Assembly: GCA_963833985.1 (NCBI GenBank)
Contig: CAWIAD010000002.1
Location: 3,296,001-3,360,000, forward strand
Source of the DNA: an uncultured Planctomycetaceae bacterium
GTDB taxonomy: Bacteria; Planctomycetota; Planctomycetia; Isosphaerales; Isosphaeraceae
Reading direction: 5' to 3'
DNA: 64,000 bases
The number at the start of each line of letters is the position of its first letter. Position 1 is the stretch's first letter. Shown piece after piece: positions 1 through 64,000 of the stretch. The position numbers and the translations under genes are program-made. The notes below the pieces were generated by a model, which saw only the letters and a list, made by a program, of their open reading frames with translations, had not been told where the DNA came from and ran no database searches.

Positions 1-543
1 GATCATCGGGCCGACCCCGTAGTTACCCCGGTAGTTACACCCATGCGAACTGGGGGCCTGTGTGCCGTCGGAGGGGCACAGATAAACGGGGACGCTCACG
101 GCAAAGGCCGTCATGTTCTGCGGGAATGGGAAGCCGGGGCCATCGTCAGGGCCTTGGTCATCCGCGAACCGCTCGAAGTCGAAGTTGATTGAGGCGAAAA
201 GAGGCTGCTGCTCCAGGAAGGGAAGGAGCCTTGTCAGGGCAGAGTAAGGCCTGCCGCCGGTGACCCACGGCCTTCCCAGCTTGGGGTCAGTGCGCGGATC
301 TCCCCAGTTCAAGGGGAAGCATCCGCTGGAGGCCTCGTAGCTGTGTAGGGCCAGACCGATTTGCTTCAGGTTGTTCTCGCACTGAGTTCGTCGAGCGGCC
401 TCTCGAGATGCTTGCACGGCGGGGACCAGCAGAGCGGCCAGCAGTCCGACAATCGAGATGACGACCACGGTCTCGAGCAGGGTGAACCCACGCCGGTTGG
501 CCCGGGCGGCCGTTGCTCCAGGTACTTCCTGCGGCGATGTCAT
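1..543 (-). CDS. DUF1559 family prepilin-type N-methylation protein (cassette 1), runs off window start
   Basis: Manual translation from ATG 543 (GGAGG upstream): [69 protein letters not shown]; paralog of 8726..9784. Confidence 0.9.
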
Positions 544-567
544 GGTCGGCTACCTCCGGATCTCGCC

Positions 568-1591
568 CTATTCGATGACAATAAGTGGTACCTTGACCTT
601 CGCTTGAGCTGGATGGTCCGTGGACAAGGTAATGGTACCCCTTGTTCCGCGGAGGACCGAAGTCGCCTTGAGGTGGACCGTCCGCGTGGTACCCGCACCG
701 GGCTCTACGGGCTGGACGCGAATGCCTGCGACATCGCAACCGAACCCTGTGATGTGGAAGGCAGTTTGGTCATGGGACCGAACTGCGATGCGACACTCGT
801 TCGAGGAAGGGTCCACAACTGCGACCTTGGGCGAGGTCGTGATCGTTGCCATCACGTCCCAGCACAACCCTCGTCGGCACACGACCTCACGATCCCTTTC
901 GAGGAGAACCTCGCCCCTCCGCTCACCCGGCTGGCCGCTGGTGTCGAGCCAGACTTCGAACCGTCGCGAGTCCTCGCGAAGCGTGTCGTCGAACACGCCG
1001 GTGTCCTTGTCCCCGATCCATTTCGTCTTCACATCTGAACGCAGAACCATGCCATCCAGGTCAAGAGGAGGATCGGATACTAACCCGTAGGCATAGGCGG
1101 TGAACTCGCATCTCCGCGGCTTCGAAGACGAAAGAAGTGTCAAGGCGCCAGCCTGGGAGCGTTCCTCGATCCGGACCGGAGGGTAAACCTCGGCAAGCGT
1201 CCTCAGCATGAGTTCCTCGGTACCAGGAGAGTCGGTGACCAAGAGCGTCTCGTGGACGAGCTGGCCGAACTGCCCACTGAGGGACAGCACGACCTTGACT
1301 GACGCCTCCTGGCGATCCGCCAGCACACTTCTGCTGAGGTTCACCGATCCGCAGCACGGCTTTCGGTTCACAACGTCGAGGATGCGGACCGTTCTTCCCG
1401 TGTTGTTTACTAAATTGTAGATGTGCTCAAGCGTGCGTCCTGGCCGGCCTATCACTGTCCCGAAATCGTGTGCCCGTGAATTCTGGTCGACCAGAAACGG
1501 GGGGGGGGGACGAGAGACTAACCCCTTTGTCACAGCCGATCACCGGCACGCTCGTTGTCAGCAGAGCGACGAAGAATTGATTTCGATTCAT
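568..1591 (-). CDS. DUF1573 (Ig-like) lipoprotein, cassette 1; out of frame at the C11 tract (1499-1509)
   Basis: ATG 1591 gives MNRNQFFVALLTTSVPVIGC (lipobox); body in ORF 568..1533 has HDFG...HIYNLVNNTGRTVRILDVVNRKPCCG; C10 would join the two. Confidence 0.8.
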
Positions 1592-1644
1592 GATCCGCTC
1601 CCCTTGTAACCTGACCACAAAAGGGGGCTTTCTCGCTCGTGGAG

Positions 1645-1673
1645 AGAATACGCTCGGCAATCAGTCTCGTCAA
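1645..1673 (-). promoter_or_regulatory. sigma70-type promoter of cassette 1
   Basis: TTGACG-N17-TATTCT on the minus strand upstream of ATG 1591. Confidence 0.55.
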
Positions 1674-1734
1674 TAAATTCATGCCCTGCTTAGCTCAGTT
1701 TCCGGGCGCATGCGTGCCCGCGAATAGATGCACT

Positions 1735-2039
1735 TGTGGGATCGCCGACCCGGCCTGGTCTACCACGTGGGCACGGGCCAGTCACGGTCGGTCGGCGAGG
1801 GTCTGGAGCACCTCATCCAGATGAGCGGCCGCCTGGTGCGGACCTGCATCGACCCCAGCCGGCATCATCGCAAGAGCCCCGTGGACTCCCGCGCCGACAT
1901 CAAACGCATCGCCACCCACACCGGCTGGACGCCCGCGATCCCGTTCGAACAGAGCCTGGCGGATCTGTGGGAGGAGCTTGCTCGCGATGGGTTCAGGGCC
2001 GATCCCGCGGCCGCGTCATTCCTGCCACTCACGGCGTGA
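1735..2039 (+). pseudogene. 3' fragment of an NAD-dependent sugar epimerase/dehydratase (Gmd/Rmd-like)
   Basis: PGLVYHVGTGQSRSVGEGLEHLI...ADIKRIATHTGWTPAIPFEQSLADLW is a typical extended-SDR C-terminus; no Rossmann N-terminus upstream. Confidence 0.75.
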
Positions 2040-2047
2040 AGGTCTGA

Positions 2048-3694
2048 TCACTGCCGTTCTTGATGCGTGACGATGGGAACATAGCCGTATTCCAGCCCCT
2101 TTGGCGGCGTCACGATGAGCGCGGGGTCAAGTGTCACGAGAGTGCCGCGGCTGGGCGGGGGCATGTAATCGCGGTCGATCGGCCAGCTTGCGTGGATCTT
2201 CTCCGCCAGAGCTTGCAACGCGGCCTTCCGGGCGTCGCTCCAGGCGTACTGCTGGAACGAGGGCTGGTCGACGAAGCGGTACCACGCGTACGTCACCACC
2301 GAACCGTCGCCGAGCCGCGCCTGGAATGGGCCTGTCCTGGGGCCTGGCCGGCTCCAGGCGCCGGCTGCCGGCGAGGTGTAAGGCGCACCTGGCCTGGCAC
2401 CCGGGAACTGGCGGGCCTGGAGCAGAGTCTCCGCCGGCACCTTCGCCGCGGGCACGGCCACGCGGCGCTGGCCGATCTGCCGGAAGTACTCCGGGAAAAC
2501 GCCCCTCGGGCTGAGATCGCTCGGGAACCATTGCAGGCCCCACACGTTGCCCTCGAAGACCCGGGTGTCGAAGACCTTCTCGACATCCGCCAGCGCCTTG
2601 CCATCCTGGTCGTAGCGCGTCGTGTGCGTGGTCAGTGAGGACTTCCATGCGCCCTTCGCGTCGAATCGGCCCGATGCGGGCGGACCGCCGTCGCGCCATG
2701 CCCTGAACGAGTCGAAGAGCGCGGCCCTGGAGTAATAGGTCACGTCCTGGACGAGATACGTGCGCCCCTGGCCATCGACCGGGAAATGCAGCCGGGGGAT
2801 CTTCGAGTACACCTCGCCGCGTTCATCGGTGCTGTCGAACCTCGGCACCGTGTTGATCTCCATGGCGCCTCCGCCCATGATGCCCGGCCGCGCATCGAGC
2901 CCGCGTCCATGGAGAAAGGGATCGTGGAAGAGCTTGCCGATCTTGCTCCAGGTCTCGGGAATGTAATAGGCGATCGGCCCCTTGAAATTGGCCGTGCTCA
3001 GGAAGCAGGTCCAGCTCTGGTCGCCCGTGGGCGGATCGCCCGTCGTGGCAGCGGTGAACGGCAAGGCCATCCAGGTATAGCCCAGAAACTCGCCATCGGG
3101 ATGGCCCTGAAACGGCAGGGCGTCCGGCGGAATCAGCAGCCGGTTGCTGAGCTGCGCGATTCCCAGCCGCTGATCGGGCAGCGCCTCGTTGCTGTAGAAG
3201 AACGACCACCCGGGCGAGCCGATCTCGTAGTCGTAGCACTGCGGGGTCGCGTTCATGCTGAACTTGGGCGGGCCGTAACGGAAATGGTTGCCCGCCCAGT
3301 AGCCCAGCCCGCCTTCCACCGTCTGAAACACGCTATCCCAGGTCGGCCCCCGTTCCTTCCAGGTCCGCGCCAGCGTGCCCACCGGAGCGAGCGGGTGGTC
3401 CTTGTTGTCCGAGTTGTCGGGCGTGATCCAGGCGCTGGCCAGGCCGATCTGGAAATCGGCGATCGGCTCCTCGATGAGCGGCCAGACCGCCGAGTAAAAA
3501 CCCATCCCCGCACTGAACTCCGATTGCGCCGGCGGACGCGACGCCGTGAATCCGATGTATCCATGAAGCCCGTTCGAGTGCAGGCGCACCGTCCCGCTCG
3601 GCGCCTCAGCAGCCTGCCTGGAATCCTGCGCCAGGCACGTTGAAGCTAGCAGCGCTGTGATCACGAGAAAGTGGCCCGGTCGGAGTTCCGTCAT
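2048..3694 (-). CDS. Secreted hypothetical protein (about 548 aa)
   Basis: Long ORF; signal-peptide-like start MTELRPGHFLVITALLASTCLAQD; aromatic-rich globular body; no family recognised. Confidence 0.75.
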   Translation of the reverse strand: MTELRPGHFLVITALLASTCLAQDSRQAAEAPSGTVRLHSNGLHGYIGFTASRPPAQSEFSAGMGFYSAVWPLIEEPIADFQIGLASAWITPDNSDNKDHPLAPVGTLARTWKERGPTWDSVFQTVEGGLGYWAGNHFRYGPPKFSMNATPQCYDYEIGSPGWSFFYSNEALPDQRLGIAQLSNRLLIPPDALPFQGHPDGEFLGYTWMALPFTAATTGDPPTGDQSWTCFLSTANFKGPIAYYIPETWSKIGKLFHDPFLHGRGLDARPGIMGGGAMEINTVPRFDSTDERGEVYSKIPRLHFPVDGQGRTYLVQDVTYYSRAALFDSFRAWRDGGPPASGRFDAKGAWKSSLTTHTTRYDQDGKALADVEKVFDTRVFEGNVWGLQWFPSDLSPRGVFPEYFRQIGQRRVAVPAAKVPAETLLQARQFPGARPGAPYTSPAAGAWSRPGPRTGPFQARLGDGSVVTYAWYRFVDQPSFQQYAWSDARKAALQALAEKIHASWPIDRDYMPPPSRGTLVTLDPALIVTPPKGLEYGYVPIVTHQERQ

Positions 3695-4080
3695 GATTCG
3701 TCTTGCTTGTGAGAGTATGGACAGCCCGCGATGGGCCGATGGCTGCAACGCCCCGGCCCGAGGTCGCGATATGAGCCTCCGGCAGGAACGCCTTCGCCGG
3801 CTGCCCTGTCGCTCGCGCATGATTCCAGCAGGTCCCCGAGGCAGGATCAAGCCACCGGTGCGCGGAACCAGACCAGGCGCGGGTGCCGCACCGGGGAACG
3901 TCCAGAAGGCCAGGATGCTCGGGGAGCGAGCACTTTTGATCGTCATGGGCCAGGAGGTTGTTCGCGGACGGCCCTTGCGGGGTGGTCACCGACCCGATAG
4001 GAAAGGGGCAGAGCAAGAGGCTCCGATGACGAGCCGTCGCGAGCGATTCCTCCCCTGACTTCGTGAAACAGGAAGCCTCC

Positions 4081-5010
4081 ATGCCAAGAAACCTCTGCCC
4101 ACTCGTGTGTATCGTGCTGGCCGGCCCGTGGTTCGTACCGGGCGTGGCGCTCGCCGACGAGCCGGCATTCGACCGCACGGAGGATGTCGTCTACGGCCGG
4201 GTCGACGGCACCTCCCTGACGCTCGACGTGTTCCGGCCACGCCGCCCCAACGGCCTCGGCATTGTCCAGGTGGTCAGCGGCGGGTACATCTCGGCGCACC
4301 AGATGATCCGGCCCGAGTCCTTCCGGGTGTTGCTGGACCGGGGCTACACGGTCTTCGCCGTCGTGCCTGGCAGCCAGCCGCGCTTTCAGGTGCCCGAGAT
4401 CCAGAGCCACGTCAACCGCGCCGTCCGGTTCATCCGGCACAACGCCCGGACCTACGGCGTCGACCCGGGCCGCATCGGCATCACCGGAGGTTCGGCGGGC
4501 GGCAACCTCGCGCTGCTGGTGGCCATGGCCGGGGACGACGGCGACAAGAAGGCCAGGGACCCGGTCGACCGCGAGCCGAGCCGGGTGCAGGCGGCCGCGG
4601 TCTTCTTCCCGCTTACCGACCTGCTGAACTGGGGCAAGCCGGGCGAAGAGCATATCGGCGTGAACGGCCACCCGACACCATTCAAGGCGGCGTTCGACTA
4701 CCGGGCGCTGGACCGCGCATCGGGAACCATGGAGCGGGTCACCGACCCGGCGAAGCTGCGCGCCATCACACGGGCCATCTCGCCGATCTACGCCGTGAGC
4801 CCGGACGACCCGCCCATCCTGCTGATGCACGGCGACAAGGACGGGCTGGTTCCACTCCAGCAGTCCAGGACCTTCCTCGCGGCCTTGCAGAAGGCCGGGG
4901 TCGAGGCAAGGCTGGACGTCAAGGAGGGAGGCAACCACGGCTGGCCCGGGATGGAGAAGGATATGGAGCGGTTCGCGGACTGGTTCGACAGGTACCTCAA
5001 GAAGAACTGA
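4081..5010 (+). CDS. Secreted alpha/beta hydrolase (esterase/lipase)
   Basis: Signal peptide, GGSAGG nucleophile elbow, HGDKDGLVP, GGNHGW. Confidence 0.9.
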   Translation: MPRNLCPLVCIVLAGPWFVPGVALADEPAFDRTEDVVYGRVDGTSLTLDVFRPRRPNGLGIVQVVSGGYISAHQMIRPESFRVLLDRGYTVFAVVPGSQPRFQVPEIQSHVNRAVRFIRHNARTYGVDPGRIGITGGSAGGNLALLVAMAGDDGDKKARDPVDREPSRVQAAAVFFPLTDLLNWGKPGEEHIGVNGHPTPFKAAFDYRALDRASGTMERVTDPAKLRAITRAISPIYAVSPDDPPILLMHGDKDGLVPLQQSRTFLAALQKAGVEARLDVKEGGNHGWPGMEKDMERFADWFDRYLKKN

Positions 5011-5124
5011 GTCTGGATCTCCGCGCAACTTCCATGCAGTAATGAACAAACTCTCAGAGGCGCACCTCCCTGCCCAGGCCCGGGCCGTCGCGCCGGCGCA
5101 CGGGCAGGCGAGAAGGAGGAAACG

Positions 5125-5997
5125 ATGATGATCCGAGTGATTCGCTGGCCGCTGGCCATCCTGATCATGACGGCGAGCGGCGCCGCCCTGGCCCAGGCGC
5201 CCGGCGCGGGCTCGTCGACCTCGCCGCGGGAGGCCCCGGAGGAGATCCCGCTGTACCCCGGCGTGGCCCCGGGCTCGGAGAAATGGGACTGGTCCGAGCG
5301 GTCAGTCACCACGCCGTCGGGCCAGCCCGTCGTGACGGACGTTGTGCGGCCCGCGCTGCTGCGCTTCCCGGCCGAGATGGACAAGGAAGTGGGCGCGGCC
5401 ATGATCGTCGCGCCGGGCGGCGGGTTCCGCGCACTGATGATGAGCTACGAGGGCGTGGACATCGCCCGCCGGCTGAACGCAATGGGCATCGAAGCGTTCG
5501 TCCTGAAGTACCGGCTCATCCACAATCCCGGGCCAGGCACCCCGGGCGGCCAGGCCCGGCAGGACGCGATCAAGCTGGCGGCCGACGATGGCAGGCAGGC
5601 CGTGCGGCTGGTGCGCAATAGTGCACCCAAGTTCGGGTACCGGCCAGAACGGGTCGGCATGATCGGCTTCTCGGCTGGCGGCATGGTCACATCGGACGCC
5701 CTCTTCGGCCCGGCGGAGACGCGCCCGGACTTCGCGGCGATCATCTACGGCGCCCGTGAGGTCAAGGAGGTTCCGAACCCCGCGCCTCCGCTCTTCCTGG
5801 CGGTTGCGGCCGATGACGCGATGGCGGTCGGCCGGACGGTTGACATGTTCACTGCCTATCGCAAGGGAAACGGCCTGGCCGAGCTGCACGTCTTCCAGAT
5901 GGGAGGGCACGGCTTTTCCAGGAAAGGTGGCGGCGCAGACCACTTCATGGACCGCCTGGAGGAGTGGCTCGCGGCCAACAAGCTGCTGTCCCAGTAG
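5125..5997 (+). CDS. Secreted alpha/beta hydrolase (esterase)
   Basis: Signal peptide, PGGGF, GFSAGG, ELHVFQMGGHGF; AGGAGG RBS. Confidence 0.9.
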   Translation: MMIRVIRWPLAILIMTASGAALAQAPGAGSSTSPREAPEEIPLYPGVAPGSEKWDWSERSVTTPSGQPVVTDVVRPALLRFPAEMDKEVGAAMIVAPGGGFRALMMSYEGVDIARRLNAMGIEAFVLKYRLIHNPGPGTPGGQARQDAIKLAADDGRQAVRLVRNSAPKFGYRPERVGMIGFSAGGMVTSDALFGPAETRPDFAAIIYGAREVKEVPNPAPPLFLAVAADDAMAVGRTVDMFTAYRKGNGLAELHVFQMGGHGFSRKGGGADHFMDRLEEWLAANKLLSQ

Positions 5998-6053
5998 CGT
6001 GACAAGGCCCTGCCAGCGTCGCTCGCTTCGGGGAATCCGCTCATCGGTTGCCA

Positions 6054-6392
6054 TTGACGGCCTAACCTGACCTCTTATCATCCGGTGCGCGGCCTGCGAT
6101 TGCGCCGCGCGTGGAGTGATCTCTAGGGGATTGTCCCGGGACGCCGTGGGGCGGGTGCAACCTGCCGCATTCAAGCTCTGGCCACAAAGTGGGTTGTGCT
6201 GCGTCTTACCCACACTGCAAGAGGCCGGTTATAAGCAATCCTGGAACGATCTCTCCATTCCATCAAGCTTATCGTTCTGGCCCAGGGTCAAGGAGGATCG
6301 GGATGGCCGGACGGCGATTCCTGGTTGCGGCCGTGGTGCTGTCGGCACCCCTGCATGCCCTCTCGATTTCTCGTTCGCTCTTGCCGGCCTAA
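6054..6392 (+). pseudogene. Diverged duplicate of the promoter, RBS and first 29 codons of the GT-C gene at 11200
   Basis: TTGACG-N16-TATCAT (6054-6081) versus TTGACG-N16-TATAAT (11082-11109); 6303-6392 encodes MAGRRFLVAAVVLSAPLHALSISRSLLPA*, 24/29 identical to the 11200 N-terminus. Confidence 0.85.
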
Positions 6393-6439
6393 GGTAAAAA
6401 GAGGCTTCAGAGAGGGGGCCTAACGACGGACCCGAAGGA

Positions 6440-6982
6440 TTACCGAGGCGCAAGTAGGACCGCCCCGAGGGTCGCCATAAGAGTCACCGTGGCGATTCGC
6501 TTTAGCGACCCGGAGGCGGGGACGAGAGCGCGGCCCGTCCAGACAGGCGATCTAGAGAGTTGCTCAAAATCGATGATCCGCGGAGCATACGGAGGATCGA
6601 GCATCTGCACCATCGTCTCGGTCGTGCCAACGGGACGAAGGACCGCGAAATGACCCCGGCGATTGTCCGCGAGGTGAATGATTGCGGGACGCCCACGGAG
6701 CGCCCTGCACGTTTCAAGGCGGATCCCGTCGAGCCGATCGCCAAGACGGCGCGCAGTCTCAGCAAGCTCAGACATGGAGTAGCCTGAGGAGCCACGGGCT
6801 GGTAGGGCCGCGTCAAGTTGATCGAGCGACACCGACCGGCCCTGGAGTTGAAGGAGCAAAAAAAGCGCCGGCGACCCGCAGTCGAGCACGTGCGTGTTGT
6901 CAGCCTGCTCAGCATGCGTCTGGCCGGCCCAGCAAACACCGAGGGCAAGGATGATGCAGGCGATCAGGTGACGAGCTGGCAT
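6440..6982 (-). CDS. Stand-alone exported C39-family cysteine peptidase with C-terminal hydrophobic anchor
   Basis: Signal peptide MPARHLIACIILALGVCWAGQTHA; DCG (catalytic Cys), GYSMSEL, GHFAVL (His), MLDPP (Asp), WTGRAL. Confidence 0.85.
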   Translation of the reverse strand: MPARHLIACIILALGVCWAGQTHAEQADNTHVLDCGSPALFLLLQLQGRSVSLDQLDAALPARGSSGYSMSELAETARRLGDRLDGIRLETCRALRGRPAIIHLADNRRGHFAVLRPVGTTETMVQMLDPPYAPRIIDFEQLSRSPVWTGRALVPASGSLKRIATVTLMATLGAVLLAPR

Positions 6983-7038
6983 GAGGCACCGCTTGAAAGG
7001 GAAAGCGAAATGGACGTGTCGTTCGTCCGTGTGTTTCC

Positions 7039-8148
7039 CTAGCGCCCGTAGCGTTGACGCCAGAGAAGCAGAAGAGACGCCAGCACGATCGCGCCGAAGC
7101 CCCAGGGAAGCCACGCGATCCAGCTCTGGCCCGGGGCGGGAGGGGCAGCGGTAAGCTCCGAAACCTGCTGCTGGGCTTCGGCGAGATGTTGCTTCAGCAT
7201 GGCCTCGGCTTCGGCCTTGCTCGGTTTGAGATCGATCTTCTGCTGTCCAAACGCGTAAGCGATCTGTCGCAGATGGTCGGAGATCGGCGTGCCGGGCTTG
7301 TGCTTCATGGTGAATGTCTCGCGGCCCGGATGCCGGTTGAACTGAATGGCGCCGTCCGCTATGTAGGTCGAGATCAGTACCGTCGGCGTTTTCGAGATTG
7401 GATGGGCCATGTCGGTCCCGTCGGCATAGCCGGCTTTTTCGCCTGAAACGGGCATCCAGACGGTCTTGCCTCCAACGTGAAACGACTTCAGCTCGACGTC
7501 GAGCCGAAACGCCAGCGCGCCGCCGACGCCGTAGCCTTCCTGACGCACGACCTGACCGCTCCTGCGCAAGTCGATCCAATAGCGGAAGATCGGGATGTCT
7601 GGCCTACCACGGAGCGACTGCGACAGGACCTTCAGCTTACGCCCATCCACGGTCTCCTCGGAGACAACGGCGTTATGACCGTCGGGATCGACATCTCTTC
7701 GGAGCTTATCAAGCAAGAAGATCGTTCCGTAGCCGTCCGTGTTCCAGGAGTTGGCGTGGTCCGGCTTCTCGATCACCGAATAGCCGATCGGGGCATCGTT
7801 GTTGCGAAAATACCGCTCGGCCTGGTTCTCGTGCGGCCGAACCACGAGAGTCTCGCGTTCGATCGTCGCGTTGCTGGCGAGCATGTGATAGCACTCGACG
7901 CGGGTATCGCCTCCGCGACTCCAAACAAACCTCCCGCTGAACGACTGGTAGAGACCGTCCGGCCCGAGCTTCTGAACCTTGTCAACGGACCCTTTGTGGC
8001 GTACGCTTCCCTCGAACTCGCAGGTGAAATCTTCGATCGGCTGCTGAAGTGACTCCATCATGTCCAACAGAAGCCGCGGGTCTGTGTCCGGGGTGCCATT
8101 GCCCATCCCCGCGCAGGTGAGGAACAGGCACAGGGAAAGAGCCATCAT
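7039..8148 (-). CDS. Exported protein with C-terminal membrane anchor (possibly LolA-like fold)
   Basis: N-terminal hydrophobic signal; C-terminal WIAWLPWGFGAIVLASLLLLWRQRYGR (TM plus basic tail); beta-rich core (FRYWIDLRRSGQVVRQE). Fold is inference. Confidence 0.7.
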   Translation of the reverse strand: MMALSLCLFLTCAGMGNGTPDTDPRLLLDMMESLQQPIEDFTCEFEGSVRHKGSVDKVQKLGPDGLYQSFSGRFVWSRGGDTRVECYHMLASNATIERETLVVRPHENQAERYFRNNDAPIGYSVIEKPDHANSWNTDGYGTIFLLDKLRRDVDPDGHNAVVSEETVDGRKLKVLSQSLRGRPDIPIFRYWIDLRRSGQVVRQEGYGVGGALAFRLDVELKSFHVGGKTVWMPVSGEKAGYADGTDMAHPISKTPTVLISTYIADGAIQFNRHPGRETFTMKHKPGTPISDHLRQIAYAFGQQKIDLKPSKAEAEAMLKQHLAEAQQQVSELTAAPPAPGQSWIAWLPWGFGAIVLASLLLLWRQRYGR

Positions 8149-8217
8149 GGGAAAGCTCCACCGGGTTCGGGACGACGAACCCGGAATATGAATTGTCACC
8201 CTCTTGTGCGATACGCG

Positions 8218-8640
8218 TCACGGCTGGACAGTCGGTGAACTTGGCGGAGGAACACACGCCTTGTTCATATTAACCAGTTGATCGCAGTAAAGCTGGTTGT
8301 TCGCGTTGTTGTTACAGAGCCCGATCCAGTTCTGCCCGCATTGACCTACACCCACGCCCTTGTTGTACCCAGCACCCGCACCGATGACGACCGTGTAACC
8401 GTAGACCGCGCACGTTGCGCAGCCTTGCCCCAACTTCTGGCACGCCGGGATTCCCGACAGCTGAATGCACGTCAGTGAATTCAGTGCATTGCCCTGGTTG
8501 TTTCCACGGGAAGCATCGAGGTCCAACGGGCTGAGAGACGTGTCTCCCGCCCCTGTCGCGAAGATTGTCGCGGATCCAGCCAGAAGCGCTACGGCCAAGA
8601 CTCCGGAAGACCATGTCCGACAAACCGGTAAGAGCCTCAT
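8218..8640 (-). CDS. Small secreted Cys/Gly/Asn-rich peptide (140 aa), candidate C39 substrate
   Basis: AAAGGGAGG RBS before ATG 8640; signal peptide, then LSPLDLDASRG, then core with 8 Cys. Confidence 0.8.
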   Translation of the reverse strand: MRLLPVCRTWSSGVLAVALLAGSATIFATGAGDTSLSPLDLDASRGNNQGNALNSLTCIQLSGIPACQKLGQGCATCAVYGYTVVIGAGAGYNKGVGVGQCGQNWIGLCNNNANNQLYCDQLVNMNKACVPPPSSPTVQP

Positions 8641-8725
8641 TCGAGCCTCCCTTTCACGATGACGAGACACACAGCACACAGGAACCCCACCGCGCCGTCT
8701 GTAGCGAAAGGCATGCGACCGGCCA

Positions 8726-9784
8726 TTACTCCACCAGCTCACCGCCGTTCCTGGTGCCCAGCGCCCTCCAAACGGCTCGTACTGTGGTCCCGCTGACAAA
8801 CCGCACGGAGCCATCGGCCATGAGACAGTTCACGCCGCCGGGATGATGGCTTCTTGCGGTGGAAACCCCATCCCAGGTCGCGTTACCGAGCAGTGCATCG
8901 GGGATCTTGCCATTGGGCTCCTGTGCGTGGTTGTACGCTGCGCACTCGAAATCGCCATAAAACCAGGTGAAGCCGCTCATCCGGTAGGTCGGAAAATTCT
9001 GGATCGCGGCTAACTGGCAGCAGGCCAAAGCGTAGTCCGCATCCCGGTCGGCGCAGTATTTCTCGACCTGGATGAATCCGTAGTCGCGGTCGAGGGCAAG
9101 ACCGTAATCGACGCCCGTGCCCACTGGGCGCTCACTGTAGGCGGCGGTGTGGGAAAGGCCATCCGGGAATGATTGCGGACCAAACACGACCCCTCCCGAG
9201 TAGAACCCGTTGCCGCTGTCATAGGTCTGCTGGTTTGTCGCGACACTCGGCCCCACGCCGAAATTCCCCCGGTAGTTGCAGCCGTGGGCGCTGAGGGGGC
9301 TGAGGCCGTCGCTCGGGCAGAGATAGGTCGAAACCTGGACGGCGAACGCCGTCACGTTCTGCGGGAACGGAAAACTGGGGCCGTCCTCGGGCATATTGGG
9401 ATCCGCGAAGGTCTCCATCTCGAAGTTGATCGAGGCGTAGAGCGGCTGTTGCTCGAGCTGCGGGAGAATCCTGGTGAGCGCCGAGTAGGGCCGCCCTCCG
9501 GTGTAGAATGGATGTCTAAGCACTGGATCCTCGCGAGGAGTTCCCCAGTTCAGGGGGAAGCAACGGTTCGACTCTTCATAGGCGTGCAGCGCCAGGCCGA
9601 TCTGCTTCAGATTATTCTCGCACTGGGCACGGCGGGCTGCCTCACGCGACGACTGCACGGCGGGAAGCAGCAGGGCGACGAGCAGGCCGATGACCGAGAC
9701 GACGACCATCGTTTCGATGAGTGTCATACCGGACGCGTGGGCATGCGCTGAAGGCAAACGAAGAACCCTCGAAGGCGGCTTCAT
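8726..9784 (-). CDS. DUF1559 prepilin-type N-methylation / H-X9-DG-CTERM protein (cassette 2)
   Basis: [49 protein letters not shown] and ARSHHPGGVNCLMADGSVRFV. Confidence 0.95.
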   Translation of the reverse strand: MKPPSRVLRLPSAHAHASGMTLIETMVVVSVIGLLVALLLPAVQSSREAARRAQCENNLKQIGLALHAYEESNRCFPLNWGTPREDPVLRHPFYTGGRPYSALTRILPQLEQQPLYASINFEMETFADPNMPEDGPSFPFPQNVTAFAVQVSTYLCPSDGLSPLSAHGCNYRGNFGVGPSVATNQQTYDSGNGFYSGGVVFGPQSFPDGLSHTAAYSERPVGTGVDYGLALDRDYGFIQVEKYCADRDADYALACCQLAAIQNFPTYRMSGFTWFYGDFECAAYNHAQEPNGKIPDALLGNATWDGVSTARSHHPGGVNCLMADGSVRFVSGTTVRAVWRALGTRNGGELVE

Positions 9785-10826
9785 GGGGGGCTGTCTCCCG
9801 ATCCAAGTAGAACGACCGGCACCCGGATTTTCGACTGCACTGGATGGTCGGTTTCGAGGGTGAGCGTTCCCTTTGCCTCCCGGGAGTGCGGCCGGGACTC
9901 GATGCGGACGCTTCGCGCGAGACCCGCGCCGGGCTCGAAAGGGCGCGCTCTCACGCCGGGAACGTCACAGCTGGCATTGACGACGCGAAAGGCGGTATGG
10001 TCGTGCGATCTCACCTCGATCCGGCATTCCCCACCGGCAGGATCGACGACGGCGACGCTTGGCGAGGTCGTGATTCGTGCCAGGACCTCCCAGAACAGTT
10101 CATGTCGGAGCGCAACCTCACCACCTCGCAGTAAACAGACTTCGCCCCGCCTGGCTCCGGGCTCACCCGCGGCGTCCAGCCAAACGAAGAAGGACCGTGA
10201 ATCCTCCCGCAGTTCCCCGTCCGTAGACTCCGATGACTTGGGACCGCACCATTCCCCTTTCAGCGTGGAACGCAGTTCCAGGGAGTTAAGATCAAGCGGC
10301 GCATCAAGAGCCGTACCGTAGGCGAAGGCGGTGAACAGGTACTTCCTGGGGCTGGTTGAAGAGAGCAGTGGCGCCCTCTCACCGTCCGCAGGCTCCTCGA
10401 TTCGCAACGGCGGGTACACCTCGGCCTGGCTGACAAGACGTAGCTCCTCCGGTGCTGGTGGGTCGGTTTGAACGACCGCCTCATGGGTCACCCGGCCGAA
10501 CGGCACATGAGGACGCAGTGTCACCCTGACCTCGGCCGATCCGTTTGGGGCGAGCGCGTTGGCGCTAACACTTACCGACCCGCAGCACGGTTTCAAGTTG
10601 ACGACTTCCACAATTCGCACCGTCCGGGAGGAATGGTTTTCCAGCCGGTAAATGTGCTCCCGCGTCGTCCCAGCCTGGCCAATCAGTTTGCCGAAGTTGT
10701 AAGTGCGCGAAACCTGATTGATAAGCTGCTGCATGGGGGGGGGGCGTAACGCGGAGTGGCTCGCCAGCATCCCATGACTGGCACGAGAGACGTGAAAAAC
10801 AATGCCGTGACATGACGTGGCCGCAT
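9781..10826 (-). CDS. DUF1573 lipoprotein, cassette 2; out of frame at the C10 tract (10735-10744)
   Basis: ATG 10826 gives MRPRHVTALFFTSLVPVMGC (lipobox); body YNFG...HIYRLENHSSRTVRIVEVVNLKPCCG; C11 or C8 restores frame; paralog of 568..1591. Confidence 0.8.
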
Positions 10827-10880
10827 GGCACTGATACCTTCTGGACGCATCATCGGCCCGACGCAGCTTCTGAACGTCAG

Positions 10881-10909
10881 AATATCAACCCGTCCGATCA
10901 TTGAGTCAA
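10881..10909 (-). promoter_or_regulatory. sigma70-type promoter of cassette 2
   Basis: TTGACT-N17-GATATT on the minus strand, with an A-rich upstream tract. Confidence 0.5.
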
Positions 10910-11081
10910 GTAGATTTTTTTCTTTTTCTTGTGTCAGGCGCATGCCCATCCACCGAATGGCAGGCTTGACCGTTCGCCCCAGTGGCAGATCCTCAGGCCC
11001 GCTCCGGAGTTCGCTGCCCGACAACAGGTTTTGGTACCTTGATTGACTCGTCGATCTGTGCCATCAGCCGGCCGCTTGCCA

Positions 11082-11109
11082 TTGACGCCCACCGGGCCCC
11101 TTCTATAAT
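11082..11109 (+). promoter_or_regulatory. Near-consensus sigma70 promoter of the envelope operon
   Basis: TTGACG-N16-TATAAT about 90 nt before ATG 11200. Confidence 0.7.
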
Positions 11110-11199
11110 CCGGCTCGCGGGCAGGGATTGCGCCGCGGGTTCGGTGCTTGATTCTGTCGAGCTCGGCGTTCTGGCCCAGGGTCATCAAGGAGGATCGGC

Positions 11200-12809
11200 A
11201 TGGCCGGGCGGCGTTTCCTGGTTGCGGCGGTCGTCCTTTCGGCGGTCCTGCATGGCCTGTCGATTGCCCGGTCGCGCGTCCCGGCACAGGACGGGCTCAA
11301 GTTCATTGCAGTCGCCCGCCAGTTCCAGACGGATTCCTGGCCCGACGTCGTGCGCGACACCGACCAGCACCCGCTCTACCCGGCGCTTGTGGCTGCGGTC
11401 GAACCGGCGGTGGCCTTCTTCACCGGGCCCGGTCCGGACGCCTGGCGGCTGGCCGCGCAGATTGTCGCGGCCGTTGCTTCGGTGCTCATCCTCCTACCGC
11501 TTTTTGGCCTGGCGCGCGCGCTCTTCGACGGCTGGATCGCCGGCATGGCCGTGATGATCTACGCCCTCTTGCCGGTTCCCGGGGAGATCGGGCATGACAC
11601 GCTGAGCGACAGCCTGGGGCTGCTCGCGCTGGTCCTTTGCCTGCGTTACGGCGCCTTGGCGGTGCGGACCGGCGGCTGGCAATACGCCCTGGCAGCCGGG
11701 CTTGCCGGCGGCGTCGGCTACCTGGCGCGGCCGGAGGTCATCCTGGCGCCGCTGGCGCTGGGGCTGACGTGGGTGATCGTCAAGGTCCGTGCCTGGGACG
11801 TGCGCTCGCTCGTGACCGCGCCGGCCCTCCCCGTACTGTGCGTCTCCGCAATGGTGTTCGTGGGCGGATATGCCCTGGTGAAGGGGCAGGTGACGGAGAA
11901 GCTGGCCCTGCGACACGGCGCGGCGCTCGGCGCGCAGCAGCTCCTGCTCCGGCCGGTCCCGCAGCTCTTGCCGAAGGGTCTGGACGACCGGCGCTGGGAC
12001 TTCTCGCCGAAGGAGGACGCGGAGCGAACCCAGGTGCGGCATACCTCGCGGGCCCTGCACTGGATGCTCTCGGAGTGGTGGGATGCGCTCTGCTGGGGCT
12101 TCGCCGCGATGGCGGTCTGGGGGCTGGCACGGCAGCGGTTCATTCTCGGGCTTTGCCGCGCGGGCGACCCGGGCCATGCAGGACAGACCGAGCGCCTGGT
12201 GCTGGCCACATTCGCGGTTGTGTTCGTGCTGGCCCTGTTGCGGCACACCGCGGCGCTGGGGTATCTCTCGGGTCGGCACACGCTGCCGCTGGTCTTGATC
12301 TCGGTTCCCTGGGCGGCCGCGGGCACATTCGTGTGCCTGCGCGGGCTGGGGGTGAAGCTTCCCTGGAGCCGGCGCACGGCGTGGGCGTCGTGCATGGCGG
12401 CCTCCGCGGTCGTCATGCTGGTCATGGTGGTTTACCAGCTTCGTCCCGCTCATCCCACGCGCATGGGCCACTGGGCGGCGGGCCGCTGGCTGGCCCAGCA
12501 TGCGGGGCCGTCGGAGCTGGTGCTCGATACCCGGGGCTGGGCGCGTTTCGTTTCGGCGCGCCGGGCTACGATTACTGGCACGTCCGCCAGGCGTTGACCG
12601 ATTCTCACCTGGCTTACGTGGTCGTGGGCCGTGAGGAGCTGGAGGCGGATACCCCCCGGGCACGCACGCTGGGAGCGCTGCTGGCCTACGCGGCGACACC
12701 CGTCCAGGACTTCTCCGTGATGGTGCGGCACCATGACGTCGGGGCCAGGATCTACCGCTTCCACAAGCCTGCATCCTGGGAGGAGCTAACGCCAATACCT
12801 ATGAAATAG
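11200..12809 (+). CDS. GT-C fold membrane glycosyltransferase (ArnT/PMT-like, GT39); frameshift near 12557
   Basis: QDGLKF, HPLYPAL, LSDSL, YLARPE motifs and many TM helices; C-terminus continues as GAPGYDYWHVRQ in ORF 11637..12809. Confidence 0.8.
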
Positions 12810-12847
12810 CGTTCGTTTACGAGAAGGCTCAAAAACTTTGCGACAAA

Positions 12848-12978
12848 CTTGTTCCCACGAAGAGCGTGGGAACACCGGTCGGGACGCACTGCGTCCCCTG
12901 GATTTCCCAGCTTCAGCACGGGCCCAATCGACGCGGAGCGTCGCAGACGGCATTCCCACGCGGAGCGTGGGAACGAGG
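12848..12978. repeat. REP-like palindromic element (four hairpins, inverted ends)
   Basis: GTTCCCACG-aagag-CGTGGGAAC, GGGACGC-act-GCGTCCC, CGACGC-gga-GCGTCG, TTCCCACG-cggag-CGTGGGAACGAG. Confidence 0.8.
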
Positions 12979-13036
12979 GAAAAACCTATGCCGGCACCCA
13001 ACCTATCGCCATTTCCACGGTATTGGGGCTAACGCC

Positions 13037-13954
13037 TTGAACTACGGGTCGCTCTGGGACCGCCTGTTCCGCGGCGTACGCTGGTCGTGGATCGACCCGC
13101 GCTATCAACGGGCGTTGCCGCCGGACCTGGACGCGGCAGTGATGACGCTGGAGACGCGCGACCGGCTGCACGCCAAGCAGGGACGCTCGACGGCTCGCGT
13201 CGTGTTCCATCCGCCCGCAACGCAAACCCGGCGCGACGCGAGGCCGCCGGCCGAGGGCGTTCCCGGCGCCGTGACGGTTTACCTGAAGCGGCATTTTCGG
13301 CTCCCCTGGCGGACCCGGCTTGGCGCCCTCTTGAATCCGGCCGGGCATCACTCGCCGGCCGCGGCGGAATGGGACCACCTGCGCAGGGCGCGTGCCCTGG
13401 GCGTGCCGGTTCCCGACGTCGTGGCCACGGGCGAGCGGATCGGCCCCTGGTCCTGCCTGCAAAGCTACCTGATGGTCGCCGAGCTGACCGGCTGCCTGGA
13501 GCTGAACGTCGCCCTGCCCGATCTGGAAGAGACGATGGCACCGCCGGCCTTCGCCGCCTTCAAGCGAAGGCTGATTGCCGAGATGGCCCGGATCACGTCA
13601 GCCCTGCACGCGGCGCACGTGTTCCACAAGGACCTCTACCTGTGCCACTTCTTCCTGGATCTCCAGAGGCTCCGCGCGGATGCGGACGACGTCCGGCTCG
13701 TGCTCATTGATCTCCATCGCCTGGCCGAGCATCGCCTCTGGCCGGACCGCTGGCGCTGGAAGGACCTGGGCCAGTTGCTCTATTCCACCCGCGGAGTCGC
13801 CGGAATTGACGATCGCGACGTCCTGAGGTTCTGGAGCAATTATCGCGGCCGGCTCGCCCTGCGATCGCACCGCTGGCAGGCGCGGATGATCCGGCTGAAG
13901 GCGGCAAAGTACTTCGAGCACAACCGCAGGAGGTCCCAGGATGCGGGAGTCTGA
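13037..13954 (+). CDS. Lipopolysaccharide kinase (Kdo/WaaP family); start uncertain
   Basis: VYLKRH, VFHKDLYLCHFF, LIDLHRL, WRWKDLGQLLYS. Confidence 0.88.
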   Translation: MNYGSLWDRLFRGVRWSWIDPRYQRALPPDLDAAVMTLETRDRLHAKQGRSTARVVFHPPATQTRRDARPPAEGVPGAVTVYLKRHFRLPWRTRLGALLNPAGHHSPAAAEWDHLRRARALGVPVPDVVATGERIGPWSCLQSYLMVAELTGCLELNVALPDLEETMAPPAFAAFKRRLIAEMARITSALHAAHVFHKDLYLCHFFLDLQRLRADADDVRLVLIDLHRLAEHRLWPDRWRWKDLGQLLYSTRGVAGIDDRDVLRFWSNYRGRLALRSHRWQARMIRLKAAKYFEHNRRRSQDAGV

Positions 13955-14091
13955 CGGTTGCCAGCATGAGGGCTGCGGATGAGCACGCGTGTGGCGGGAA
14001 ACGCCTCCAGTTCCGGGCCTCGGAGGTGCGAAGGATTGAAGGATACCGGCACGCGTCCGATGTGCCGGATCCTTCTCGGGAGAGCTCAACC

Positions 14092-15420
14092 ATGCACCTG
14101 GCCTTGAACTTTCCGCGCATCGACCCCGCGCGCGGCGGTGCCGAGACCTACATCGTGGACCTGTGCCGTAGCTTGATCCAGGCCGGCCACAGCGTGGACC
14201 TGTACGCGGAGCGCTGGCAGGAAGGCGCGCTTCCCGGCGAGGTGCGGTGCGTGGCCGTGCCCGCTCCCGGGCGCAGCCGGCGCCAGCAGATCTGGAACTT
14301 CGCGCGGAACTCGGCGGCCGCTCTGGAGCAGTCGGAGCACGACTGCTCGGTTGGCTTCATCAACACCTACGCCCACGACGTGATCATCCCCCAGGGAGGC
14401 GTGCAGGCCGGTAGCCTGGAAGCGAACTCCCGGCGCTTTGCCGCGGGCCTGCCGCGCCGGCTGTACCTGCTGGGCAAGAAGCTGAATCCGAAATACGCGA
14501 CCTTCCGCGCCATCGAGCACCGGCAATACCACCCGGACCGTCCGGCGCGGGTGATCGCGGTCAGCCACATGGTGCGGAAGCATCTCCAGCAGTATCACCA
14601 CGTCTCGCGCGAGCGGATCACGGTGGTTCCCAACGCCATCGATCCCCAGCGCGTGCGGTCCGGGCAGCCCGGTGCATTGCGGTGCGCGTTCCGCAACCGG
14701 CTTGGGCTCGAGCCGGACGACGTGGTGGGCCTGTTCGTGGGACATAACTTCGCGCTCAAGGGGCTCAGGCCCTTGTTGCAGGCCCTGGGCGCACGGGCTC
14801 GCGGATCGCGCCGTGCCATTCACCTGCTCGTCTCCGGGGCCGGAAATGCCGGTCCCTACCGCCGGCTGGCGAGTGGTCTGGGCGTCTTGCCGCAGGTCCA
14901 TTTCCTCGGGTTTCACGCCGAGATCCGCGAGTGCTACGCTGCCAGCGACTTCTTCGTCTTGCCGACTTACTACGACCCCTGCTCGCTGGTCGTGCTGGAG
15001 GCCCTGGCGTGCGGCTTGCCGGTCATCACCACGCTCCAGAACGGGGCGGGCGAGCTGATCAGCGACGGCCGGCAAGGCTACCTGCTGACCTCGCCGGACG
15101 CCCAGGGCGAGCTGGTCACGGCACTCGAGCACATGACCGTGGGGGCGCACCGCCTCGCCATGTCGGTGGAGGCCGCCAGGCTGGGCGGCGAGCAGACCTT
15201 CGACCGCCATGCCGCGGCTCTCACGAAGGTCTTCGAGGAGGTGGCCGCCTCGAAGCGGAGCCGGCGCGCAGGGCAAGGCGGGCGGCACGACGCCGCACGG
15301 CCGGTCACGCTCCGGCTCCCGGTCCGGCAGCCAGGCGCGGCGCCACCATCCCTGAACAAGGGCCAGGGCCCGCACAGCGCGGGCCGAGCCCACGCCGATC
15401 GATCCAGGAAAGGGAATTCC
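14092..15420 (+). CDS. GT4 glycosyltransferase (WaaG/RfaG-like); reads in frame into the next gene
   Basis: GGAETY, FVGHNFALKG, PTYYDPCSLVVLEALACGLPVITT; no stop before 15424 in this sequence. Confidence 0.85.
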
Positions 15421-15423
15421 CAG

Positions 15424-16179
15424 ATGCGAGCCGTACTGCTGGCAGGAGGTAAGGGGACACGGTTGCGGCCCTACACTCACGTGCTGCCGAAGCCGCTCAT
15501 GCCGCTGGGCGAGGACGACCCGATGCCCATCATCGAGGTCGTCCTGCGGCAGCTCGCACGCTATGGCTTCAACGATGTCACCGTGATCACCGGATATCTC
15601 ACCGAGCTCATCGAAGCATTCTGCGGCGACGGCCGCAAGTTCGGCACCCGCCTGCACTATCGCCGCGAGCAGACGCCGCTGGGAACCGCCGGCGGCCTGA
15701 CGCTGCTGAAGCGCCCGGCCGAGCCCGTTCTGGTGATCAACGGCGACATCCTCACGACCCTGAACTACGGTGCGATGTATGAGTTTCATCGCCTGCGCGG
15801 CGCGGCCGCGACGATCGCGTCGTATCCGCGCGAGGTGAAGATCGACTTCGGCGTCCTGGAGTTCGGTGATGATCCGCACATCTTGACCGGATACCGGGAG
15901 AAGCCGGAGTATTCCTTTCAGGTGAGCATGGGCGTTTACATCCTCGATCCCGTCGCCTGGGATTTCCTCGCTCCGGACCAGGCTTTGCCGATGCCCGATC
16001 TGCTGGAAAGCTTGCGGACCCGCGGCCATGCCGTGCACTGCTATCGCCAGCCCTGTTACTGGCTGGACATCGGCCGCCACGACGATTACGCCACCGCCAA
16101 CGAGATCTTCGACACGCGCCGGGCCTCGTTCCTGGGCGGCGCAGAGCGGCCGGTGCGGCAAATGGGGCGCGACCTGTGA
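15424..16179 (+). CDS. Sugar-phosphate nucleotidyltransferase
   Basis: MRAVLLAGGKGTRLRPYT..LPKPL, PLGTAG, VINGDIL, WLDIG; own purine-rich RBS. Confidence 0.9.
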   Translation: MRAVLLAGGKGTRLRPYTHVLPKPLMPLGEDDPMPIIEVVLRQLARYGFNDVTVITGYLTELIEAFCGDGRKFGTRLHYRREQTPLGTAGGLTLLKRPAEPVLVINGDILTTLNYGAMYEFHRLRGAAATIASYPREVKIDFGVLEFGDDPHILTGYREKPEYSFQVSMGVYILDPVAWDFLAPDQALPMPDLLESLRTRGHAVHCYRQPCYWLDIGRHDDYATANEIFDTRRASFLGGAERPVRQMGRDL

Positions 16180-18110
16180 GCTGGGCCGCGCACGCCTGGG
16201 CCCTGTACCCGCCTGGCATCCTGGCCGGCTACCTGATCGGCGCGATCCCCTTCGGATACCTCGTTTTTTACGCAGTCAAGGGTGTCGACATCCGCACGGT
16301 CGGGTCCGGCAACATCGGCGCCACCAACGTGGGCCGCAATCTTGGCTTCCGCTTCTTCGTGCTGGTCTTTCTGCTCGACGTGCTCAAGGGGCTGGCGCCG
16401 ACGGCCGGCATCCCCCGGGCGCTGAAGGCCCTGGGCATGAGCGTGCCCGCCGACCTCGCCGTGTATATCGCCATCGCGGCGGTGCTCGGACATAACTTTC
16501 CCGTCTACCTGCGTTTCAAGGGGGGCAAGGGGGTCGCCACCAGCCTGGGCAGCTTGCTGGCGCTCGACCTGTTCGCCTGCGGCGCGGCGGCCGTGGGCTT
16601 CTTCCTCGTGTTCCTGCCAACGCGATACGTCTCACTTTCCTCGATTGCCGGCGCCCTGGCATTCGCGGCCGGCCACTTCGCCCGGACCGCAGGTCCCTGG
16701 AATTCGGAGAACCTGGCCATGAGCCTGCTGTCGATCGCGATTCCCACCCTGCTGCTGGTCCGGCATCACAAGAACCTGGGGCGGATTCTCCAGGGCACCG
16801 AGCCGAAGGTGCCGCTACGGCGCAAAGCAGGCGCTGTCGCGGCGAATGGAACCGATCAGCCGGGGAAGCCGGGCGGTCGAGTCCATCCCTTCCTGCTCAT
16901 GGGCGTCGCGGCCCTGTGCGCGTTTCTGGCATGTTGCGGGCTGCTGGTCCAGCGCCGCCTGAGCCAGCCGATCGAGGTCGTCGCCGGACCCTGGGTACTG
17001 CGCGAGACGCACCGTGAACAGAGCGGCCAGCAGCGTGCCACCCGCGTTGCCTTTGCGCCCGGAGGCCGGCAGCTTGCCGTACTTTGCCCGCGCTACAACA
17101 AGGTTCTGCTCTATGACGTCACGGCCAGCGCGAGGCTGGCCCTGGCGCGGGAGATCGAGGTTCCAGGCCGGCCGGTGGCGCTGGCGCTCGCGGCAGGACG
17201 CCTGGTCGTGCTCCAGCGGCCGCTGGGAGACGACAAGCACCTGGCGCAAGGCTGGTGGGACGTCTTCCGCCTGGAGGACGGAGCCGCGGGCGTACGTGTT
17301 CCGGCCGGTTACTATCCGGACGACCTGGCCGTGACTCCGGACGGCCGGCACGTGATCGTGCTGAACTCAGGAAGCGCCGAGGGTGACTCGAAGAAGCCGC
17401 TGCCGGGCATCGACGTCTTTCCCCTCGCAGGCGACGAGACGATCGATCCCTCCCGCCCGGTCGGCCACCTGGACCTGGAGCCGGGCGACGACGCCGACCG
17501 GCTCTTCCTCTCGGCGGCCGGCACCCGGCTGCTGGTCACCCTGCCGCACGCAAAGCAGGCGGTGGCCATTGACCTTCAGGACCCGGCCCATCCCCGCCGC
17601 GCGGGCCGGACGGAACTCTCCAGCGCGGGCACGCCGTACCTGTCGATCGCCCCCGACGGAGACTGGATGATCATGCCGACCGTGCACGAGGCCGAGGCCG
17701 TGGCCCTGGCCATCGGCGGCCAGGTGCCGCGGGATGACGAGGCCGCGACCACGAGTCGGCCGGCCTCTTACCTGGTTTACACGCGGCCCGACGATTCAGC
17801 ACTCGAGCTCGCGCGCACCGCACCGCTCGAGGCCCTGGGTCAATTCCCCCTCAAAGGGCCTTTGAATTTCGCAGGCACACGACCCTCCGGCATCGCCTTC
17901 TCTCCCGAGCGCGGGCTCATCGCCGTCGCCACCAAGCCGGGCACCGTGCACCTCGTGTCGATCACGTCCCGGCTCGAGAGCGGAACGGCCGCCGTCAAGA
18001 AGAGCAGTCAGGATGCCCGTCCCCTCCGGATCGCCCGCTCGCGCTTGTCGGAAGATGGTTCTCGAAGCGACGACTCCGAGCCGACGGAGCGCGGTCGCTC
18101 GGTGCGCTGA
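16176..18110 (+). CDS. plsY: Glycerol-3-phosphate acyltransferase PlsY with a long C-terminal beta-propeller-like extension
   Basis: GSGNIGATNVGR, GHNFPVYLRFKGGKGVAT, RHHKNL; then an extra TM and repeats such as AFAPGGRQL, AVTPDGRHV, AFSPERGL. Confidence 0.88.
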   Translation: MSWAAHAWALYPPGILAGYLIGAIPFGYLVFYAVKGVDIRTVGSGNIGATNVGRNLGFRFFVLVFLLDVLKGLAPTAGIPRALKALGMSVPADLAVYIAIAAVLGHNFPVYLRFKGGKGVATSLGSLLALDLFACGAAAVGFFLVFLPTRYVSLSSIAGALAFAAGHFARTAGPWNSENLAMSLLSIAIPTLLLVRHHKNLGRILQGTEPKVPLRRKAGAVAANGTDQPGKPGGRVHPFLLMGVAALCAFLACCGLLVQRRLSQPIEVVAGPWVLRETHREQSGQQRATRVAFAPGGRQLAVLCPRYNKVLLYDVTASARLALAREIEVPGRPVALALAAGRLVVLQRPLGDDKHLAQGWWDVFRLEDGAAGVRVPAGYYPDDLAVTPDGRHVIVLNSGSAEGDSKKPLPGIDVFPLAGDETIDPSRPVGHLDLEPGDDADRLFLSAAGTRLLVTLPHAKQAVAIDLQDPAHPRRAGRTELSSAGTPYLSIAPDGDWMIMPTVHEAEAVALAIGGQVPRDDEAATTSRPASYLVYTRPDDSALELARTAPLEALGQFPLKGPLNFAGTRPSGIAFSPERGLIAVATKPGTVHLVSITSRLESGTAAVKKSSQDARPLRIARSRLSEDGSRSDDSEPTERGRSVR

Positions 18111-18400
18111 GGTGCCCGGGCGCCCGGGAGCCACGCGTCGTTCGGGACTCTTGACGAAGCCGCCGGACGAGATGGAGGTCGAGGCCGGATCTCGAAGCGC
18201 CGAACAAATGCATTGCACCACCGGTTGCGGGGGATCCGGGACCATTTGCCTTGCTTCGGTGGGACTTGCGAGTCTCTTTCTCTCCCTCTCGGAGGGGCTG
18301 AGCAGTGTTGAAGGTCGACAAATCGAGATCCCGCGGCACGAATGGCGGTGAGAGAAGCCTGATCGTGCAGCGGATCGAGTGCCGAAAGTGTGCCGAAAGC

Positions 18401-18443
18401 GAAAGGGTTCGGGAACCTTCGACGCAGGCTCCCCAACCCTTTC
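18401..18443. terminator. Stem-loop between convergent genes
   Basis: GAAAGGGTT-CGGGAACCT...AGGCTCCCC-AACCCTTTC imperfect inverted repeat just past the SDR stop. Confidence 0.4.
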
Positions 18444-18455
18444 CGGCTTATTGAT

Positions 18456-19205
18456 TCAGACCTGGGCCATGCCGCCGTCCACGAACAGCTCGACTCCGGT
18501 CACGTAGCTCGCGTCGTCGGACGCCAGGAACACGGCCGCCCTGGCGATCTCGTCGGGCTGGCCCAACCGGCCAAGCGGCACGCTGGCGGCCATGCCCGCC
18601 TTGATCTCCCGTGTCTGCTCCGGCGTCGCCCCCAGACCCTCCAGGGCTGGAGTCTCGATCGGCCCGGGGCTGATCGCGTTGACACGGATCTTGCGGGCCT
18701 TGAGGTCTGCCGTCCAGGTGCGGGCGAACGATCGCACCGCGGCCTTCGTCGCGCTGTACACGCTGAAGGCCTCCATTCCCTTGATCGACACGATCGAGGC
18801 GTTGAGGATGATTGACCCGCCGTCGGGGATCAGCGGCAGGGCCTTCTGAACGGAGAAGAGCAGGCCCTTCACGTTGATGTTGAATGCCTTGTCGAAGTGC
18901 TCCTCGGTGATCTGGCCGAGTGGGGCGAACTCTGCGCCGCCGGCGTTGGCGAACAGGATGTCGACCCGCCCGTGCTGCTCCTTGACCGTGGCGTACAGCC
19001 GGTCGAGGTCGGCCAGTTTCGCAACGTCCCCGCGGAACCCGACCGCGTTCCCGCCGATGTCCTTGACCGCGGCGTCCAGCTCGGCCTGGCGCCGACCGGT
19101 CACCACGACCTTCGCTCCCTCGGCCGCAAACCGCTTGGCGGTCGCCAGCCCGATCCCGCTCGTGCCGCCGGTGATGACTGCGACCTTGCCGTCGAGCTTA
19201 CCCAT
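18456..19205 (-). CDS. Short-chain dehydrogenase/reductase
   Basis: TGGTSGIG, ANAG, YSATK, VNAISPGPIET. Confidence 0.95.
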   Translation of the reverse strand: MGKLDGKVAVITGGTSGIGLATAKRFAAEGAKVVVTGRRQAELDAAVKDIGGNAVGFRGDVAKLADLDRLYATVKEQHGRVDILFANAGGAEFAPLGQITEEHFDKAFNINVKGLLFSVQKALPLIPDGGSIILNASIVSIKGMEAFSVYSATKAAVRSFARTWTADLKARKIRVNAISPGPIETPALEGLGATPEQTREIKAGMAASVPLGRLGQPDEIARAAVFLASDDASYVTGVELFVDGGMAQV

Positions 19206-19274
19206 CGAATCACCTCGCTACTGGTAAAAGGTCGGAACCGAGGCTATTCTTAGTAGAAGCTTTCGGCGGGGCAA

Positions 19275-19296
19275 GTACTCACCTTTTCGTAAGTGC
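19275..19296. promoter_or_regulatory. Putative HxlR operator
   Basis: Imperfect palindrome GTACTCAC-cttttc-GTAAGTGC between divergent SDR and HxlR genes. Confidence 0.5.
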
Positions 19297-19329
19297 CCCG
19301 GCACCGGAGGCAGCGAGACGAGGAAACCG

Positions 19330-19671
19330 ATGCGAAGACGATCGTACGGCTGCGGCATCGAAGCGGCGCTGGCCGTCGTCGGAGGCAAGTGGAAGCCGAT
19401 CGTGCTGTGGCATCTCTCGGGCGACCCCCGCCGGTTCAGCGAGTTGCGACGCCGGGTGACCGGCATCAGCGAGAAGATGTTGATCCAGCAACTGCGCGAG
19501 ATGCAGGCGGACGGAATCGTTGTGCGGAGAGACTTTCAAGAAGTCCCACCGCGCGTCGAGTATGCCCTCACCGAGTTCGGCGTCTCGCTTGTCGAAGCGC
19601 TCCGGCCGCTCTGCGATTGGGGTCGAGAGCACATGGAACGCATCGAGGGGGCGAAAGAAGAAGCCGGCTGA
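19330..19671 (+). CDS. HxlR-family transcriptional regulator
   Basis: GGKWKPIVLWHL, RFSELRR, ISEKMLIQQLRE, VPPRVEYALT. Confidence 0.95.
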   Translation: MRRRSYGCGIEAALAVVGGKWKPIVLWHLSGDPRRFSELRRRVTGISEKMLIQQLREMQADGIVVRRDFQEVPPRVEYALTEFGVSLVEALRPLCDWGREHMERIEGAKEEAG

Positions 19672-19742
19672 TCGGCCCAGGAGAGAACGGACGCGATTGA
19701 CTTTTTTCTTGTCCCGCTTTCGCCCCTGCGCGGATAAGGGGT

Positions 19743-20393
19743 ATGGGGACAGTCATGGACCACTCTTCCACCGGTGCAACCGATCCGATCGAGCGGCTCC
19801 GCAAGGGCCACCGGCAGGCGCTGGCGGTGCTCTTCGAGTCCTGCCGCGAGCGGCTCTGCCGCATGGTGGAGCTGCGTATGGATCCGCGGCTGAGGGCCCG
19901 GCTTGACGCCGCCGACGTGCTTCAGGAGGCGTTCCTGGAGATTGCCCGCGATCTGGACGCGTACCTGGCCGACCCCGTGCTTCCTCCCTTGCTCTGGCTG
20001 CGGCTGCATGTCGGCAGGAAACTGACGACCCTGCACCGCCAGCACCTGGGCACGAAAATGCGCGCCGCCGGCATGGAGATCTCGCTCTATCGCGATGCCC
20101 TGCCGCAGGCCAGCTCCGCTGCGCTGGCCTCCATGCTGCTGGGAAAGCACACGTCGCCCAGCCAGGCCGCCCAGCGCGCCGAGCGGTTGCTGAGGATTCA
20201 GGAAGCTCTCAATTCCCTCGACTCGCTGGACCGCGAAGTCCTGGCCTTGCGGCACTTCGAACAGCTCAATCGCTCCGAGACCGCGAAGGTCCTGGGGATC
20301 AGTCAGGACGCCGGCGCCAAGCGTTACTATCGGGCTCTGAAGCGGCTCAAGGACGTCCTCACGGCGATGCCCGGTGGAATGGAGGACCTCTGA
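19743..20393 (+). CDS. ECF sigma factor (planctomycete, kinase-associated) #1
   Basis: RLDAADVLQE region 2; DREVLALRHFEQL...ETAKVLGIS region 4; kinase starts 3 nt later. Confidence 0.93.
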   Translation: MGTVMDHSSTGATDPIERLRKGHRQALAVLFESCRERLCRMVELRMDPRLRARLDAADVLQEAFLEIARDLDAYLADPVLPPLLWLRLHVGRKLTTLHRQHLGTKMRAAGMEISLYRDALPQASSAALASMLLGKHTSPSQAAQRAERLLRIQEALNSLDSLDREVLALRHFEQLNRSETAKVLGISQDAGAKRYYRALKRLKDVLTAMPGGMEDL

Positions 20394-20395
20394 CC

Positions 20396-23300
20396 ATGAC
20401 GGAACCTCGAGACAGCAGCACGGGCGAGTTCGGGCTGTTTGATGAGCTGGCCGAGGAGTTCGTGGAGCGGTTTCGTACGGGCGAACGGCCCGCGATCCAG
20501 GAGTATGTCGATCGTTATCCGCGGATGGAGCGGCAGATTCGAGAGCTGTTCCCCGCGCTGGTGAATGTCGAGCAGGCGAAGGAAATCCTCGACGATGCCA
20601 CCGGGCCGGCGGCGTCCAGTTCCCCCCCGGCGTCACGGCAGGTGGGAGATTACCGGATCATCCGGGAGGTTGGCCGGGGCGGCATGGGCGTGGTGTTCGA
20701 GGCCGAGCAGGTCTCGCTCGGTCGCCGCGTGGCACTGAAGATGCTTCCCGTCACGGTGGCCAGGGACCTCAAAGCGCTGGAGCGGTTTCGCCGCGAGGCG
20801 CGGGCCGCGGCGCGGCTTCATCACACGAATATCGTGCCCGTGTTCGAGGTAGGGAAGGACGGCGAGGCCGTCTTCTACGCCATGCAGTTCATCCAGGGCC
20901 AGGGTCTCGACGCGGTCATCGAGGAGCTCTCTCGCCAGCGCAAGAAGCCCGGCTCATTGCCTGCCAGCCATGCCCGGGACGAAGCCCGGTGCGCGGAGCG
21001 AGCAGTGTTGGCGCGCACGCGGCCCGCACAGCAGAGCGGCGTTTCCGAGCTCGCGGACCCGGCCGCGGCACCCGCCAGGAGCGCGACCTCGGCCGCGGTC
21101 TCGGTTGCCGGACCGCGGGCACGCGAGGTGCACCGGATGGCACGGTCGCTGGTAACCGGAACATTCGTTGCCGACACGGTCGAGTCGGACGAGTCGTCCG
21201 GCGGAATTCACCTGACCGCGACCGAGGCGTCCGAAGGCTCGCCCGGCGACGGTTTCGACGGGTTTTCCCTCGACCCGAATGGGCTTTCGTCCGCCGTGGG
21301 ATCGACCTCGGCCATGCTGCCGGGGGGCGCCCAGGTCTCGTCGCTCGAGTCCTCAGGCCGGCGCTTGCCGTTCTTTCGGAGCGTGGCGAGGATTGGCTTG
21401 CAGGCGGCTCAGGGGCTTGCCTACGCCCATGCCCGGGGAGTGATCCACCGCGACATCAAGCCCTCCAACCTGCTGCTGGATACCGCCGGAGTCGTCTGGA
21501 TCACGGATTTTGGTTTGGCCAAGGCGGGTGATGAGGGACTGACGGCAACCGGCGATATCCTGGGAACCATTCGCTATATGGCGCCCGAGCGGTTTCGCGG
21601 CGAGGGCGACGGCCGCTCCGACGTCTACGCGCTCGGTCTCACGCTCTATGAGCTGCTCACGTTCCGTCCTGGCTACTGGTCGTCAGACCGGCTGCAAATG
21701 ATCGAGCAGATCAAGACGACCGACCCGATCCGGCCGCGCGTGCTGGACCGGCGGATCCCCCGGGACCTGGAAACGATCGTCCTCAAGGCGATCGACAAGG
21801 AGACGCACCGCAGGTATGCAACGGCTGATGCCCTGGCCGAGGACCTCCGGCGCTTTCTCGACGACGAGCCAATCCAGGCGCGGCGGGCGTCGGCGGCGGA
21901 ACGCTATGCCCGGTGGGCGCGCAGGCACCCCGGAATTGCAATCCTGGGAGGCGTGCTCACGGCCGTGCTGTTGCTGGTGACGGCCGGCTCGCTCATCGTG
22001 GCTGGCCGCATGAGCCGGCTGGCCGACGAACAGGCCCAGGCGGCCCATGACGCCGAAGAAGCGCGTGTGCAGGAAGCCAGACAGCACAGCCTGGCGGAAA
22101 AAGCCCTCATCCAGGCCGAGGCCAGCCAGGCCGAGGCACTGGCGCAATCGCAGGCGGCGAGCGCCAACTTCGCGCGGGCGCGCCAGGCCGTGAACGAATT
22201 CTTCACCAAGGTCAGCGAGAGCAAGCTGAAGGCGGTACCCGGGCTGCAAACGCTCGCGCCGAGCTGCTCGGGTCGGCTCTCTCGTATTACACCGAGCTTG
22301 TCCGGGAACACTCCAACGACCCGACGCTGCGCCAGGACCTCTTGCAGTCGCGCTTCCTTGCCGGCAGGGTCCTCCACGAGCTGGGCCGGGACGCCGACGC
22401 CGTGGCCGCGCTCGACTCCGCGTGCGCCGGTTACGAACGGGAGCTGCGCGACCACCCGGATGATGCCGGGCTCAACAGCGGCCTTGCCGCAGCGCTGTAC
22501 CTGAGCGCCACCATCAGCCCGGTTCCCGAGCAAAGACTCGCGGGGTTTCGCCGCGCCATCGAGCTGCGCGAGCGGATCCTCGCCGCGCGGCCGGCCGACC
22601 GCGGCAACGCCATGGAGCTTGCGGACGTCTACAATGCCCTGGGCAACTCGCTCATCGAACGTCGCGAGGGTGACGCCCTTTCCGCCTACGAGCGCAGCCT
22701 GACCTTGAAGCTGGATCTGGCCACGGCCGCCCCCGATGATCCGGAAACGCTGCGCGGGCTCTCCCAGGCTTATAACAACCTGGCCAACATGTTCGCGTCG
22801 GACCACGCGCGGGGCCAGGTGCTCGCCATGTACCAGCAGGCCATGGACCTGACGCGGGAGGCGCTCCGGCTGCGGCCCGGCGATACGAACCTGGGGCGCA
22901 AGCTGTTCATCGTGACCGGGAACCTGGCGTCCACACTCGCCGAGCTGCATCGCGATGATGAGGCCATCGCCCTGTGGGGGCGCACCGTGGCCGCGCTCCA
23001 GTCGATGGCCCGCGCCAATCCCGAGGTGCCCGACGTGCACCTCGCTCACCTCCAGTCACGAACCGAACTGGCGAACGCCATGGTTCATTTGAACAGGAAC
23101 CGTGCAGAAGAGGCAGTCAGCGCACTGCTCGACGGTCAAGATTCTCTGGAACACTTGCCCCAGCAGAACGCTCCGGACCTGGTTGCGCTGGCGCGGCAAA
23201 GGTTGGCGTTCGTGGATCGTCTCCGAGCCATCAAACCACAGCTCACGCGGGCGACCGCGCTGGCCAGCGATGACCAGCTCGATCGAGCGATCGCCGCGTT

Positions 23301-25678
23301 TCGACGAGCCGTCGCGGCAGGCTGGAATGGTCTTGCCGAGATCAGGAGCGCGGAAGCCTTGCGTTCGCGACCGGCGTACCTCTCCTTGCTGTCCGAGGCA
23401 GAACAGGCAGCCCGGTCTGCCGAGCTGTCATCCACACCGTCCGGTACCCGCACCTCGGCTCCAGCAACCGGTGCGCTGGCCGCCTCGCCGCACTCCAAAC
23501 TGGACCTGCGCCGCAGCCATGCCATTGCTCTGGGCGCGATTGGCCGGACCCGGTTTGAAGCCGGCCAGCATGCAGCCGGGCAAGAGGCGCTCGAGCGATC
23601 GTTGAAGATCTTCCGAGACATCAACCGTGACCAGCCCCAGGACCCCTTGGCCATTGCGGATGTTGCGTCCGGCCAGACGGCGATCGGTCAGGTTCTCTGG
23701 GGAGCGAACCGTTTGCAGGAGGCCGCAGAGCAATGGCGGGCGGCTTGCTTGACGCTCCGATCCTTCTCTCGAATGTCAGGCCGGCAAGCGACCTCGATCT
23801 CAGATGAGCAAGCCGTCGCCGCCGAGACCGCCCTGGAGTCGTGGCAAGCGATTGCTCGAACGTATGCGCAGCACGGTCTTTGCCAGCAGGCGGCAGAGGT
23901 TTACGAGGAGGCCGCTCCCCTGGCTCGCCAGACGCTCCGGAAACGCGTGGCGCTCGATCTCTACGACTTCAACGCCACATGCCTGCGCCTGCAATCCGGC
24001 GATCTGCATGCCTATCAGCGTCACTGCGCCGAGTTGGTTGCCCTCTATGGAAGCTCGGACGATCCCTGGGTTCAGCTCTTGCTCGCCTGGGTGACGGCAC
24101 TGCACCCGCAAAGCGGCGTTGACCCGGACCGGCGATTGCGCCTGGCAGCGGCCGCCGAATCCGCCCTCCAGGGAGAATACCTGCTCCCGCTCGCTCACCA
24201 TGTCCTCGGCATGGCTTACCTGCGGTCTGGCCAGTGGGATCAGGCGGCTCTCAAGCTCGGCGAGTCTGAAGAGGCCCTGCGCGGCTGGCCAAGCCAGCCG
24301 GCAAACTGGTCCCTCCAGGCGATAATCGCCTACCGGCGAGGAAAGCTTGACGAGGCGCGCATCTGGCTCGATCGCGCCAGATCGCGCTGCTGCGGATTCG
24401 CGCACCTCTGCGGAACTCGGCCGATCTGACGATCTTGCCTTCAGACCACATCACCTTCGGGCCATTCTGGCATCATCCCATTACATGGCACGAATGGCTG
24501 CCGGTGGAGCTGCTCGCCACGGAGGCAACACAACTCATCTCGGGCACACCCGCGCCGCAACTGGCCGAGGATCAGATCGTGCGCGGAGTTGTCCAGCGCG
24601 TCTGGGCAACACGCGCGAGTGCGATGCCGGGCTGGAAGCGGCCGTCTTGCGGGCTCCCGCCTCTCCCGCGGTACGGCTCACCAGAAGCCACGCGTACCGG
24701 CTGCTGGGACGGCCGGATCAGGCCCGCCTTGATTTCCAGGCCGCCCTGAGACTACCCGGCGAACCGCTGGAAACCTGGGTCAAGGAGTATCGCTGGCTCG
24801 TGGAGCACGGCGAGAGCCACCTCGCCGGGCAGGTGTTTGCACGCCTCATGTCCGGGACGCCAGGAACGCCCCTCGAGTGGTCGGAGCGTGCTCTTGCGCT
24901 GGTCGGTGCCGGTGATTTCCAGGCCGCTGTGCACGACCTGGCACGCGCCGGGGAGGCGAGCGCGGCTTCGTCCGAGTTCGATCTGGTCAACGCGACCGTG
25001 ATCGATTGCCTGAAGAAACCGGTTCGCGAGCGCCGCTGGTCCGAGGCCCGCTCCCTGATCCGCGCGTACAACCCTTCCCACCGTGCCGGAGCGACGACCG
25101 TTCTCGAGGCCGTGCTGGAGCGCATCGAGGCCAGCCTGATGATCCTCTGTGGCGAAGGGCCGGCCTTTACCCTTTACGCCCGGACCATCGTCGACCGGCC
25201 GCGCGTGGAAAACCATGACACGCTGGCCGGCGAGCTTGCGCTGGCCTGCAATCTGGCCCCGCAGGACTCGGTTCCTGCCGCAACCATCCTCCGGCTCGCC
25301 GAGGAGACGATCGCCCGGCGGCCGCCATCCGAGGTATGGTGGCGCACTCCCCGGATCTGCGGCCTGATCCGCGCCGGGCAATACGAGAACGCCATCCAGG
25401 CCCTCGACGACGTGCTCCGCATGGCACCAGAATGGAGTTCGGCGACCAATGACGTCCTGCGCGCCATGGCGCACCACCAGCTCGGTCACGCCGGCCTCGC
25501 GCGCGACTGTCTGGGGACAGGCATCCGCAAGATGTCGGCGCCTGCGGCTTCCGGCTCTGCCTGGACGGCATGGGCGGGCGAGTACGTCCAGGACGCCCTG
25601 TTGCATGAGACACTCACGCAAGAGGCCGTGTCGCTGATCTACGACCCTGTTTTTCCGCGGGATCCTTTCGGCAAGTGA
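20396..25678 (+). CDS. Membrane Ser/Thr protein kinase with long TPR region; frameshifts near 22255, 24390-24430 and 24610
   Basis: GRGGMGVV, VALK, HRDIKPSN, DFG, YMAPE, TM helix; TPR-like segments continue through ORFs 22342, 24435 and 24347. Confidence 0.85.
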
Positions 25679-25765
25679 ATCCCAGGAGCTCGGGAAGCGA
25701 AATCCGCCTGCATTCGCCTCGACGTCCATGATCGCTTCCCGAGGCACGGTATTGCGGAACACGCC

Positions 25766-27286
25766 CTACTGGCCGGAGCCCCACCACTTCTTCAGCACGA
25801 ACTCGCCGGTGCCGAAGTAGTTCCCGCCCAGGTCCGAGCCGCCATCGGCCGGATACAGACTGACGTGCGGCCAGCCCCGGTACAGCATCGGCAGGAAGAG
25901 GGTGAAGGTTCCGTCGCCCCTGTTCACCATTGCCGTCTGAACCTTGTACGAGTCGCCCCGTCCATGCTCCGGGTCCTTCGCCGTCGTGTAGGCGGCGATC
26001 ATGGCCCGGTCGCACGAGGCGAGCGTGTACGTGCCCTTGATCCAGTAAATGTGGCCCGGCTGGAATGTCTCGGCGGTGCCGCGAATTTCCAGGATCTTGA
26101 TACTGTCGCCGTTCTCGAAGTGCGTTGCGCCTTGCTGGAAATGTACCACGTACGGAAGCTGTTCAGCCGCCGGAGCCTCGGCCTTCGAGGCAGTCGCCGC
26201 GGGTGGCTCGGCTGGCGTCTCGGCGCGTGACTCGGTGCTGCTGAGCGACACAGAGAACGGCAGCACAAAGCCGCCCATGACGGCCAGCATGTACAGCGAC
26301 CGCCGCGAGACCTGGGGTGCGAACTGTCCTTGCAGAACCATTTCGATCCTCGCTTTCAGGGACAGGGAACGAAGAAAGGGACTTGCCGCGAAGAACCCGG
26401 CCGCGGCCCCGGACCAGCGGCCGTGTGGACAACCTTCTGCAACCGCAAGCAGCACCTCGGCGTAGCGCCTGGCGCAGCCGGGGAAGAGCCAGCGCACCCA
26501 GGCATCGCAGCAGAGCTCCTCGGCTTCATGAGTCTGGCGGCGGATCCACCAGGCCAGAGGGTTCCACCAGTGCAGCGCCGCGACCACCAGCTCGGCGGCA
26601 CGGATCCAGTGGTCGCGCCGTTTCACGTGCGACAGCTCGTGAGCCAGCACCAGCATCAGGCTCTGTTCGTCAATGAATCCGGGAGCCGTCGCCGGCAGGA
26701 GCACCACGGGCCGGCCACCGGCGCACCAGACCAGCGGCAGCGCAGTACCTTCCAGAGTCCTGACTGCCGGCACCCGTCGTATGCCAAGCCTGGCGGCGAT
26801 TTCACTGGTAAGCTCTTGAACGTGCCGCGGTGCCGGAGGCGCGCTGCGGACGATTCGCTCGAACCGCCAGATGCGCTGGGTGGCGACACACACACACACC
26901 GCCGCGCCGCCGAGCCAGAGCGCCGGCAGCAAGGTGTGCCACAGAAAGTTGTCCGGGCTCACGCGGTTCCAGAACATAGCTTCCGGCACGGGCGTGGCGA
27001 GCAGGACGTCCGGCCCATCTGCCGCATCGGCATGGCCGCGGGTTCCGGTCCCTTGCGCGGGGACGTCCGCGGCAGGCCCGCTGGTCGGCTTGCGCCATTC
27101 TGCCAGCAAGTGATGCGGCCCCGCGATGGGCACGATGGGCGGAGCGACCAGCCTCAGCAGCACGATCACCCAGAGCCAGTGTGCCAGGGGCGGATTGGGT
27201 CGCAGACGCGTCACCAGCGCGATCGGGAGGGCCAGCAGGAACGCGGCAATCGAATTGTACGCGGCCAGCACCAGCAGCGCGTGCAT
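25766..27286 (-). CDS. BlaR1/MecR1-type M56 metallopeptidase
   Basis: LAHELSHVKRRD, HWWNPLAW, EELCCD, YAEVLL; short C-terminal sensor domain. Confidence 0.92.
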   Translation of the reverse strand: MHALLVLAAYNSIAAFLLALPIALVTRLRPNPPLAHWLWVIVLLRLVAPPIVPIAGPHHLLAEWRKPTSGPAADVPAQGTGTRGHADAADGPDVLLATPVPEAMFWNRVSPDNFLWHTLLPALWLGGAAVCVCVATQRIWRFERIVRSAPPAPRHVQELTSEIAARLGIRRVPAVRTLEGTALPLVWCAGGRPVVLLPATAPGFIDEQSLMLVLAHELSHVKRRDHWIRAAELVVAALHWWNPLAWWIRRQTHEAEELCCDAWVRWLFPGCARRYAEVLLAVAEGCPHGRWSGAAAGFFAASPFLRSLSLKARIEMVLQGQFAPQVSRRSLYMLAVMGGFVLPFSVSLSSTESRAETPAEPPAATASKAEAPAAEQLPYVVHFQQGATHFENGDSIKILEIRGTAETFQPGHIYWIKGTYTLASCDRAMIAAYTTAKDPEHGRGDSYKVQTAMVNRGDGTFTLFLPMLYRGWPHVSLYPADGGSDLGGNYFGTGEFVLKKWWGSGQ

Positions 27287-27299
27287 ACGGGGTCTCCCG

Positions 27300-27680
27300 T
27301 CATGGAGCATAGCGCTCCAGCAACTTGCGGATCTCTGCCGCCTCTTTCCGGCTGAGACGCTTCTCGTCGATGAGCTGCATGACCAGAGGCGCGATTGACC
27401 CGCCTCCCAGGCGGTCGATGAGCGTGGTCAGCTCTTGCCCGAGAATATCCGCCTGGGTGGCTGCCGCGGAGAAGACGTGCACGAACGCGCTGCGGTCGCG
27501 GCGGACCAGGTGCTTGCGTTCCAGGCGCTGGAGGAACGAGTGCACGGCCGCGAACTCCGTTTCCGCACCGGCCGGGTAAATCGCCTCCGCGATGGCCCGG
27601 GCCGGCAACGCGCCGCGTGCCCAGAGCACCTTCAGCACCGCCAGTTCCGCATCCGTCACACGAGCCGGTTTCCTGGCCAC
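27300..27680 (-). CDS. BlaI/MecI/CopY family repressor
   Basis: VTDAELAVLKVLW, FLQRLERKHLV, GGSIAPLVMQL; directly upstream of the M56 gene. Confidence 0.92.
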   Translation of the reverse strand: MARKPARVTDAELAVLKVLWARGALPARAIAEAIYPAGAETEFAAVHSFLQRLERKHLVRRDRSAFVHVFSAAATQADILGQELTTLIDRLGGGSIAPLVMQLIDEKRLSRKEAAEIRKLLERYAP

Positions 27681-27702
27681 GGCCGCCTGTCCCCCGGAGT
27701 TC

Positions 27703-27749
27703 ATAAGCAATCCGCTGATAACCATAAGCAGAGTGCTTACGAGAGTCAA
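27703..27749 (-). promoter_or_regulatory. BlaI promoter and operator
   Basis: TTGACT-N17-TATGGT (27749-27721) overlapped by palindrome TAAGCA-gag-TGCTTA (27725-27739); degenerate second copy at 27703. Confidence 0.7.
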
Positions 27750-27789
27750 GCGATTTCACACGGAACCAGGAAACGATTCAGGGCGTGCG

Positions 27790-28161
27790 TCAGAACGGGA
27801 TGTCGTCGACGGCTTCCTCGGAGCTGGGCGGGGTTTGCCGGCGCGGCTTCGGGGCGCGGCCGGTGCGGGTGCGCGCGCGCTTGCGGCTGTGCGTCTGCTC
27901 GGGCTTGGCCAGGGCCGCCTGCTGGCGCCTGGCCTCTTCCTCGAGGATCTCCGCCGATTGCTCCAGGTGGCCCATGATCAAACCGAGGAAATGCAGACGC
28001 GCCCCCTGCGATTCCAGGAACTCGTGGAACTGGAAGCCCCCCTCCAGAAGGTTTTCCCGCTGGTCCAGCACCTCGTCCGCAAGACCCTCGACCAGGAGAT
28101 CGTGGCCTTTTTGCAGGACGTCCATCGCGGCACGGTACTTGTTGTTGGGCAGGTCACGCAT
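27790..28161 (-). CDS. Hypothetical helical protein (123 aa) ending in DDIPF
   Basis: MRDLPNNKYRAAMDVLQKG...SEEAVDDIPF*; start overlaps the stop of the YheT-like gene. Confidence 0.75.
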   Translation of the reverse strand: MRDLPNNKYRAAMDVLQKGHDLLVEGLADEVLDQRENLLEGGFQFHEFLESQGARLHFLGLIMGHLEQSAEILEEEARRQQAALAKPEQTHSRKRARTRTGRAPKPRRQTPPSSEEAVDDIPF

Positions 28162-29261
28162 CGCGGTTGTTTGCTCCCAGGTTGGCCCCCGACCGATGGT
28201 GCGGGAGCGTGGCAGGATCCAGTTGCTCTCTCGAGAGGCCCCAGCGCCTGGCCAGCCAGGCCGCCAGACGCGCTTCCAGCCAGCGCCGGTCCCCTTGCCA
28301 GGGGACGCGGCTGATGTACCCCAGGTGGCCGCCGTGCCGTACCAGCTCGAATTCCAGGTGGGCGGGAAACCGGACCTGCTGGAAGGCGGCCGCGGGGATG
28401 AACGGGTCATCGGCCGCGTGCACCACCAGGCCGGGCACGCGAATCCGCGGAATCCACGGCAGTGCACTGCTGCGCGTGTAGTAGTCGAGCACGGAGGCGA
28501 ACCCATTGCGGGGCGCGGTGTAGCAGGCGTCGAATTCCGGGACGGATCGGACGTGGTGCAGCTCCGCGGCACCAAGCTCCGGAAAGGCGCGGTGCAAGCG
28601 CGTGACCTCGGCGCAGCCAGCGCACGAAGTTCCAGTTGTAGAAGCGGTTCTCGGGCCGCTCCATGGCAGCCGCGCACGCGGCCAGATCGATTGGCGGGTT
28701 GGCCGCCAGCACGCAGTCCAGGGCGGGCACATCGTTGCCTTCGTCGTCGGCCTCGCCGGCCAGCTTCAGCGCCAGGTTGGCTCCCAGTGAGAAGCCGGCC
28801 AGCGCGATCGGTGAGCCGGGCGCCCACCGCATCAGCCAGTGCAGCACGGAACGCACGTCGGCGGTGCGGCCGGCATGGTAAATGCCCCGGGCCATACCGA
28901 ACCCGGCACCCGCTCCGCGCAGGTTCATGCGGACGACCCGCACGCCCAGCCGCACCAGGCGCCGGGCGAACCGCACGACATAAGGCGAGTGGGCACAGCC
29001 TGCCAGGCCGTGCACCAGTACGGCCGCTGGGCGTCCCTCGGTCCAGCCGCGCGGCAGCGAATCGAGCACGCAGAGCCGGTCGCCGTCGGCCAGGGGAATC
29101 TCGTGCGCGCTCGTGTCCAGCCGCCCGCCGCCGGGCATCAGGTAGCGGCCCGCCACGGTCTGTGCGTGGCTGCCCCGCAGCCAGGCAGGCGGCTCAAAAC
29201 GGGGAACCTCCGCCAGGGTCGAAGCGCACTCAACCGGCTCCCCGTGGACGATCCTTCTCAT
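28154..29261 (-). CDS. YheT-family alpha/beta hydrolase; frameshift near 28610
   Basis: HAQTV, VHGLAG, YHAGRTAD, GFSLGAN, AADDPFI, GGHLGYI split over two ORFs. Confidence 0.88.
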
Positions 29262-29442
29262 CGGTACGTGATCTCAGCGAGGCCAGATCGGGTCAACGTG
29301 TTGTGATTGTACCAGGCAGGGGGGTGATTTGAAAATTCCCAGACCTCGAGAGGTCACCGCGAGACAGACCCGACACATGAAAAAAGAACAACCTGAAGGG
29401 GCGCCCGTCGGCTCCATGACTCCGCCGCGTGACGCCCCTGCC

Positions 29443-29490
29443 TTGACGAGCCGAACACGTCTCGCTAATATTCAACTTTGAGGTTGAATA
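29443..29490 (+). promoter_or_regulatory. ArsR promoter and operator
   Basis: TTGACG-N17-TAATAT overlapped by the perfect inverted repeat TATTCAAC-N6-GTTGAATA (29469-29490) abutting the ATG. Confidence 0.75.
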
Positions 29491-29850
29491 ATGACCAACC
29501 AGGAAAACGCACACGGGCTGGACCAGACCCTGATGGCCCTGGCCGATCCCACGAGGCGAGCACTCTTGCAGCGCCTGGCGGAGGGCGAGGCGCGGGTGAC
29601 CGAGCTGGCGCGGCCCTTCGCAATGTCGCTGAACGCGGTCTCCAAGCACCTGCGGACGCTGGAACGTGCCTCGCTGGTGCGGCGCCGGAAGGCCGGACGC
29701 GAGCACTACCTCTCGATCAATCCGAAACCGCTTGACGAGGCGGCGGCGTGGATCGAGGCCCAGCGCGCCGCCTGGACCGCCCGGCTCGACCTGCTCGACT
29801 CCCTGCTCAAGGCCGAAGATTCCGCGCAGCACCAGAAAAATGAGGCGTGA
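29491..29850 (+). CDS. ArsR/SmtB-family regulator
   Basis: ALADPTRRALL, VTELARPFAMSLNAVSKHL. Confidence 0.95.
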   Translation: MTNQENAHGLDQTLMALADPTRRALLQRLAEGEARVTELARPFAMSLNAVSKHLRTLERASLVRRRKAGREHYLSINPKPLDEAAAWIEAQRAAWTARLDLLDSLLKAEDSAQHQKNEA

Positions 29851-30284
29851 CGATGGAAGCCGCGAAGCTCGTACAGCTCCAGATCATCCGCCGTTTTCAA
29901 GCCGCCCCGGAGCGCGTCTTCGACGCCTGGCTCGACCCTGATCGCGCAGGCCAGTGGCTCTTCGCCACCGCGTCGGGCCAGATGATCCGGGTCGAGATCG
30001 ACCCGCGGCCTGGCGGCTCCTTCAACTTCACGCGTCGCGATGGCGGGGACGACGTCGAGCACGTCGGAGAGTACCTGGAGATTGACCGTCCCAGGCGCCT
30101 CGTGTTCACGTTCAGCGTCCCGAGATTCTCCACGCACATCACCCGCGTCACGGTCGACATCGTCCCGCTCGAGAGCGGCTGCCAGCTCACGCTGACCCAC
30201 GACGGCGTCCTGCCGGAATGGGCCAGCCCCACCGAAGCCGGCTGGGGAATGATCCTCGATACGCTCGCCAGGACGCTCGCGTGA
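29847..30284 (+). CDS. SRPBCC/AHSA1 (START-like) protein
   Basis: APERVFDAW, GEYLEIDRPRRLVFT, GWGMILD; usual ArsR partner. Confidence 0.92.
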   Translation: MTMEAAKLVQLQIIRRFQAAPERVFDAWLDPDRAGQWLFATASGQMIRVEIDPRPGGSFNFTRRDGGDDVEHVGEYLEIDRPRRLVFTFSVPRFSTHITRVTVDIVPLESGCQLTLTHDGVLPEWASPTEAGWGMILDTLARTLA

Positions 30285-30610
30285 CGCCCACCGGACCTCG
30301 ACGAAACCGAAGCACCCAGCTCATCGATTCTGCGCCTTTGCATTCCCGCACGGTTTGAGTTCTGCTCGAGGAAGGAGGAAGAAGCCGGGAAGTCGCGGAC
30401 AGGCCGGGAAGTCGCGGACAGGCAACACCTTTTTCGTGGAGTCGAGCTTCGGCCGGCAGCCCGTCACCAGGCCAACCTGGCTCGCTCGCTCGGCCGGGCG
30501 ACTCTGGCTGGCACCCGCAACGCGATCGCGAGCGGCCTTGCTTGCGCAGTGTCTCAGGAATTCGTCGGATTCCATGTCCGGAAATCGGATCGCTTCGTCA
30601 GTAGAGGTGA

Positions 30611-31261
30611 ATGAGCACTCTCATGGAGCAGAATTCGGAGCGGACGGTCCGGCTCATCGAGCTCGCCCGGAGCGGGGACCTGAACGCTCTTGATCAGATC
30701 TTCTCTGTTCACCGGGAGCGGTTACGCCGGATGGTCGAGATGCGCCTGGATACGCGGCTGCGCGGCCGGATCGACGCCTCGGATGTCATCCAGGACGCCT
30801 ACCTGGATATCGCGGGCCGGCTGGAGGAGTACTTCCGAGACCCCAAGCTGCCACTGTTCCTCTGGATGCGTCTGCTTGTCGGAGACCGTCTGGTGCGGCT
30901 GCACCGCCATCATCTGGGCACGCAGATGCGCGACGCCGCGCTCGAGGTGTCGATTTACCGTGGCGCCTTGCCGGCCGCGTCTTCCGCTGCGCTCGCGGCT
31001 CAGCTTCTGGGCAAGCAGACCTCCCCTCCTCAGGCAGCGGTTCGCATCGAGCGGATGCTGCGGCTACAGGAAGCGCTCAACACGCTGGATGCCACCGACC
31101 GGGAAGTGCTTTCGCTGCGGCATTTCGAGGAGCTGACCTTCGGCGAGGTCGCCCAGGTTCTCGGCATCGAAGAATCGACCGCGCGGAAACGCTACTTTCG
31201 CGCGCTCAAGCGGCTCAAGTCGACTCTCGACGCAATGCCGGGTGGGCTGGAGAGTCTGTGA
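30611..31261 (+). CDS. ECF sigma factor (kinase-associated) #2
   Basis: RIDASDVIQD, DREVLSLRHFEEL; close paralog of 19743..20393. Confidence 0.93.
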   Translation: MSTLMEQNSERTVRLIELARSGDLNALDQIFSVHRERLRRMVEMRLDTRLRGRIDASDVIQDAYLDIAGRLEEYFRDPKLPLFLWMRLLVGDRLVRLHRHHLGTQMRDAALEVSIYRGALPAASSAALAAQLLGKQTSPPQAAVRIERMLRLQEALNTLDATDREVLSLRHFEELTFGEVAQVLGIEESTARKRYFRALKRLKSTLDAMPGGLESL

Positions 31262-31279
31262 CACAGAGGGACAGTCGCC

Positions 31280-34200
31280 ATGGCCGATGACAGTTCCCAG
31301 AAGTTTGCCTTGCTGGCAAGACTGGCTGAGGATTTTGAGGAACGGTTACGCCGCGGCGAGCGTCCAGCCCTCGCGGAATACATCGCTCGCCACCCGGACC
31401 TGGCCGACGACATCCGCGACCTGTTTCCGGCGATGGTCCAGATCGAGCAAGTCAAGGATGATCGCCAGGAGATCCTGGAAAGCATGATTCCGCCTCCGGC
31501 GCCGGCACTTCAGCGCCTTGGTGATTTTCGAATTCTCCAGGAGATCGGCCGCGGCGGGATGGGCATCGTTTATGAAGCCGAGCAGGTTTCGCTGGGCCGG
31601 CGCGTGGCCTTGAAAGTACTGCCCCAGAAGGCGCTCATTGACGCCAGGTCCAAGCACCGATTCGAACGCGAGGCCCGCGCGGCGGCGAAGCTGCATCACA
31701 CGAACATCGTGCCGGTCTTCGGCGTGGGAGAACACGACGGCTTGCCGTATTACGTCATGCAGTTCATCCAGGGGCTGGGTCTGGACAAGGTTCTGGAAGA
31801 GCTGAAGCACGTGCGGAACGGATCGTTGGCGAACGCATCGCTGGCCGGCAGCGAGATCCGGGTCACTCCGAGGAAACTCTCGGCACAGGAGATCGCGCGC
31901 TCGCTATGGACCGGTGCGTCTCCCTCGCAGGCGGACAACGGGCTGGACGGCGAGCCGACGGAGCCAGTGGCGCCTTCGGTCGATGGCGCGGAACCCGGCC
32001 AGGCGCCGTCCGGTTGGTCGAACGCGATGGATCCGTCGGGTCTGCCTTCGTCGTCGGTCGTCTTGCCGGGCAGAAGTCTCGACGGCAGCCGGTCCCGCCA
32101 CAATCGGCACTCATACTGGCACAGCGTCGCGAACATTGGCGTTCAGGTTGCCGAGGCCCTGGACTACGCGCACAGGCAGGGCATACAGCACCGGGACATC
32201 AAGCCATCAAACCTGCTGCTGGATACGCGTGCCACCGTCTGGGTTGCCGATTTTGGCCTGGCCAAGGCGGATGATCAGCCAAACCTGACCCACACTGGCG
32301 ACATCCTTGGCACGCTGCGCTACATGCCTCCCGAGGCATTCGAAGGACGGAACGACGCCGCGGGGACATCTATTCCCTTGGCCTGACACTTTACGAGTTG
32401 CTGGCCTTCCGGCCCGCGTTCCACGACGACGATCGCAACCGGCTCATCAGACAGGTGGCTGAACAGGAACCGGAACGCCTGCGCAAGCTGAACCGGGAAG
32501 TCCCGCGCAACCTGGAGACGATCGTCGCCAAGGCCATCGAGAAAGAGCCGGCGCAGCGGTACCAGACGGCGGCGGACCTGCGCGACGACCTCGTCCGCTT
32601 TCTGGACGACGAACCGATCATCGGCGCAGAGCCTCATTGCCCGAGCGTCTGCGCGCTGGGTGCGTCGCAACCGGAGCATTGCCGCGGCCCTGGCCGCGGT
32701 CGCGCTGCTCTTGATCGTGCTGGCGGTCGGTTCAACACTGGCGGCGGCCTTTTTCCGCGCTCAGGAGCGAGAGCAGCGCAGCCTCGCGACCAGAAATGAG
32801 AACCTGGCCCTGGAGATGAAACGTCAAGCCGAGGAACGAGGAACACTGGCCGACGAGATGACGCGGTTGGCCGCCGAGAAGGAGAACCAGCGAGCGGCCG
32901 CGGAGCAGGCCAAGAACGACGCTCTGGCCGCCCGGAAGCAGTCGGAAGAGCGCGGTCAAGAGCTGCGCCGGAACCTCTACTTCTCGGAGATGAACCAGGC
33001 CGGCCAGGCCATCGGCAAGCCGGGCGGCCTGCGCCGAACTCAGGAAATCCTGGCGCCCTGGCTGGAGTTGCCGGACATCCGCAACTGGGAGTGGTATTAC
33101 CTCAGCGGTTTGTGCGACCGCGAGCGGATGAAGCTGACGGGACACACCGACGGCGTCCATTCGGTGGCCTGGAGCCCCGATGGAAAAAGGCTTGCCTCGA
33201 GCAGCCGGGATAAGACCGTCAAGATCTGGGAGGCGGACAGCGGCAGGCTTGTGAAGACACTCTGGGGCCACGCCGCGGCCGTTCAGGAAGTGGCCTGGAG
33301 CCCCGACGGATCTTCCCTGGCAACGGCCGGTGTGGACCGGACGATCAAGATCTGGGACCTGACCGGGCGCGGACCGGAACGGACCCTGCACGGGCATCGA
33401 GACCGAGTCAATTCCGTGGCCTGGAATCCACGGGGAGACCGACTCTTCTCGGCAAGCGCGGACCGCACCGTGCGGATCTGGGACCCTGTCTCCGGCAAGA
33501 CGCTTTCCAGCCTCACGGTACAGAGCGCCAGCGTCAATTCCGTTTGCTGTAGCCCGGACGGCAGCAGGCTGGCCGCGGCCGGTCCGGATTTCACGATTCA
33601 AGTCTGGGACGCCTCCACCGGGAAAGAAATCCGCAGGCTCACGGGCCACACCCAGAATGTGAACAAGATCGCCTGGAGTCCCGACGGCCGCCGGCTCGCA
33701 TCCTCGGCGTGGGATCACACGATCCGCGTCTGGGATGCAGGCAGCGGCCAGCTTCTGCACACGCTGCGCGGGCATACCGCCTGGTGGATCGATGGCGTGG
33801 CCTGGAGTCCTGACGGTAAACGACTGGCATCGGCAGGAACCTGGGATGAGACCGTGCGCATCTGGGACGCGGACCGCGGGGAAGAATTGCTGACCCTGCG
33901 CGGTCATGCCGGCCATACCTGGGGAGTCTCCTGGAGCCCTGACGGCAAACGCCTGGCCTCGTCGAGCTGGGATACGACCATTCGCGTCTGGGATGTCAGC
34001 CGCGCGGGAACCGCTCCGGCCACCGCAAAGCGGGCCGCCGGCATCCATTCCTTGAGCTGGAGGCCGGATGGGCAGAGCGTCCTCGCGGCGCGGGATGACG
34101 GCTCGGTGACGATCCAGGACCCGGACGCCAGCCAGCCTCGGCCGATCCTCGCGGATCGACGGACAAAACTCTGGTGTGCCGCCTGGAGCCCCGACGGCAA

Positions 34201-37200
34201 GAAATTCGCCGCAGGCGGTGACGATTGCCTGATCAGAATTCACGACGCCACGAGCGGCCAGGCGCTCCTGACCCTGCAAGGGCACCAGAACAGCGTGCGC
34301 TGCCTGTCCTGGAACCCGAGCGGGCGTCAACTGGCTTCGGCAAGCCTGGACGGTACGGTGAGGGTATGGGACCTCTCCAGCGGCAAGGTGCTCGCGACCT
34401 ATCGCCAGGACCATGACGGCGGCTTCAACGAGCAGCCATCCATCTATTCGGTGGCCTGGAGCCCTGACGGCAAACGCCTGGCGTCCGGCGGCAATGACAA
34501 GCTGGTTCGCATCTGGGCCGAGGGATCGCTCAGTTTTACGATGCCAGGGCATACGGACCGGGTCATGGACGTGGCCTGGAGCCCTGATGGACGCACCGTG
34601 GCCTCGGCCGGAGGAGATGACAGCGTCAGGCTCTGGGACGTGGCCTCGCACAAGCAAATCCACGTGCTTCGGGGGCACACCAGCCGCGTCACTTCCGTGT
34701 CGTGGAGCCCCGGCGGAGAGCGGCTCGCGTCGGCAAGCTGGGACGGCACGATCAGGGTCTGGGCCCCGGCATCAGGCGCCGGAACGCTGTCCATACCGCT
34801 GGCCACGCGCGGAGACGCCCGCGTCGCCTGGAGTCCCGACGGCATGAAGCTCGTCATGGCAGGGGAAGATGGCCGGCTCGATTTCCATGATGCGGCCGCG
34901 GGATATGCCATCGAGCTTTCTCCGCTCCTGTTGCCGGAGCTCGATCGCCGGCTCGCGGCGCACCCGGAGAGCGCAGCCGATCACAAGCTGCGCGGGCAGA
35001 TCCTGGGCAAGTGCGGCCAGTGGTCCAGGGCCGCCGCGGACTTCCAGCAATATCTCGAGCACGCCCGGTCGGAAACCGGCTCCATCCCTCACGTGGGATG
35101 GTCGGTCGCTGGCCCGTACCCGGAAGACCTGATGACAGTCTGCCCGCCGGAACTGGATGTGCACTCGCCTGGATGGGTCGACACGAGTTCGGGCGACGCT
35201 CGATCGGATCGGAGCAGCACCCCGACACGGGCGACCTGGCGCGCGGTGGCGGAAGGCTCTGGTGGAGGGCTCGACTTCAAGCCCCTCATGAACAACACCG
35301 ACCACGTATCAGCGTATGCTCGCACATGCGTTTATTCTCCGCGCAGGCAGGAGGCGGCGCTCTTGCTCGGCTCCGATAACGGCCGGCGGGTCTGGCTCAA
35401 TGGCCGGCTGTGCGATCAGAAGCCGTTCTCGGCTCGCGCGGTCCCGGACGAGGATGCCGTGCCTGTCACGCTCGAGGCCGGCTGGAATACCGTCCTCGTG
35501 AAAGTGAATAATCCCTGGGGACCACACGAGCTCTACCTCCGGTTTTCAGACGTGCCCGAGGATCGCATCCGCGCGGCTCAGAACTCCCGCACCTGGGACA
35601 CCGCGGAACCAGTCGTCAGGCAGCTGCTCGAGCAGGCTCCCGACGACCCACGGGTCCTGGCGCGTGCCGCCAAGTGCTACGAGGAACGGGCGGAAAACAT
35701 CGAGCAAGCAAGGGTCCGTCCCTGGCTGGGTGTGTTCCACGTGCCCGCGGGTCCTGGCACCGCCGCCGTCACTTCCGGTCAGCAAGCAGGCGGCTTTCGC
35801 GTCGCTGCTGTCGTTGCCGGCAGCGCGGCGGAGAGAGCCGGCATCCGCCCCGAAGACGTCATCGTGAGCGTCGACCGGAAGCCGATCGTCTCGCACCAGG
35901 ACCTGCATTCGGCAGTGTCTTCCCTGGAGCCTGGAAGCCGCGTTGCACTGGGCATCATGCGGAACGGCCAATCGCTGACCCTGGCTGCGGTCGTTGGCGA
36001 ACGCACCGACCCGACGTCCGACAAATACCGTGCCGCGGACTGGCAACGCCCGCGCGTCGAGTCGGCTGAAGTTCCCGGCCCGGCGCGGATCGCACGCGCC
36101 GAGGGGTACCGAAAGCAGGCTCGCTCGCTCTACGAAAGACTGATCCGGATCGAGCCGTATGACTTGAATTATCTGAATGAGTTCGCTCGTTTCCTGGTCA
36201 GCTCGTGGAGTTCCTCGTCCGCGTTCAAAGGCGGAGAGATGATGCAGGCGGCCGAGGCGAGATCGGCGGCGGGTGCGAACCTCACCCGGCTGGCCGACGG
36301 CTCGTTCCTGGCCAGCGGCATCAATCCGGTATCTGATGTGTACACTTTGCGAATGGATTGCCAGGCCAGCGGATTTCACCTCCTGAGACTGGATGCGCTC
36401 CCCGATCCCTCGCTCCCGAACAATGGGCCGGGAAGGACCTTGAACGGCAATTTTGTCCTCTGTCCGATCCGCGCCGAGGCCGCGGGCCAGGTACTTCCCT
36501 TGCATGGCCTGAGTGCCAGCTTCGCACAGGATTTCTTTCCGGTTCGCGCCGCCGTGAATGCTCAGCCTCAGTCCAACTCGGGATGGGCGATCGCCCCCCG
36601 GATGGGTCACGCTCACTGGGCATTATTCCTGCTGGACGCGCGGTCGATTTCCCCGACCGGGGCATCTGTGACAATCCGGCTGTGTTTCCAGAGTAGCAAT
36701 GCGCAGCACACGCTGGGCCGATTCCGCCTGGCCCTGTCTCCAGCGATTCCTTCCAGGCTGACCGAACCGCTCCTGGCTCTCTGGCCGCTCGCCACGGATG
36801 ACGGCATTGGCTGGCGACGACTGGCGGCGATTCACACGCTGCGTGAAGAATGGCAGCCAGCCATCGGCGCTTGCCAGAAGGCGATCGACCACGACCCGGA
36901 AGTGGGACCCCGGCAGCTCTCGCTCATGGCGCTCGCGCTCCACGAATGCGGCGAGACGGACGAGGCGCGCCGCAGACTGGATGAGGCGATCGCCTGGTTG
37001 AAAGCGGCACGAGTCCGAGCCGTCCGATCTGCCACTTGCCGCCCTCGCGCTCTCCAGGGTCGCCTCACAGAATGACACCCAGGTTCGTTCCACGCTCGAG
37101 GAAATCGCCAGCCAGAGCCGGCTCAGAGAGCTGGCCCGCGCCATCGCAGCGGAACCGAAAAATGTCGCTCTCTACGCTGCGCGGGCCGAGTTCCATGCCC

Positions 37201-37805
37201 GGCGCGGCGAGTGGCGGGAATCGGCTGCCGATCTGCAAAAAGCCTCCGAACTGGACCCAAACCGGAGCCCGGAGAATGGAGTCCGCCTGCTCCGGCTGGC
37301 AAACATGTTCCTGCTCGCCGGGAATCGTTCCGGCTATGACCGGCTCTGCCAGCAGCAACTCAGGGAACTCGGTGCGCTCCCGCGCGACACGGTGTCCGCA
37401 AACACTGCGGTCTGGCTTTTCTGCCTGGCTCCCGGCGTGGCAGCCGATTACAACGACCTGGTCTCGCTGATGGAACGAACCGTGCAATCGGCCAGCCAGG
37501 CGGACAGGGCCAACTATCTGCTGAACACGCTGGGAGCGATCCTCTATCGGGCCGGCCGCTACCAGGAAGCCGTCGACCGCCTGGATGCAGGGCTCGCCGC
37601 CAGGAAGACGGAGGGCTTGCCGCACGACTGGGCCTTCCTCGCGCTCGCGCATCATCGGCTTGGCAACACGGTGGAAGCGCGTCGCTGGCGAGACAAGCTG
37701 AAAGCCTTTACGGCACCCGCCGATGCCCCGACCTTCGAGTTCTGGAATAACCTGGAAATCCCTGTTCTTCTGAAGGAGATCGAGGCCATTCCAGTCTCCC
37801 CGTGA
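31280..37805 (+). CDS. Giant Ser/Thr kinase: kinase-TM-WD40 repeats-TPR-PA14-like-PDZ-beta sandwich-TPR; frameshifts near 32360, 32630 and 37008
   Basis: HRDIKPSN, DFG; about 14 GH...VAWSPDG..LAS...D.TIRVWD repeats; GSDNGRRVWLNG; GSAAERAGIRPEDVIVSVD (PDZ); LNTLGAILYRAG (TPR). Confidence 0.85.
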
Positions 37806-37976
37806 GGGAACGTTGCGGTACCAACCCGTGCCCAGACCTGGAGCGGCTGGGGAGCCGCCCCGGGAACTCGCGGGCGCGGCTGCTGATGATGCAGGAGTCG
37901 GCGGCCGGGCCGGTGCTTCGCGGCGCGGGGAGATGACGACGACGCGGCGATGCGTGCGATTCGCGGCGAGACGCAG

Positions 37977-38235
37977 GTCGGGCTCATGCCCGAGGTTGGA
38001 GGCTGCGCCCGTGAAAACCATGTGCTCACGCACGTGGCCATGCGCCGCAGAGTCCATGGTGCTCACGCACGTGGCCATCTGCCGCGGAGTCCATGGTGCT
38101 GGCGCACGTGGCCATCTGCCGCGAAGTCCACGGTGCTGGCGCACGTGGCCATGTGCCGCGGAGTCCATGGTGCTCACGCACGTGGCCATCTGCCGCGAAG
38201 TCCACGGTGCTGGCGCACGTGGCCATGTGCCGCGG
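37977..38235 (+). repeat. Hairpin leader plus about 5.8 tandem 37-bp units
   Basis: Unit GTGCT(CA/GG)CGCACGTGGCCAT(G/C)(C/T)GCCGC..AGTCCA(T/C)G at 38022, 38059, 38096, 38133, 38170, 38207. Confidence 0.9.
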
Positions 38236-38430
38236 GCTCTGGGTTTAACCGGACGCGGCAAGGTCCGCAACGCCCCGGACGGAGTCGCTGGAAGGCATGC
38301 GATTGCATGCCATGTGCGCGACACGGCACGCAGCAGGTCGACAGCAAACGGCTGAAGAAATGCCTTGACGCATGAAACCCGGCAGTATTCTTTTCGGGTA
38401 CTGAAGTCGGACCAGTTTGTTTGTTTCATC

Positions 38431-39630
38431 ATGAGGAAGGCTCTCATGAGCCATCTTGCAACCCTGATCATCATTGCCTCACTGCTCGTGCTGGGCCTGG
38501 ACGAGACCGCTTCAGCAGCGCCACAGCAGCCGCAGACCAACGCGCAGCCGTCCGGTGCCGGACGACAACAGGCCCGGCCGCCTGAGACTGCCGACGGCCG
38601 TGCCGATGATGAGACCATGGACGCGACGAGGATTCGGCTCACCGCAAAGGTCGAGAGAGTGAAACGGGGCGTGCGGAGATGGGCAAGCACCGGGCGCGAT
38701 CCATCGGCAATCCTCAAGACGATGGACGAGAAGGTCAAGCCCCTGCTCCAGGCGGGCAACGTCGCGAATGCGGAACGCGAACTCGATCGTGTCCTGGACC
38801 AGCTCCGCGACGAAGGGCCGCAAACCGGCGATCTGTATCGCGGCTTCGGCGTGCCACAACGGGTGACCATCCGCGGTTACAATGGGCACGCGATGGAGCC
38901 GTTCCTCACGCGCGATGGCAATTATCTGATGTTCAATAATCTGAATGAGCCTCAGGAAAACACGAACCTGCACTATGCCGAGCGGAAGGACGATCTGACG
39001 TTCGAGTACAAGGGCGAGATCAAGGGCGTCAATACGCGGTCGCTCGAAGGCGTGCCGAGCATGGATGAGGAGGGCATGCTCTACTTCGTGTCTCCACGGA
39101 GTTATGACAAGACGTTATCAACCCTGTACCGCGGGCGTTTCAAGGATGGGTCGGTGGATGGCGTGGAACTCGTCCCTGGAGTTTCGCGCAGGCAGCCGGG
39201 CATCGTGAACTTCGACGTCGAGATCAGCGCGGATGGCAAGACACTGTACTTTGTCGATGCACTCTTCGTGCAGGGCGGCCCGAAGACTGCGGATCTGGTC
39301 ATCGCGACTCGCACTGGAACAGGATTCAAGCGCGACACGAAGAGCAGCGCGATCCTCAAGCAAGTCAATACCACCGCGCTGGAGTACGCCGCGGATATCT
39401 CCGCCGATGGGCTGGAACTGTTCTTCACGCGCATGAATTCCCCGCCTACCATGCCCCCGGCGATCTTTCGGGCCGCGCGAAAGAGCCAGGACGATCCCTT
39501 CGAGAAGCCGCAGAAAGTTGCCGGCCCCACCGGGTTCGTCGAAGCCTCAACGCTCTCGCATGACGGAAAGACCATGTATTATCACACGGTCGAAAATGAA
39601 CGGCGCGTCATCTATTGCATGAAACGCTGA
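38431..39630 (+). CDS. Secreted TolB/PD40-like beta-propeller protein
   Basis: Signal peptide; EPFLTRDGNYLMF, ISADGKTLYF, ISADGLELFF, LSHDGKTMYY. Confidence 0.8.
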   Translation: MRKALMSHLATLIIIASLLVLGLDETASAAPQQPQTNAQPSGAGRQQARPPETADGRADDETMDATRIRLTAKVERVKRGVRRWASTGRDPSAILKTMDEKVKPLLQAGNVANAERELDRVLDQLRDEGPQTGDLYRGFGVPQRVTIRGYNGHAMEPFLTRDGNYLMFNNLNEPQENTNLHYAERKDDLTFEYKGEIKGVNTRSLEGVPSMDEEGMLYFVSPRSYDKTLSTLYRGRFKDGSVDGVELVPGVSRRQPGIVNFDVEISADGKTLYFVDALFVQGGPKTADLVIATRTGTGFKRDTKSSAILKQVNTTALEYAADISADGLELFFTRMNSPPTMPPAIFRAARKSQDDPFEKPQKVAGPTGFVEASTLSHDGKTMYYHTVENERRVIYCMKR

Positions 39631-39898
39631 GCGGGCCGCTCACGTGGCACGGTGCCGCTCGAACCAGGGCAAGCACCCTTGCGCCTGAGTCGGCGATGGG
39701 CCGCAAGACGGCTCGAAGCGACGCATCCAGATTCCATCACAGAGCAGACCAGTGCTCAGCAATCGTCTCCGCACGATCGGGGTGGCCCTTCTGCCATCCC
39801 TCGCGCCTTGCGTGGAGTCACCAGATTCAGAGATGAACGCAGCGTATAAGACGCTGGATGCGACGACTGAGCCGACCGTGAGCCAGAATGTGGTTGGC

Positions 39899-39949
39899 CC
39901 CATCTGCTCCATCTGCTGCCATCTGCCATCTGCCATTCCATCTGCCATC
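39899..39949 (+). repeat. Degenerate CCATCTG heptamer run
   Basis: ccatctgctccatctgctgccatctgccatctgccattccatctgccatc. Confidence 0.7.
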
Positions 39950-40053
39950 GTATGAGCGGGGACCGCGAAGAGCGGGGGAGGAGGAGGCGCCTACCCCGAT
40001 GTCGGTGTGCGGAATCAACGCACCCTCTCTTGGTCTTTGCTGGCTGCGAGGTC

Positions 40054-42096
40054 TCAACCGTTGGTGTACGTGCCGTAGATGTTGTTCCCGGCGGTGGTGG
40101 CCTTGTTGTTGACGACCAGGGTGTTGGTCAGCACGGTGATGGCGCCGGTGCTGATGTAAATGCCGCCGCCGTAGGCGTTGCCGTCGCCCGGGGCGACGCT
40201 CGTCGAGTTGCCGGCGATCAGGTCATTGGTGAACGAGGCCTGGGCGGAGGACCCCGCGATATAGACGCCTCCACCGCCGTTGTCGCTGAAGAAGACGGGG
40301 CCGTTGGCGCCGGCGACGGCGGAGTTGCCCACGATGATGCTATCGGTGACCTGGATCAACCCTCCGCAGTGGATGCCTCCGCCCTGGCCTGTGCCTGCGA
40401 AAGCGGTGCCTGGCGGGTCGCTCGCGGGAACGGCCCCACCGGTGGCGTTGTTCCCGGCGATGAGGCAATCGGTCACCGTCAGGGAGCCGCCGTCGATGGC
40501 CCCACCGTTGGCGTTACCGCCAAAAACGTAATTGGTCTCGCTGGCCGGTCCGGCGGAGCCGCCCACGGCGCTGTTCCCGGTGAAGGTCGATCCGGTGATC
40601 GTCCCGCTGCCGGCCAGGGCGCCTCCGTCTGCGCCGCCCCCGTTGATGCCGCCAATTGCGGTGTTGCCGGTGAAGAGGCTGGACGCGACGGTGAGGGCGC
40701 CGGAGTTCGTGACGGCACCGCCAACGGAGACACCACCGAGGCCGCTCTGGACGCTGTTGTTGATGAACGTGCTGCCGCTGATCGTCAGCGGGGAAGATCC
40801 AAAGCGACCGGAAATCGCCCCGCCGAACGCGCCCCCCGTGTAATCGCCGGGAGGGTTGTTGATCCCCGAAAGCGCCTGGTCGCCGCTGAACGTGCAGTTG
40901 ACCATGGTCGCGGCGACGCCGCTACCGTTCATGAAGACGGCTCCGCCATCGGCCTCCGAGGCCCCGTTCGCGGAGTTGTCCACGAACGAGCTGTTGCTCA
41001 CGGACATGACCGCGTTGGAGATGTCAATCGCGCCACCCCAGGCGTTGCCTCCGGCGATGGCCTGGTTGTTCTGGATCGTGCAACCGCGGATTGTCAGGAC
41101 GTTCGAGTTCATTTCGATTCCGCCGCCGACAGCGAAGAAGCCCTCGGCCGTGTTGCCCGAGATCGTGCTGCCGGTGATGGTCAAATCGCCATTGGCGTTG
41201 ATGCCGCCCCCGTTCGCCGACCCATTGGGCCCCACGTCGTTCGTGTTGTTCACGATCTGGCTGTTGGTGATGGTTGATGACCCAAAGCACCACATGGCGA
41301 GCCCCGTGTTGCCGCTGACGGCGCTCCTGACGAGGTCCAGTCCGCCGAACGAGTTGATGGCGCCATCCGAGCCGGAGTTGCCCGAGATCGTGCTGCCGGT
41401 GATGGTCAGCAGGTTATAGCCCTCGATGCCCCCAACGCCGTAGCCGACGTTGGCGCTGTTGCCGGAGATGGTGCTGCCGGTGATGGTCAGCGGCCCAAAG
41501 CTGTTGATGCCCCCCGCGACGGGACCGTAATTCTGCGAGATCATGCTGTTGCCGATCGTCATCGTGCCGGCGTTTTCGATGCCGCCGGCCCCGGCGTACG
41601 TTCCCGCGGGGGCCGAGTTGCCGGTGACCACGGCATTGGTGAGGGTCAGGGTGCCCTGGTTGAAGATCCCACCGGCTTCGTAATAGTTGGGCGACACGCC
41701 GTCGGTGATGGTCATCCCCGAAATCGAGGCAGTCACCCCGTTGCCGATATCGAATACGTTGGAGCTGTTGTCGCCGCTGACGGTGAGCTTGCCGGCGCCC
41801 GGTCCCTGGATGCTGACCCCGGTGGCGACCTCGAGCGGGCCGCTGGTGAGCGTGATGGTGCCGTGGGCCTTGGGCGAGAAGACGATGGTGTCGCCGTTCT
41901 GGGCCAGGGCCAGCTCGGCGCGGAGCGAGCCCGTGCCGCTGTCGGAGTCGTTGGTGACGGTGAGCGTGCTCAACAGGGTGCGGTCCTCCAGCCGAAGGAG
42001 GCCAGGTGCGAATCGGCGCCCACGCTCTCGACGAGCACCGAGCCGGGACCGCCGGGAAGAGTCATTCTGTGCTGCTGGGAACCTGCGAAGGAACAT
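40054..42096 (-). CDS. LEPR-XLL-type planctomycete extracellular protein with parallel beta-helix repeats (adhesin-like)
   Basis: Arg-rich N-terminus then LEDRTLLS, VTNDSDSGTGSLR, repeated GGAI/GGGI..LTITGSTISGN. Confidence 0.88.
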   Translation of the reverse strand: MFLRRFPAAQNDSSRRSRLGARRERGRRFAPGLLRLEDRTLLSTLTVTNDSDSGTGSLRAELALAQNGDTIVFSPKAHGTITLTSGPLEVATGVSIQGPGAGKLTVSGDNSSNVFDIGNGVTASISGMTITDGVSPNYYEAGGIFNQGTLTLTNAVVTGNSAPAGTYAGAGGIENAGTMTIGNSMISQNYGPVAGGINSFGPLTITGSTISGNSANVGYGVGGIEGYNLLTITGSTISGNSGSDGAINSFGGLDLVRSAVSGNTGLAMWCFGSSTITNSQIVNNTNDVGPNGSANGGGINANGDLTITGSTISGNTAEGFFAVGGGIEMNSNVLTIRGCTIQNNQAIAGGNAWGGAIDISNAVMSVSNSSFVDNSANGASEADGGAVFMNGSGVAATMVNCTFSGDQALSGINNPPGDYTGGAFGGAISGRFGSSPLTISGSTFINNSVQSGLGGVSVGGAVTNSGALTVASSLFTGNTAIGGINGGGADGGALAGSGTITGSTFTGNSAVGGSAGPASETNYVFGGNANGGAIDGGSLTVTDCLIAGNNATGGAVPASDPPGTAFAGTGQGGGIHCGGLIQVTDSIIVGNSAVAGANGPVFFSDNGGGGVYIAGSSAQASFTNDLIAGNSTSVAPGDGNAYGGGIYISTGAITVLTNTLVVNNKATTAGNNIYGTYTNG

Positions 42097-42224
42097 GATG
42101 TAGCCTCCCTCTGCACGACAAAGGATGTGAACTTGCATCAAATTGTCGATGAGTGCGTTGCCCGCCCGCAGCCTGGTATGACCATCGACGAGGGCCTCGT
42201 GCTGCGGCTCTTGGTTCCGGTAGT

Positions 42225-42253
42225 ATGGGTATCCAGCCGCCATGCCCGAAATC
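42225..42253 (-). promoter_or_regulatory. Putative ECF promoter of the adhesin gene
   Basis: GATTTCGGGC-N14-CCCAT on the minus strand, same as the motif at 42427. Confidence 0.7.
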
Positions 42254-42426
42254 GATCGTTGAGGTGCTGGTTCGGTGATCCCATCGGCCCCGGGGCGGGC
42301 GGACCGGTCGCGACGGACCAATCCGATCGCCGCCGGAGGGTTGTCAGGGTCGTTCGACCGCCCTTCGGATGGAGGGTGGGCCACACGGAGGGGCTTTTCG
42401 CGCGGCGATACACGGATTCCGCCCCG

Positions 42427-42455
42427 GATTTCGGGCTTTGCCCGCCAAATCCCAT
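42427..42455 (+). promoter_or_regulatory. Putative autoregulatory ECF promoter
   Basis: GATTTCGGGC-N14-CCCAT upstream of ECF #3. Confidence 0.7.
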
Positions 42456-42530
42456 TTGAACAGGCAGGCGCCGCGCGGAGACGTGCTTCGCGCGACGCAT
42501 GCCGCCGGCGATCGAACAGGAACCGGTTCC

Positions 42531-43169
42531 ATGGGAGTCGAGGTGAATCTGAATGGATCGCTCACGCGGCTGGCCCAGGAGGTGTATTCGCCGGACCCGA
42601 TCCGGAGGGACGAGGCGGCCCGAGAGATGTGGCTGCGCTTCTCGGACCGGATCGCGACGATCGTGCGGCGTCGGCTCGATCCGCGGATCCTTCGGCGGGC
42701 GGGACTGGAGGATGTCATGCAAAGCCTGTTTGCCGACTATTTCGCGGCTGGCCCCGGGCCGAGCGGGCCGCCCCGCGACCGAGTGGAGCTCTGGCGGCGC
42801 CTGGTCCGGTTCACACTCTACAAGATCGCCAACACGGTCGACCGCCATGGCGCCAGGCGGCGGGACGTCCGGCGCGAGCAGCTCGTTGGCGATTTTGTCG
42901 GCCCGGCCGAGCCGGTGGACTTCCGCCACCGGGCCCCGGAAGAGGAAGCCGCCGCCCGCGAAGAATTCGACCGCCTGCTGGATGTCTTGCCCGACGACCT
43001 CCGCCGCGTCCTGGCGATGCGGATCGAGGGTTACTCGAATGCTGAGATCGCCCTGGAGATCGGCCGCGTTGAGCGAACTGTGGAGCTGAAGCTCCGGACG
43101 ATCCGGAGTCTCCTGCATCCTCACCTGCGGGATGTGGTCGCGCCGGACGACGAGCCTGATAAATCTTGA
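42531..43169 (+). CDS. ECF sigma factor #3
   Basis: GLEDVMQSLF, RIEGYSNAEIALEIGRVERTVELKL. Confidence 0.9.
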   Translation: MGVEVNLNGSLTRLAQEVYSPDPIRRDEAAREMWLRFSDRIATIVRRRLDPRILRRAGLEDVMQSLFADYFAAGPGPSGPPRDRVELWRRLVRFTLYKIANTVDRHGARRRDVRREQLVGDFVGPAEPVDFRHRAPEEEAAAREEFDRLLDVLPDDLRRVLAMRIEGYSNAEIALEIGRVERTVELKLRTIRSLLHPHLRDVVAPDDEPDKS

Positions 43170-43218
43170 CCAACGTTGCCCCACCGCGAACCGTCGCCCT
43201 GGCTACCCGAGGCTCGCC

Positions 43219-46200
43219 ATGGTCCGCCCCGATTCGAAAGTCTCAGGCGACGACGGCAACCACGCACTTCGCCTGCTCCGCCTGGTCGAGTCGTTCGAGG
43301 ACGGGTGGGTCGCCGGGTCCCCCATTTCCCTGGAGGACTGGCTCGCCACGGTCGCGAGCAGCGCCGACGACAGGGATGAGTTGCTCCGCCACGGCCTGGC
43401 TGTCGAGGTCGCTCACCGCCGGCGCCGGGGCGAGTCTCCGTCGGCCTGCGATTACCTGCACCGCTTCCCGGATCGCCGCTCACTCATCCATGAGGCTCTC
43501 GCCGAGACGCGGCTGCGGCCCGGCTTTGACTCGTGCTGCGAAAGCTGGCCGCACCCCGCCGGCACAGTGATGCAGGCTCTCGACCGATCGGCCGGGCCCA
43601 TGCCCCGCGTCGTGCTGGACGACGCGCCGGGCGACGCCGAAGCCATGGTCCTGCGTCCGTCGCCGCCCGAGCTGCGCGCGACGGCCAGTCCGCCGCGGCT
43701 GCAATTGCTGGGCGAGATCGCCCGCGGCGCCATGGGGGCCGTGCTCAAGGGGTGCGATCCCGACCTCGGCCGCGACCTGGCGGTCAAGGTCTTGCTCGAG
43801 GAGCATCTCCATCGGCCCGACCTGATACGGCGCTTCGTGGAAGAGGCGCAGATCGGCGGCCAGCTCCAGCATCCTGGCATCGTCCCGGTGTACGAGCTGG
43901 GGACCTTCGACGACGCACGGCCTTATTTCACGATGAAGCTGGTCAAGGGGCAGACCCTCGCCGGCTTGCTGGCCATGCGGACGGCTTCCTCGTCCGAGCT
44001 TCCCCGGTTTCTGGAGACGTTCCTCCGTGTGGCCCAGACGGTGGCCTACGCGCATGCGCGGGGCGTGGTCCACCGCGACCTCAAGCCGTTGAATATCATG
44101 GTGGGGAGCTTCGGCGAGGTCCAGGTGATGGACTGGGGCCTGGCCAAGGTCTTGCCCCGCGGTGTTACGGACGACGATCGAGAGGCCGGGGAGGGCCTCG
44201 CGACGGAGACGGCCATCGCGACGACACGGAACGGCTCGGAGGTCGACCGCTCGCGCGCGGGGAGTGTTCTGGGCACGCCTTCCTACATGGCTCCCGAGCA
44301 GGCCAACGGGCAGATCGAGTGGGTGGACGAGCGAGCCGACGTGTTCGCACTGGGGTCGATCCTCTGCGAGATTGTCGCGGGCCGTCCGGCGTACACCGGG
44401 CCGTCCTCGGAGGACGTCCTGCGCACTGCGCGGCGGGCTGATCTCGCGGGTGCCCTGGCCCGGCTGGGATCGTGCGTCGCGGACAATGAGCTGGTGCGGC
44501 TCGTGCGGGACTGCCTCGCTCCGACCAGGGGCGATCGCCTGCGCAACGCGCAAGCTGTCGCCCACCGCATGCAAGCCTACCTCGAGGGTGTTCATCGGCG
44601 GATTCGCGAGGCGGAACTGGCCCGGGCGGCCGAGGCGGCCAGGGCCGAGGAGGCACAGGCGACCGCCCTGGCCGCTGAGGGACGGGCGCGGGCCGAGCGG
44701 CGGGCGCGTCGGATGACCGCAGGATTGGCTGCCACGGTCCTGGTCGCAGTTGCGCTCGGCACCGTCGGCGGAAGGTGGGTGGAGCTGGACCGGATGCGGC
44801 GGCGGGAGTTGATCTCGGCCCGGGTCAATGCGGCATTGCAGGAGGCGACGCGGTTGCGGGGTCAGGCCCAGAGGACGGCCGCCGGTGACCTGACGCCCTG
44901 GGTCCAGGCGCTCGCGGCCGCCGACAAGGCCGGCGGACTGCTGGAGCCGGGCAGCTCCCCGGCGCTCGGGGCGCAGGTCGAGTCCCTGCTGGCCGACATC
45001 ACCGCCGAGAAGCAGGCGGCCGATGCAGCCATCCGCAGCGAGAGGGCCGATCAAGCGTTCATGCAGAGGCTGGTCGAAGTACGATCGAGCGACGCCAGGG
45101 AAGACGACGGTTTGCAGGCCGACGCAGATTTTGCCCGCGCCTTCCGCGAGGCCGGGTTGGACGTCGACGTTCTCTCACCGGCCAAGGCGGGTGCCCGGAT
45201 CCGTGCCCGGCGCGCGGCCGTGGCCGAGGCGATCGTCGCGGCGCTGGACGCCTGGGCGCTCTTGCGACGGTCGTACCGCCGCGACCTGCCCGGCGCGCGC
45301 AGGCTCTCGGAAATCGCGAGTGCCGCCGATCCCGACTCCTGGCGGGTCGGGCTCCGCCGCGCACTCAACCTGGTCGACCGGCCATCACGCAGCCGGGAGC
45401 TCGAGGCCCTCGCCGCGGGCGCGAAGCTCGACACCATACCCGCGATCAATCTGCACCTGCTGGGCACGTCCCTGGCCGATGTCGGTGAGTCGCAGGCGGC
45501 AGAGCATGTTTTGCGGGCAGGGCAGGGGAGGTTCCCCGATGACCTCTGGCTCAACCTCGACCTGGCCTTCTTCCTGTATGCGCACGCGCACTACGAGGAG
45601 GCAATCCGCTATTTTTCGGTCTGCCGTGCCCTGCGCCCGGAGACGGCACTGCCACTGGCAACGTTGCTGGCGAAGCAGGGAGAATTGAATGAGGCCATCT
45701 CGGTCTTCAGCGACCTCCTACGACGGCGCCCTGGCGGCGGGCTTGCCTGGGCCACCTATGGTGGGCTGCTCAAGGAGCGGGGTGATCGCGCAGGGTCGGC
45801 CTCGGCCCTGGAGAAGAGCGTCGCGATCTCGCGCGAGCGCATCCGACTCCGACCCAATGACCCCAGTGCATACGCCGACCTCGGATGCGCGCTCGACTAC
45901 CAGGGGAAGTTGGCGGAGGCGATCGATGCGCATCGGACCGCCGTCCGTCTCCGGCCCGACCTCGCCGTCTATTACATCAACCTCGGTTCGTGCCTGAATG
46001 AATTGCGTAAAGGATCCGATGAGGCGGTTGCTGCGTTTCGCACCGCCGTCCGCCTCCAGCCTGAGAGCGCCGTGGGTCATTTCCACCTCGGCGTCACCCT
46101 GCGGCTCCAGGGAAAGCTGGCGGAGTCGATCGCCGAGTTACGCACCGCAGTCCGCCTCCGGCCCAACGACGCCGTTGCCCACTTCAACCTCGGCCTCGCG

Positions 46201-47049
46201 CTGCAACTCCAGGGGGAGTTGTCGGAGGCGGCCGACATGTATCGGACCGTCATCCGCCTCCGGCCCGATCACGCCCCTGCTCACCTCAACCTCGGGCTCG
46301 TGTTGCAGCACCAGGGGCAACTGACCGATGCCGAGGCTGCATTCCGAGCGGCGATCCGTCTCGAGCCCGGCCTCGCCGAGGCTCATTGCGCCCTGGGCAA
46401 GATGTTCAGTGCGCAGGCCAGATTTGACGAGGCTCTCGCTGAGTTCCGCATGGGTCACCGGCTCGGCTCGAGCCGGCCCGACGGGATTTCCCCCTCGTGG
46501 CAGTGGGTCCGCGATGCCGAGCGCGCGGTGGCCCTGTCGCACCGGCTGCCAGCCGTGCTGAAGGGAGATGACCTCCCCGCAAAGCCTGCCGAATACCTGG
46601 AGTTCGCTCGGCTCTGCGCCCGGATGCACCACCACGTCGCGGCAGCCCGACTCTACGCCGATGCCCTGCGGGCCGAGCCCAGGCTGGCAGACGACCGCCG
46701 CGCCGGTCACGCCTACTTCGCGGCCCGCAACGCCGCACTGGCCGGTTGCGGCCTGAGCGGGGATGTCCCACCTCCGGATGAAGCCGCCCGGGCCAGGCTT
46801 CGCGGCCAGGCACTCGACTGGCTCCGCGGCGAGCTTCGGACCTGGTCCAGGGCCCTTGATGCGTGCAAGCCCGAGGAAAGCGGCGCGATACACCACGCCC
46901 TCGAGCAATGGAAGACCGATCCCGCCCTGGCGGGCCTGCGCGAACCGACGCGGCTGGCAAAGCTCCCGGAGGGAGAGCGCCCGGCCTGGCTTGCCCTGTG
47001 GAGGGACCTCGAGGCTCTGCTTACGAAAGGTCCGGGCGACCGCCCCTAG
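43219..47049 (+). CDS. Membrane Ser/Thr protein kinase with TPR repeats
   Basis: IARGAMGAV, HRDLKPLN, MDWGLAK, YMAPEQ, TM, 34-aa repeats AHFNLGLALQLQG. Confidence 0.93.
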   Translation: MVRPDSKVSGDDGNHALRLLRLVESFEDGWVAGSPISLEDWLATVASSADDRDELLRHGLAVEVAHRRRRGESPSACDYLHRFPDRRSLIHEALAETRLRPGFDSCCESWPHPAGTVMQALDRSAGPMPRVVLDDAPGDAEAMVLRPSPPELRATASPPRLQLLGEIARGAMGAVLKGCDPDLGRDLAVKVLLEEHLHRPDLIRRFVEEAQIGGQLQHPGIVPVYELGTFDDARPYFTMKLVKGQTLAGLLAMRTASSSELPRFLETFLRVAQTVAYAHARGVVHRDLKPLNIMVGSFGEVQVMDWGLAKVLPRGVTDDDREAGEGLATETAIATTRNGSEVDRSRAGSVLGTPSYMAPEQANGQIEWVDERADVFALGSILCEIVAGRPAYTGPSSEDVLRTARRADLAGALARLGSCVADNELVRLVRDCLAPTRGDRLRNAQAVAHRMQAYLEGVHRRIREAELARAAEAARAEEAQATALAAEGRARAERRARRMTAGLAATVLVAVALGTVGGRWVELDRMRRRELISARVNAALQEATRLRGQAQRTAAGDLTPWVQALAAADKAGGLLEPGSSPALGAQVESLLADITAEKQAADAAIRSERADQAFMQRLVEVRSSDAREDDGLQADADFARAFREAGLDVDVLSPAKAGARIRARRAAVAEAIVAALDAWALLRRSYRRDLPGARRLSEIASAADPDSWRVGLRRALNLVDRPSRSRELEALAAGAKLDTIPAINLHLLGTSLADVGESQAAEHVLRAGQGRFPDDLWLNLDLAFFLYAHAHYEEAIRYFSVCRALRPETALPLATLLAKQGELNEAISVFSDLLRRRPGGGLAWATYGGLLKERGDRAGSASALEKSVAISRERIRLRPNDPSAYADLGCALDYQGKLAEAIDAHRTAVRLRPDLAVYYINLGSCLNELRKGSDEAVAAFRTAVRLQPESAVGHFHLGVTLRLQGKLAESIAELRTAVRLRPNDAVAHFNLGLALQLQGELSEAADMYRTVIRLRPDHAPAHLNLGLVLQHQGQLTDAEAAFRAAIRLEPGLAEAHCALGKMFSAQARFDEALAEFRMGHRLGSSRPDGISPSWQWVRDAERAVALSHRLPAVLKGDDLPAKPAEYLEFARLCARMHHHVAAARLYADALRAEPRLADDRRAGHAYFAARNAALAGCGLSGDVPPPDEAARARLRGQALDWLRGELRTWSRALDACKPEESGAIHHALEQWKTDPALAGLREPTRLAKLPEGERPAWLALWRDLEALLTKGPGDRP

Positions 47050-47159
47050 TACGACTCCCCGCTGCGTTCAAGAAGTAGCAGCGTGCGTCGCATGATGGCG
47101 GTGGCCGACGCAACCGGGATGCTGCCGACAGCCTGGAGCCGATGCTGAGGATAAAGGGC

Positions 47160-48302
47160 ATGAACTCCGCAACGACCGCGACCGCCGAAATCAGCCAGGG
47201 CACCTTGGCCCCCGCGGGGACCGACGCCCCGCTCCGCGCCGTGCATACGCTCAATTTCCCGGCGTTGCTGCGCCGGCTGGGCGCCTCGCTCCTGGTCACG
47301 ACCTACCAGGCAGGTAAGCTGGTAATGGTCCGCGACGAGGGCGACCACCTCAACGCCCACTTCCGCACGTTCCCCGCCCCGATGGGGTTGGCCCTGCATG
47401 TTGACCGCCTGTGCATCGGCACCTCGATGCAGATCTGGGAATACCGCGACGTCCCGGCCGTCACGTCCAAACTCGCGCCTCCCGGTCGTCACGACGCCTG
47501 TTTCCTGCCCTGCCGTTGCCACGTCACGGGCAACGTCTCGGTCCACGAGATGGCCTTCGGCGGCGACGAGTTGTGGTTCGTCAACACCCGGTTTTCCTCC
47601 CTTTGCACCCTCGACCCCTCGTCGAGCTTCGTGCCTCGCTGGCGGCCGTCGTTTGTCACGGCCCTGGAGCCGACTGACCGTTGCCACCTCAACGGCCTGG
47701 CGATGGAGGGCGGCCGGCCCCGCTACGTCACGGCGCTGGGCGCCACCGACTCCGCCGCCGGCTGGCGGGCGAACAAGGCAAGGGGCGGCGTGCTGCTGGA
47801 GGTCCCCGGTGGCGAGGTGGTCGTCTCCGGCATGTCGATGCCTCACTCGCCGCGCCTGCACCACGGGCGGCTCTGGGTCTGCGAATCGGGGGCCGGCACG
47901 CTCGGTATCGTCGAACTGAACACCGGGAGATACGAGCCGGTGGTGGCCGTGCCGGGCTTCACCCGCGGCCTGGACTTCGCCGGTGGGATTGCGTTCGTGG
48001 GGATGTCGCAGGTGCGCGAGTCGGCCGTCTTCAGCGGAATCCCAATCACCGAGCGGCTGCCCCAATCGGAGCGGACCTGCGGCGTCTGCGCCGTGGAGCT
48101 GACCAGCGGCAAGGCGGTGGCCTTGCTGCGGTTCGAGTCGGCCGTGCAGGAGGTCTTCGCGGTGCAGGTCCTCCCCGGCCGCCGCTACCCGGACCTGATC
48201 AACGACGACGAGACGCTCTTGCAAAACTCCTTCGTCGTTCCCGACGAGGTTCTTACCGACGTGCCGGCCGCCATGAAGGCGCCCCGACTCCTGCCCCAGT
48301 GA
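47160..48302 (+). CDS. TIGR03032/DUF4915 family protein
   Basis: SLLVTTYQAGKL, FVNTRFSSLCTL, DRCHLNGLA, MPHSPR, VPGFTRGL, VGMSQVRE. Confidence 0.9.
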   Translation: MNSATTATAEISQGTLAPAGTDAPLRAVHTLNFPALLRRLGASLLVTTYQAGKLVMVRDEGDHLNAHFRTFPAPMGLALHVDRLCIGTSMQIWEYRDVPAVTSKLAPPGRHDACFLPCRCHVTGNVSVHEMAFGGDELWFVNTRFSSLCTLDPSSSFVPRWRPSFVTALEPTDRCHLNGLAMEGGRPRYVTALGATDSAAGWRANKARGGVLLEVPGGEVVVSGMSMPHSPRLHHGRLWVCESGAGTLGIVELNTGRYEPVVAVPGFTRGLDFAGGIAFVGMSQVRESAVFSGIPITERLPQSERTCGVCAVELTSGKAVALLRFESAVQEVFAVQVLPGRRYPDLINDDETLLQNSFVVPDEVLTDVPAAMKAPRLLPQ

Positions 48303-48423
48303 GGCTCTTCCCGCTCCTCACCCACGCGCCGGAAAGGCCAAGGGCGAAGAACATAATGACGGATGTACCAACAGAACACGCACGCCACCGTGAACTGTGA
48401 GCGGCCCCATTCGTGCTCCGCCT

Positions 48424-48838
48424 GTCGGGCTCACGCCCGAGGTTGGGGGCTGCGCCCGTGAAAACCACGTGCTGACGCACGTGGCCATGTGCCGCAGAGT
48501 GGCATCGTCCCAGAATGGCCTTGGCGCACCGACCGTAGCAACCCACCGGCTGGCAGGGCCTTGCGTGCGCCGAACCGCACACGCCGTACGACGTCCTGGG
48601 ACGATGCCCGCAGAGTCCATCACGCCCGCGCACGGTGGCGTGCGTCGCGGGCTCCAGGTGTGTCGGGTGTGTCCAGCGCAGCGACGACGCACCGTTTTGC
48701 GTTCCTGGCTTCCTCACTGGTCGGGCTCACGCCCGAGGTTGGGGGCTGCGCCCGTGAAAACCACGTGCTCACGCACGTGGCCATGCGCCGCATAGTCCAT
48801 GGCGCTGGCGCACCTGGCCATGTGCCCGGGCTCCAGGC
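48424..48838 (+). repeat. Two more copies of the hairpin leader plus 37-bp unit element
   Basis: GTCGGGCTCACGCCCGAGGTTGGGGGCTGCGCCCGTGAAAACCACGTGCT..CGCACGTGGCCATG at 48424 and 48720, matching 37977. Confidence 0.9.
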
Positions 48839-48858
48839 GGAGAAGTCATAGTGCACGA

Positions 48859-48980
48859 CCCGGCCCGCAAGGATCTCGTGCCCTGCGACGACGCGGATAC
48901 GGATGCCCCGGCACGCAAGGATTGCGTGCCCTGCGGCGATGCGGATGCGGACGCAGACGCCCCGGCACGCAAGCATCGCC
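48859..48980 (+). repeat. Tandem 48-54 bp repeat (about 2.4 copies)
   Basis: CCCGGC(C/A)CGCAAG(G/C)AT..CGTGCCCTGCG.CGA.GCGGAT.CGGA at 48859, 48907, 48961. Confidence 0.75.
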
Positions 48981-49204
48981 TGCCGTACGAATACACCTGC
49001 CCGACGGCTGGGGGGGAAAATCAAAAATTCCCCCGGATTCCTCCGATTTTTGGCAGTTTCGGTCGGATCCTCATAGATAGACGGCAGATCCCGGCGCATC
49101 GGCCGCGGCTCGCCGAGGGAGGTCGCTCCTCAGGTGAACCGCCGGCCAGGGCCGCTCTGCACACCGCATACACGACCTGCACCAAAAACAAAAAGAGCAA
49201 CATC

Positions 49205-50948
49205 GTGGCCAGTACAGCCCAGATCGCGGCCAATCGCCGCAACGCCGCAAAAAGCACAGGGCCGAAGAGCGACCAGGGCAAGGCCCGCGCCCGGCTCAAC
49301 GCGCTGAGGCATGGCGCCAACGCCCGCATCGCCATCCCCGTCCTGCCACAGGAAGATCCGAAGGAGCTCGCCGAACGGATCTTGCAGTGGACGTTCGAAC
49401 TCGTGCCGCGCAACGACGTCGAACGCACCCTGGTCGGCCATGCCGCACGCCTCGACTGGCAGATCGACCGCGCCGAGCGGGCCGAGACGGCTTACCTCGC
49501 GGCTCGCGTCCACCGCCAGCGCGACCGCGACGAGGCCACGCGGCTGAAGCAGGCCCACATCCTGGGCCGCAAGCTGCTGGACACCCTCGACCCGCGTGAG
49601 CGGTTCGGCAAGGCCGAGTACTACGACGACATGCCCACCGTCTTCCTCACCCGGCTCGAGCAGCTCCCCGAGGGCTGCCGCTGGCTGCTGGCGCGGTGGT
49701 CCGAGTTCCGCAACCTCATCGACGTGCGGGCCGCATGGAGCGAGACCGACCACTACCGGTTCCTGCGGCTCATGGGCAAGAGCTTCCTGGAAGGCATGAT
49801 CGACCCGGCCGCCAACCGCGTATTCCAGGCCGTCGACGCGATCGAACCGGGTCAGGGCCGCGAGCTCTGGGAGCTGTTCCGGAACATGAAAGCCAGTTCC
49901 GGCCCCTATTTCAGCGGCGCGATGCCGTGGCGGCGCTCTCGCGCCCGCCGGCGAACGCGAAAGAGGGCTGGGAGGTCCTCAGCTCGATCGTGGACGAGGC
50001 GATCCACCGGCTGGAAGCGCGGCTCGGCGAGCACGAGGACCTGGAGCAGATCGAAGCCGACGCCGAGCCCGACCGCGCGGTCTTCGCCGCCAGCAAGGCC
50101 GTCGCGGTCCTGCGCAGGCACCAGGGCGCGCTGACCCGCGAGCTGCTGCGCACGCTGACCACGCTGTCGAAGCTGCAAAAAGCCGAGCTCGGCGCCGACA
50201 ACAATAATGAAGCCGACCGCCTCCCCATGCCGGTTGTCCATGAGCCGCAGGTCGACCCGCGCCGGAGCCGGACGCACGTCAACCACACGATGAATCGCGC
50301 GATGGCCGGAATGAAGGGGATGGTGCCGGGATGGCGTCGAGCGGGGGCATCCCGCACGTAAAGGTCTGCAAGACGGTGGGTTGCGCTGCGCTGACCCACC
50401 CTACGGGTGGTGCTTCGCGCGTTTCTCAGAGTATCTTGAACGAAGCCAATGTTTTGGCGATGCAAGTTGAGAGTGGCAAGGAGGATACAGCCGTTGCGGA
50501 GCGCATCCTGCAGCCAGAACGGAGCCAAATCCGTGAGGGCCGGCGGAAGTCGCGGATCGGCCCCGCGCCCGAGCCGGACGCACGTCAACCACACGATGAA
50601 TCGCGCGACGGCCGGAACGAAGGGGATGATTCCGGGATGTCGCCGGGCGGGGGCATCCCGCACGCAAGCGTCTGCAAGCCGGTGGGTTGCGCTGCGCTGA
50701 CCCACCCTACGGGGGGTTCTTCAAGAGTTATTGCGAGTAGCCTGAACGAAGCCAATGATCTGGCGATGCAAGTGGAGAGTGGTAAGGAGGATACAGCCGT
50801 TGCAGAGCGAAACTGCCGGCCAGAACGAACCCAATCGGGCACGCGCCTCGGGCAGGATGCGAATGGAGGGGGCGGAATTGGCGACACGCAAAAAGGGAAT
50901 GGAAAGGAAGATGAGAAGGGCGGCAGAAAACAGAAGATAAAGGGATGA
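49205..50948 (+). CDS. Hypothetical protein of the IAANRRNA..STGP..HG family; frameshifts near 49930 and 50260
   Basis: VASTAQIAANRRNAAKSTGPKSDQGKARARLNALRHG, helical core, low-complexity tail with NEAN/ERTQ motifs. Confidence 0.7.
50265..50835 (+). repeat. 306-bp tandem duplication, each copy holding a GTAG-type REP hairpin
   Basis: GAGCCGGACGCACGTCAACCACACGATGAATCGCG at 50265 and 50571; GGTGGGTTGCGCTGCGCTGACCCACCCTAC at about 50375 and 50681. Confidence 0.9.
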
Positions 50949-51273
50949 GTAGAGGAATGGCTTCACAAGCATCGAGACGGAGGAGCAACGCAGAGGTAGG
51001 AGGAAGCAATAAATTTGACTCGAATGCGGGATCTGCACCGAAGTGGCGCTGAACTTGCGAGAGGCCGGTGCGGAAGGCTCGCTCTTGAGCCAAGCCCTGT
51101 CAGGAGCCCGGGCCGAGGTCACGAAACGGGCATGTGAAGCAAGTTCGTGGTAGAATTCGTGTTTTCGGGGCTTTTCGCTGTCGCGACGGGATGGGTGGGG
51201 CTAGGATACTCGGTGATCTTGCATCTGTCTGTCCGTCAATTCCGGAACCCGCCAAAGTAGAGATCAGAACTTC

Positions 51274-52836
51274 ATGGCCGATATCGTCATCATCAATCCG
51301 CGCTTCGAGGCATCCTACTGGGGCATGGACCACGCCCTGCCGCTATTTGGCAAGTCCGCGAACTTGCCCGTCGCCTGTCTGCCCTTGCTGGCAGCGCTCA
51401 CACCGCCCGAGCACACCGTCACGCTCATCGACGAGAGTGCCGAGCCGATCGACTGGGAGCGTTGCGCTCGGGCCGACATCGTGGGTCTCACCGGCTTGAG
51501 CGTGCAGCGCTTCCGGATGACGGAGATCATCACGGAGCTGAAGAGGCGCGGCTGCTTCGTGGTGGTGGGAGGACCGTGGGTGACGGTGGAGGAGGGATAT
51601 TTCGAGGGGCTGGCCGACGTGGTGTTCATCGGCGAGGCGGAAGAGACCTGGCCGCAGTTTCTCCGCGAGTGGGCCCAAGGGCTGCACCAGATGCGCTACG
51701 AGCAGCTCGAAAAGTCCGACATGACGAAGCTTCCCACGCCGCGGTTCGACCTGCTGAAGATGAACCGGTACGCCTTCGGCAGCCTGCAATTCTCGCGCGG
51801 GTGCCCATTCCAGTGCGAGTTCTGCGACATCATCGTCACGTTCGGGCGGCGGCCCCGGATCAAGACGGCCACGCAGGTCGTGGCCGAGCTGGAGGCCATC
51901 CGCAAGACCGGCCTGCGGATCGTCTTCATCGTGGACGACAACTTCATTGGCAACAAGAAAGCCATCAAGGAGTTGCTCCGCGAAATGATTCTCTGGCAGC
52001 GCCGTAATGGCTACCCGCTGACGCTCTTCACCGAGGCTTCGATTGACCTGGCCGACGATCCCGAGCTGCTCGATCTGATGGTGGAGGCCAACTTCATCTC
52101 GACGTTCGTGGGTATCGAGAGCCCCAGTGAGGAGGCCTTGCGGGAGACGAAGAAGTTCCAGAACGTGCGTGCGGGAGGCACGATGCTGGAGAAGGTGAAG
52201 CGGATCCAGGACGCCGGCATCGAGGTCTGGTGCGGCATGATCATGGGCTTCGACAGCGACGATGCGGGGATCTTCGACCGCCAGATCGAGTTCATCAAGA
52301 ACGGGCGGATCTCGTTCTCGATGTCCGGGATGCTCAGCGCCATTCCCAAGACGCCCTTGCACGACAGGCTGGCGGCGGAAGGCCGGCTCGACCTGGCCGA
52401 CCGGCCGGAATTCGGGACCAACGTGATTCCACTCCAGCTCGGCCGCGAGGAGCTGCTGGAGGGCTATCTGCGCGTGCTGCGAGAGCTGTACGAGCCGGAC
52501 GCCTACTTCGGGCGCACCGACGCGCTGTTCATGACGCCCGGGTTCGAAATCGGCATCACCAAGAAGCGGCGCTGGTGGACCATCTCGTCGCGCTGGCTGA
52601 TTTCCGAGGTTCGGAGCGGCATCGAGAGCGTGGGCCTGATCATCCGCCTGATGACGCATGTGCCGGACCCATCGTTGCGGAAGCTCTACCGGCAGCGGCT
52701 CTGGGACTTTTTGAAAGTGCATCGCCGGCCCGGACTGCTGCTTCATTACCTGGTTCACCTGGCAATGCACTACCACGTTTCCAAGCTGACCCACGACATG
52801 ACGACGAGGCAGTCACAACTCGTGAACTCGTTTTGA
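51274..52836 (+). CDS. B12-binding radical SAM enzyme (DUF4070/HpnP-like family)
   Basis: N-terminal B12 domain (VVVGGPW, FIGEAE), SRGCPFQCEFC, VDDNFIGN, FTEAS, GFDSD. Confidence 0.92.
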   Translation: MADIVIINPRFEASYWGMDHALPLFGKSANLPVACLPLLAALTPPEHTVTLIDESAEPIDWERCARADIVGLTGLSVQRFRMTEIITELKRRGCFVVVGGPWVTVEEGYFEGLADVVFIGEAEETWPQFLREWAQGLHQMRYEQLEKSDMTKLPTPRFDLLKMNRYAFGSLQFSRGCPFQCEFCDIIVTFGRRPRIKTATQVVAELEAIRKTGLRIVFIVDDNFIGNKKAIKELLREMILWQRRNGYPLTLFTEASIDLADDPELLDLMVEANFISTFVGIESPSEEALRETKKFQNVRAGGTMLEKVKRIQDAGIEVWCGMIMGFDSDDAGIFDRQIEFIKNGRISFSMSGMLSAIPKTPLHDRLAAEGRLDLADRPEFGTNVIPLQLGREELLEGYLRVLRELYEPDAYFGRTDALFMTPGFEIGITKKRRWWTISSRWLISEVRSGIESVGLIIRLMTHVPDPSLRKLYRQRLWDFLKVHRRPGLLLHYLVHLAMHYHVSKLTHDMTTRQSQLVNSF

Positions 52837-53234
52837 CATACGAACAATCCCAAGGCGACCTGTCCATTTCCGAGCGGTTGAGTGCTTTCCGGCCAAGCAC
52901 CTTGACGCGATCAGCGGGCATCGGCTAACTTGCCGTACCGCCCCGGTGATGGGTTTGCTCGCGGATCCCAGGTTCCGCAACGGCAGCGGAAAAATCCCCC
53001 GTTCCGGCGATCGACAGGAAGACCACTGTCCTATGATCTCGGTTGGAATGGGCTGGATGAGCTCCGCCCGTGACTCTTCGAGAACCTCCGTCCTTGCTCG
53101 AATTCCTCAGCCAACCCGAGTATCCGACGCCGGATCCTCGTGACTCGCCCTGACTGAAATGATGCTCTCACCCTGTGAAGACACCATGGGACCCTGTCCC
53201 TGCGACATTCTTCGACTCTCAGAAAAGGTTGATC

Positions 53235-54170
53235 ATGACGACGACCGCGACCATCCGGCAACCCTCCCTGCACGTGGCCTGGCCATCGGTGATCTGGATT
53301 GGCGCCATGCACGCGGGAGCGTTGCTCGTCTTCGTGCCGTCCTACTTTAGCTGGTCAGGCGTGCTGGTCTGCCTGTTCCTGCACTGGCTGACTGGCGGCA
53401 TCGGCATCTGCATGATCTATCACCGCCTGCTGACGCATCGCAGCTTCACGCTGCGTCCGCGCTGGCTCGAGTACCCGTTAACGGCCATTGGAGCGATGGC
53501 CTCGGAGGGGGGTGCGATCGGCTGGGTCGCCGACCATCGCCGCCATCACGCGCACTCGGACGATGAGAATGACACGCACACGCCGGTTCAGGGTTTTCTG
53601 TGGGCTCACATGGTGTGGTGGATGCTTGTGGAGGAGTCCTCCAACCATAGCCTGGAATACTACGACCGGTGGGCGCCGGACCTGAACCGCGACCCGGTAC
53701 ACCGCTGGCTCGACCGTTACCACTTCGCTTTTCCGCTGGCGCTTTTTGGGCTCTTGTACTACCTGGGCGGCATGAGCTGGCTGGTCTGGGGCGGTTTCTT
53801 CCGGACCATCTTCGTGTTGCACACGACCTGGCTGGTCAATTCGGCCAGTCACATCTGGGGCTACCGCTCTCACCCCACGCGTGACAAGTCCACGAACCTC
53901 TGGTGGGTGGCATTGCTCACCTATGGAGAGGGATGGCACAACAACCACCACGCGTTTCAGACCTCGGCGCGACACGGCCTGGACTGGTGGGAGATCGATC
54001 CGACCTACCTGGTCATCAAGCTCCTCTCGTTCGTCGGTGTGGCGGGCAACATCAAGCTGCCGAAGATCACCCGGAAGTCGCTGGCTGCCGACGCCCTCGT
54101 GACGGCAGGCGGCGAGAACGCGGACGCGCTGGTGGACGATCCGAACCAGTTCGTTCCCACCGAGGTGTGA
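53235..54170 (+). CDS. Membrane fatty-acid (acyl-CoA/acyl-lipid, delta-9 type) desaturase
   Basis: Three His boxes HRLLTH, HRRHH, HNNHH; GEGWHN. Confidence 0.95.
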   Translation: MTTTATIRQPSLHVAWPSVIWIGAMHAGALLVFVPSYFSWSGVLVCLFLHWLTGGIGICMIYHRLLTHRSFTLRPRWLEYPLTAIGAMASEGGAIGWVADHRRHHAHSDDENDTHTPVQGFLWAHMVWWMLVEESSNHSLEYYDRWAPDLNRDPVHRWLDRYHFAFPLALFGLLYYLGGMSWLVWGGFFRTIFVLHTTWLVNSASHIWGYRSHPTRDKSTNLWWVALLTYGEGWHNNHHAFQTSARHGLDWWEIDPTYLVIKLLSFVGVAGNIKLPKITRKSLAADALVTAGGENADALVDDPNQFVPTEV

Positions 54171-54324
54171 GCTGAGCCAGGGCCTGCGGGTCTGCCTGGT
54201 GGCGTGGCGGTGCGGCCGGTTCTGTTCCGGGACGATCGTGTGTCGATCCGCCCCGCGCACGCTTCGCCGGCCTTGTCATCGGCCGGGCCGCCGACCAAGA
54301 TGGTAGTGACAGTTCAGTCAGGAT

Positions 54325-54758
54325 GCGGCCCTAGCTCAACGGCAGAGCAGGGGACTCATCAGATTCTCAAAGGTGCCGCCGGCGGGAAAGCCTCCGGATG
54401 TGAACCGGGTGAATTGCGGGAAACCTAAACCCTGATCGTGGCCGATGTGGAATGGCCGGGTGCCGCGTGAGGAACGCGGCCTCGGTCGCCGCAGGCGTGC
54501 TCGGGGCACGGCAATCCGCAGCCAAGCCTGGCCGGGCTCTGGTGGCCAGGAAGGTTCAGAGACTAGCGAAGTGAGCCCCAACAATAATCTTCGCCATGAG
54601 CGCCCGGCCTCCTCGGGTTGGTTCAGCGTGCGGTTGCGGTCGGAACACGACGGACCGGCTTGCCAGGCCACTCGTTGGGGGATGAGATAGTCCAAGCCTC
54701 GTGGAAACGCGAGGGCCCTTGAATCCCTTGGTTGCAGGTTCGAATCCTGCGGGCCGCA
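54325..54758 (+). tRNA. tRNA-Ile2 (CAU anticodon), two exons 54325-54359 and 54722-54758; CCA not encoded
   Basis: Joined exons fold to a cloverleaf: GCGGCCC/GGGCCGC-A acceptor, GCUC/GAGC D-stem, GGGGA-CUCAUAA-UCCCU anticodon arm, GCAGG-UUCGAAU-CCUGC T-arm. Ile2 rather than Met is inferred from resemblance to enterobacterial Ile2. Confidence 0.9.
54360..54721 (+). ncRNA. Group I self-splicing intron (362 nt, no ORF)
   Basis: Exon ends in U, intron ends in G; GUG guide (54373-75) pairs with CAU; P AAUUGCGGGAAA, Q AAUCCGCAGC, R GUUCAGAGACUA, S GAGAUAGUCC; P3 CCGGGUG/CGCCCGG; P9 CCUCGUG-GAAA-CGCGAGG. Confidence 0.95.
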
Positions 54759-54825
54759 TTTGCCGTGGTTGCTCACGCCTGAGAGAACGGGGAGTGCCGG
54801 GTCGGCCGACGGGCGGAAAAAGTGC

Positions 54826-56919
54826 ATGGCTGATCTCGATCCCATCCCGTTCGCGGACGAGAATCCGCGCAGCGCGACGGACGCCGCCATCGCGGCTCCG
54901 GCCAGGAGCAGAGACTTGCCGCGGGCTGCCGCCTGGGAGGCCCCGCGCTGGGCGGGCCCTGTCGCGGCCGTCCTCTGCCTCTTCACCCTTGGCCTGGGGC
55001 ATGACCTGGCCATCTGGAGGGGCATGGGGGGACTGGAGGAGGTGACCGGCCCGTGGCCCATCTGGCGCGACGACCATCCCCTGTACTATCACAGTGCCCT
55101 GGTGACCCGAGCATTTCTTGATCGATCCGGGATGACGGCCGGGTACGACCCCGCGTTCATGGCGGGTTATGCCAAGAGCGTGGTCTTTCCGTCGTCCTCG
55201 ACTCTTCCCGAAGTCGTCCTCTGGGCGTTTCGCGGTGTCCGCCCGGAGCTTGCGTACAAGCTTTACGTGCTGGTTTCGGCCGCGGCAGTCCCCTGGCTGG
55301 TGGCCCTGGCCGCGGGGTGCTGGGGCCTGCGGGCGCGGGGCGTGGCGCTGGCGGTGCTGCTTTTTCTGCTTTACGTCTGGACCGATTTCCCGATCAACTA
55401 CGCGGGGTTCGGCATGCTGCCGTATTTCTTGGGAATCCCGCTTGGCTTGCTGTCCGCGGGGGTCTTCGCGAACTATCTGGTCCGTGGCGGAATCGGCCGC
55501 TGGCTGGCCGCGGCGATCCTCATGAGCCTGAGCGTGATGGTGCACCTGACCGCAGCGATGGTTGTGGTGCCCGCGGCAGCTCTGGCCTACGGGGCCGCGC
55601 TGCGCACCGGCCGTCCGCTCGCCAGCGGGTTGCGCAGGCCGGCCCGGCGGTCCTGGCCGAGCGCGTCCGCTGGGGAACGAGCAGCGCAGGGGGCTGCGGC
55701 TCGGGCGGCACCTGGGCACGTTGAGCTTGCCACTGGTCGTTCTGGCCGGCAACGCCTTCTGGTGGCTGCCAGGGCTCTGGCTGGCGGAGACCAAGGGAAC
55801 CAGTGACTTCGCGTTCGCTCACTCGTCCGAGGGAGTTGTGCGCCGCCTGATCCAGATCTTCACGGTGGAGGCTCCGGTCGAGTCTTTGCTCATTGCCGTG
55901 GGCCTGCCCGGGTTGATGGTGCTGACGCGGCGGTGTGGTGTCCGGGGTGCTGCGATCGCGGGCTTCTGGGTGGCGGGCGCGTTCTGGGGATATTTCGCCG
56001 GGGGATTCCGGGCCCTCGATTTCCTGCAACCGGGCCGGCATACCTACGCCTGCTACACGGCCCTGGCCCTGGCGGCCGGCGCCAGCATCGACGCGATCTT
56101 GCTGAAGCTCCGCGGCAGGGCCGAGCAGGGTTTGCGGCTGGATCGCTGGGCGCTGGCGGCGATGCTGATCGTCACCCTGCGGATGACGGGGTTGCCGCTC
56201 GTCGAGTCGGTCCGCGATCGGGTCTGGGCCGGTGTGCCATTTCTCTCCAGCCGCCCGTCGCCGCGGCTCCTCTGGGTGATCAGCCGGGTGCAGGCCCATG
56301 TGAAGCCGGGGGAGCGGCTGCTTTACGAGGAGGGGGGAAAGGACCTGGCAGGCGTCCCGGACCCATTCGGGCGGGGCCGTTTCAGCGGGCTGTTGCCGGA
56401 GCGAACGGGCGTGGAGCTGATTGGCGGGCCGTACCTGCACGCATCGCTGGCCGCGAACTTCACCCAGTTCGGCGAGGGCGCCCTGTTCGGCGCGTGGACT
56501 GGGACCGCCCTTACTTTGAAAAGTATGCCCGGCTCTACAGGCCCGGTGCCATGCTCTGCTGGAGCCCGCGCGCGCGGCGGTTCTGCCGGTCGAATCCGGA
56601 CCTGATCACGGTGCTGGAGGATGATGGGGCCGTACTCATCGGGCGGGTACACGGGTTCGAGGGCGACGCGATCGAGGGAAGCGCGCGGGTGGTGGCGGAG
56701 CCGGGGCGGCTCCGGGTGCAGGCGATGTCTATCGGGGTTGACGGATCGATTGTGTTGCGATATCACTCCGTCCCGAGTCTGCGGGCCCGGCCATCGATCC
56801 CGCTGGAGCAACGGACGGAGGAAGGGGATCCCGTCCCGTTTATCGCATTGCGGCCGCCTCCAGGTCTCACCGAGGTGGAACTGGAGATGGCAGCCCCCTT
56901 CACGGTTCCGTGGCGATGA
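54826..56919 (+). CDS. Polytopic membrane protein, probably GT-C glycosyltransferase-like; frameshifts near 55670 and 56490
   Basis: RDDHPLYY, GYDPAFMAGY, multiple TM helices and a soluble C-terminal domain spread over ORFs 54760, 55562 and 55933. Confidence 0.7.
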
Positions 56920-58367
56920 AGTGGTGGTTCGAGCACGCGAGGTCAGATCGCGGCGGCGCACGGATCAATCGATATCCTGCGTGGCTTTCTCCAGGGAGGG
57001 AGTATGCCGTGCTAGAGAACGGCTCCGTAGCGCGACGTCGCCCACTGGATCGGTATTCTTACCACGTCTTCTGGGCCCTCTGGGCCACGATCGTGGTCAT
57101 TGCGGCTGCCTTCTACTACCCCAAGGCCGCCGATCACCGCAGTGCCTTCGTGCGCTGGAGGCCCCAGGTTGTCAAATTCTGGGAGGGAATCAACGTTTAT
57201 GACAAGATGCTTTTTCCCAACCCGCCGATCTTGCCCATCACGCTCGGGCCGTTGATGTCGCTGCCGCCGGTGGCGGGGGCGATGACCTGGTTCGCCATCA
57301 AGGTGGCGCTCACAACGGTGGCATTGTGGCTCTGCATGGGCTTCGTGAGAATCCGCGAGGGGCCGTTTCCGCCCTTCTTCCTGAGTGCGGTGTTACTTCT
57401 GAGCTTGCGGCCGATCGTGGGAGATCTTCATCACGGCAACATCAACCTGCTGATCCTGTTCTTGATCGTGGCGATGTTCCAGGCCTGGCGTCAGGGTTAC
57501 GACGTCTTGGCGGGCTTGCTGCTGGGCCTGGCGATCTCGTACAAGGTGACGCCCGCGCTGTTTGTGCCGTATTTCCTTTACAAGAGGTCCTGGCGGACCG
57601 TCGGCGCGACGTGTCTGGGTCTGGGGATGTTCCTGCTGGTGGTACCGAGCCTGATTGTGGGGTTCCGGTTCAATCTCGACTGCCTGATCATGTGGTGGCA
57701 CCGCATGCTTACGCCGTTCCTGGTCGAGGGGAATACCAGTCCCCAGGAGATCAACCAGTCGATGGTGGGCGTGCTGACCCGGTTGCTGACGGAGATTCCG
57801 CCGGGAACCAACCGATACGACCTGCACATCGACGTGAACGTCGTCTCCTGGCCGCCCCAGGTTGTGAGCTACCTGGTCAAGTGCCTGGCACTTGGGCTGG
57901 TCGGCTTGCTGGCGTTTTTCTGCCGGACGCGGGCAGCGGATCGCCGCGATCCGCGCTATCTGGGAGAGATCGCCCTGGTTGTGCTGACGATGCTCTTCGT
58001 CTCGGAACGGAGCTGGAAGCACCATTTCGTCACCCTGCTGCTGCCGTACGCGTTCCTGGTGCGTGAGCTGTACCTGCCGGCAACCCGGCCGCGTGAGCGG
58101 CTGGCGATCGCCTCCGCCCTGCTGGCCTCTTTCGTGTTCATGGCGACGACCTCCACCGAGTTCGGCGGCTTGTTCGCGGGCGGCCGGGGTCACGAGATCG
58201 CACAGGGTTATGGCATGTTCCTGTGGGCCGCCGTGGTCCTCTACGTGGCGGTCGCCTGGCGGATGCGGTCCAGCGGCAGCGCAACCATGGCGAGGCCGCT
58301 GCCGGGGCCTCACCGGGCGTGGTTGGCTCGCGGGGAAGAAAGGTCGGAAACCCTTGAAGCCCTGTGA
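56916..58367 (+). CDS. GT87 (DUF2029) glycosyltransferase
   Basis: FPNPP, HGNIN, ISYKVTPAL, NQS, SWKHHF. Confidence 0.85.
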   Translation: MKWWFEHARSDRGGARINRYPAWLSPGREYAVLENGSVARRRPLDRYSYHVFWALWATIVVIAAAFYYPKAADHRSAFVRWRPQVVKFWEGINVYDKMLFPNPPILPITLGPLMSLPPVAGAMTWFAIKVALTTVALWLCMGFVRIREGPFPPFFLSAVLLLSLRPIVGDLHHGNINLLILFLIVAMFQAWRQGYDVLAGLLLGLAISYKVTPALFVPYFLYKRSWRTVGATCLGLGMFLLVVPSLIVGFRFNLDCLIMWWHRMLTPFLVEGNTSPQEINQSMVGVLTRLLTEIPPGTNRYDLHIDVNVVSWPPQVVSYLVKCLALGLVGLLAFFCRTRAADRRDPRYLGEIALVVLTMLFVSERSWKHHFVTLLLPYAFLVRELYLPATRPRERLAIASALLASFVFMATTSTEFGGLFAGGRGHEIAQGYGMFLWAAVVLYVAVAWRMRSSGSATMARPLPGPHRAWLARGEERSETLEAL

Positions 58368-58609
58368 AGTGATGGTGGCTTCCGCCCGGAAAGGACTGGC
58401 GCGGAAGCATGCTCGAGGCCGATCAAGAAAGTGCGCAGCTTCACCGGCTTTGGCCCGTTCCATGAGTGAGGAAGAGCCTCACTGCGGGCAACACGCCTGT
58501 CGCTTCTGGCCGGGAACGCGCGATCTGAGCATTCATTTCTGTCTGATGAGTTCGCGTGTACATTGGCCGACGCGTCACGTCAATTTCGGCCGAGGGCCAA
58601 GGAGGGCCT

Positions 58610-59615
58610 ATGAGTCCGTCACATACGCATTCGCCCAGGAAACGCCGCCGGGACCTCACGCTCGAGCCGATGGAGGAGCGCAGGCTCCTGAGTGCCGGGC
58701 AGGGAAGCACGTTCGCCATCCTTTCCGGTTCGATCTCCGCGGCCAAGCAGGTGTCCACGGTGCAGTTTCATATCAACCCAGGTGAATTCACGGCCGGCAA
58801 GGGAGGCAGGATCCTGCTGGGTATCGACGTGGCCGGAAATCCGAGTACGTCCATTCAGCCCCAGATCATTGGCGTGAAGAACTCCCGCGGCGGGTCGGCC
58901 GGGGCGCTCATCCATTCGGTATACTCAAGGCAGATCATCAAGGCCAAGAAGCTTACCAACCCGGTGAGGCTCGGCGGTCATGATCAGCCTGCCGGTGCCG
59001 AAGGCCGGGCAGGTCGCGGCCACCTACACCGTGCAGGTCAGGGCAAGCGGGAACACGACGGGTGACTACCTGCTCGGGTTCTACCTGCCCGGCGACGTCG
59101 CGGGCACGGGCACGGTGACCACGTCAGACCTTCAATCCATCAAGTCGCTGATCGGTACCCAGGCGAGCTCGTCGAGCTATAGCTTCGACGCCGATGTCAA
59201 CCGCGATGGCATCATTGCCCCGGCGGACCTCGCGTTCGCCTCGATGAACCTGAACGCCGGTACGAACGTCAGTCCGATCATCAGCGTCAACCTGAACCCG
59301 ACGGCCGACCCGCTGAATAACCGGATCACCAGCCAGCAGGTGGTGAACTTCACCGGCACGGTCAGCCCCGGGGCGACGGTCAGTTTCAAGGAGATTAACG
59401 GCAACTCGCCGGGCGCCTCGACGACGGCGAATTCCCAGGGGCAGTACAGCATCAATGTGCCCCTGGGCAACGGCTCGAACACGTTCCAGGTGACGACGCT
59501 GGACGGGTTTGGCCAGTCGATCAGCGGCCAGATCTCGCCGGTCACGTACCAGGCGAACCCGCCCCGGGTCGTGAACACGCCGCCTTCCGGCACGAGTACG
59601 ACCACCACCGGTTGA
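58610..59615 (+). CDS. LEPR-XLL-type extracellular protein with dockerin and Ig-like domains; frameshift near 58965
   Basis: RKRRRDLTLEPMEERRLLS; GDVAGTGTVTTSD and ADVNRDGIIAPAD; FTGTVSPGATV...GSNTFQVTTLD. Confidence 0.8.
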
Positions 59616-59676
59616 TCCGGGCGGCGATCAATGCTGCAAGCCAGCCAGAGCCAGTCCGTCCTGGTTGACGATGTGG

Positions 59677-60831
59677 TCAGCCAGGCGGCTGGTTCGGTTC
59701 TTCTGGAGCCCGAGGCAACGAAACGGATGCGGCTGAGATCCGCGGCGCCGGCGAACCCTGTGCGGTGTACCGGAGCAAGGCCTCGAGCGCCGGCCCATCG
59801 CCGATCCGCGAGAGCGCCCAGGCTGCGGCGTCTCGGATCACAGGGTCTTCCTCCTCGTCGGCCAGCCTGCGAACAAGGGCCGGAACCGCTTCAGCAACCA
59901 GGCGGTCGCCGAGCACCAGCGCGGCGTTGCGCACCAGACCCACGCGCCTGGCACGCGCCAGAGCAGTCCCGCGCAGGGCCGCTTTCCAGTCCGCCGGAGC
60001 ACGGTCCAGCCAGGCGATGAGATCCGGATTCGTCCACTCGGGGCGTCCCATGAGCGCCTCCACGCGTCCCACGGGCGCCTTGCGATTCCAGGGACAGACG
60101 TCCTGGCAGACGTCGCACCCGAAGACCCATCCGTGGAGCTCACCGGCGGCCTCCTTGCCAATCGGTCCCCTGTGCTCGATGGTCCAGTAGCTGATGCATT
60201 TGCGGGCGTCAAGCTGGTAGGGGGAAGTCAATGCTTCAGTGGGGCATGCGTCCAGACAGCGCGTGCAGGTGCCGCAATGAGTGGCATGGTGTGGCTCATC
60301 CGTGACAAGCTCGCAATCCAGGAGCAACGCGCCCAGCACCGTGAAGCTGCCCAGGCCGCGGTTGATGAGCATGGTGTTCTTGCCAATCCAGCCGAGGCCG
60401 GCCAGCCGGGCGTAATCGCGCTCCATGAGCGGCGCCGTGTCCGCGACGGCCCGGCCGCGAACGCCGGGCATGTGCACGCGCAGCCACGCCAAAAGCTCCT
60501 CGAGGGTGTTCCAGAGCACACGGTGATAGTCTTGTCCCCTGGCGTATCGCGCGACCATGCCGGCGCTGGGGCTTTGCGGCGTGGGGGCCGGCTCTCCATA
60601 GACCATGGCCGCCACCACGATGCTGCGGACGCCGTCGAGCAGGTTAGCGGGATCACGCCGCGGGTCCGCATGCCGCTCCATGTAGCTCATCCCCGCGGCA
60701 TGACCGGACGCGATCCAGTCGAGGAGTCTTGCATGGCCAGGCGCCGGGACGGCCGGCGCAACGCCCACGCGGTCAAAGCCGAGCCGCAGTGCTTCCGCCT
60801 TGAGGTCTCGTGTCAGGCTGTCGTTGTCCAT
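59677..60831 (-). CDS. queG: Epoxyqueuosine reductase
   Basis: ARYARGQDYH, DTAPLMER, GWIGKN, CGTCTRCLDACPT, CISYWTIE, FGCDVCQDVCPWN. Confidence 0.96.
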   Translation of the reverse strand: MDNDSLTRDLKAEALRLGFDRVGVAPAVPAPGHARLLDWIASGHAAGMSYMERHADPRRDPANLLDGVRSIVVAAMVYGEPAPTPQSPSAGMVARYARGQDYHRVLWNTLEELLAWLRVHMPGVRGRAVADTAPLMERDYARLAGLGWIGKNTMLINRGLGSFTVLGALLLDCELVTDEPHHATHCGTCTRCLDACPTEALTSPYQLDARKCISYWTIEHRGPIGKEAAGELHGWVFGCDVCQDVCPWNRKAPVGRVEALMGRPEWTNPDLIAWLDRAPADWKAALRGTALARARRVGLVRNAALVLGDRLVAEAVPALVRRLADEEEDPVIRDAAAWALSRIGDGPALEALLRYTAQGSPAPRISAASVSLPRAPEEPNQPPG

Positions 60832-60844
60832 GGTCGTCGCGGCA

Positions 60845-61765
60845 TCACGAGCGAAGTCCGCCCCCCAGCGCGCGTGAGTCCTTGACCCCCAGGTTCTCGT
60901 AGATCTGCCGCGTCGCGTCGGAGCGGTTCAGCGTGTAGAAATGGATTCCGCGCACCTGGTTATCCAGCAGGTCGCGGCATTGCTCGGTCGCCCAGTGCAC
61001 GCCCACCCGGGCCACGGCGCGCGAGTCGTCTGCACAGCGTTCGATGGCGCGCTGGAGCCGGGCGGGAATCCGTACTCCCAGCGCCAGCTCCGCAATCCGG
61101 ATCATGGTTTCCCTGGATGTGATCGGCATGATGCCGGCGAGGATGGGAACCCGGATGCCGGCCAGGTCGCAACGTTCCCGGAAATCGTAGAAGTCGGGGT
61201 TACAGAAGAAAAGCTGAGTGCATATGTAATTGGCGCCGGCGTCAACCTTGCGCTTCAGATGGTCCATCTCCTGCAAGCGGTTGGGCGTGCCCGGATGGCC
61301 CTCGGGGAAGCCGGCCACACCGATGCCGAAGCCGCGCGGATCGGCAAGGCTGTTGTGTTCGCGGATGAACTGGACAAGCTGTTCCGCGTACTGGAAGGCG
61401 TCAGCCGAGCGATCGTAGTTCCCCAGGTTCCGGGGAGGATCTCCCCTCAGTGCGAGGATGTTCTCGATGCCCGAGGAGGAATAACGGTCGAGTATGGCTT
61501 CAAGTTCCTCACGGCGATGGCAGACGCAGGTGAGATGGGAAATCGCCGTCAGGTTGGTTTCGCTCTGGATCCGCACTACAAGGTCATGGGTGCGTTCGCG
61601 CGTGGAGCCGCCGGCTCCATAGGTCACCGAGACGAACGCAGGCATGAGCGCCTGCAAGTGGGCGATCGTCTCGAACAGCTCCGCGGACGCCCGATCCGTT
61701 TTCGGCGGGAAGAACTCGAAGCTGAAGGTTGTTGGATGGCCCTGAAAAATGTCGAGTATATGCAT
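60845..61765 (-). CDS. metF: 5,10-methylenetetrahydrofolate reductase
   Basis: FSFEFFPPKT, SVTYGAGGST, LALRGDPP, TQLFF, HFYTLN. Confidence 0.96.
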   Translation of the reverse strand: MHILDIFQGHPTTFSFEFFPPKTDRASAELFETIAHLQALMPAFVSVTYGAGGSTRERTHDLVVRIQSETNLTAISHLTCVCHRREELEAILDRYSSSGIENILALRGDPPRNLGNYDRSADAFQYAEQLVQFIREHNSLADPRGFGIGVAGFPEGHPGTPNRLQEMDHLKRKVDAGANYICTQLFFCNPDFYDFRERCDLAGIRVPILAGIMPITSRETMIRIAELALGVRIPARLQRAIERCADDSRAVARVGVHWATEQCRDLLDNQVRGIHFYTLNRSDATRQIYENLGVKDSRALGGGLRS

Positions 61766-61890
61766 ATGTGTGATCGTCTCACTCTTGAACAGCGATGATA
61801 CGGCGAGCGAGAGCTGCCCCCATAGCATAACCGGGCTGATGCGGTAACGGGAGTCCGAACCGGCCCATGCGCTTGCGCCAGCCGGCCGTG

Positions 61891-62559
61891 TCAGGCGGAG
61901 GAGGTTACTCCTCTTTGGGGACAGAGCTTCGCCAGGGCGCACCGGCTGCACCTTGGTTTGCGGGACAGGCAGACGCTCCGGCCATGCTGGATCAGGCGAT
62001 GGCTCAGGTTCACCCATTCCGAGCGCGGCACCACGGCCATGAGGTCGAGCTCGATCTTGGCGGGAACCTTGTGGCTGCTCAACCCCAGCCGCCAGGCCAG
62101 CCGCTTGACATGGGTGTCAACCACAACGCCGGTTGCGATCTGGAACGCGGTTCCCAGCACCACGTTGGCGGTCTTCCGGCCGACGCCGGCGAGCTGGATC
62201 AGCGTCTCGGCGTCACGCGGAACCTGGCCGTCGAACCGTTCGACCAGGTGCCTGGCCATGCTCTGGATGTTCCGCGCCTTGGACCGGAAAAAACCCGTGG
62301 GACGGATGATCTCTTCCAGCGTCTGCGGCTCACAGCCTGCCATGCTGGCAGCATCCGGGAAGCGATCGAAGAGGCTGTTTGTGACCTGGTTGACTCGAAC
62401 GTCCGTGCACTGAGCCGAGAGGATGGTGGCCACGAGCAGCTCGAAGGGGTTCCGGTGCACCAGGGCGCAGGTTGCCTGGGGATAGAGACGCTTGAGGGCT
62501 CGAACGACCTGGCGGGCATGCGTTCGAGGATCGGCGTCCGGGATCGGTGCTTTGACCAT
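61891..62559 (-). CDS. nth: Endonuclease III
   Basis: LLVATILSAQCTD, GVGRKTANVV, VDTHV, C-x6-C-x2-C-x5-C. Confidence 0.96.
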   Translation of the reverse strand: MVKAPIPDADPRTHARQVVRALKRLYPQATCALVHRNPFELLVATILSAQCTDVRVNQVTNSLFDRFPDAASMAGCEPQTLEEIIRPTGFFRSKARNIQSMARHLVERFDGQVPRDAETLIQLAGVGRKTANVVLGTAFQIATGVVVDTHVKRLAWRLGLSSHKVPAKIELDLMAVVPRSEWVNLSHRLIQHGRSVCLSRKPRCSRCALAKLCPQRGVTSSA

Positions 62560-62833
62560 GATCAGGGTCCTGGGCCGCGGCTCAGCTTCCGGACCGCGAC
62601 GAGTGGCGGAAACTCTTTTCAAGGCCTGAATTGCATTGGCCTTGCCGCCACGCCGTGGCGAACTACAATTCGTTCCGTTGGGTCATTTTCGAGCCGGCGG
62701 AGAAGGCGGGGAACCTGCCCTGCGGATCCCGAGTGTTCGATCGCTGTTCATGGTCCGCCCTGTGACTGCTCATGGGTCGCTGGCGTCACGCAACGTTCCT
62801 GGGTTGGAGCTGGCACTGCTGGCAGTCGGAATC

Positions 62834-63511
62834 ATGGATCACGATCTCGACTTAAGAGAGTTCCACAATATAACAAAGCTCTTCCCGTTACCCAACATCG
62901 TGATGTTTCCGCACGTCGTGCTCCCCCTGCACATCTTCGAGCCGCGGTACCGGCAAATGACCGAGGACGCGCTGGCGGGCGACCGCCTGATCACCATCGT
63001 CCAGATCAGTCCGTCGCCGGAGGGAAAGAACTGGACCGACCCCGTGCCGGTCGAGCCCGTGGGATGCCTGGGGAAGATCATCCAGCACGAGCGGCTGGCC
63101 GACGGCCGCTTTAACCTGCTGCTCCTGGGCTGCAAGCGTGTCCGCCTGCTACGAGAACTTGCAAGCCAGAAACTCTACCGGATCGCCAGGGTGGAAATCG
63201 TGGAAGACGAGCCAGCCTCGCCGCTGGACGCCTCGTCGCGGGTCGAGCTGGTGAAGCTCTTCCGCCAGGTTTTCGAGAGCCAGCAACGGATCGATCCGGA
63301 CCTCGCCGACCTGCTCGAGAAGCCCGTCCCGCTGGGACTGCTTGTGGACATCATGACGTATGCACTGGATTTGCCTCAGGCGCTCAAGCAGGTGCTGCTC
63401 GCCGAGAGCTCTGTGAGTCGACGAATCGAGACGCTCCGGTCGCTGCTTCGGCAGGCCGCCGCCGCCGACAATCCCCGCCGGCCGTTTCCCCCACCCTTCA
63501 GTCTGAACTGA
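62834..63511 (+). CDS. LON peptidase substrate-binding domain protein
   Basis: LFPLPNIVMFP, PLHIFEPRYRQM, DGRFNLLL; no AAA or protease domain. Confidence 0.9.
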   Translation: MDHDLDLREFHNITKLFPLPNIVMFPHVVLPLHIFEPRYRQMTEDALAGDRLITIVQISPSPEGKNWTDPVPVEPVGCLGKIIQHERLADGRFNLLLLGCKRVRLLRELASQKLYRIARVEIVEDEPASPLDASSRVELVKLFRQVFESQQRIDPDLADLLEKPVPLGLLVDIMTYALDLPQALKQVLLAESSVSRRIETLRSLLRQAAAADNPRRPFPPPFSLN

Positions 63512-63760
63512 AGGACAGCCGTGCCGGTTCGTCCCAGCTTGATTTTCTCCGGCGGGCCGCATAGAATACAGAAAGTCAGTCCGAAGTCAAAACCCAGCCT
63601 TGAGTTACGGTTCCCAGGAGTGGCGTGCGGATTGCGGGTTGAGCCGCGTCACGCTGCCGGAACGGGCCACTGCATATTTGGTCTTCCAGAGCGTGTCGCA
63701 TAAGCAGTTCGGAATGACGGCACGCTGTATGTCCTTTCCTGATGTGATGGATTCTCGAGC

Positions 63761-64000
63761 ATGCCCTCCAAGACAGCACCGCAAGCTTACAACGGTCTTT
63801 CCAGCGGCGTCCCGGTCTTCCCTGCCGGTTGCGGTGACGACGAACCAGAGCCGGTGCGGAAACAGGCCGGCACGCCCGTTGACCTGGAACGAATCCAGCG
63901 AGCCGTCCGCGAGATCTTGCTGGCGGTTGGCGAGGACCCGGACCGCGAGGGTCTGCGGCAGACTCCCGATCGCGTGGCCCGCATGTACGCCGAGGTCTTC
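63761..64000 (+). CDS. folE: GTP cyclohydrolase I, 5' part
   Basis: Manual translation: ...[41 protein letters not shown]. Confidence 0.92.

Follow-up and report, generated by a model that had tools for sequence, protein, structure and literature searches.

The window analysed here is a stretch of 64,000 nucleotides of planctomycete DNA. Between positions 6440 and 10909 its minus strand carries five co-oriented genes, all of which had been located in a first-pass annotation. In order, these encode a DUF1573 lipoprotein, a DUF1559 pilin-like protein, a peptide with eight Cys residues, an exported protein with a predicted LolA-superfamily fold, and a C39 peptidase. The promoter-like site said to precede them (10881–10909, minus strand, TTGACT-17-GATATT) is weak, with a 9/12 match, and was rejected as evidence because the count of such sites between 6000 and 11300 (three, against 1.3 ± 1.0 in shuffled sequence) is not clearly above chance. 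The cassette is bracketed by a direct repeat on the plus strand, the left copy (6045–6388) being 77–80% like the right copy (11073–11285), which comprises a promoter-like site and the 5′ part of a gene for a PMT_2 glycosyltransferase. Such a repeat flanks three of the source genome's own four C39 cassettes; as a general trait it was rejected, since its frequency is 8 of 44 at cassette loci, 5 of 22 at other loci with C39 and 5 of 150 in windows drawn at random. Adjacent to the cassette is a paralogous five-gene cassette, of which the first 1.6 kb (1–1591, minus strand) holds a DUF1559 gene and a DUF1573 gene split at a C11 run (1499–1509), and which continues for 2.7 kb past the left edge of the window. 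The first-pass annotation had overlooked this neighbour; it likewise did not mention the LolA fold of gene 4, the tract of repeats in gene 1, or that some versions of the cassette lack C39.

The first gene had been described as encoding a DUF1573 lipoprotein. The family assignment stands, narrowly (Pfam score 26.3 bits, cut-off 26.1), and a lipobox is present, but the two parts are not joined in the assembly. The 5′ frame (10683–10826, minus strand), with a signal peptide and the lipobox VMG|C, reaches a stop after 47 amino acids and is out of frame with the Ig-like lipoprotein body (9781–10734, minus strand). The break lies at a run of ten C residues on the coding strand just past the lipobox (10735–10744, minus strand), which is likely a phase-variation tract. 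The stop codon of the body overlaps the start of the DUF1559 gene (ATGA; 8726–9784, minus strand), whose product scores 153 bits in Pfam and contains a prepilin motif (G|MTLIE), SBP_bac_10 and H-X9-DG; N_methyl scores 18.4, below its cut-off of 21.2, and TIGR02532 is above its own. This agrees with the prepilin-like partner first proposed. The source genome encodes three secretins and two prepilin peptidases. The protein is one of 103 DUF1559 matches in that genome, in line with the planctomycete expansion of N_methyl plus SBP_bac_10 proteins (PMC8567305). The parts of that paper dealing with the expansion report that DUF1559 genes flanked by signal-peptide genes are common in the phylum, which counts against a specific cassette reading, and give neither a function nor such a cassette. 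In the present loci, by contrast, DUF1573, a LolA-fold protein and a Cys-rich peptide go together with a single DUF1559 clade: in a DUF1559 tree, 68 of the 78 cassette members, including the one in the focal cassette, fall in one clade of 70 with support of 0.99, a clade dedicated to the cassette.

The precursor peptide (8218–8640, minus strand) has 140 residues and is built as originally described, with a hydrophobic N-terminal signal stretch followed by the double-glycine-type leader LSPLDLDASRGN (residues 36–47; 8500–8535, minus strand) and a 93-residue core with eight Cys. The cut had been placed after ASRG, which is one residue early because relatives align as SRGG| and SRGS|; the aligned register is SRGN|N, with Gly at −2, Asn at −1 and a predicted cut after Asn47. 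Double-glycine leaders have a hydrophobic pattern at −4, −7 and −12 (PMC10885120), and the focal leader has Leu at −12 and −7, Ser at −4 and Gly at −2. The pattern of hydrophobic residues at −12, −7 and −4 with Gly at −2 holds family-wide; the peptide of the adjacent paralogous cassette has a textbook GG leader, and at dozens of related loci the peptide keeps a signal, a double-glycine-type leader and an even-Cys core that is hypervariable.

An unguided motif search in 46 peptides gave 14.7 bits, compared to 9.9–10.6 in shuffles, with Gly at −2 in 75%. In a curated set of 52 peptides, L/V/I/M is found at −12 in 45 and I/L/V at −4 in 38, and Gly occupies −2 in 52/52, a count that is partly circular because 21 of the 52 registers were placed by hand on a Gly and the Gly-less peptide L039 was left out. 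Further cassettes were located through gene 4, the C39 alignment being without a conserved stretch for a locus search. Among the 27 held-out peptides found in this way, Gly falls at −2 unaided in 24, and 21 have a leader score of at least 6.8, a value that 2% of the 993 exported ORFs used as controls also attain. The focal leader is itself atypical, since Asn at −1 occurs in only 1/52 and its leave-one-out score is 6.8, against a median of 10.2; only 60% of the 52-peptide set scores above 8. Most relatives have G/A/S, the residues of a double-glycine leader at −1 (47/52 curated, 18/27 held-out), in place of Asn, but within the focal subfamily the position is broad (n = 27: G9 S7 R5 L3 A2 K1). 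The number of Cys is even in 45 of 51 curated cores and 25 of 27 held-out cores, and the 51 cores form 39 BLAST clusters. The peptide gave no match in Pfam, NCBIfam, PDB sequences, the Atlas or a fold search; the core model (pLDDT 77.6) returned no Foldseek match at E ≤ 0.001, with a best Z of 2.2.

The C39 gene (6440–6982, minus strand) encodes 180 amino acids with PF03412 as the sole Pfam domain (38.7 bits, cut-off 22). As first noted, it has an N-terminal signal stretch and a C-terminal anchor, which, like all signal peptides and anchors given here, were assigned from hydropathy only; a hydrophobic N-terminal stretch is seen in 58 of 68 C39 rows by hand count. The catalytic residues C35, H111 and D129 are present, with C, H and D found in at least 90% of 59 sequences, and the best PDB match is LahT (6mpz, E 1e-20). 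The protein thus shares the C39 fold and Cys-His-Asp of PCATs such as LahT, PCAT1 and ComA, and the precursors share the hydrophobic −12/−7/−4 positions, Gly at −2 and a conserved leader on a variable core. Unlike PCATs, the cassette enzyme is stand-alone, with a signal stretch and an anchor and no fusion to ABC membrane or ATPase domains. Exporter C39 domains have an oxyanion Gln that the cassette enzymes do not conserve (the focal protein has Asn there), and at −1 the cassette precursors vary widely (G, A, S, R, L, K, T, N). PCAT/AMS precursors have the leader at the very N-terminus with no Sec-type signal, whereas the cassette leader sits behind a signal peptide. The first-pass annotation had stated that no ABC transporter is present; none was seen in the cassette, but the genome's other contig encodes an ordinary C39-ABC exporter (PCAT). 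Export of the precursor by that PCAT was rejected because the signal stretch lies ahead of the leader. The cassette C39 quite probably cuts the precursor.

Gene 4 (7039–8148, minus strand, with GTG at 8199 as an alternative start) encodes a 369-residue exported protein with no Pfam family and no match in a plasmid search. Its predicted model (pLDDT 82.6) has a LolA-superfamily fold, matching LolA3 at E 2e-11 and superposing on LolA-like chains with Z values of 17.4, 15.7 and 15.5 over ~210 residues at an rmsd of 3.0–3.3. The modelled fold is that of LolA3 (9tp6), DUF1329 (4z48), 3bk5 and RseB/MucB; unlike these, gene 4 has a C-terminal hydrophobic membrane anchor, and identity is 11–14%.

The five-gene cassette is real and conserved. 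At 63 C39 loci, DUF1559 is found in 50, DUF1573 in 43 and the gene-4 family in 39, or in 55 if a second gene-4 subfamily is included, which answers the concern that the genes might not co-occur elsewhere. The leader is likewise conserved in homologous cassettes, and it tracks the protease: of the 13 cassettes that have C39, 12 reach a leader score of at least 5.8, as against 0 of the 4 that lack it, the latter a small group with three of its four members from the source genome. Exceptions among C39 cassettes are L220, whose peptide has no clear leader, and L205, L211 and L215, with no peptide detected. C39-less, leader-less versions retain the other four genes, and C39 together with the leader is an optional addition to a broader DUF1573/DUF1559/LolA-like/peptide cassette. 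The source genome also has a peptide-less remnant, and one carrier among the records is cultured (Tautonia sociabilis GM2012, L153). The idea that a stand-alone C39 marks the cassette throughout the phylum was rejected, as manual reading of 40 loci outside the family left 33 without a convincing signal plus Cys-rich peptide. A literature search found no published description of the cassette. Taken together, co-occurrence, leader conservation, tracking of the leader with C39 and the dedicated DUF1559 clade mean that the proposed periplasmic maturation of the peptide is well supported as an inference.

A C39 peptidase acting in the periplasm is not without precedent, as had been supposed. FapD, from the Pseudomonas Fap amyloid system, is a stand-alone C39 protein with a Sec signal that is active in the periplasm and encoded in an operon of exported proteins; in the sections of PMC5557850 concerned with it, the Fap proteins have no canonical leader and the FapD target is unclear. 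The cassette C39 resembles FapD in being stand-alone, with a signal stretch by hydropathy, among genes for exported proteins. In the Fap system there is a beta-barrel pore, and the amyloid repeats are poor in Cys, whereas the cassette has a canonical leader, a disulfide-type core, no barrel gene that we could see, and pilin-like, LolA-fold and lipoprotein partners. No cassette gene matched the Fap families in Pfam or NCBIfam.

We suggest, with a probability of roughly 0.5, that the cassette is a phase-variable system in which a disulfide peptide is matured in the periplasm and then placed on the surface. The variable Cys-rich peptide would likely cross the inner membrane via its signal peptide and fold with four disulfides, and the membrane-anchored C39 would likely cut behind the leader on the periplasmic side. 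The mature peptide would then likely reach the cell surface with the dedicated pilin-like protein, the LolA-fold carrier and the lipoprotein, and slippage of the repeat in the first gene would likely turn the whole cassette on or off. The export route, and the association of the peptide with DUF1559, DUF1573 and gene 4 along it, are what we infer from gene content and sequence; surface display and release are about evenly balanced.

The strongest competitor, though unlikely, keeps the same periplasmic maturation and has as its product a released antagonistic or signalling, bacteriocin-like peptide. The leader would hold the peptide inactive until past the inner membrane, the LolA-fold protein would be an immunity or carrier partner, and DUF1559 would serve type II export as a pseudopilin specific to this substrate. 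Conserved machinery combined with double-glycine leaders and hypervariable cores is described as a hallmark of bacteriocin loci in the relevant portion of PMC10885120, the fold of gene 4 is common to the peptide-binding RseB/MucB, and the genome has secretins. Against this, the C39-less, leader-less versions keep the other four genes, and the system can therefore do without activation by cutting. Variant cassettes also add GT-C and GT2 glycosyltransferases, and, judging from known phase-variable loci, a lipoprotein with a slippage tract would be more in keeping with a surface structure than with a toxin that diffuses.

Switching itself seems fairly probable. A slippage repeat lies at the first gene in 23 of the 30 cassettes that begin with DUF1573, compared with a rate per 450 nt of 0.0066 in the rest of the loci and 0.0023 over the genome, under a rule fixed after data inspection and with related genomes that are not independent; in further unseen cassettes it was found in five of eight. 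Among genomes the first gene is found both in frame and broken, with pentamer repeats too, and these states were taken from direct reading of the tracts because automatic calling is crude (broken in 14/29 with repeats versus 7/25 without, with L144 and L220 miscalled). This enrichment is likely a signature of phase variation. Phase-variable surface genes include Neisseria opa, with pentamers in the signal region, and genes with poly-C/G tracts in Campylobacter and Neisseria. The cassette is like these in having a homopolymer or pentamer repeat at the 5′ end of a gene for an exported protein, with the frame intact in some genomes and broken in others, and unlike them in that the carriers are free-living soil and aquatic planctomycetes and the repeat sits in the first gene of an operon. 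It is improbable that the repeats are no switch, that is, low-complexity Pro/Gly linkers past the lipobox with frame breaks that are long-read homopolymer errors. Such a slip does occur elsewhere in the assembly, where one base was lost from a C7 run inside the paralog's C39, so that the length and off state of the focal tract are uncertain. The 7/25 repeat-free DUF1573 genes without an intact start by the crude rule, and reads of one DNA run without coverage of the tracts, point the same way. However, errors alter run length and do not make runs of 10–14 at one site. Only 12 runs of at least 10 exist in 10.2 Mb, of which two are at this site and a third is just upstream of another cassette; unrelated pentamers of 4–21 units occupy the same region in other genomes; the broken C10 state is identical in two assemblies (L133, L160); and none of the 103 DUF1559 genes has such an upstream repeat.

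Least probable is that C39 is a leader-binding chaperone or cuts another cassette protein, or that the focal copy is decaying and no longer processed: the Asn at −1 unique among 52, the missing oxyanion Gln, the target of FapD, likewise left open in the pages of PMC5557850 on that protein, the peptide-less remnant and the broken first gene would fit this; against it stand the widely kept catalytic triad, the broad −1 position in the focal subfamily, the other four intact focal frames, and a leader restricted to the peptide and tracking C39.

If our preferred reading is right, double-glycine leader processing would take place once the precursor has passed through Sec, and its substrate would be named, something still lacking for FapD, the one known periplasmic C39. 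Within the large DUF1559 family of the phylum, one clade would have a cargo-specific role, giving that clade and DUF1573, both without known function, a testable job. The cassettes are also a source of disulfide-rich peptide scaffolds, dozens of them, unrelated to one another and matching no fold, and the C39 enzymes, given the breadth of the −1 position, may serve as leader-removal tools. That free-living planctomycetes undergo phase variation is suggested by the repeat tract. Tentatively, this would be an undescribed planctomycete system for phase-variable surface display, in which a polymorphic disulfide peptide, a relocated bacteriocin protease and a dedicated DUF1559 pseudopilin with a LolA-fold carrier and lipoprotein may form an identity tag, an adhesin tip or a contact weapon that each cell can switch.

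The five genes claimed for the focal cassette (window 6440..10909) by the first-pass annotation all lie on the minus strand as stated, and Pfam and NCBIfam assign three of them to families: Peptidase_C39, DUF1573, and DUF1559, the last bearing both prepilin and H-X9-DG motifs. Neither database has a family for gene 4 (window 7039..8148, minus strand) or for the peptide. The C39 gene encodes 180 aa; its product is hydrophobic along an N-terminal stretch and at the tail, and carries C35, H111 and D129. The DUF1573 gene is split: a C10 run marks the break between the frame that contains signal and lipobox and the frame of the body. The stop of this gene overlaps the start of DUF1559.

A paralogous cassette of identical gene order runs from window 1591 to 2.7 kb beyond the left edge. 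Its peptide carries LSADELTVSRGG, its DUF1573 is broken by a C11 run at the same position as in the focal gene, and identity to the focal cassette falls from 75% for DUF1559 through 63% for C39, 58% for gene 4 and 52% for DUF1573 to 40% for the peptide core. Between both cassettes, a 604-aa exported protein with no Pfam match (window 2048-3862, minus strand) adjoins two alpha/beta hydrolase genes. The third cassette of the genome has a different gene order and a 14-Cys core that follows MSEKECLGIIGG; upstream of the peptide gene that opens it lie a G10 run (coding strand, contig position C2:4693339, ~70 nt away) and, farther off, a putative radical-SAM-like gene. The fourth comprises DUF1559, gene 4 and C39 without a peptide; the genome's remaining C39, its fifth, is that of an ordinary ABC exporter. 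C39 also opens frames of about 1800-2000 aa in many family genomes (search rows G003, G004, G007 and others), and the long frame examined in the source genome (1861 aa) begins like a C39-ABC exporter. Of the source genome's four C39 cassettes, three are bracketed by a direct repeat of a neighbouring host gene end (window 6045-6388 and 11073-11285, 77-80%, for the focal cassette; window 1749-1978 and C2:3292813-3293042, 100% over 230 bp; C2 near 212700 and 215900, 91% over 169 bp), and these look as if they had been inserted by recombination; in other genomes this is not a general trait (8/44).

The relatives identified belong to planctomycetes, mainly Isosphaeraceae. A PF03412 search of 60 family genomes gave 60 loci with matches below ~80 bits, high-scoring long-frame and some weak matches being left out. 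Among these and three loci of the source genome, the co-occurrence expected of a real unit was borne out, with DUF1559 in 50/63, DUF1573 in 43/63 and the gene-4 family in 39/63, rising to 55/63 once a second subfamily is counted. Several C39 loci carry a C39-DUF1573 fusion, one (L050) has tandem cassettes, and another (L092:4622 and 5114) has tandem genes for two 10-Cys peptides. At L045, L081 and L082, a signal-less C39 adjoins a VgrG-like gene, with none of the cassette partners. Outside the family, the C39 alignment matched 51/151 genomes, and of 40 short-frame loci read by eye, seven have an exported C39 together with a signal-bearing, Cys-rich peptide and 33 do not. From these counts, the cassette is common in Isosphaeraceae and scattered in the rest of the phylum. 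Further stand-alone C39 types in the phylum (L097-L124) are lipoproteins or follow membrane helices; neither a C-terminal anchor nor a peptide partner was seen in them.

In 46 peptides, an unguided motif search of the region that follows the signal stretch returned L/V-S-x-x-E-L/A-x-x-L/I/S/V-R-G-G/A at 14.7 bits (9.9-10.6 in five shuffled sets), with Gly at -2, counted back from the predicted cut, in 75%. The same pattern is given for LahT-type substrates in the accessible part of PMC10885120, and the leader logic applied here comes from exporter-fused C39 domains. In a set of 52 peptides, with 21 registers set by hand and one peptide without Gly (L039) dropped, -12 is L/V/I/M in 45, -4 is I/L/V in 38, and -1 is G in 32, A in 10, S in 5, R in 2 and K, T or N in one each. 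The single Asn is that of the focal leader, which reads SRGN/N with a predicted cut after RGN, one residue beyond the SRG/N first proposed. Among 993 control exported frames, 2% reach the focal leader's leave-one-out score of 6.8. Leader conservation held in 27 held-out peptides located via gene 4 (three registers hand-set), with Gly at -2 unaided in 24 and a score of at least 6.8 in 21; the spread at -1 (G 9, S 7, R 5, L 3, A 2, K 1) indicates that varied residues are tolerated there in the focal subfamily.

At gene-4-profile loci with C39 and a detected peptide, leader scores reach at least 5.8 in 12/13 (10/11 minus two training members), against 0/4 at those without C39, a small group mostly from the source genome. 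Two further C39-less peptides showed no leader by eye, and at three loci with C39 the peptide was not detected. Five C39-less loci of the source genome (C2:4529910, C2:4303821, C1:2247947, C2:2247757 and C1:2789647) combine an exported Cys-rich peptide (8-11 Cys), a LolA-like gene-4 relative and DUF1559, with DUF1573 in four; one has a G11 run inside its DUF1573 gene. As this four-gene core exists without C39, cutting appears to be an add-on.

The 51 cores fall into 39 BLAST clusters, and their Cys count is even in 45, as in 25/27 held-out cores; even numbers are what disulfides would give. When the focal peptide was aligned with 35 out of 40 relatives of like layout (five 10-Cys relatives left out), the eight Cys and the -2 Gly did not vary, and at least 90% retained a Gln close to the end. 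In the model of the focal peptide (pLDDT 77.6), the leader is helical and the core rich in beta structure; the model matched no solved fold.

Gene 4 is modelled with a LolA-superfamily fold (pLDDT 82.6; Foldseek E 2e-11 to LolA3), at Z 17.4, 15.7 and 15.5 and rmsd 3.0-3.3 over 208-213 residues to LolA-like structures. A midpoint-rooted DUF1559 tree combines 72 foreign sequences, all cassette members, with 68 own hits out of 103, after exclusion of 35 short matches. In it, 68/78 cassette members, five of the six own ones among them, group in a single clade of 70 at support 0.99, and one of the two others in that clade sits in a C39-less cassette. The source genome has three secretins and two prepilin peptidases. 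Variant cassettes carry extra GT-C and GT2 glycosyltransferases, with PMT_2 (GT-C) and GT2 genes adjoining L034, L041, L042, L055, L058 and L070, and periplasmic glycosylation of the peptide is possible there. An exported protein of ~430 aa in 13 loci (L032:5613-6956, L038:8358-9611, L042:7469-8974 and 10 more), with a QxDGSW motif, a weak terpene-cyclase-repeat match (E 0.005) and no Pfam match, could be a modifier of the peptide.

Repeats were scored as a C/G run of at least 9, or a 4-7-mer repeated at least four times, within 450 nt upstream of the first conserved domain, a rule set after the data were seen, with 24 further, incomplete cassettes left uncounted. They occur in 30/74 cassettes (DUF1573-first 23/30, peptide-first 6/22, others 1/22) and in 5/8 unseen DUF1573-first cassettes; the background is 13 in 890 kb of remaining locus sequence and 51 in the 10.2 Mb genome. 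In the source genome, 3/11 DUF1573 genes and 0/103 DUF1559 genes have one upstream. Such repeats are the usual signature of phase variation. Between lipobox and domain, reading by eye puts 10 runs out of frame and three in frame, and for pentamer repeats both states occur. The off state of the focal DUF1573 is uncertain, since the assembly has dropped one base from a C7 run in the C39 of the paralogous cassette and no sequencing read spans the focal tract.

The cassette is real and conserved, and is matched by no described system. The first-pass view that it has no known counterpart stands for the whole cassette, for which a literature search covering few subscription papers and no supplements found no description, nor any of its repeat; it does not stand for the periplasmic stand-alone C39, known from FapD, for which the available text of PMC5557850 gives a Sec signal, dependence on its Cys and an unclear target. 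DUF1559 expansion is on record, without function, in the part of PMC8567305 seen, and DUF1573 is not mentioned in that of PMC3711429.

Every step beyond gene content is inferred, and the mechanism is plausible. Most likely, the precursor would cross the inner membrane through its signal, be oxidised to four disulfides and be cleaved behind RGN by the anchored C39 peptidase. Moving it to the surface, or mounting it there, would then fall to the LolA-fold protein together with the lipoprotein and the dedicated pilin-like protein. In this most likely scheme, slippage in gene 1 would switch the unit, possibly with polarity via the overlapping stop and start. As the chief alternative, the peptide would be released and serve antagonism or signalling.

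Follow-up and report, generated by a model that had tools for sequence, protein, structure and literature searches.

This locus raises the question of how a bacterium reads AUA codons when its only tRNA-Ile2(CAU) gene is interrupted by a ribozyme, and of what kind of intron this is and how it came to be there. The window, i.e. the whole 64,000-nt stretch of planctomycete DNA that was analysed, carries the gene on its forward strand in three parts. A 35-nt 5′ exon (54325..54359; tRNA positions 1–36, with G3 and the ending GACUCAU) is followed by a 362-nt group I intron that lacks an open reading frame (ORF) and ends in ωG (54360..54721), and then by a 37-nt 3′ exon (54722..54758) that runs from A37 to the discriminator base A73, with CCA not encoded. 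Removing 54360–54721 yields a 72-nt tRNA with anticodon CAU, and given the joined exons ARAGORN recognizes a CAU tRNA, as the sequence-only reading had proposed. The same reading placed the insertion between U36 and A37; three intron-free genes (L029, L030, L031) have CUCAU and AAUCCC directly joined at the exact junction, which fixes the site at 36/37. Among the matches listed, the 5′ exon letters are unchanged in 67 of 84 parsed homologous genes. Upstream, on the same strand, lies a fatty acid desaturase gene (53175..54170; PF00487), a conserved neighbour that marks the orthologous locus.

The Rfam group I model RF00028, suggested earlier as a check, matches 54356–54714 with 53 bits (cut-off 50, E 2e-11), and this is its sole match in the whole genome. 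Several features first listed as signs of group I identity are present in the sequence: U at −1, the terminal G, the P/Q/R/S core, the P7.1 strands GCGAAG/CUUCGC, and the CCUAA...CACGG motif. No nuclease-like ORF fits inside the intron, in agreement with the claim that it encodes no homing endonuclease. Gene finders handle the locus poorly, as had been foreseen. ARAGORN reports zero tRNAs on the raw window; its intron option finds the correct intron length of 362 nt but labels the gene Gln. The Rfam tRNA model scores 24 bits on 54687–54758, where the 3′ end of the intron and the 3′ exon together mimic a tRNA. In S. acidiphila, a Gln-TTG call at 3765285–3765345 is listed in supplementary material of the tRNAscan-SE 2.0 paper (Chan et al., PMC8450103, as far as the source was available). 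This call corresponds to the last 27 intron bases plus the 3′ exon (L069:1350–1410) and is thus a phantom tRNA-Gln(UUG). A promoter and terminator scan gave no candidates. Among 24 RNA runs matched against the S. acidiphila locus, only 9–15% of its words were present, and four RNA-library contig sets held intron and exon pieces with no joint across the intron, one 17-kb contig being evidently DNA.

The identity of the tRNA and the number of its genes decide how much depends on splicing. G3 with C70 is described as marking Ile2 and C3–G70 as marking Met (Silva et al., PMC1635315, in the part consulted). The split gene has G3–C70, its exons occur once in the genome, tilS is present (160 bits against a threshold of 93.6), and the other two CAU genes fill the Met roles, one with C3–G70 and the third with the fMet pattern A11–U24. 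Both the assignment to Ile2 and the single-copy status suspected from the window alone are thereby upheld. The 53 intron-free tRNA calls include these two CAU genes, and neither a tRNA-Ile(UAU) nor a tRNA-Lys(UUU); blastn of an intron-free allele against phage tRNAs could not tell Ile2 apart from Met. AUA is a rare codon (about 1.4 per 1000, with AAA at 4.4 per 1000); among 4479 long ORFs selected with a crude filter, 1895 contain it. Because the tRNA-Ile2(CAU) gene is the sole one and no Ile(UAU) gene accompanies it, AUA decoding likely depends on splicing in this genome, which is 96% complete. In a single-copy gene the intron would also have to stay active, and from its sequence the intron is very likely active and predicted to be self-splicing. 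It is predicted to leave the pre-tRNA by the standard self-splicing route, two steps initiated by guanosine; TilS would then modify C34 and so enable the tRNA to read AUA.

The architecture was examined on 88 distinct introns at Ile2 36/37, pooling 87 of the family type with the one of another planctomycete, G039. P1 (54357..54375) pairs CAUC (54357–60) with the guide GGUG (54372–75), and the U54359.G54373 wobble marks the 5′ splice site. The 3 bp first assigned to P1 are too few: in each of the 88 introns the nucleotide preceding GUG pairs with position +1, so that the helix comprises at least CAUC/GGUG, i.e. 4 bp or more. P2 (54377..54400) is a hairpin with a GNRA-type loop and two-sided changes in seven of its nine pairs. 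P3 is a pseudoknot of CCGGGUG (54405–11) with CGCCCGG (54601–07), spanning 54405..54607, invariant and hence free of covariation. The P4–P6 domain (54415..54555) comprises P4 (54415–20/54515–20), P5 with the receptor-like CCUAA...CACGG and a variable extension (54426–54509), P6, and P6a (54527–32/54545–50). P7 (54561..54692) pairs GACUA (54561–65) with UAGUC (54688–92) and holds the G–C guanosine-binding pair, so that a P3–P9 core with its guanosine site is present. P8 with its variable extension occupies 54608–54681, and P9 (54697..54714) is closed by a GAAA tetraloop with no P9.1. GAAA loops had been noted on both P2 and P9; the P9 loop holds, reading GGAAAC in 88 of 88 introns, whereas GAAA on P2 is peculiar to this genome, the family having GYRA in 79 of 88. 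The terminal G, here G54721, is kept in all 84 parsed introns among the matches listed.

A model of 62 pairs in 12 helices from P1 to P9 is 98.8% paired across 22 homologues, against 36–54% for slid controls, and shows two-sided change in 18 of the 62 pairs (0 of 500 shuffles); it was derived from the first sequence, and its P1, P3, P5 and P6 never vary. Single-strand folding gives a z of −2.3, and the predicted fold misses the pseudoknotted core. The extensions of P5, P6 and P8 vary freely among relatives around an invariant catalytic core. The length and the large P5 and P8 extensions, earlier offered as distinguishing this intron, are therefore variable decorations, relatives' introns measuring 252–425 nt. 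Nor does the proposed P10 survive: GAUU, supposed to pair with AAUC of the 3′ exon, occurs in 4 of 88 introns, the first in-register P10 pair in none of the 88, and the candidate was rejected. P10 not being conserved, the anticodon stem likely aligns the exons, and its strands GGGGA/UCCCU may hold them together in place of P10 as in Azoarcus and Anabaena. According to the available part of one study, tRNA introns have a weak P10 or use the anticodon stem in its place, and the Azoarcus ribozyme works best with its anticodon stem, the same being cited for Anabaena (Dolan and Muller, PMC3895272). The L9 GAAA would dock in P5 and the L2 GNRA loop in P8.

The feature that sets this intron apart is P7.1, a P7 extension (54566..54594) with the stem GCGAAG/CUUCGC and the conserved loop UGAGYCCCAACRAUAA. 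It is present in 85 of 85 parsed introns and absent in the G039 intron at the same site. Relative to GCGGGG/CCCCGC of most relatives, the stem has two compensatory changes in this genome, and with phage kin included three of four pairs are changed on both sides. GGG in L6a (54534–36) can pair with CCC in L7.1 (54577–79), a P11-like pseudoknot spanning 54534..54579 that may brace the core as in IA1 introns. The combination is GGG:CCC in 83 and GAG:CUC in 2 of the 85 parsed introns (3 of the 88 were not parsed); in genus g274, GAG:CUC is found in five of six genomes and GGG:CCC in one. P6a, P7.1 and P11 taken together with phage kin are 99.4% paired, 11 of 16 pairs having two-sided change. For P11 itself the sequences lend modest support, with three base pairs and one kind of compensatory change, perhaps a single event.

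How does this build fit the recognized subgroups? IC3 introns, the Azoarcus type, typically have a compact core with no extra element between P7 and P3, and P7.1 is such an element. IC3 is also the subgroup to which the four classical types of tRNA intron are assigned (Williams 2020, in the portion available). A P7 extension paired with P6b in a pseudoknot, P11, is given in available text as characteristic of IA1 (PMC13580324) and as shown by cryoEM (PMC12088405). The tRNA-Ile2 intron shares with IA1 the P7 extension between P7 and P3 and a P11-like pairing of its loop with an extended P6. Only P9 stands between P7 and ωG; without P9.1, the contact of the P7 extension with P9.1 cannot exist, and for this reason the intron is called IA1-like and is not filed as IA1. 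On sequence comparison it likely has an IA1-like build that differs from IC3. The suggestion that it represents another subgroup or an independent invasion gains from P7.1, from the P11-like pseudoknot and from the different intron type in G039. Since the latter sits at the same site without P7.1 and with other letters in P4 and J6/7, the 36/37 site of Ile2 was probably entered on two occasions within this class.

Against this stands the possibility of a standard intron of the Azoarcus IC3 lineage that acquired an accessory hairpin at its usual site, with no independent invasion and no real P11. The same tRNA and site, the short P1, the GNRA loops on P2 and P9, the receptor-like P5 and the missing P9.1 all fit it. 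So do planctomycete tRNA-Arg(CCU) 36/37 introns (L027 in G025, L295 in G184), which carry P7.1 on an Azoarcus-like core, so that P7.1 can accompany more than one type of core. FastTree on 75 core nucleotides nests an IC3-like group among the P7.1 introns; relationships are not resolved by this tree, and it is kept out of the ancestry argument. The core letters themselves point the other way. Over these 75 nt, leaving aside 7 of 36 introns that did not parse (one from a phage, two Lys and four rRNA or other), identity is 0.73 to the P7.1-less G039 intron and 0.64–0.65 to planctomycete Leu(UAA) and Ile2 33/34 introns, but 0.91 to gammaproteobacterial Lys(CUU) and 0.86 to phage introns, the last two values being inflated because these kin were found with patterns from the tRNA-Ile2 intron. 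Model R1 gives 98–103 bits on the family and on one phage intron outside its training set but 20.8 on G039; over 150 genomes of the phylum it finds one further match, an Arg(CCU) intron. In phages, L6a GGG and the loop CCC are kept in 20 of 20 introns although the P6a and P7.1 stems otherwise differ. An origin within the IC3 lineage is therefore judged unlikely.

The phage introns come from viral contigs, where 20 of 21 loci with the P7.1 pattern (L250–L270) are group I introns. The exons of four were tested and all match major head proteins; one intron ORF matches a nuclease family. Several contain a LAGLIDADG-like ORF, one lies, as judged by eye, beside a ribonucleotide-reductase-like ORF, and two viral contigs (L256, L264) hold two introns each. 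A blastn search of annotated phages with the tRNA-Ile2 intron gave no match. Elsewhere, gammaproteobacterial and proteobacterial tRNA-Lys(CUU) genes (L089, L143, L162) contain 36/37 introns of 213–217 nt with a near-identical core. Other Planctomycetia have introns at Ile2 33/34 (L325, L326, L333), at Leu(UAA) 34/35 (L328–L330, L332, L336) and apparently in rRNA genes (L296, L299, L327, L331).

The distribution of the intron is that of an old resident. A pattern scan of species genomes found at least 118 loci, at least 84 of which parse as split tRNAs (at least 81 Ile2 and at least 3 Lys(CUU)); the named Ile2 hosts among the matches listed are Singulisphaera, Paludisphaera, Tautonia and Tundrisphaera, with many MAGs of Isosphaeraceae. 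In this family 111 of 121 genomes carry the interrupted 5′ exon, as do 45 of the 47 good genomes, and one of the 121 has the intron-free junction; among the remaining nine, L304 carries the intron with a variant exon. RF00028 matches occur in 35 of 36 family genomes against 13 of 114 others of the class, with scores of 55–76 bits on relatives. All 59 loci with long flanks keep a syntenic neighbour (the desaturase in 48, the downstream gene in 40, both in 29). Distances between introns correlate with those between desaturases (54 loci, rho 0.39, 0 of 500 permutations, with kin not independent). The intron-free locus of G017, also syntenic, falls within the intron-bearing group (local support 0.84–0.93). 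Synteny, correlated distances and the nested position of G017 together argue for one old gain, vertical descent and rare exact loss. Horizontal transfer to anammox bacteria, raised by the label of L118, was rejected: introns of the same type occupy the syntenic site in g274, a genus that is assigned to the family itself.

How the intron arrived is a matter of conjecture, since neither the genome nor the surroundings of the 59 loci yielded a nuclease gene to a motif scan and tblastn. A mobile, probably phage-borne, IA1-like intron may have entered the site once, in the ancestor of Isosphaeraceae and independently of the P7.1-less Azoarcus type, any nuclease having been lost afterwards. It would then have descended vertically with its host lineages, close to neutral in effect, with rare precise loss tolerated.

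Some loci show further rearrangement. Two (L288 in G008, L289 in G009) contain inserts of about 2 kb that end in a duplicate of the last 6–7 intron bases and the 3′ exon, and integrating elements thus seem to use the intron–exon junction as an attachment site. The intron-free locus of G017 (L292) is accompanied by an island of 15 kb, which includes an integrase-like ORF as well as a duplicate whose start lies within the anticodon stem. G005 has two different copies of both split genes (L003 and L028; L039 and G005:C33), which suggests a mixed bin. Within the window, repeated stretches in overlapping ORFs at 48253–48851 and 49906–50948 may be repeat elements or a decayed mobile element; Pfam gave no match in the overlapping repeat-bearing ORFs of 48851–50134.

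The missing tRNA-Lys(UUU) is split as well. Its sole gene lies on the minus strand, 89 kb before the window (G000:C2:3207328–3207726; L022:3329–3727), with a 326-nt insert after U34, P1 CUU/C:GGAG (the slash marking the splice site) and a terminal G. Helices P3–P9 show covariation. RF00028 gives no match on the intron of this genome even at E 10, and on those of relatives 25–54 bits, mostly below the cut-off. The intron may resemble subgroup IB; its 75-nt core is 0.66 identical to the Ile2 intron and 0.54 to planctomycete Leu(UAA). The core motif is present in 86 of 121 family genomes, and genus g274 has variants that the core pattern misses. Genus g264 has the intron-free junction at syntenic sites in seven of its eight genomes. 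Of 70 metagenome sequences matching the pattern, 61 carry tRNA-Lys(UUU) exons and eight lack the core; the remaining one is an AT-rich intron in a different location. A blastn survey of 300 further genomes from the phylum did not detect the Lys intron, and viral contigs gave one chance match but no such intron. Some genomes of the family (L273, L274, L275, L277, L278) have an additional tRNA-Lys(UUU)-like gene or gene fragment that is uninterrupted and divergent, has different exon sequences and may lie on mobile DNA. This unrelated second group I intron may have taken the same course as the first.

Two introns of this kind invite stronger claims. The most far-reaching holds that since the origin of the family two unrelated, non-IC3 ribozymes, one IA1-like, derived from phage capsid genes and settled independently at the Azoarcus site, the other an uncatalogued type at Lys(UUU) 34/35 that escapes standard models, have resided in single-copy tRNA genes, and that the host uses splicing control of AUA and AAA decoding as a regulatory or anti-nuclease device; taken as a whole this deserves little credence. 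Host benefit by itself, whether a supply of AUA- and AAA-reading tRNAs that depends on Mg2+, GTP or temperature, or a precursor pool safe from anticodon nucleases, could explain why two ORF-less introns are near-fixed across about 50 genera against sporadic matches elsewhere in the class, and both tRNAs do read rare A-ending codons. Precise losses at orthologous sites, of the Ile2 intron in G017 and of the Lys intron in most of g264, speak against it, and long retention would be expected anyway, because exact deletion is rare and damage to a single-copy gene would be lethal; we consider such a benefit very improbable. A dead intron or pseudogene, with AUA read by another tRNA, could appeal to the RNA contigs without a spliced joint and to the incompleteness of the genome, but it is scarcely credible given no other Ile2 or Ile(UAU) gene, one intron-free allele in 121 family genomes, exons that are mostly identical among the matches listed, an invariant core with free loops, and an intact tilS. 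The account we prefer, and hold to be probable as a whole, is a self-splicing IA1-like intron in the sole Ile2 gene that entered once in an ancestor and descended vertically as a near-neutral passenger, with the Lys intron as a parallel case.

What is new here must be separated from what is known. Ile2 36/37 is one of four classical tRNA intron sites; RF00028 and a new model were run over 80,413 genomes, with 21 types listed by phylum (Williams 2020, as far as available). With its 70 bits against RF00028, the S. acidiphila intron was probably among those counted in that survey, and planctomycete cases are probably already in automated catalogues of this kind. The first impression of an undescribed planctomycete example was thus overstated, the 111 interrupted family genomes including type strains sequenced years ago, which the 2020 survey very likely found. 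IA-type tRNA introns in Patescibacteria have reportedly been described by Nakagawa et al. in 2025. No description of an Isosphaeraceae or planctomycete tRNA intron was found in the literature searched, and bioRxiv supplements and image tables may hold one. IA1 is listed among bacterial introns, with planctomycetes absent from the text examined (Hausner 2014), and RF00028 is shown to miss group I subtypes (Nawrocki 2018, in part). The insertion site is already known; new are the IA1-like build there, the fact that a single family carries it almost throughout, and the second intron in Lys(UUU).

Several consequences follow. Annotation of the whole family can be corrected, as tRNA-Ile2 and tRNA-Lys(UUU) look missing; group I introns are given as the reason why 36 genomes appear without fMet or Ile2 (Chan et al., PMC8450103, in the accessible part). 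The same anticodon-loop site appears to have been taken by two intron lineages in one class. That introns without ORFs have been kept so long by vertical descent, exact loss being rare, offers a way to test retention against loss in cultured strains. Folding studies and circular-RNA tools may draw on the 88 natural variants of this compact, GC-rich ribozyme, which has an IA1-like brace and can be as short as 252 nt. Known group I chemistry is unchanged by the finding.

The closest known counterpart by position is the Azoarcus intron, in which we know of no P7.1. The planctomycete intron differs from it in P7.1 and the P11-like pseudoknot, in its 252–425 nt and in being nearly fixed across a family. 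The earlier statement that both occupy the same tRNA and site is correct: the host is Ile2 and the insertion follows U36 (the Ile2.5Ug class). They further share U−1, ωG, the lack of an ORF, a short P1 with an extension, GNRA loops on P2 and P9 and, likely, reliance on the anticodon stem (PMC3895272, in part). IA1 introns such as the Candida albicans mitochondrial LSU intron resemble it in a P7 extension whose loop pairs with an extended P6 (P11) and differ in host and in P9.1, absent here in a bacterial tRNA gene; this likeness is one of structural description, not of sequence (PMC12088405, PMC13580324, as far as available). The uncatalogued phage introns have the same core letters, the P7.1 loop GUGAGUCCCAAC and L6a GGG, but interrupt major head protein genes (four tested) and in some cases carry a nuclease-like ORF. 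The Lys(CUU) 36/37 introns also have the same core letters, with a shorter and different P7.1. For the second intron, the Leu(UAA) 34/35 intron of cyanobacteria and plastids (Leu.3Ug) is alike in insertion after U34, a short P1 with U.G and ωG, and unlike in its tRNA host, in lacking the large conserved P5 extension of the Lys(UUU) intron and in its core letters.
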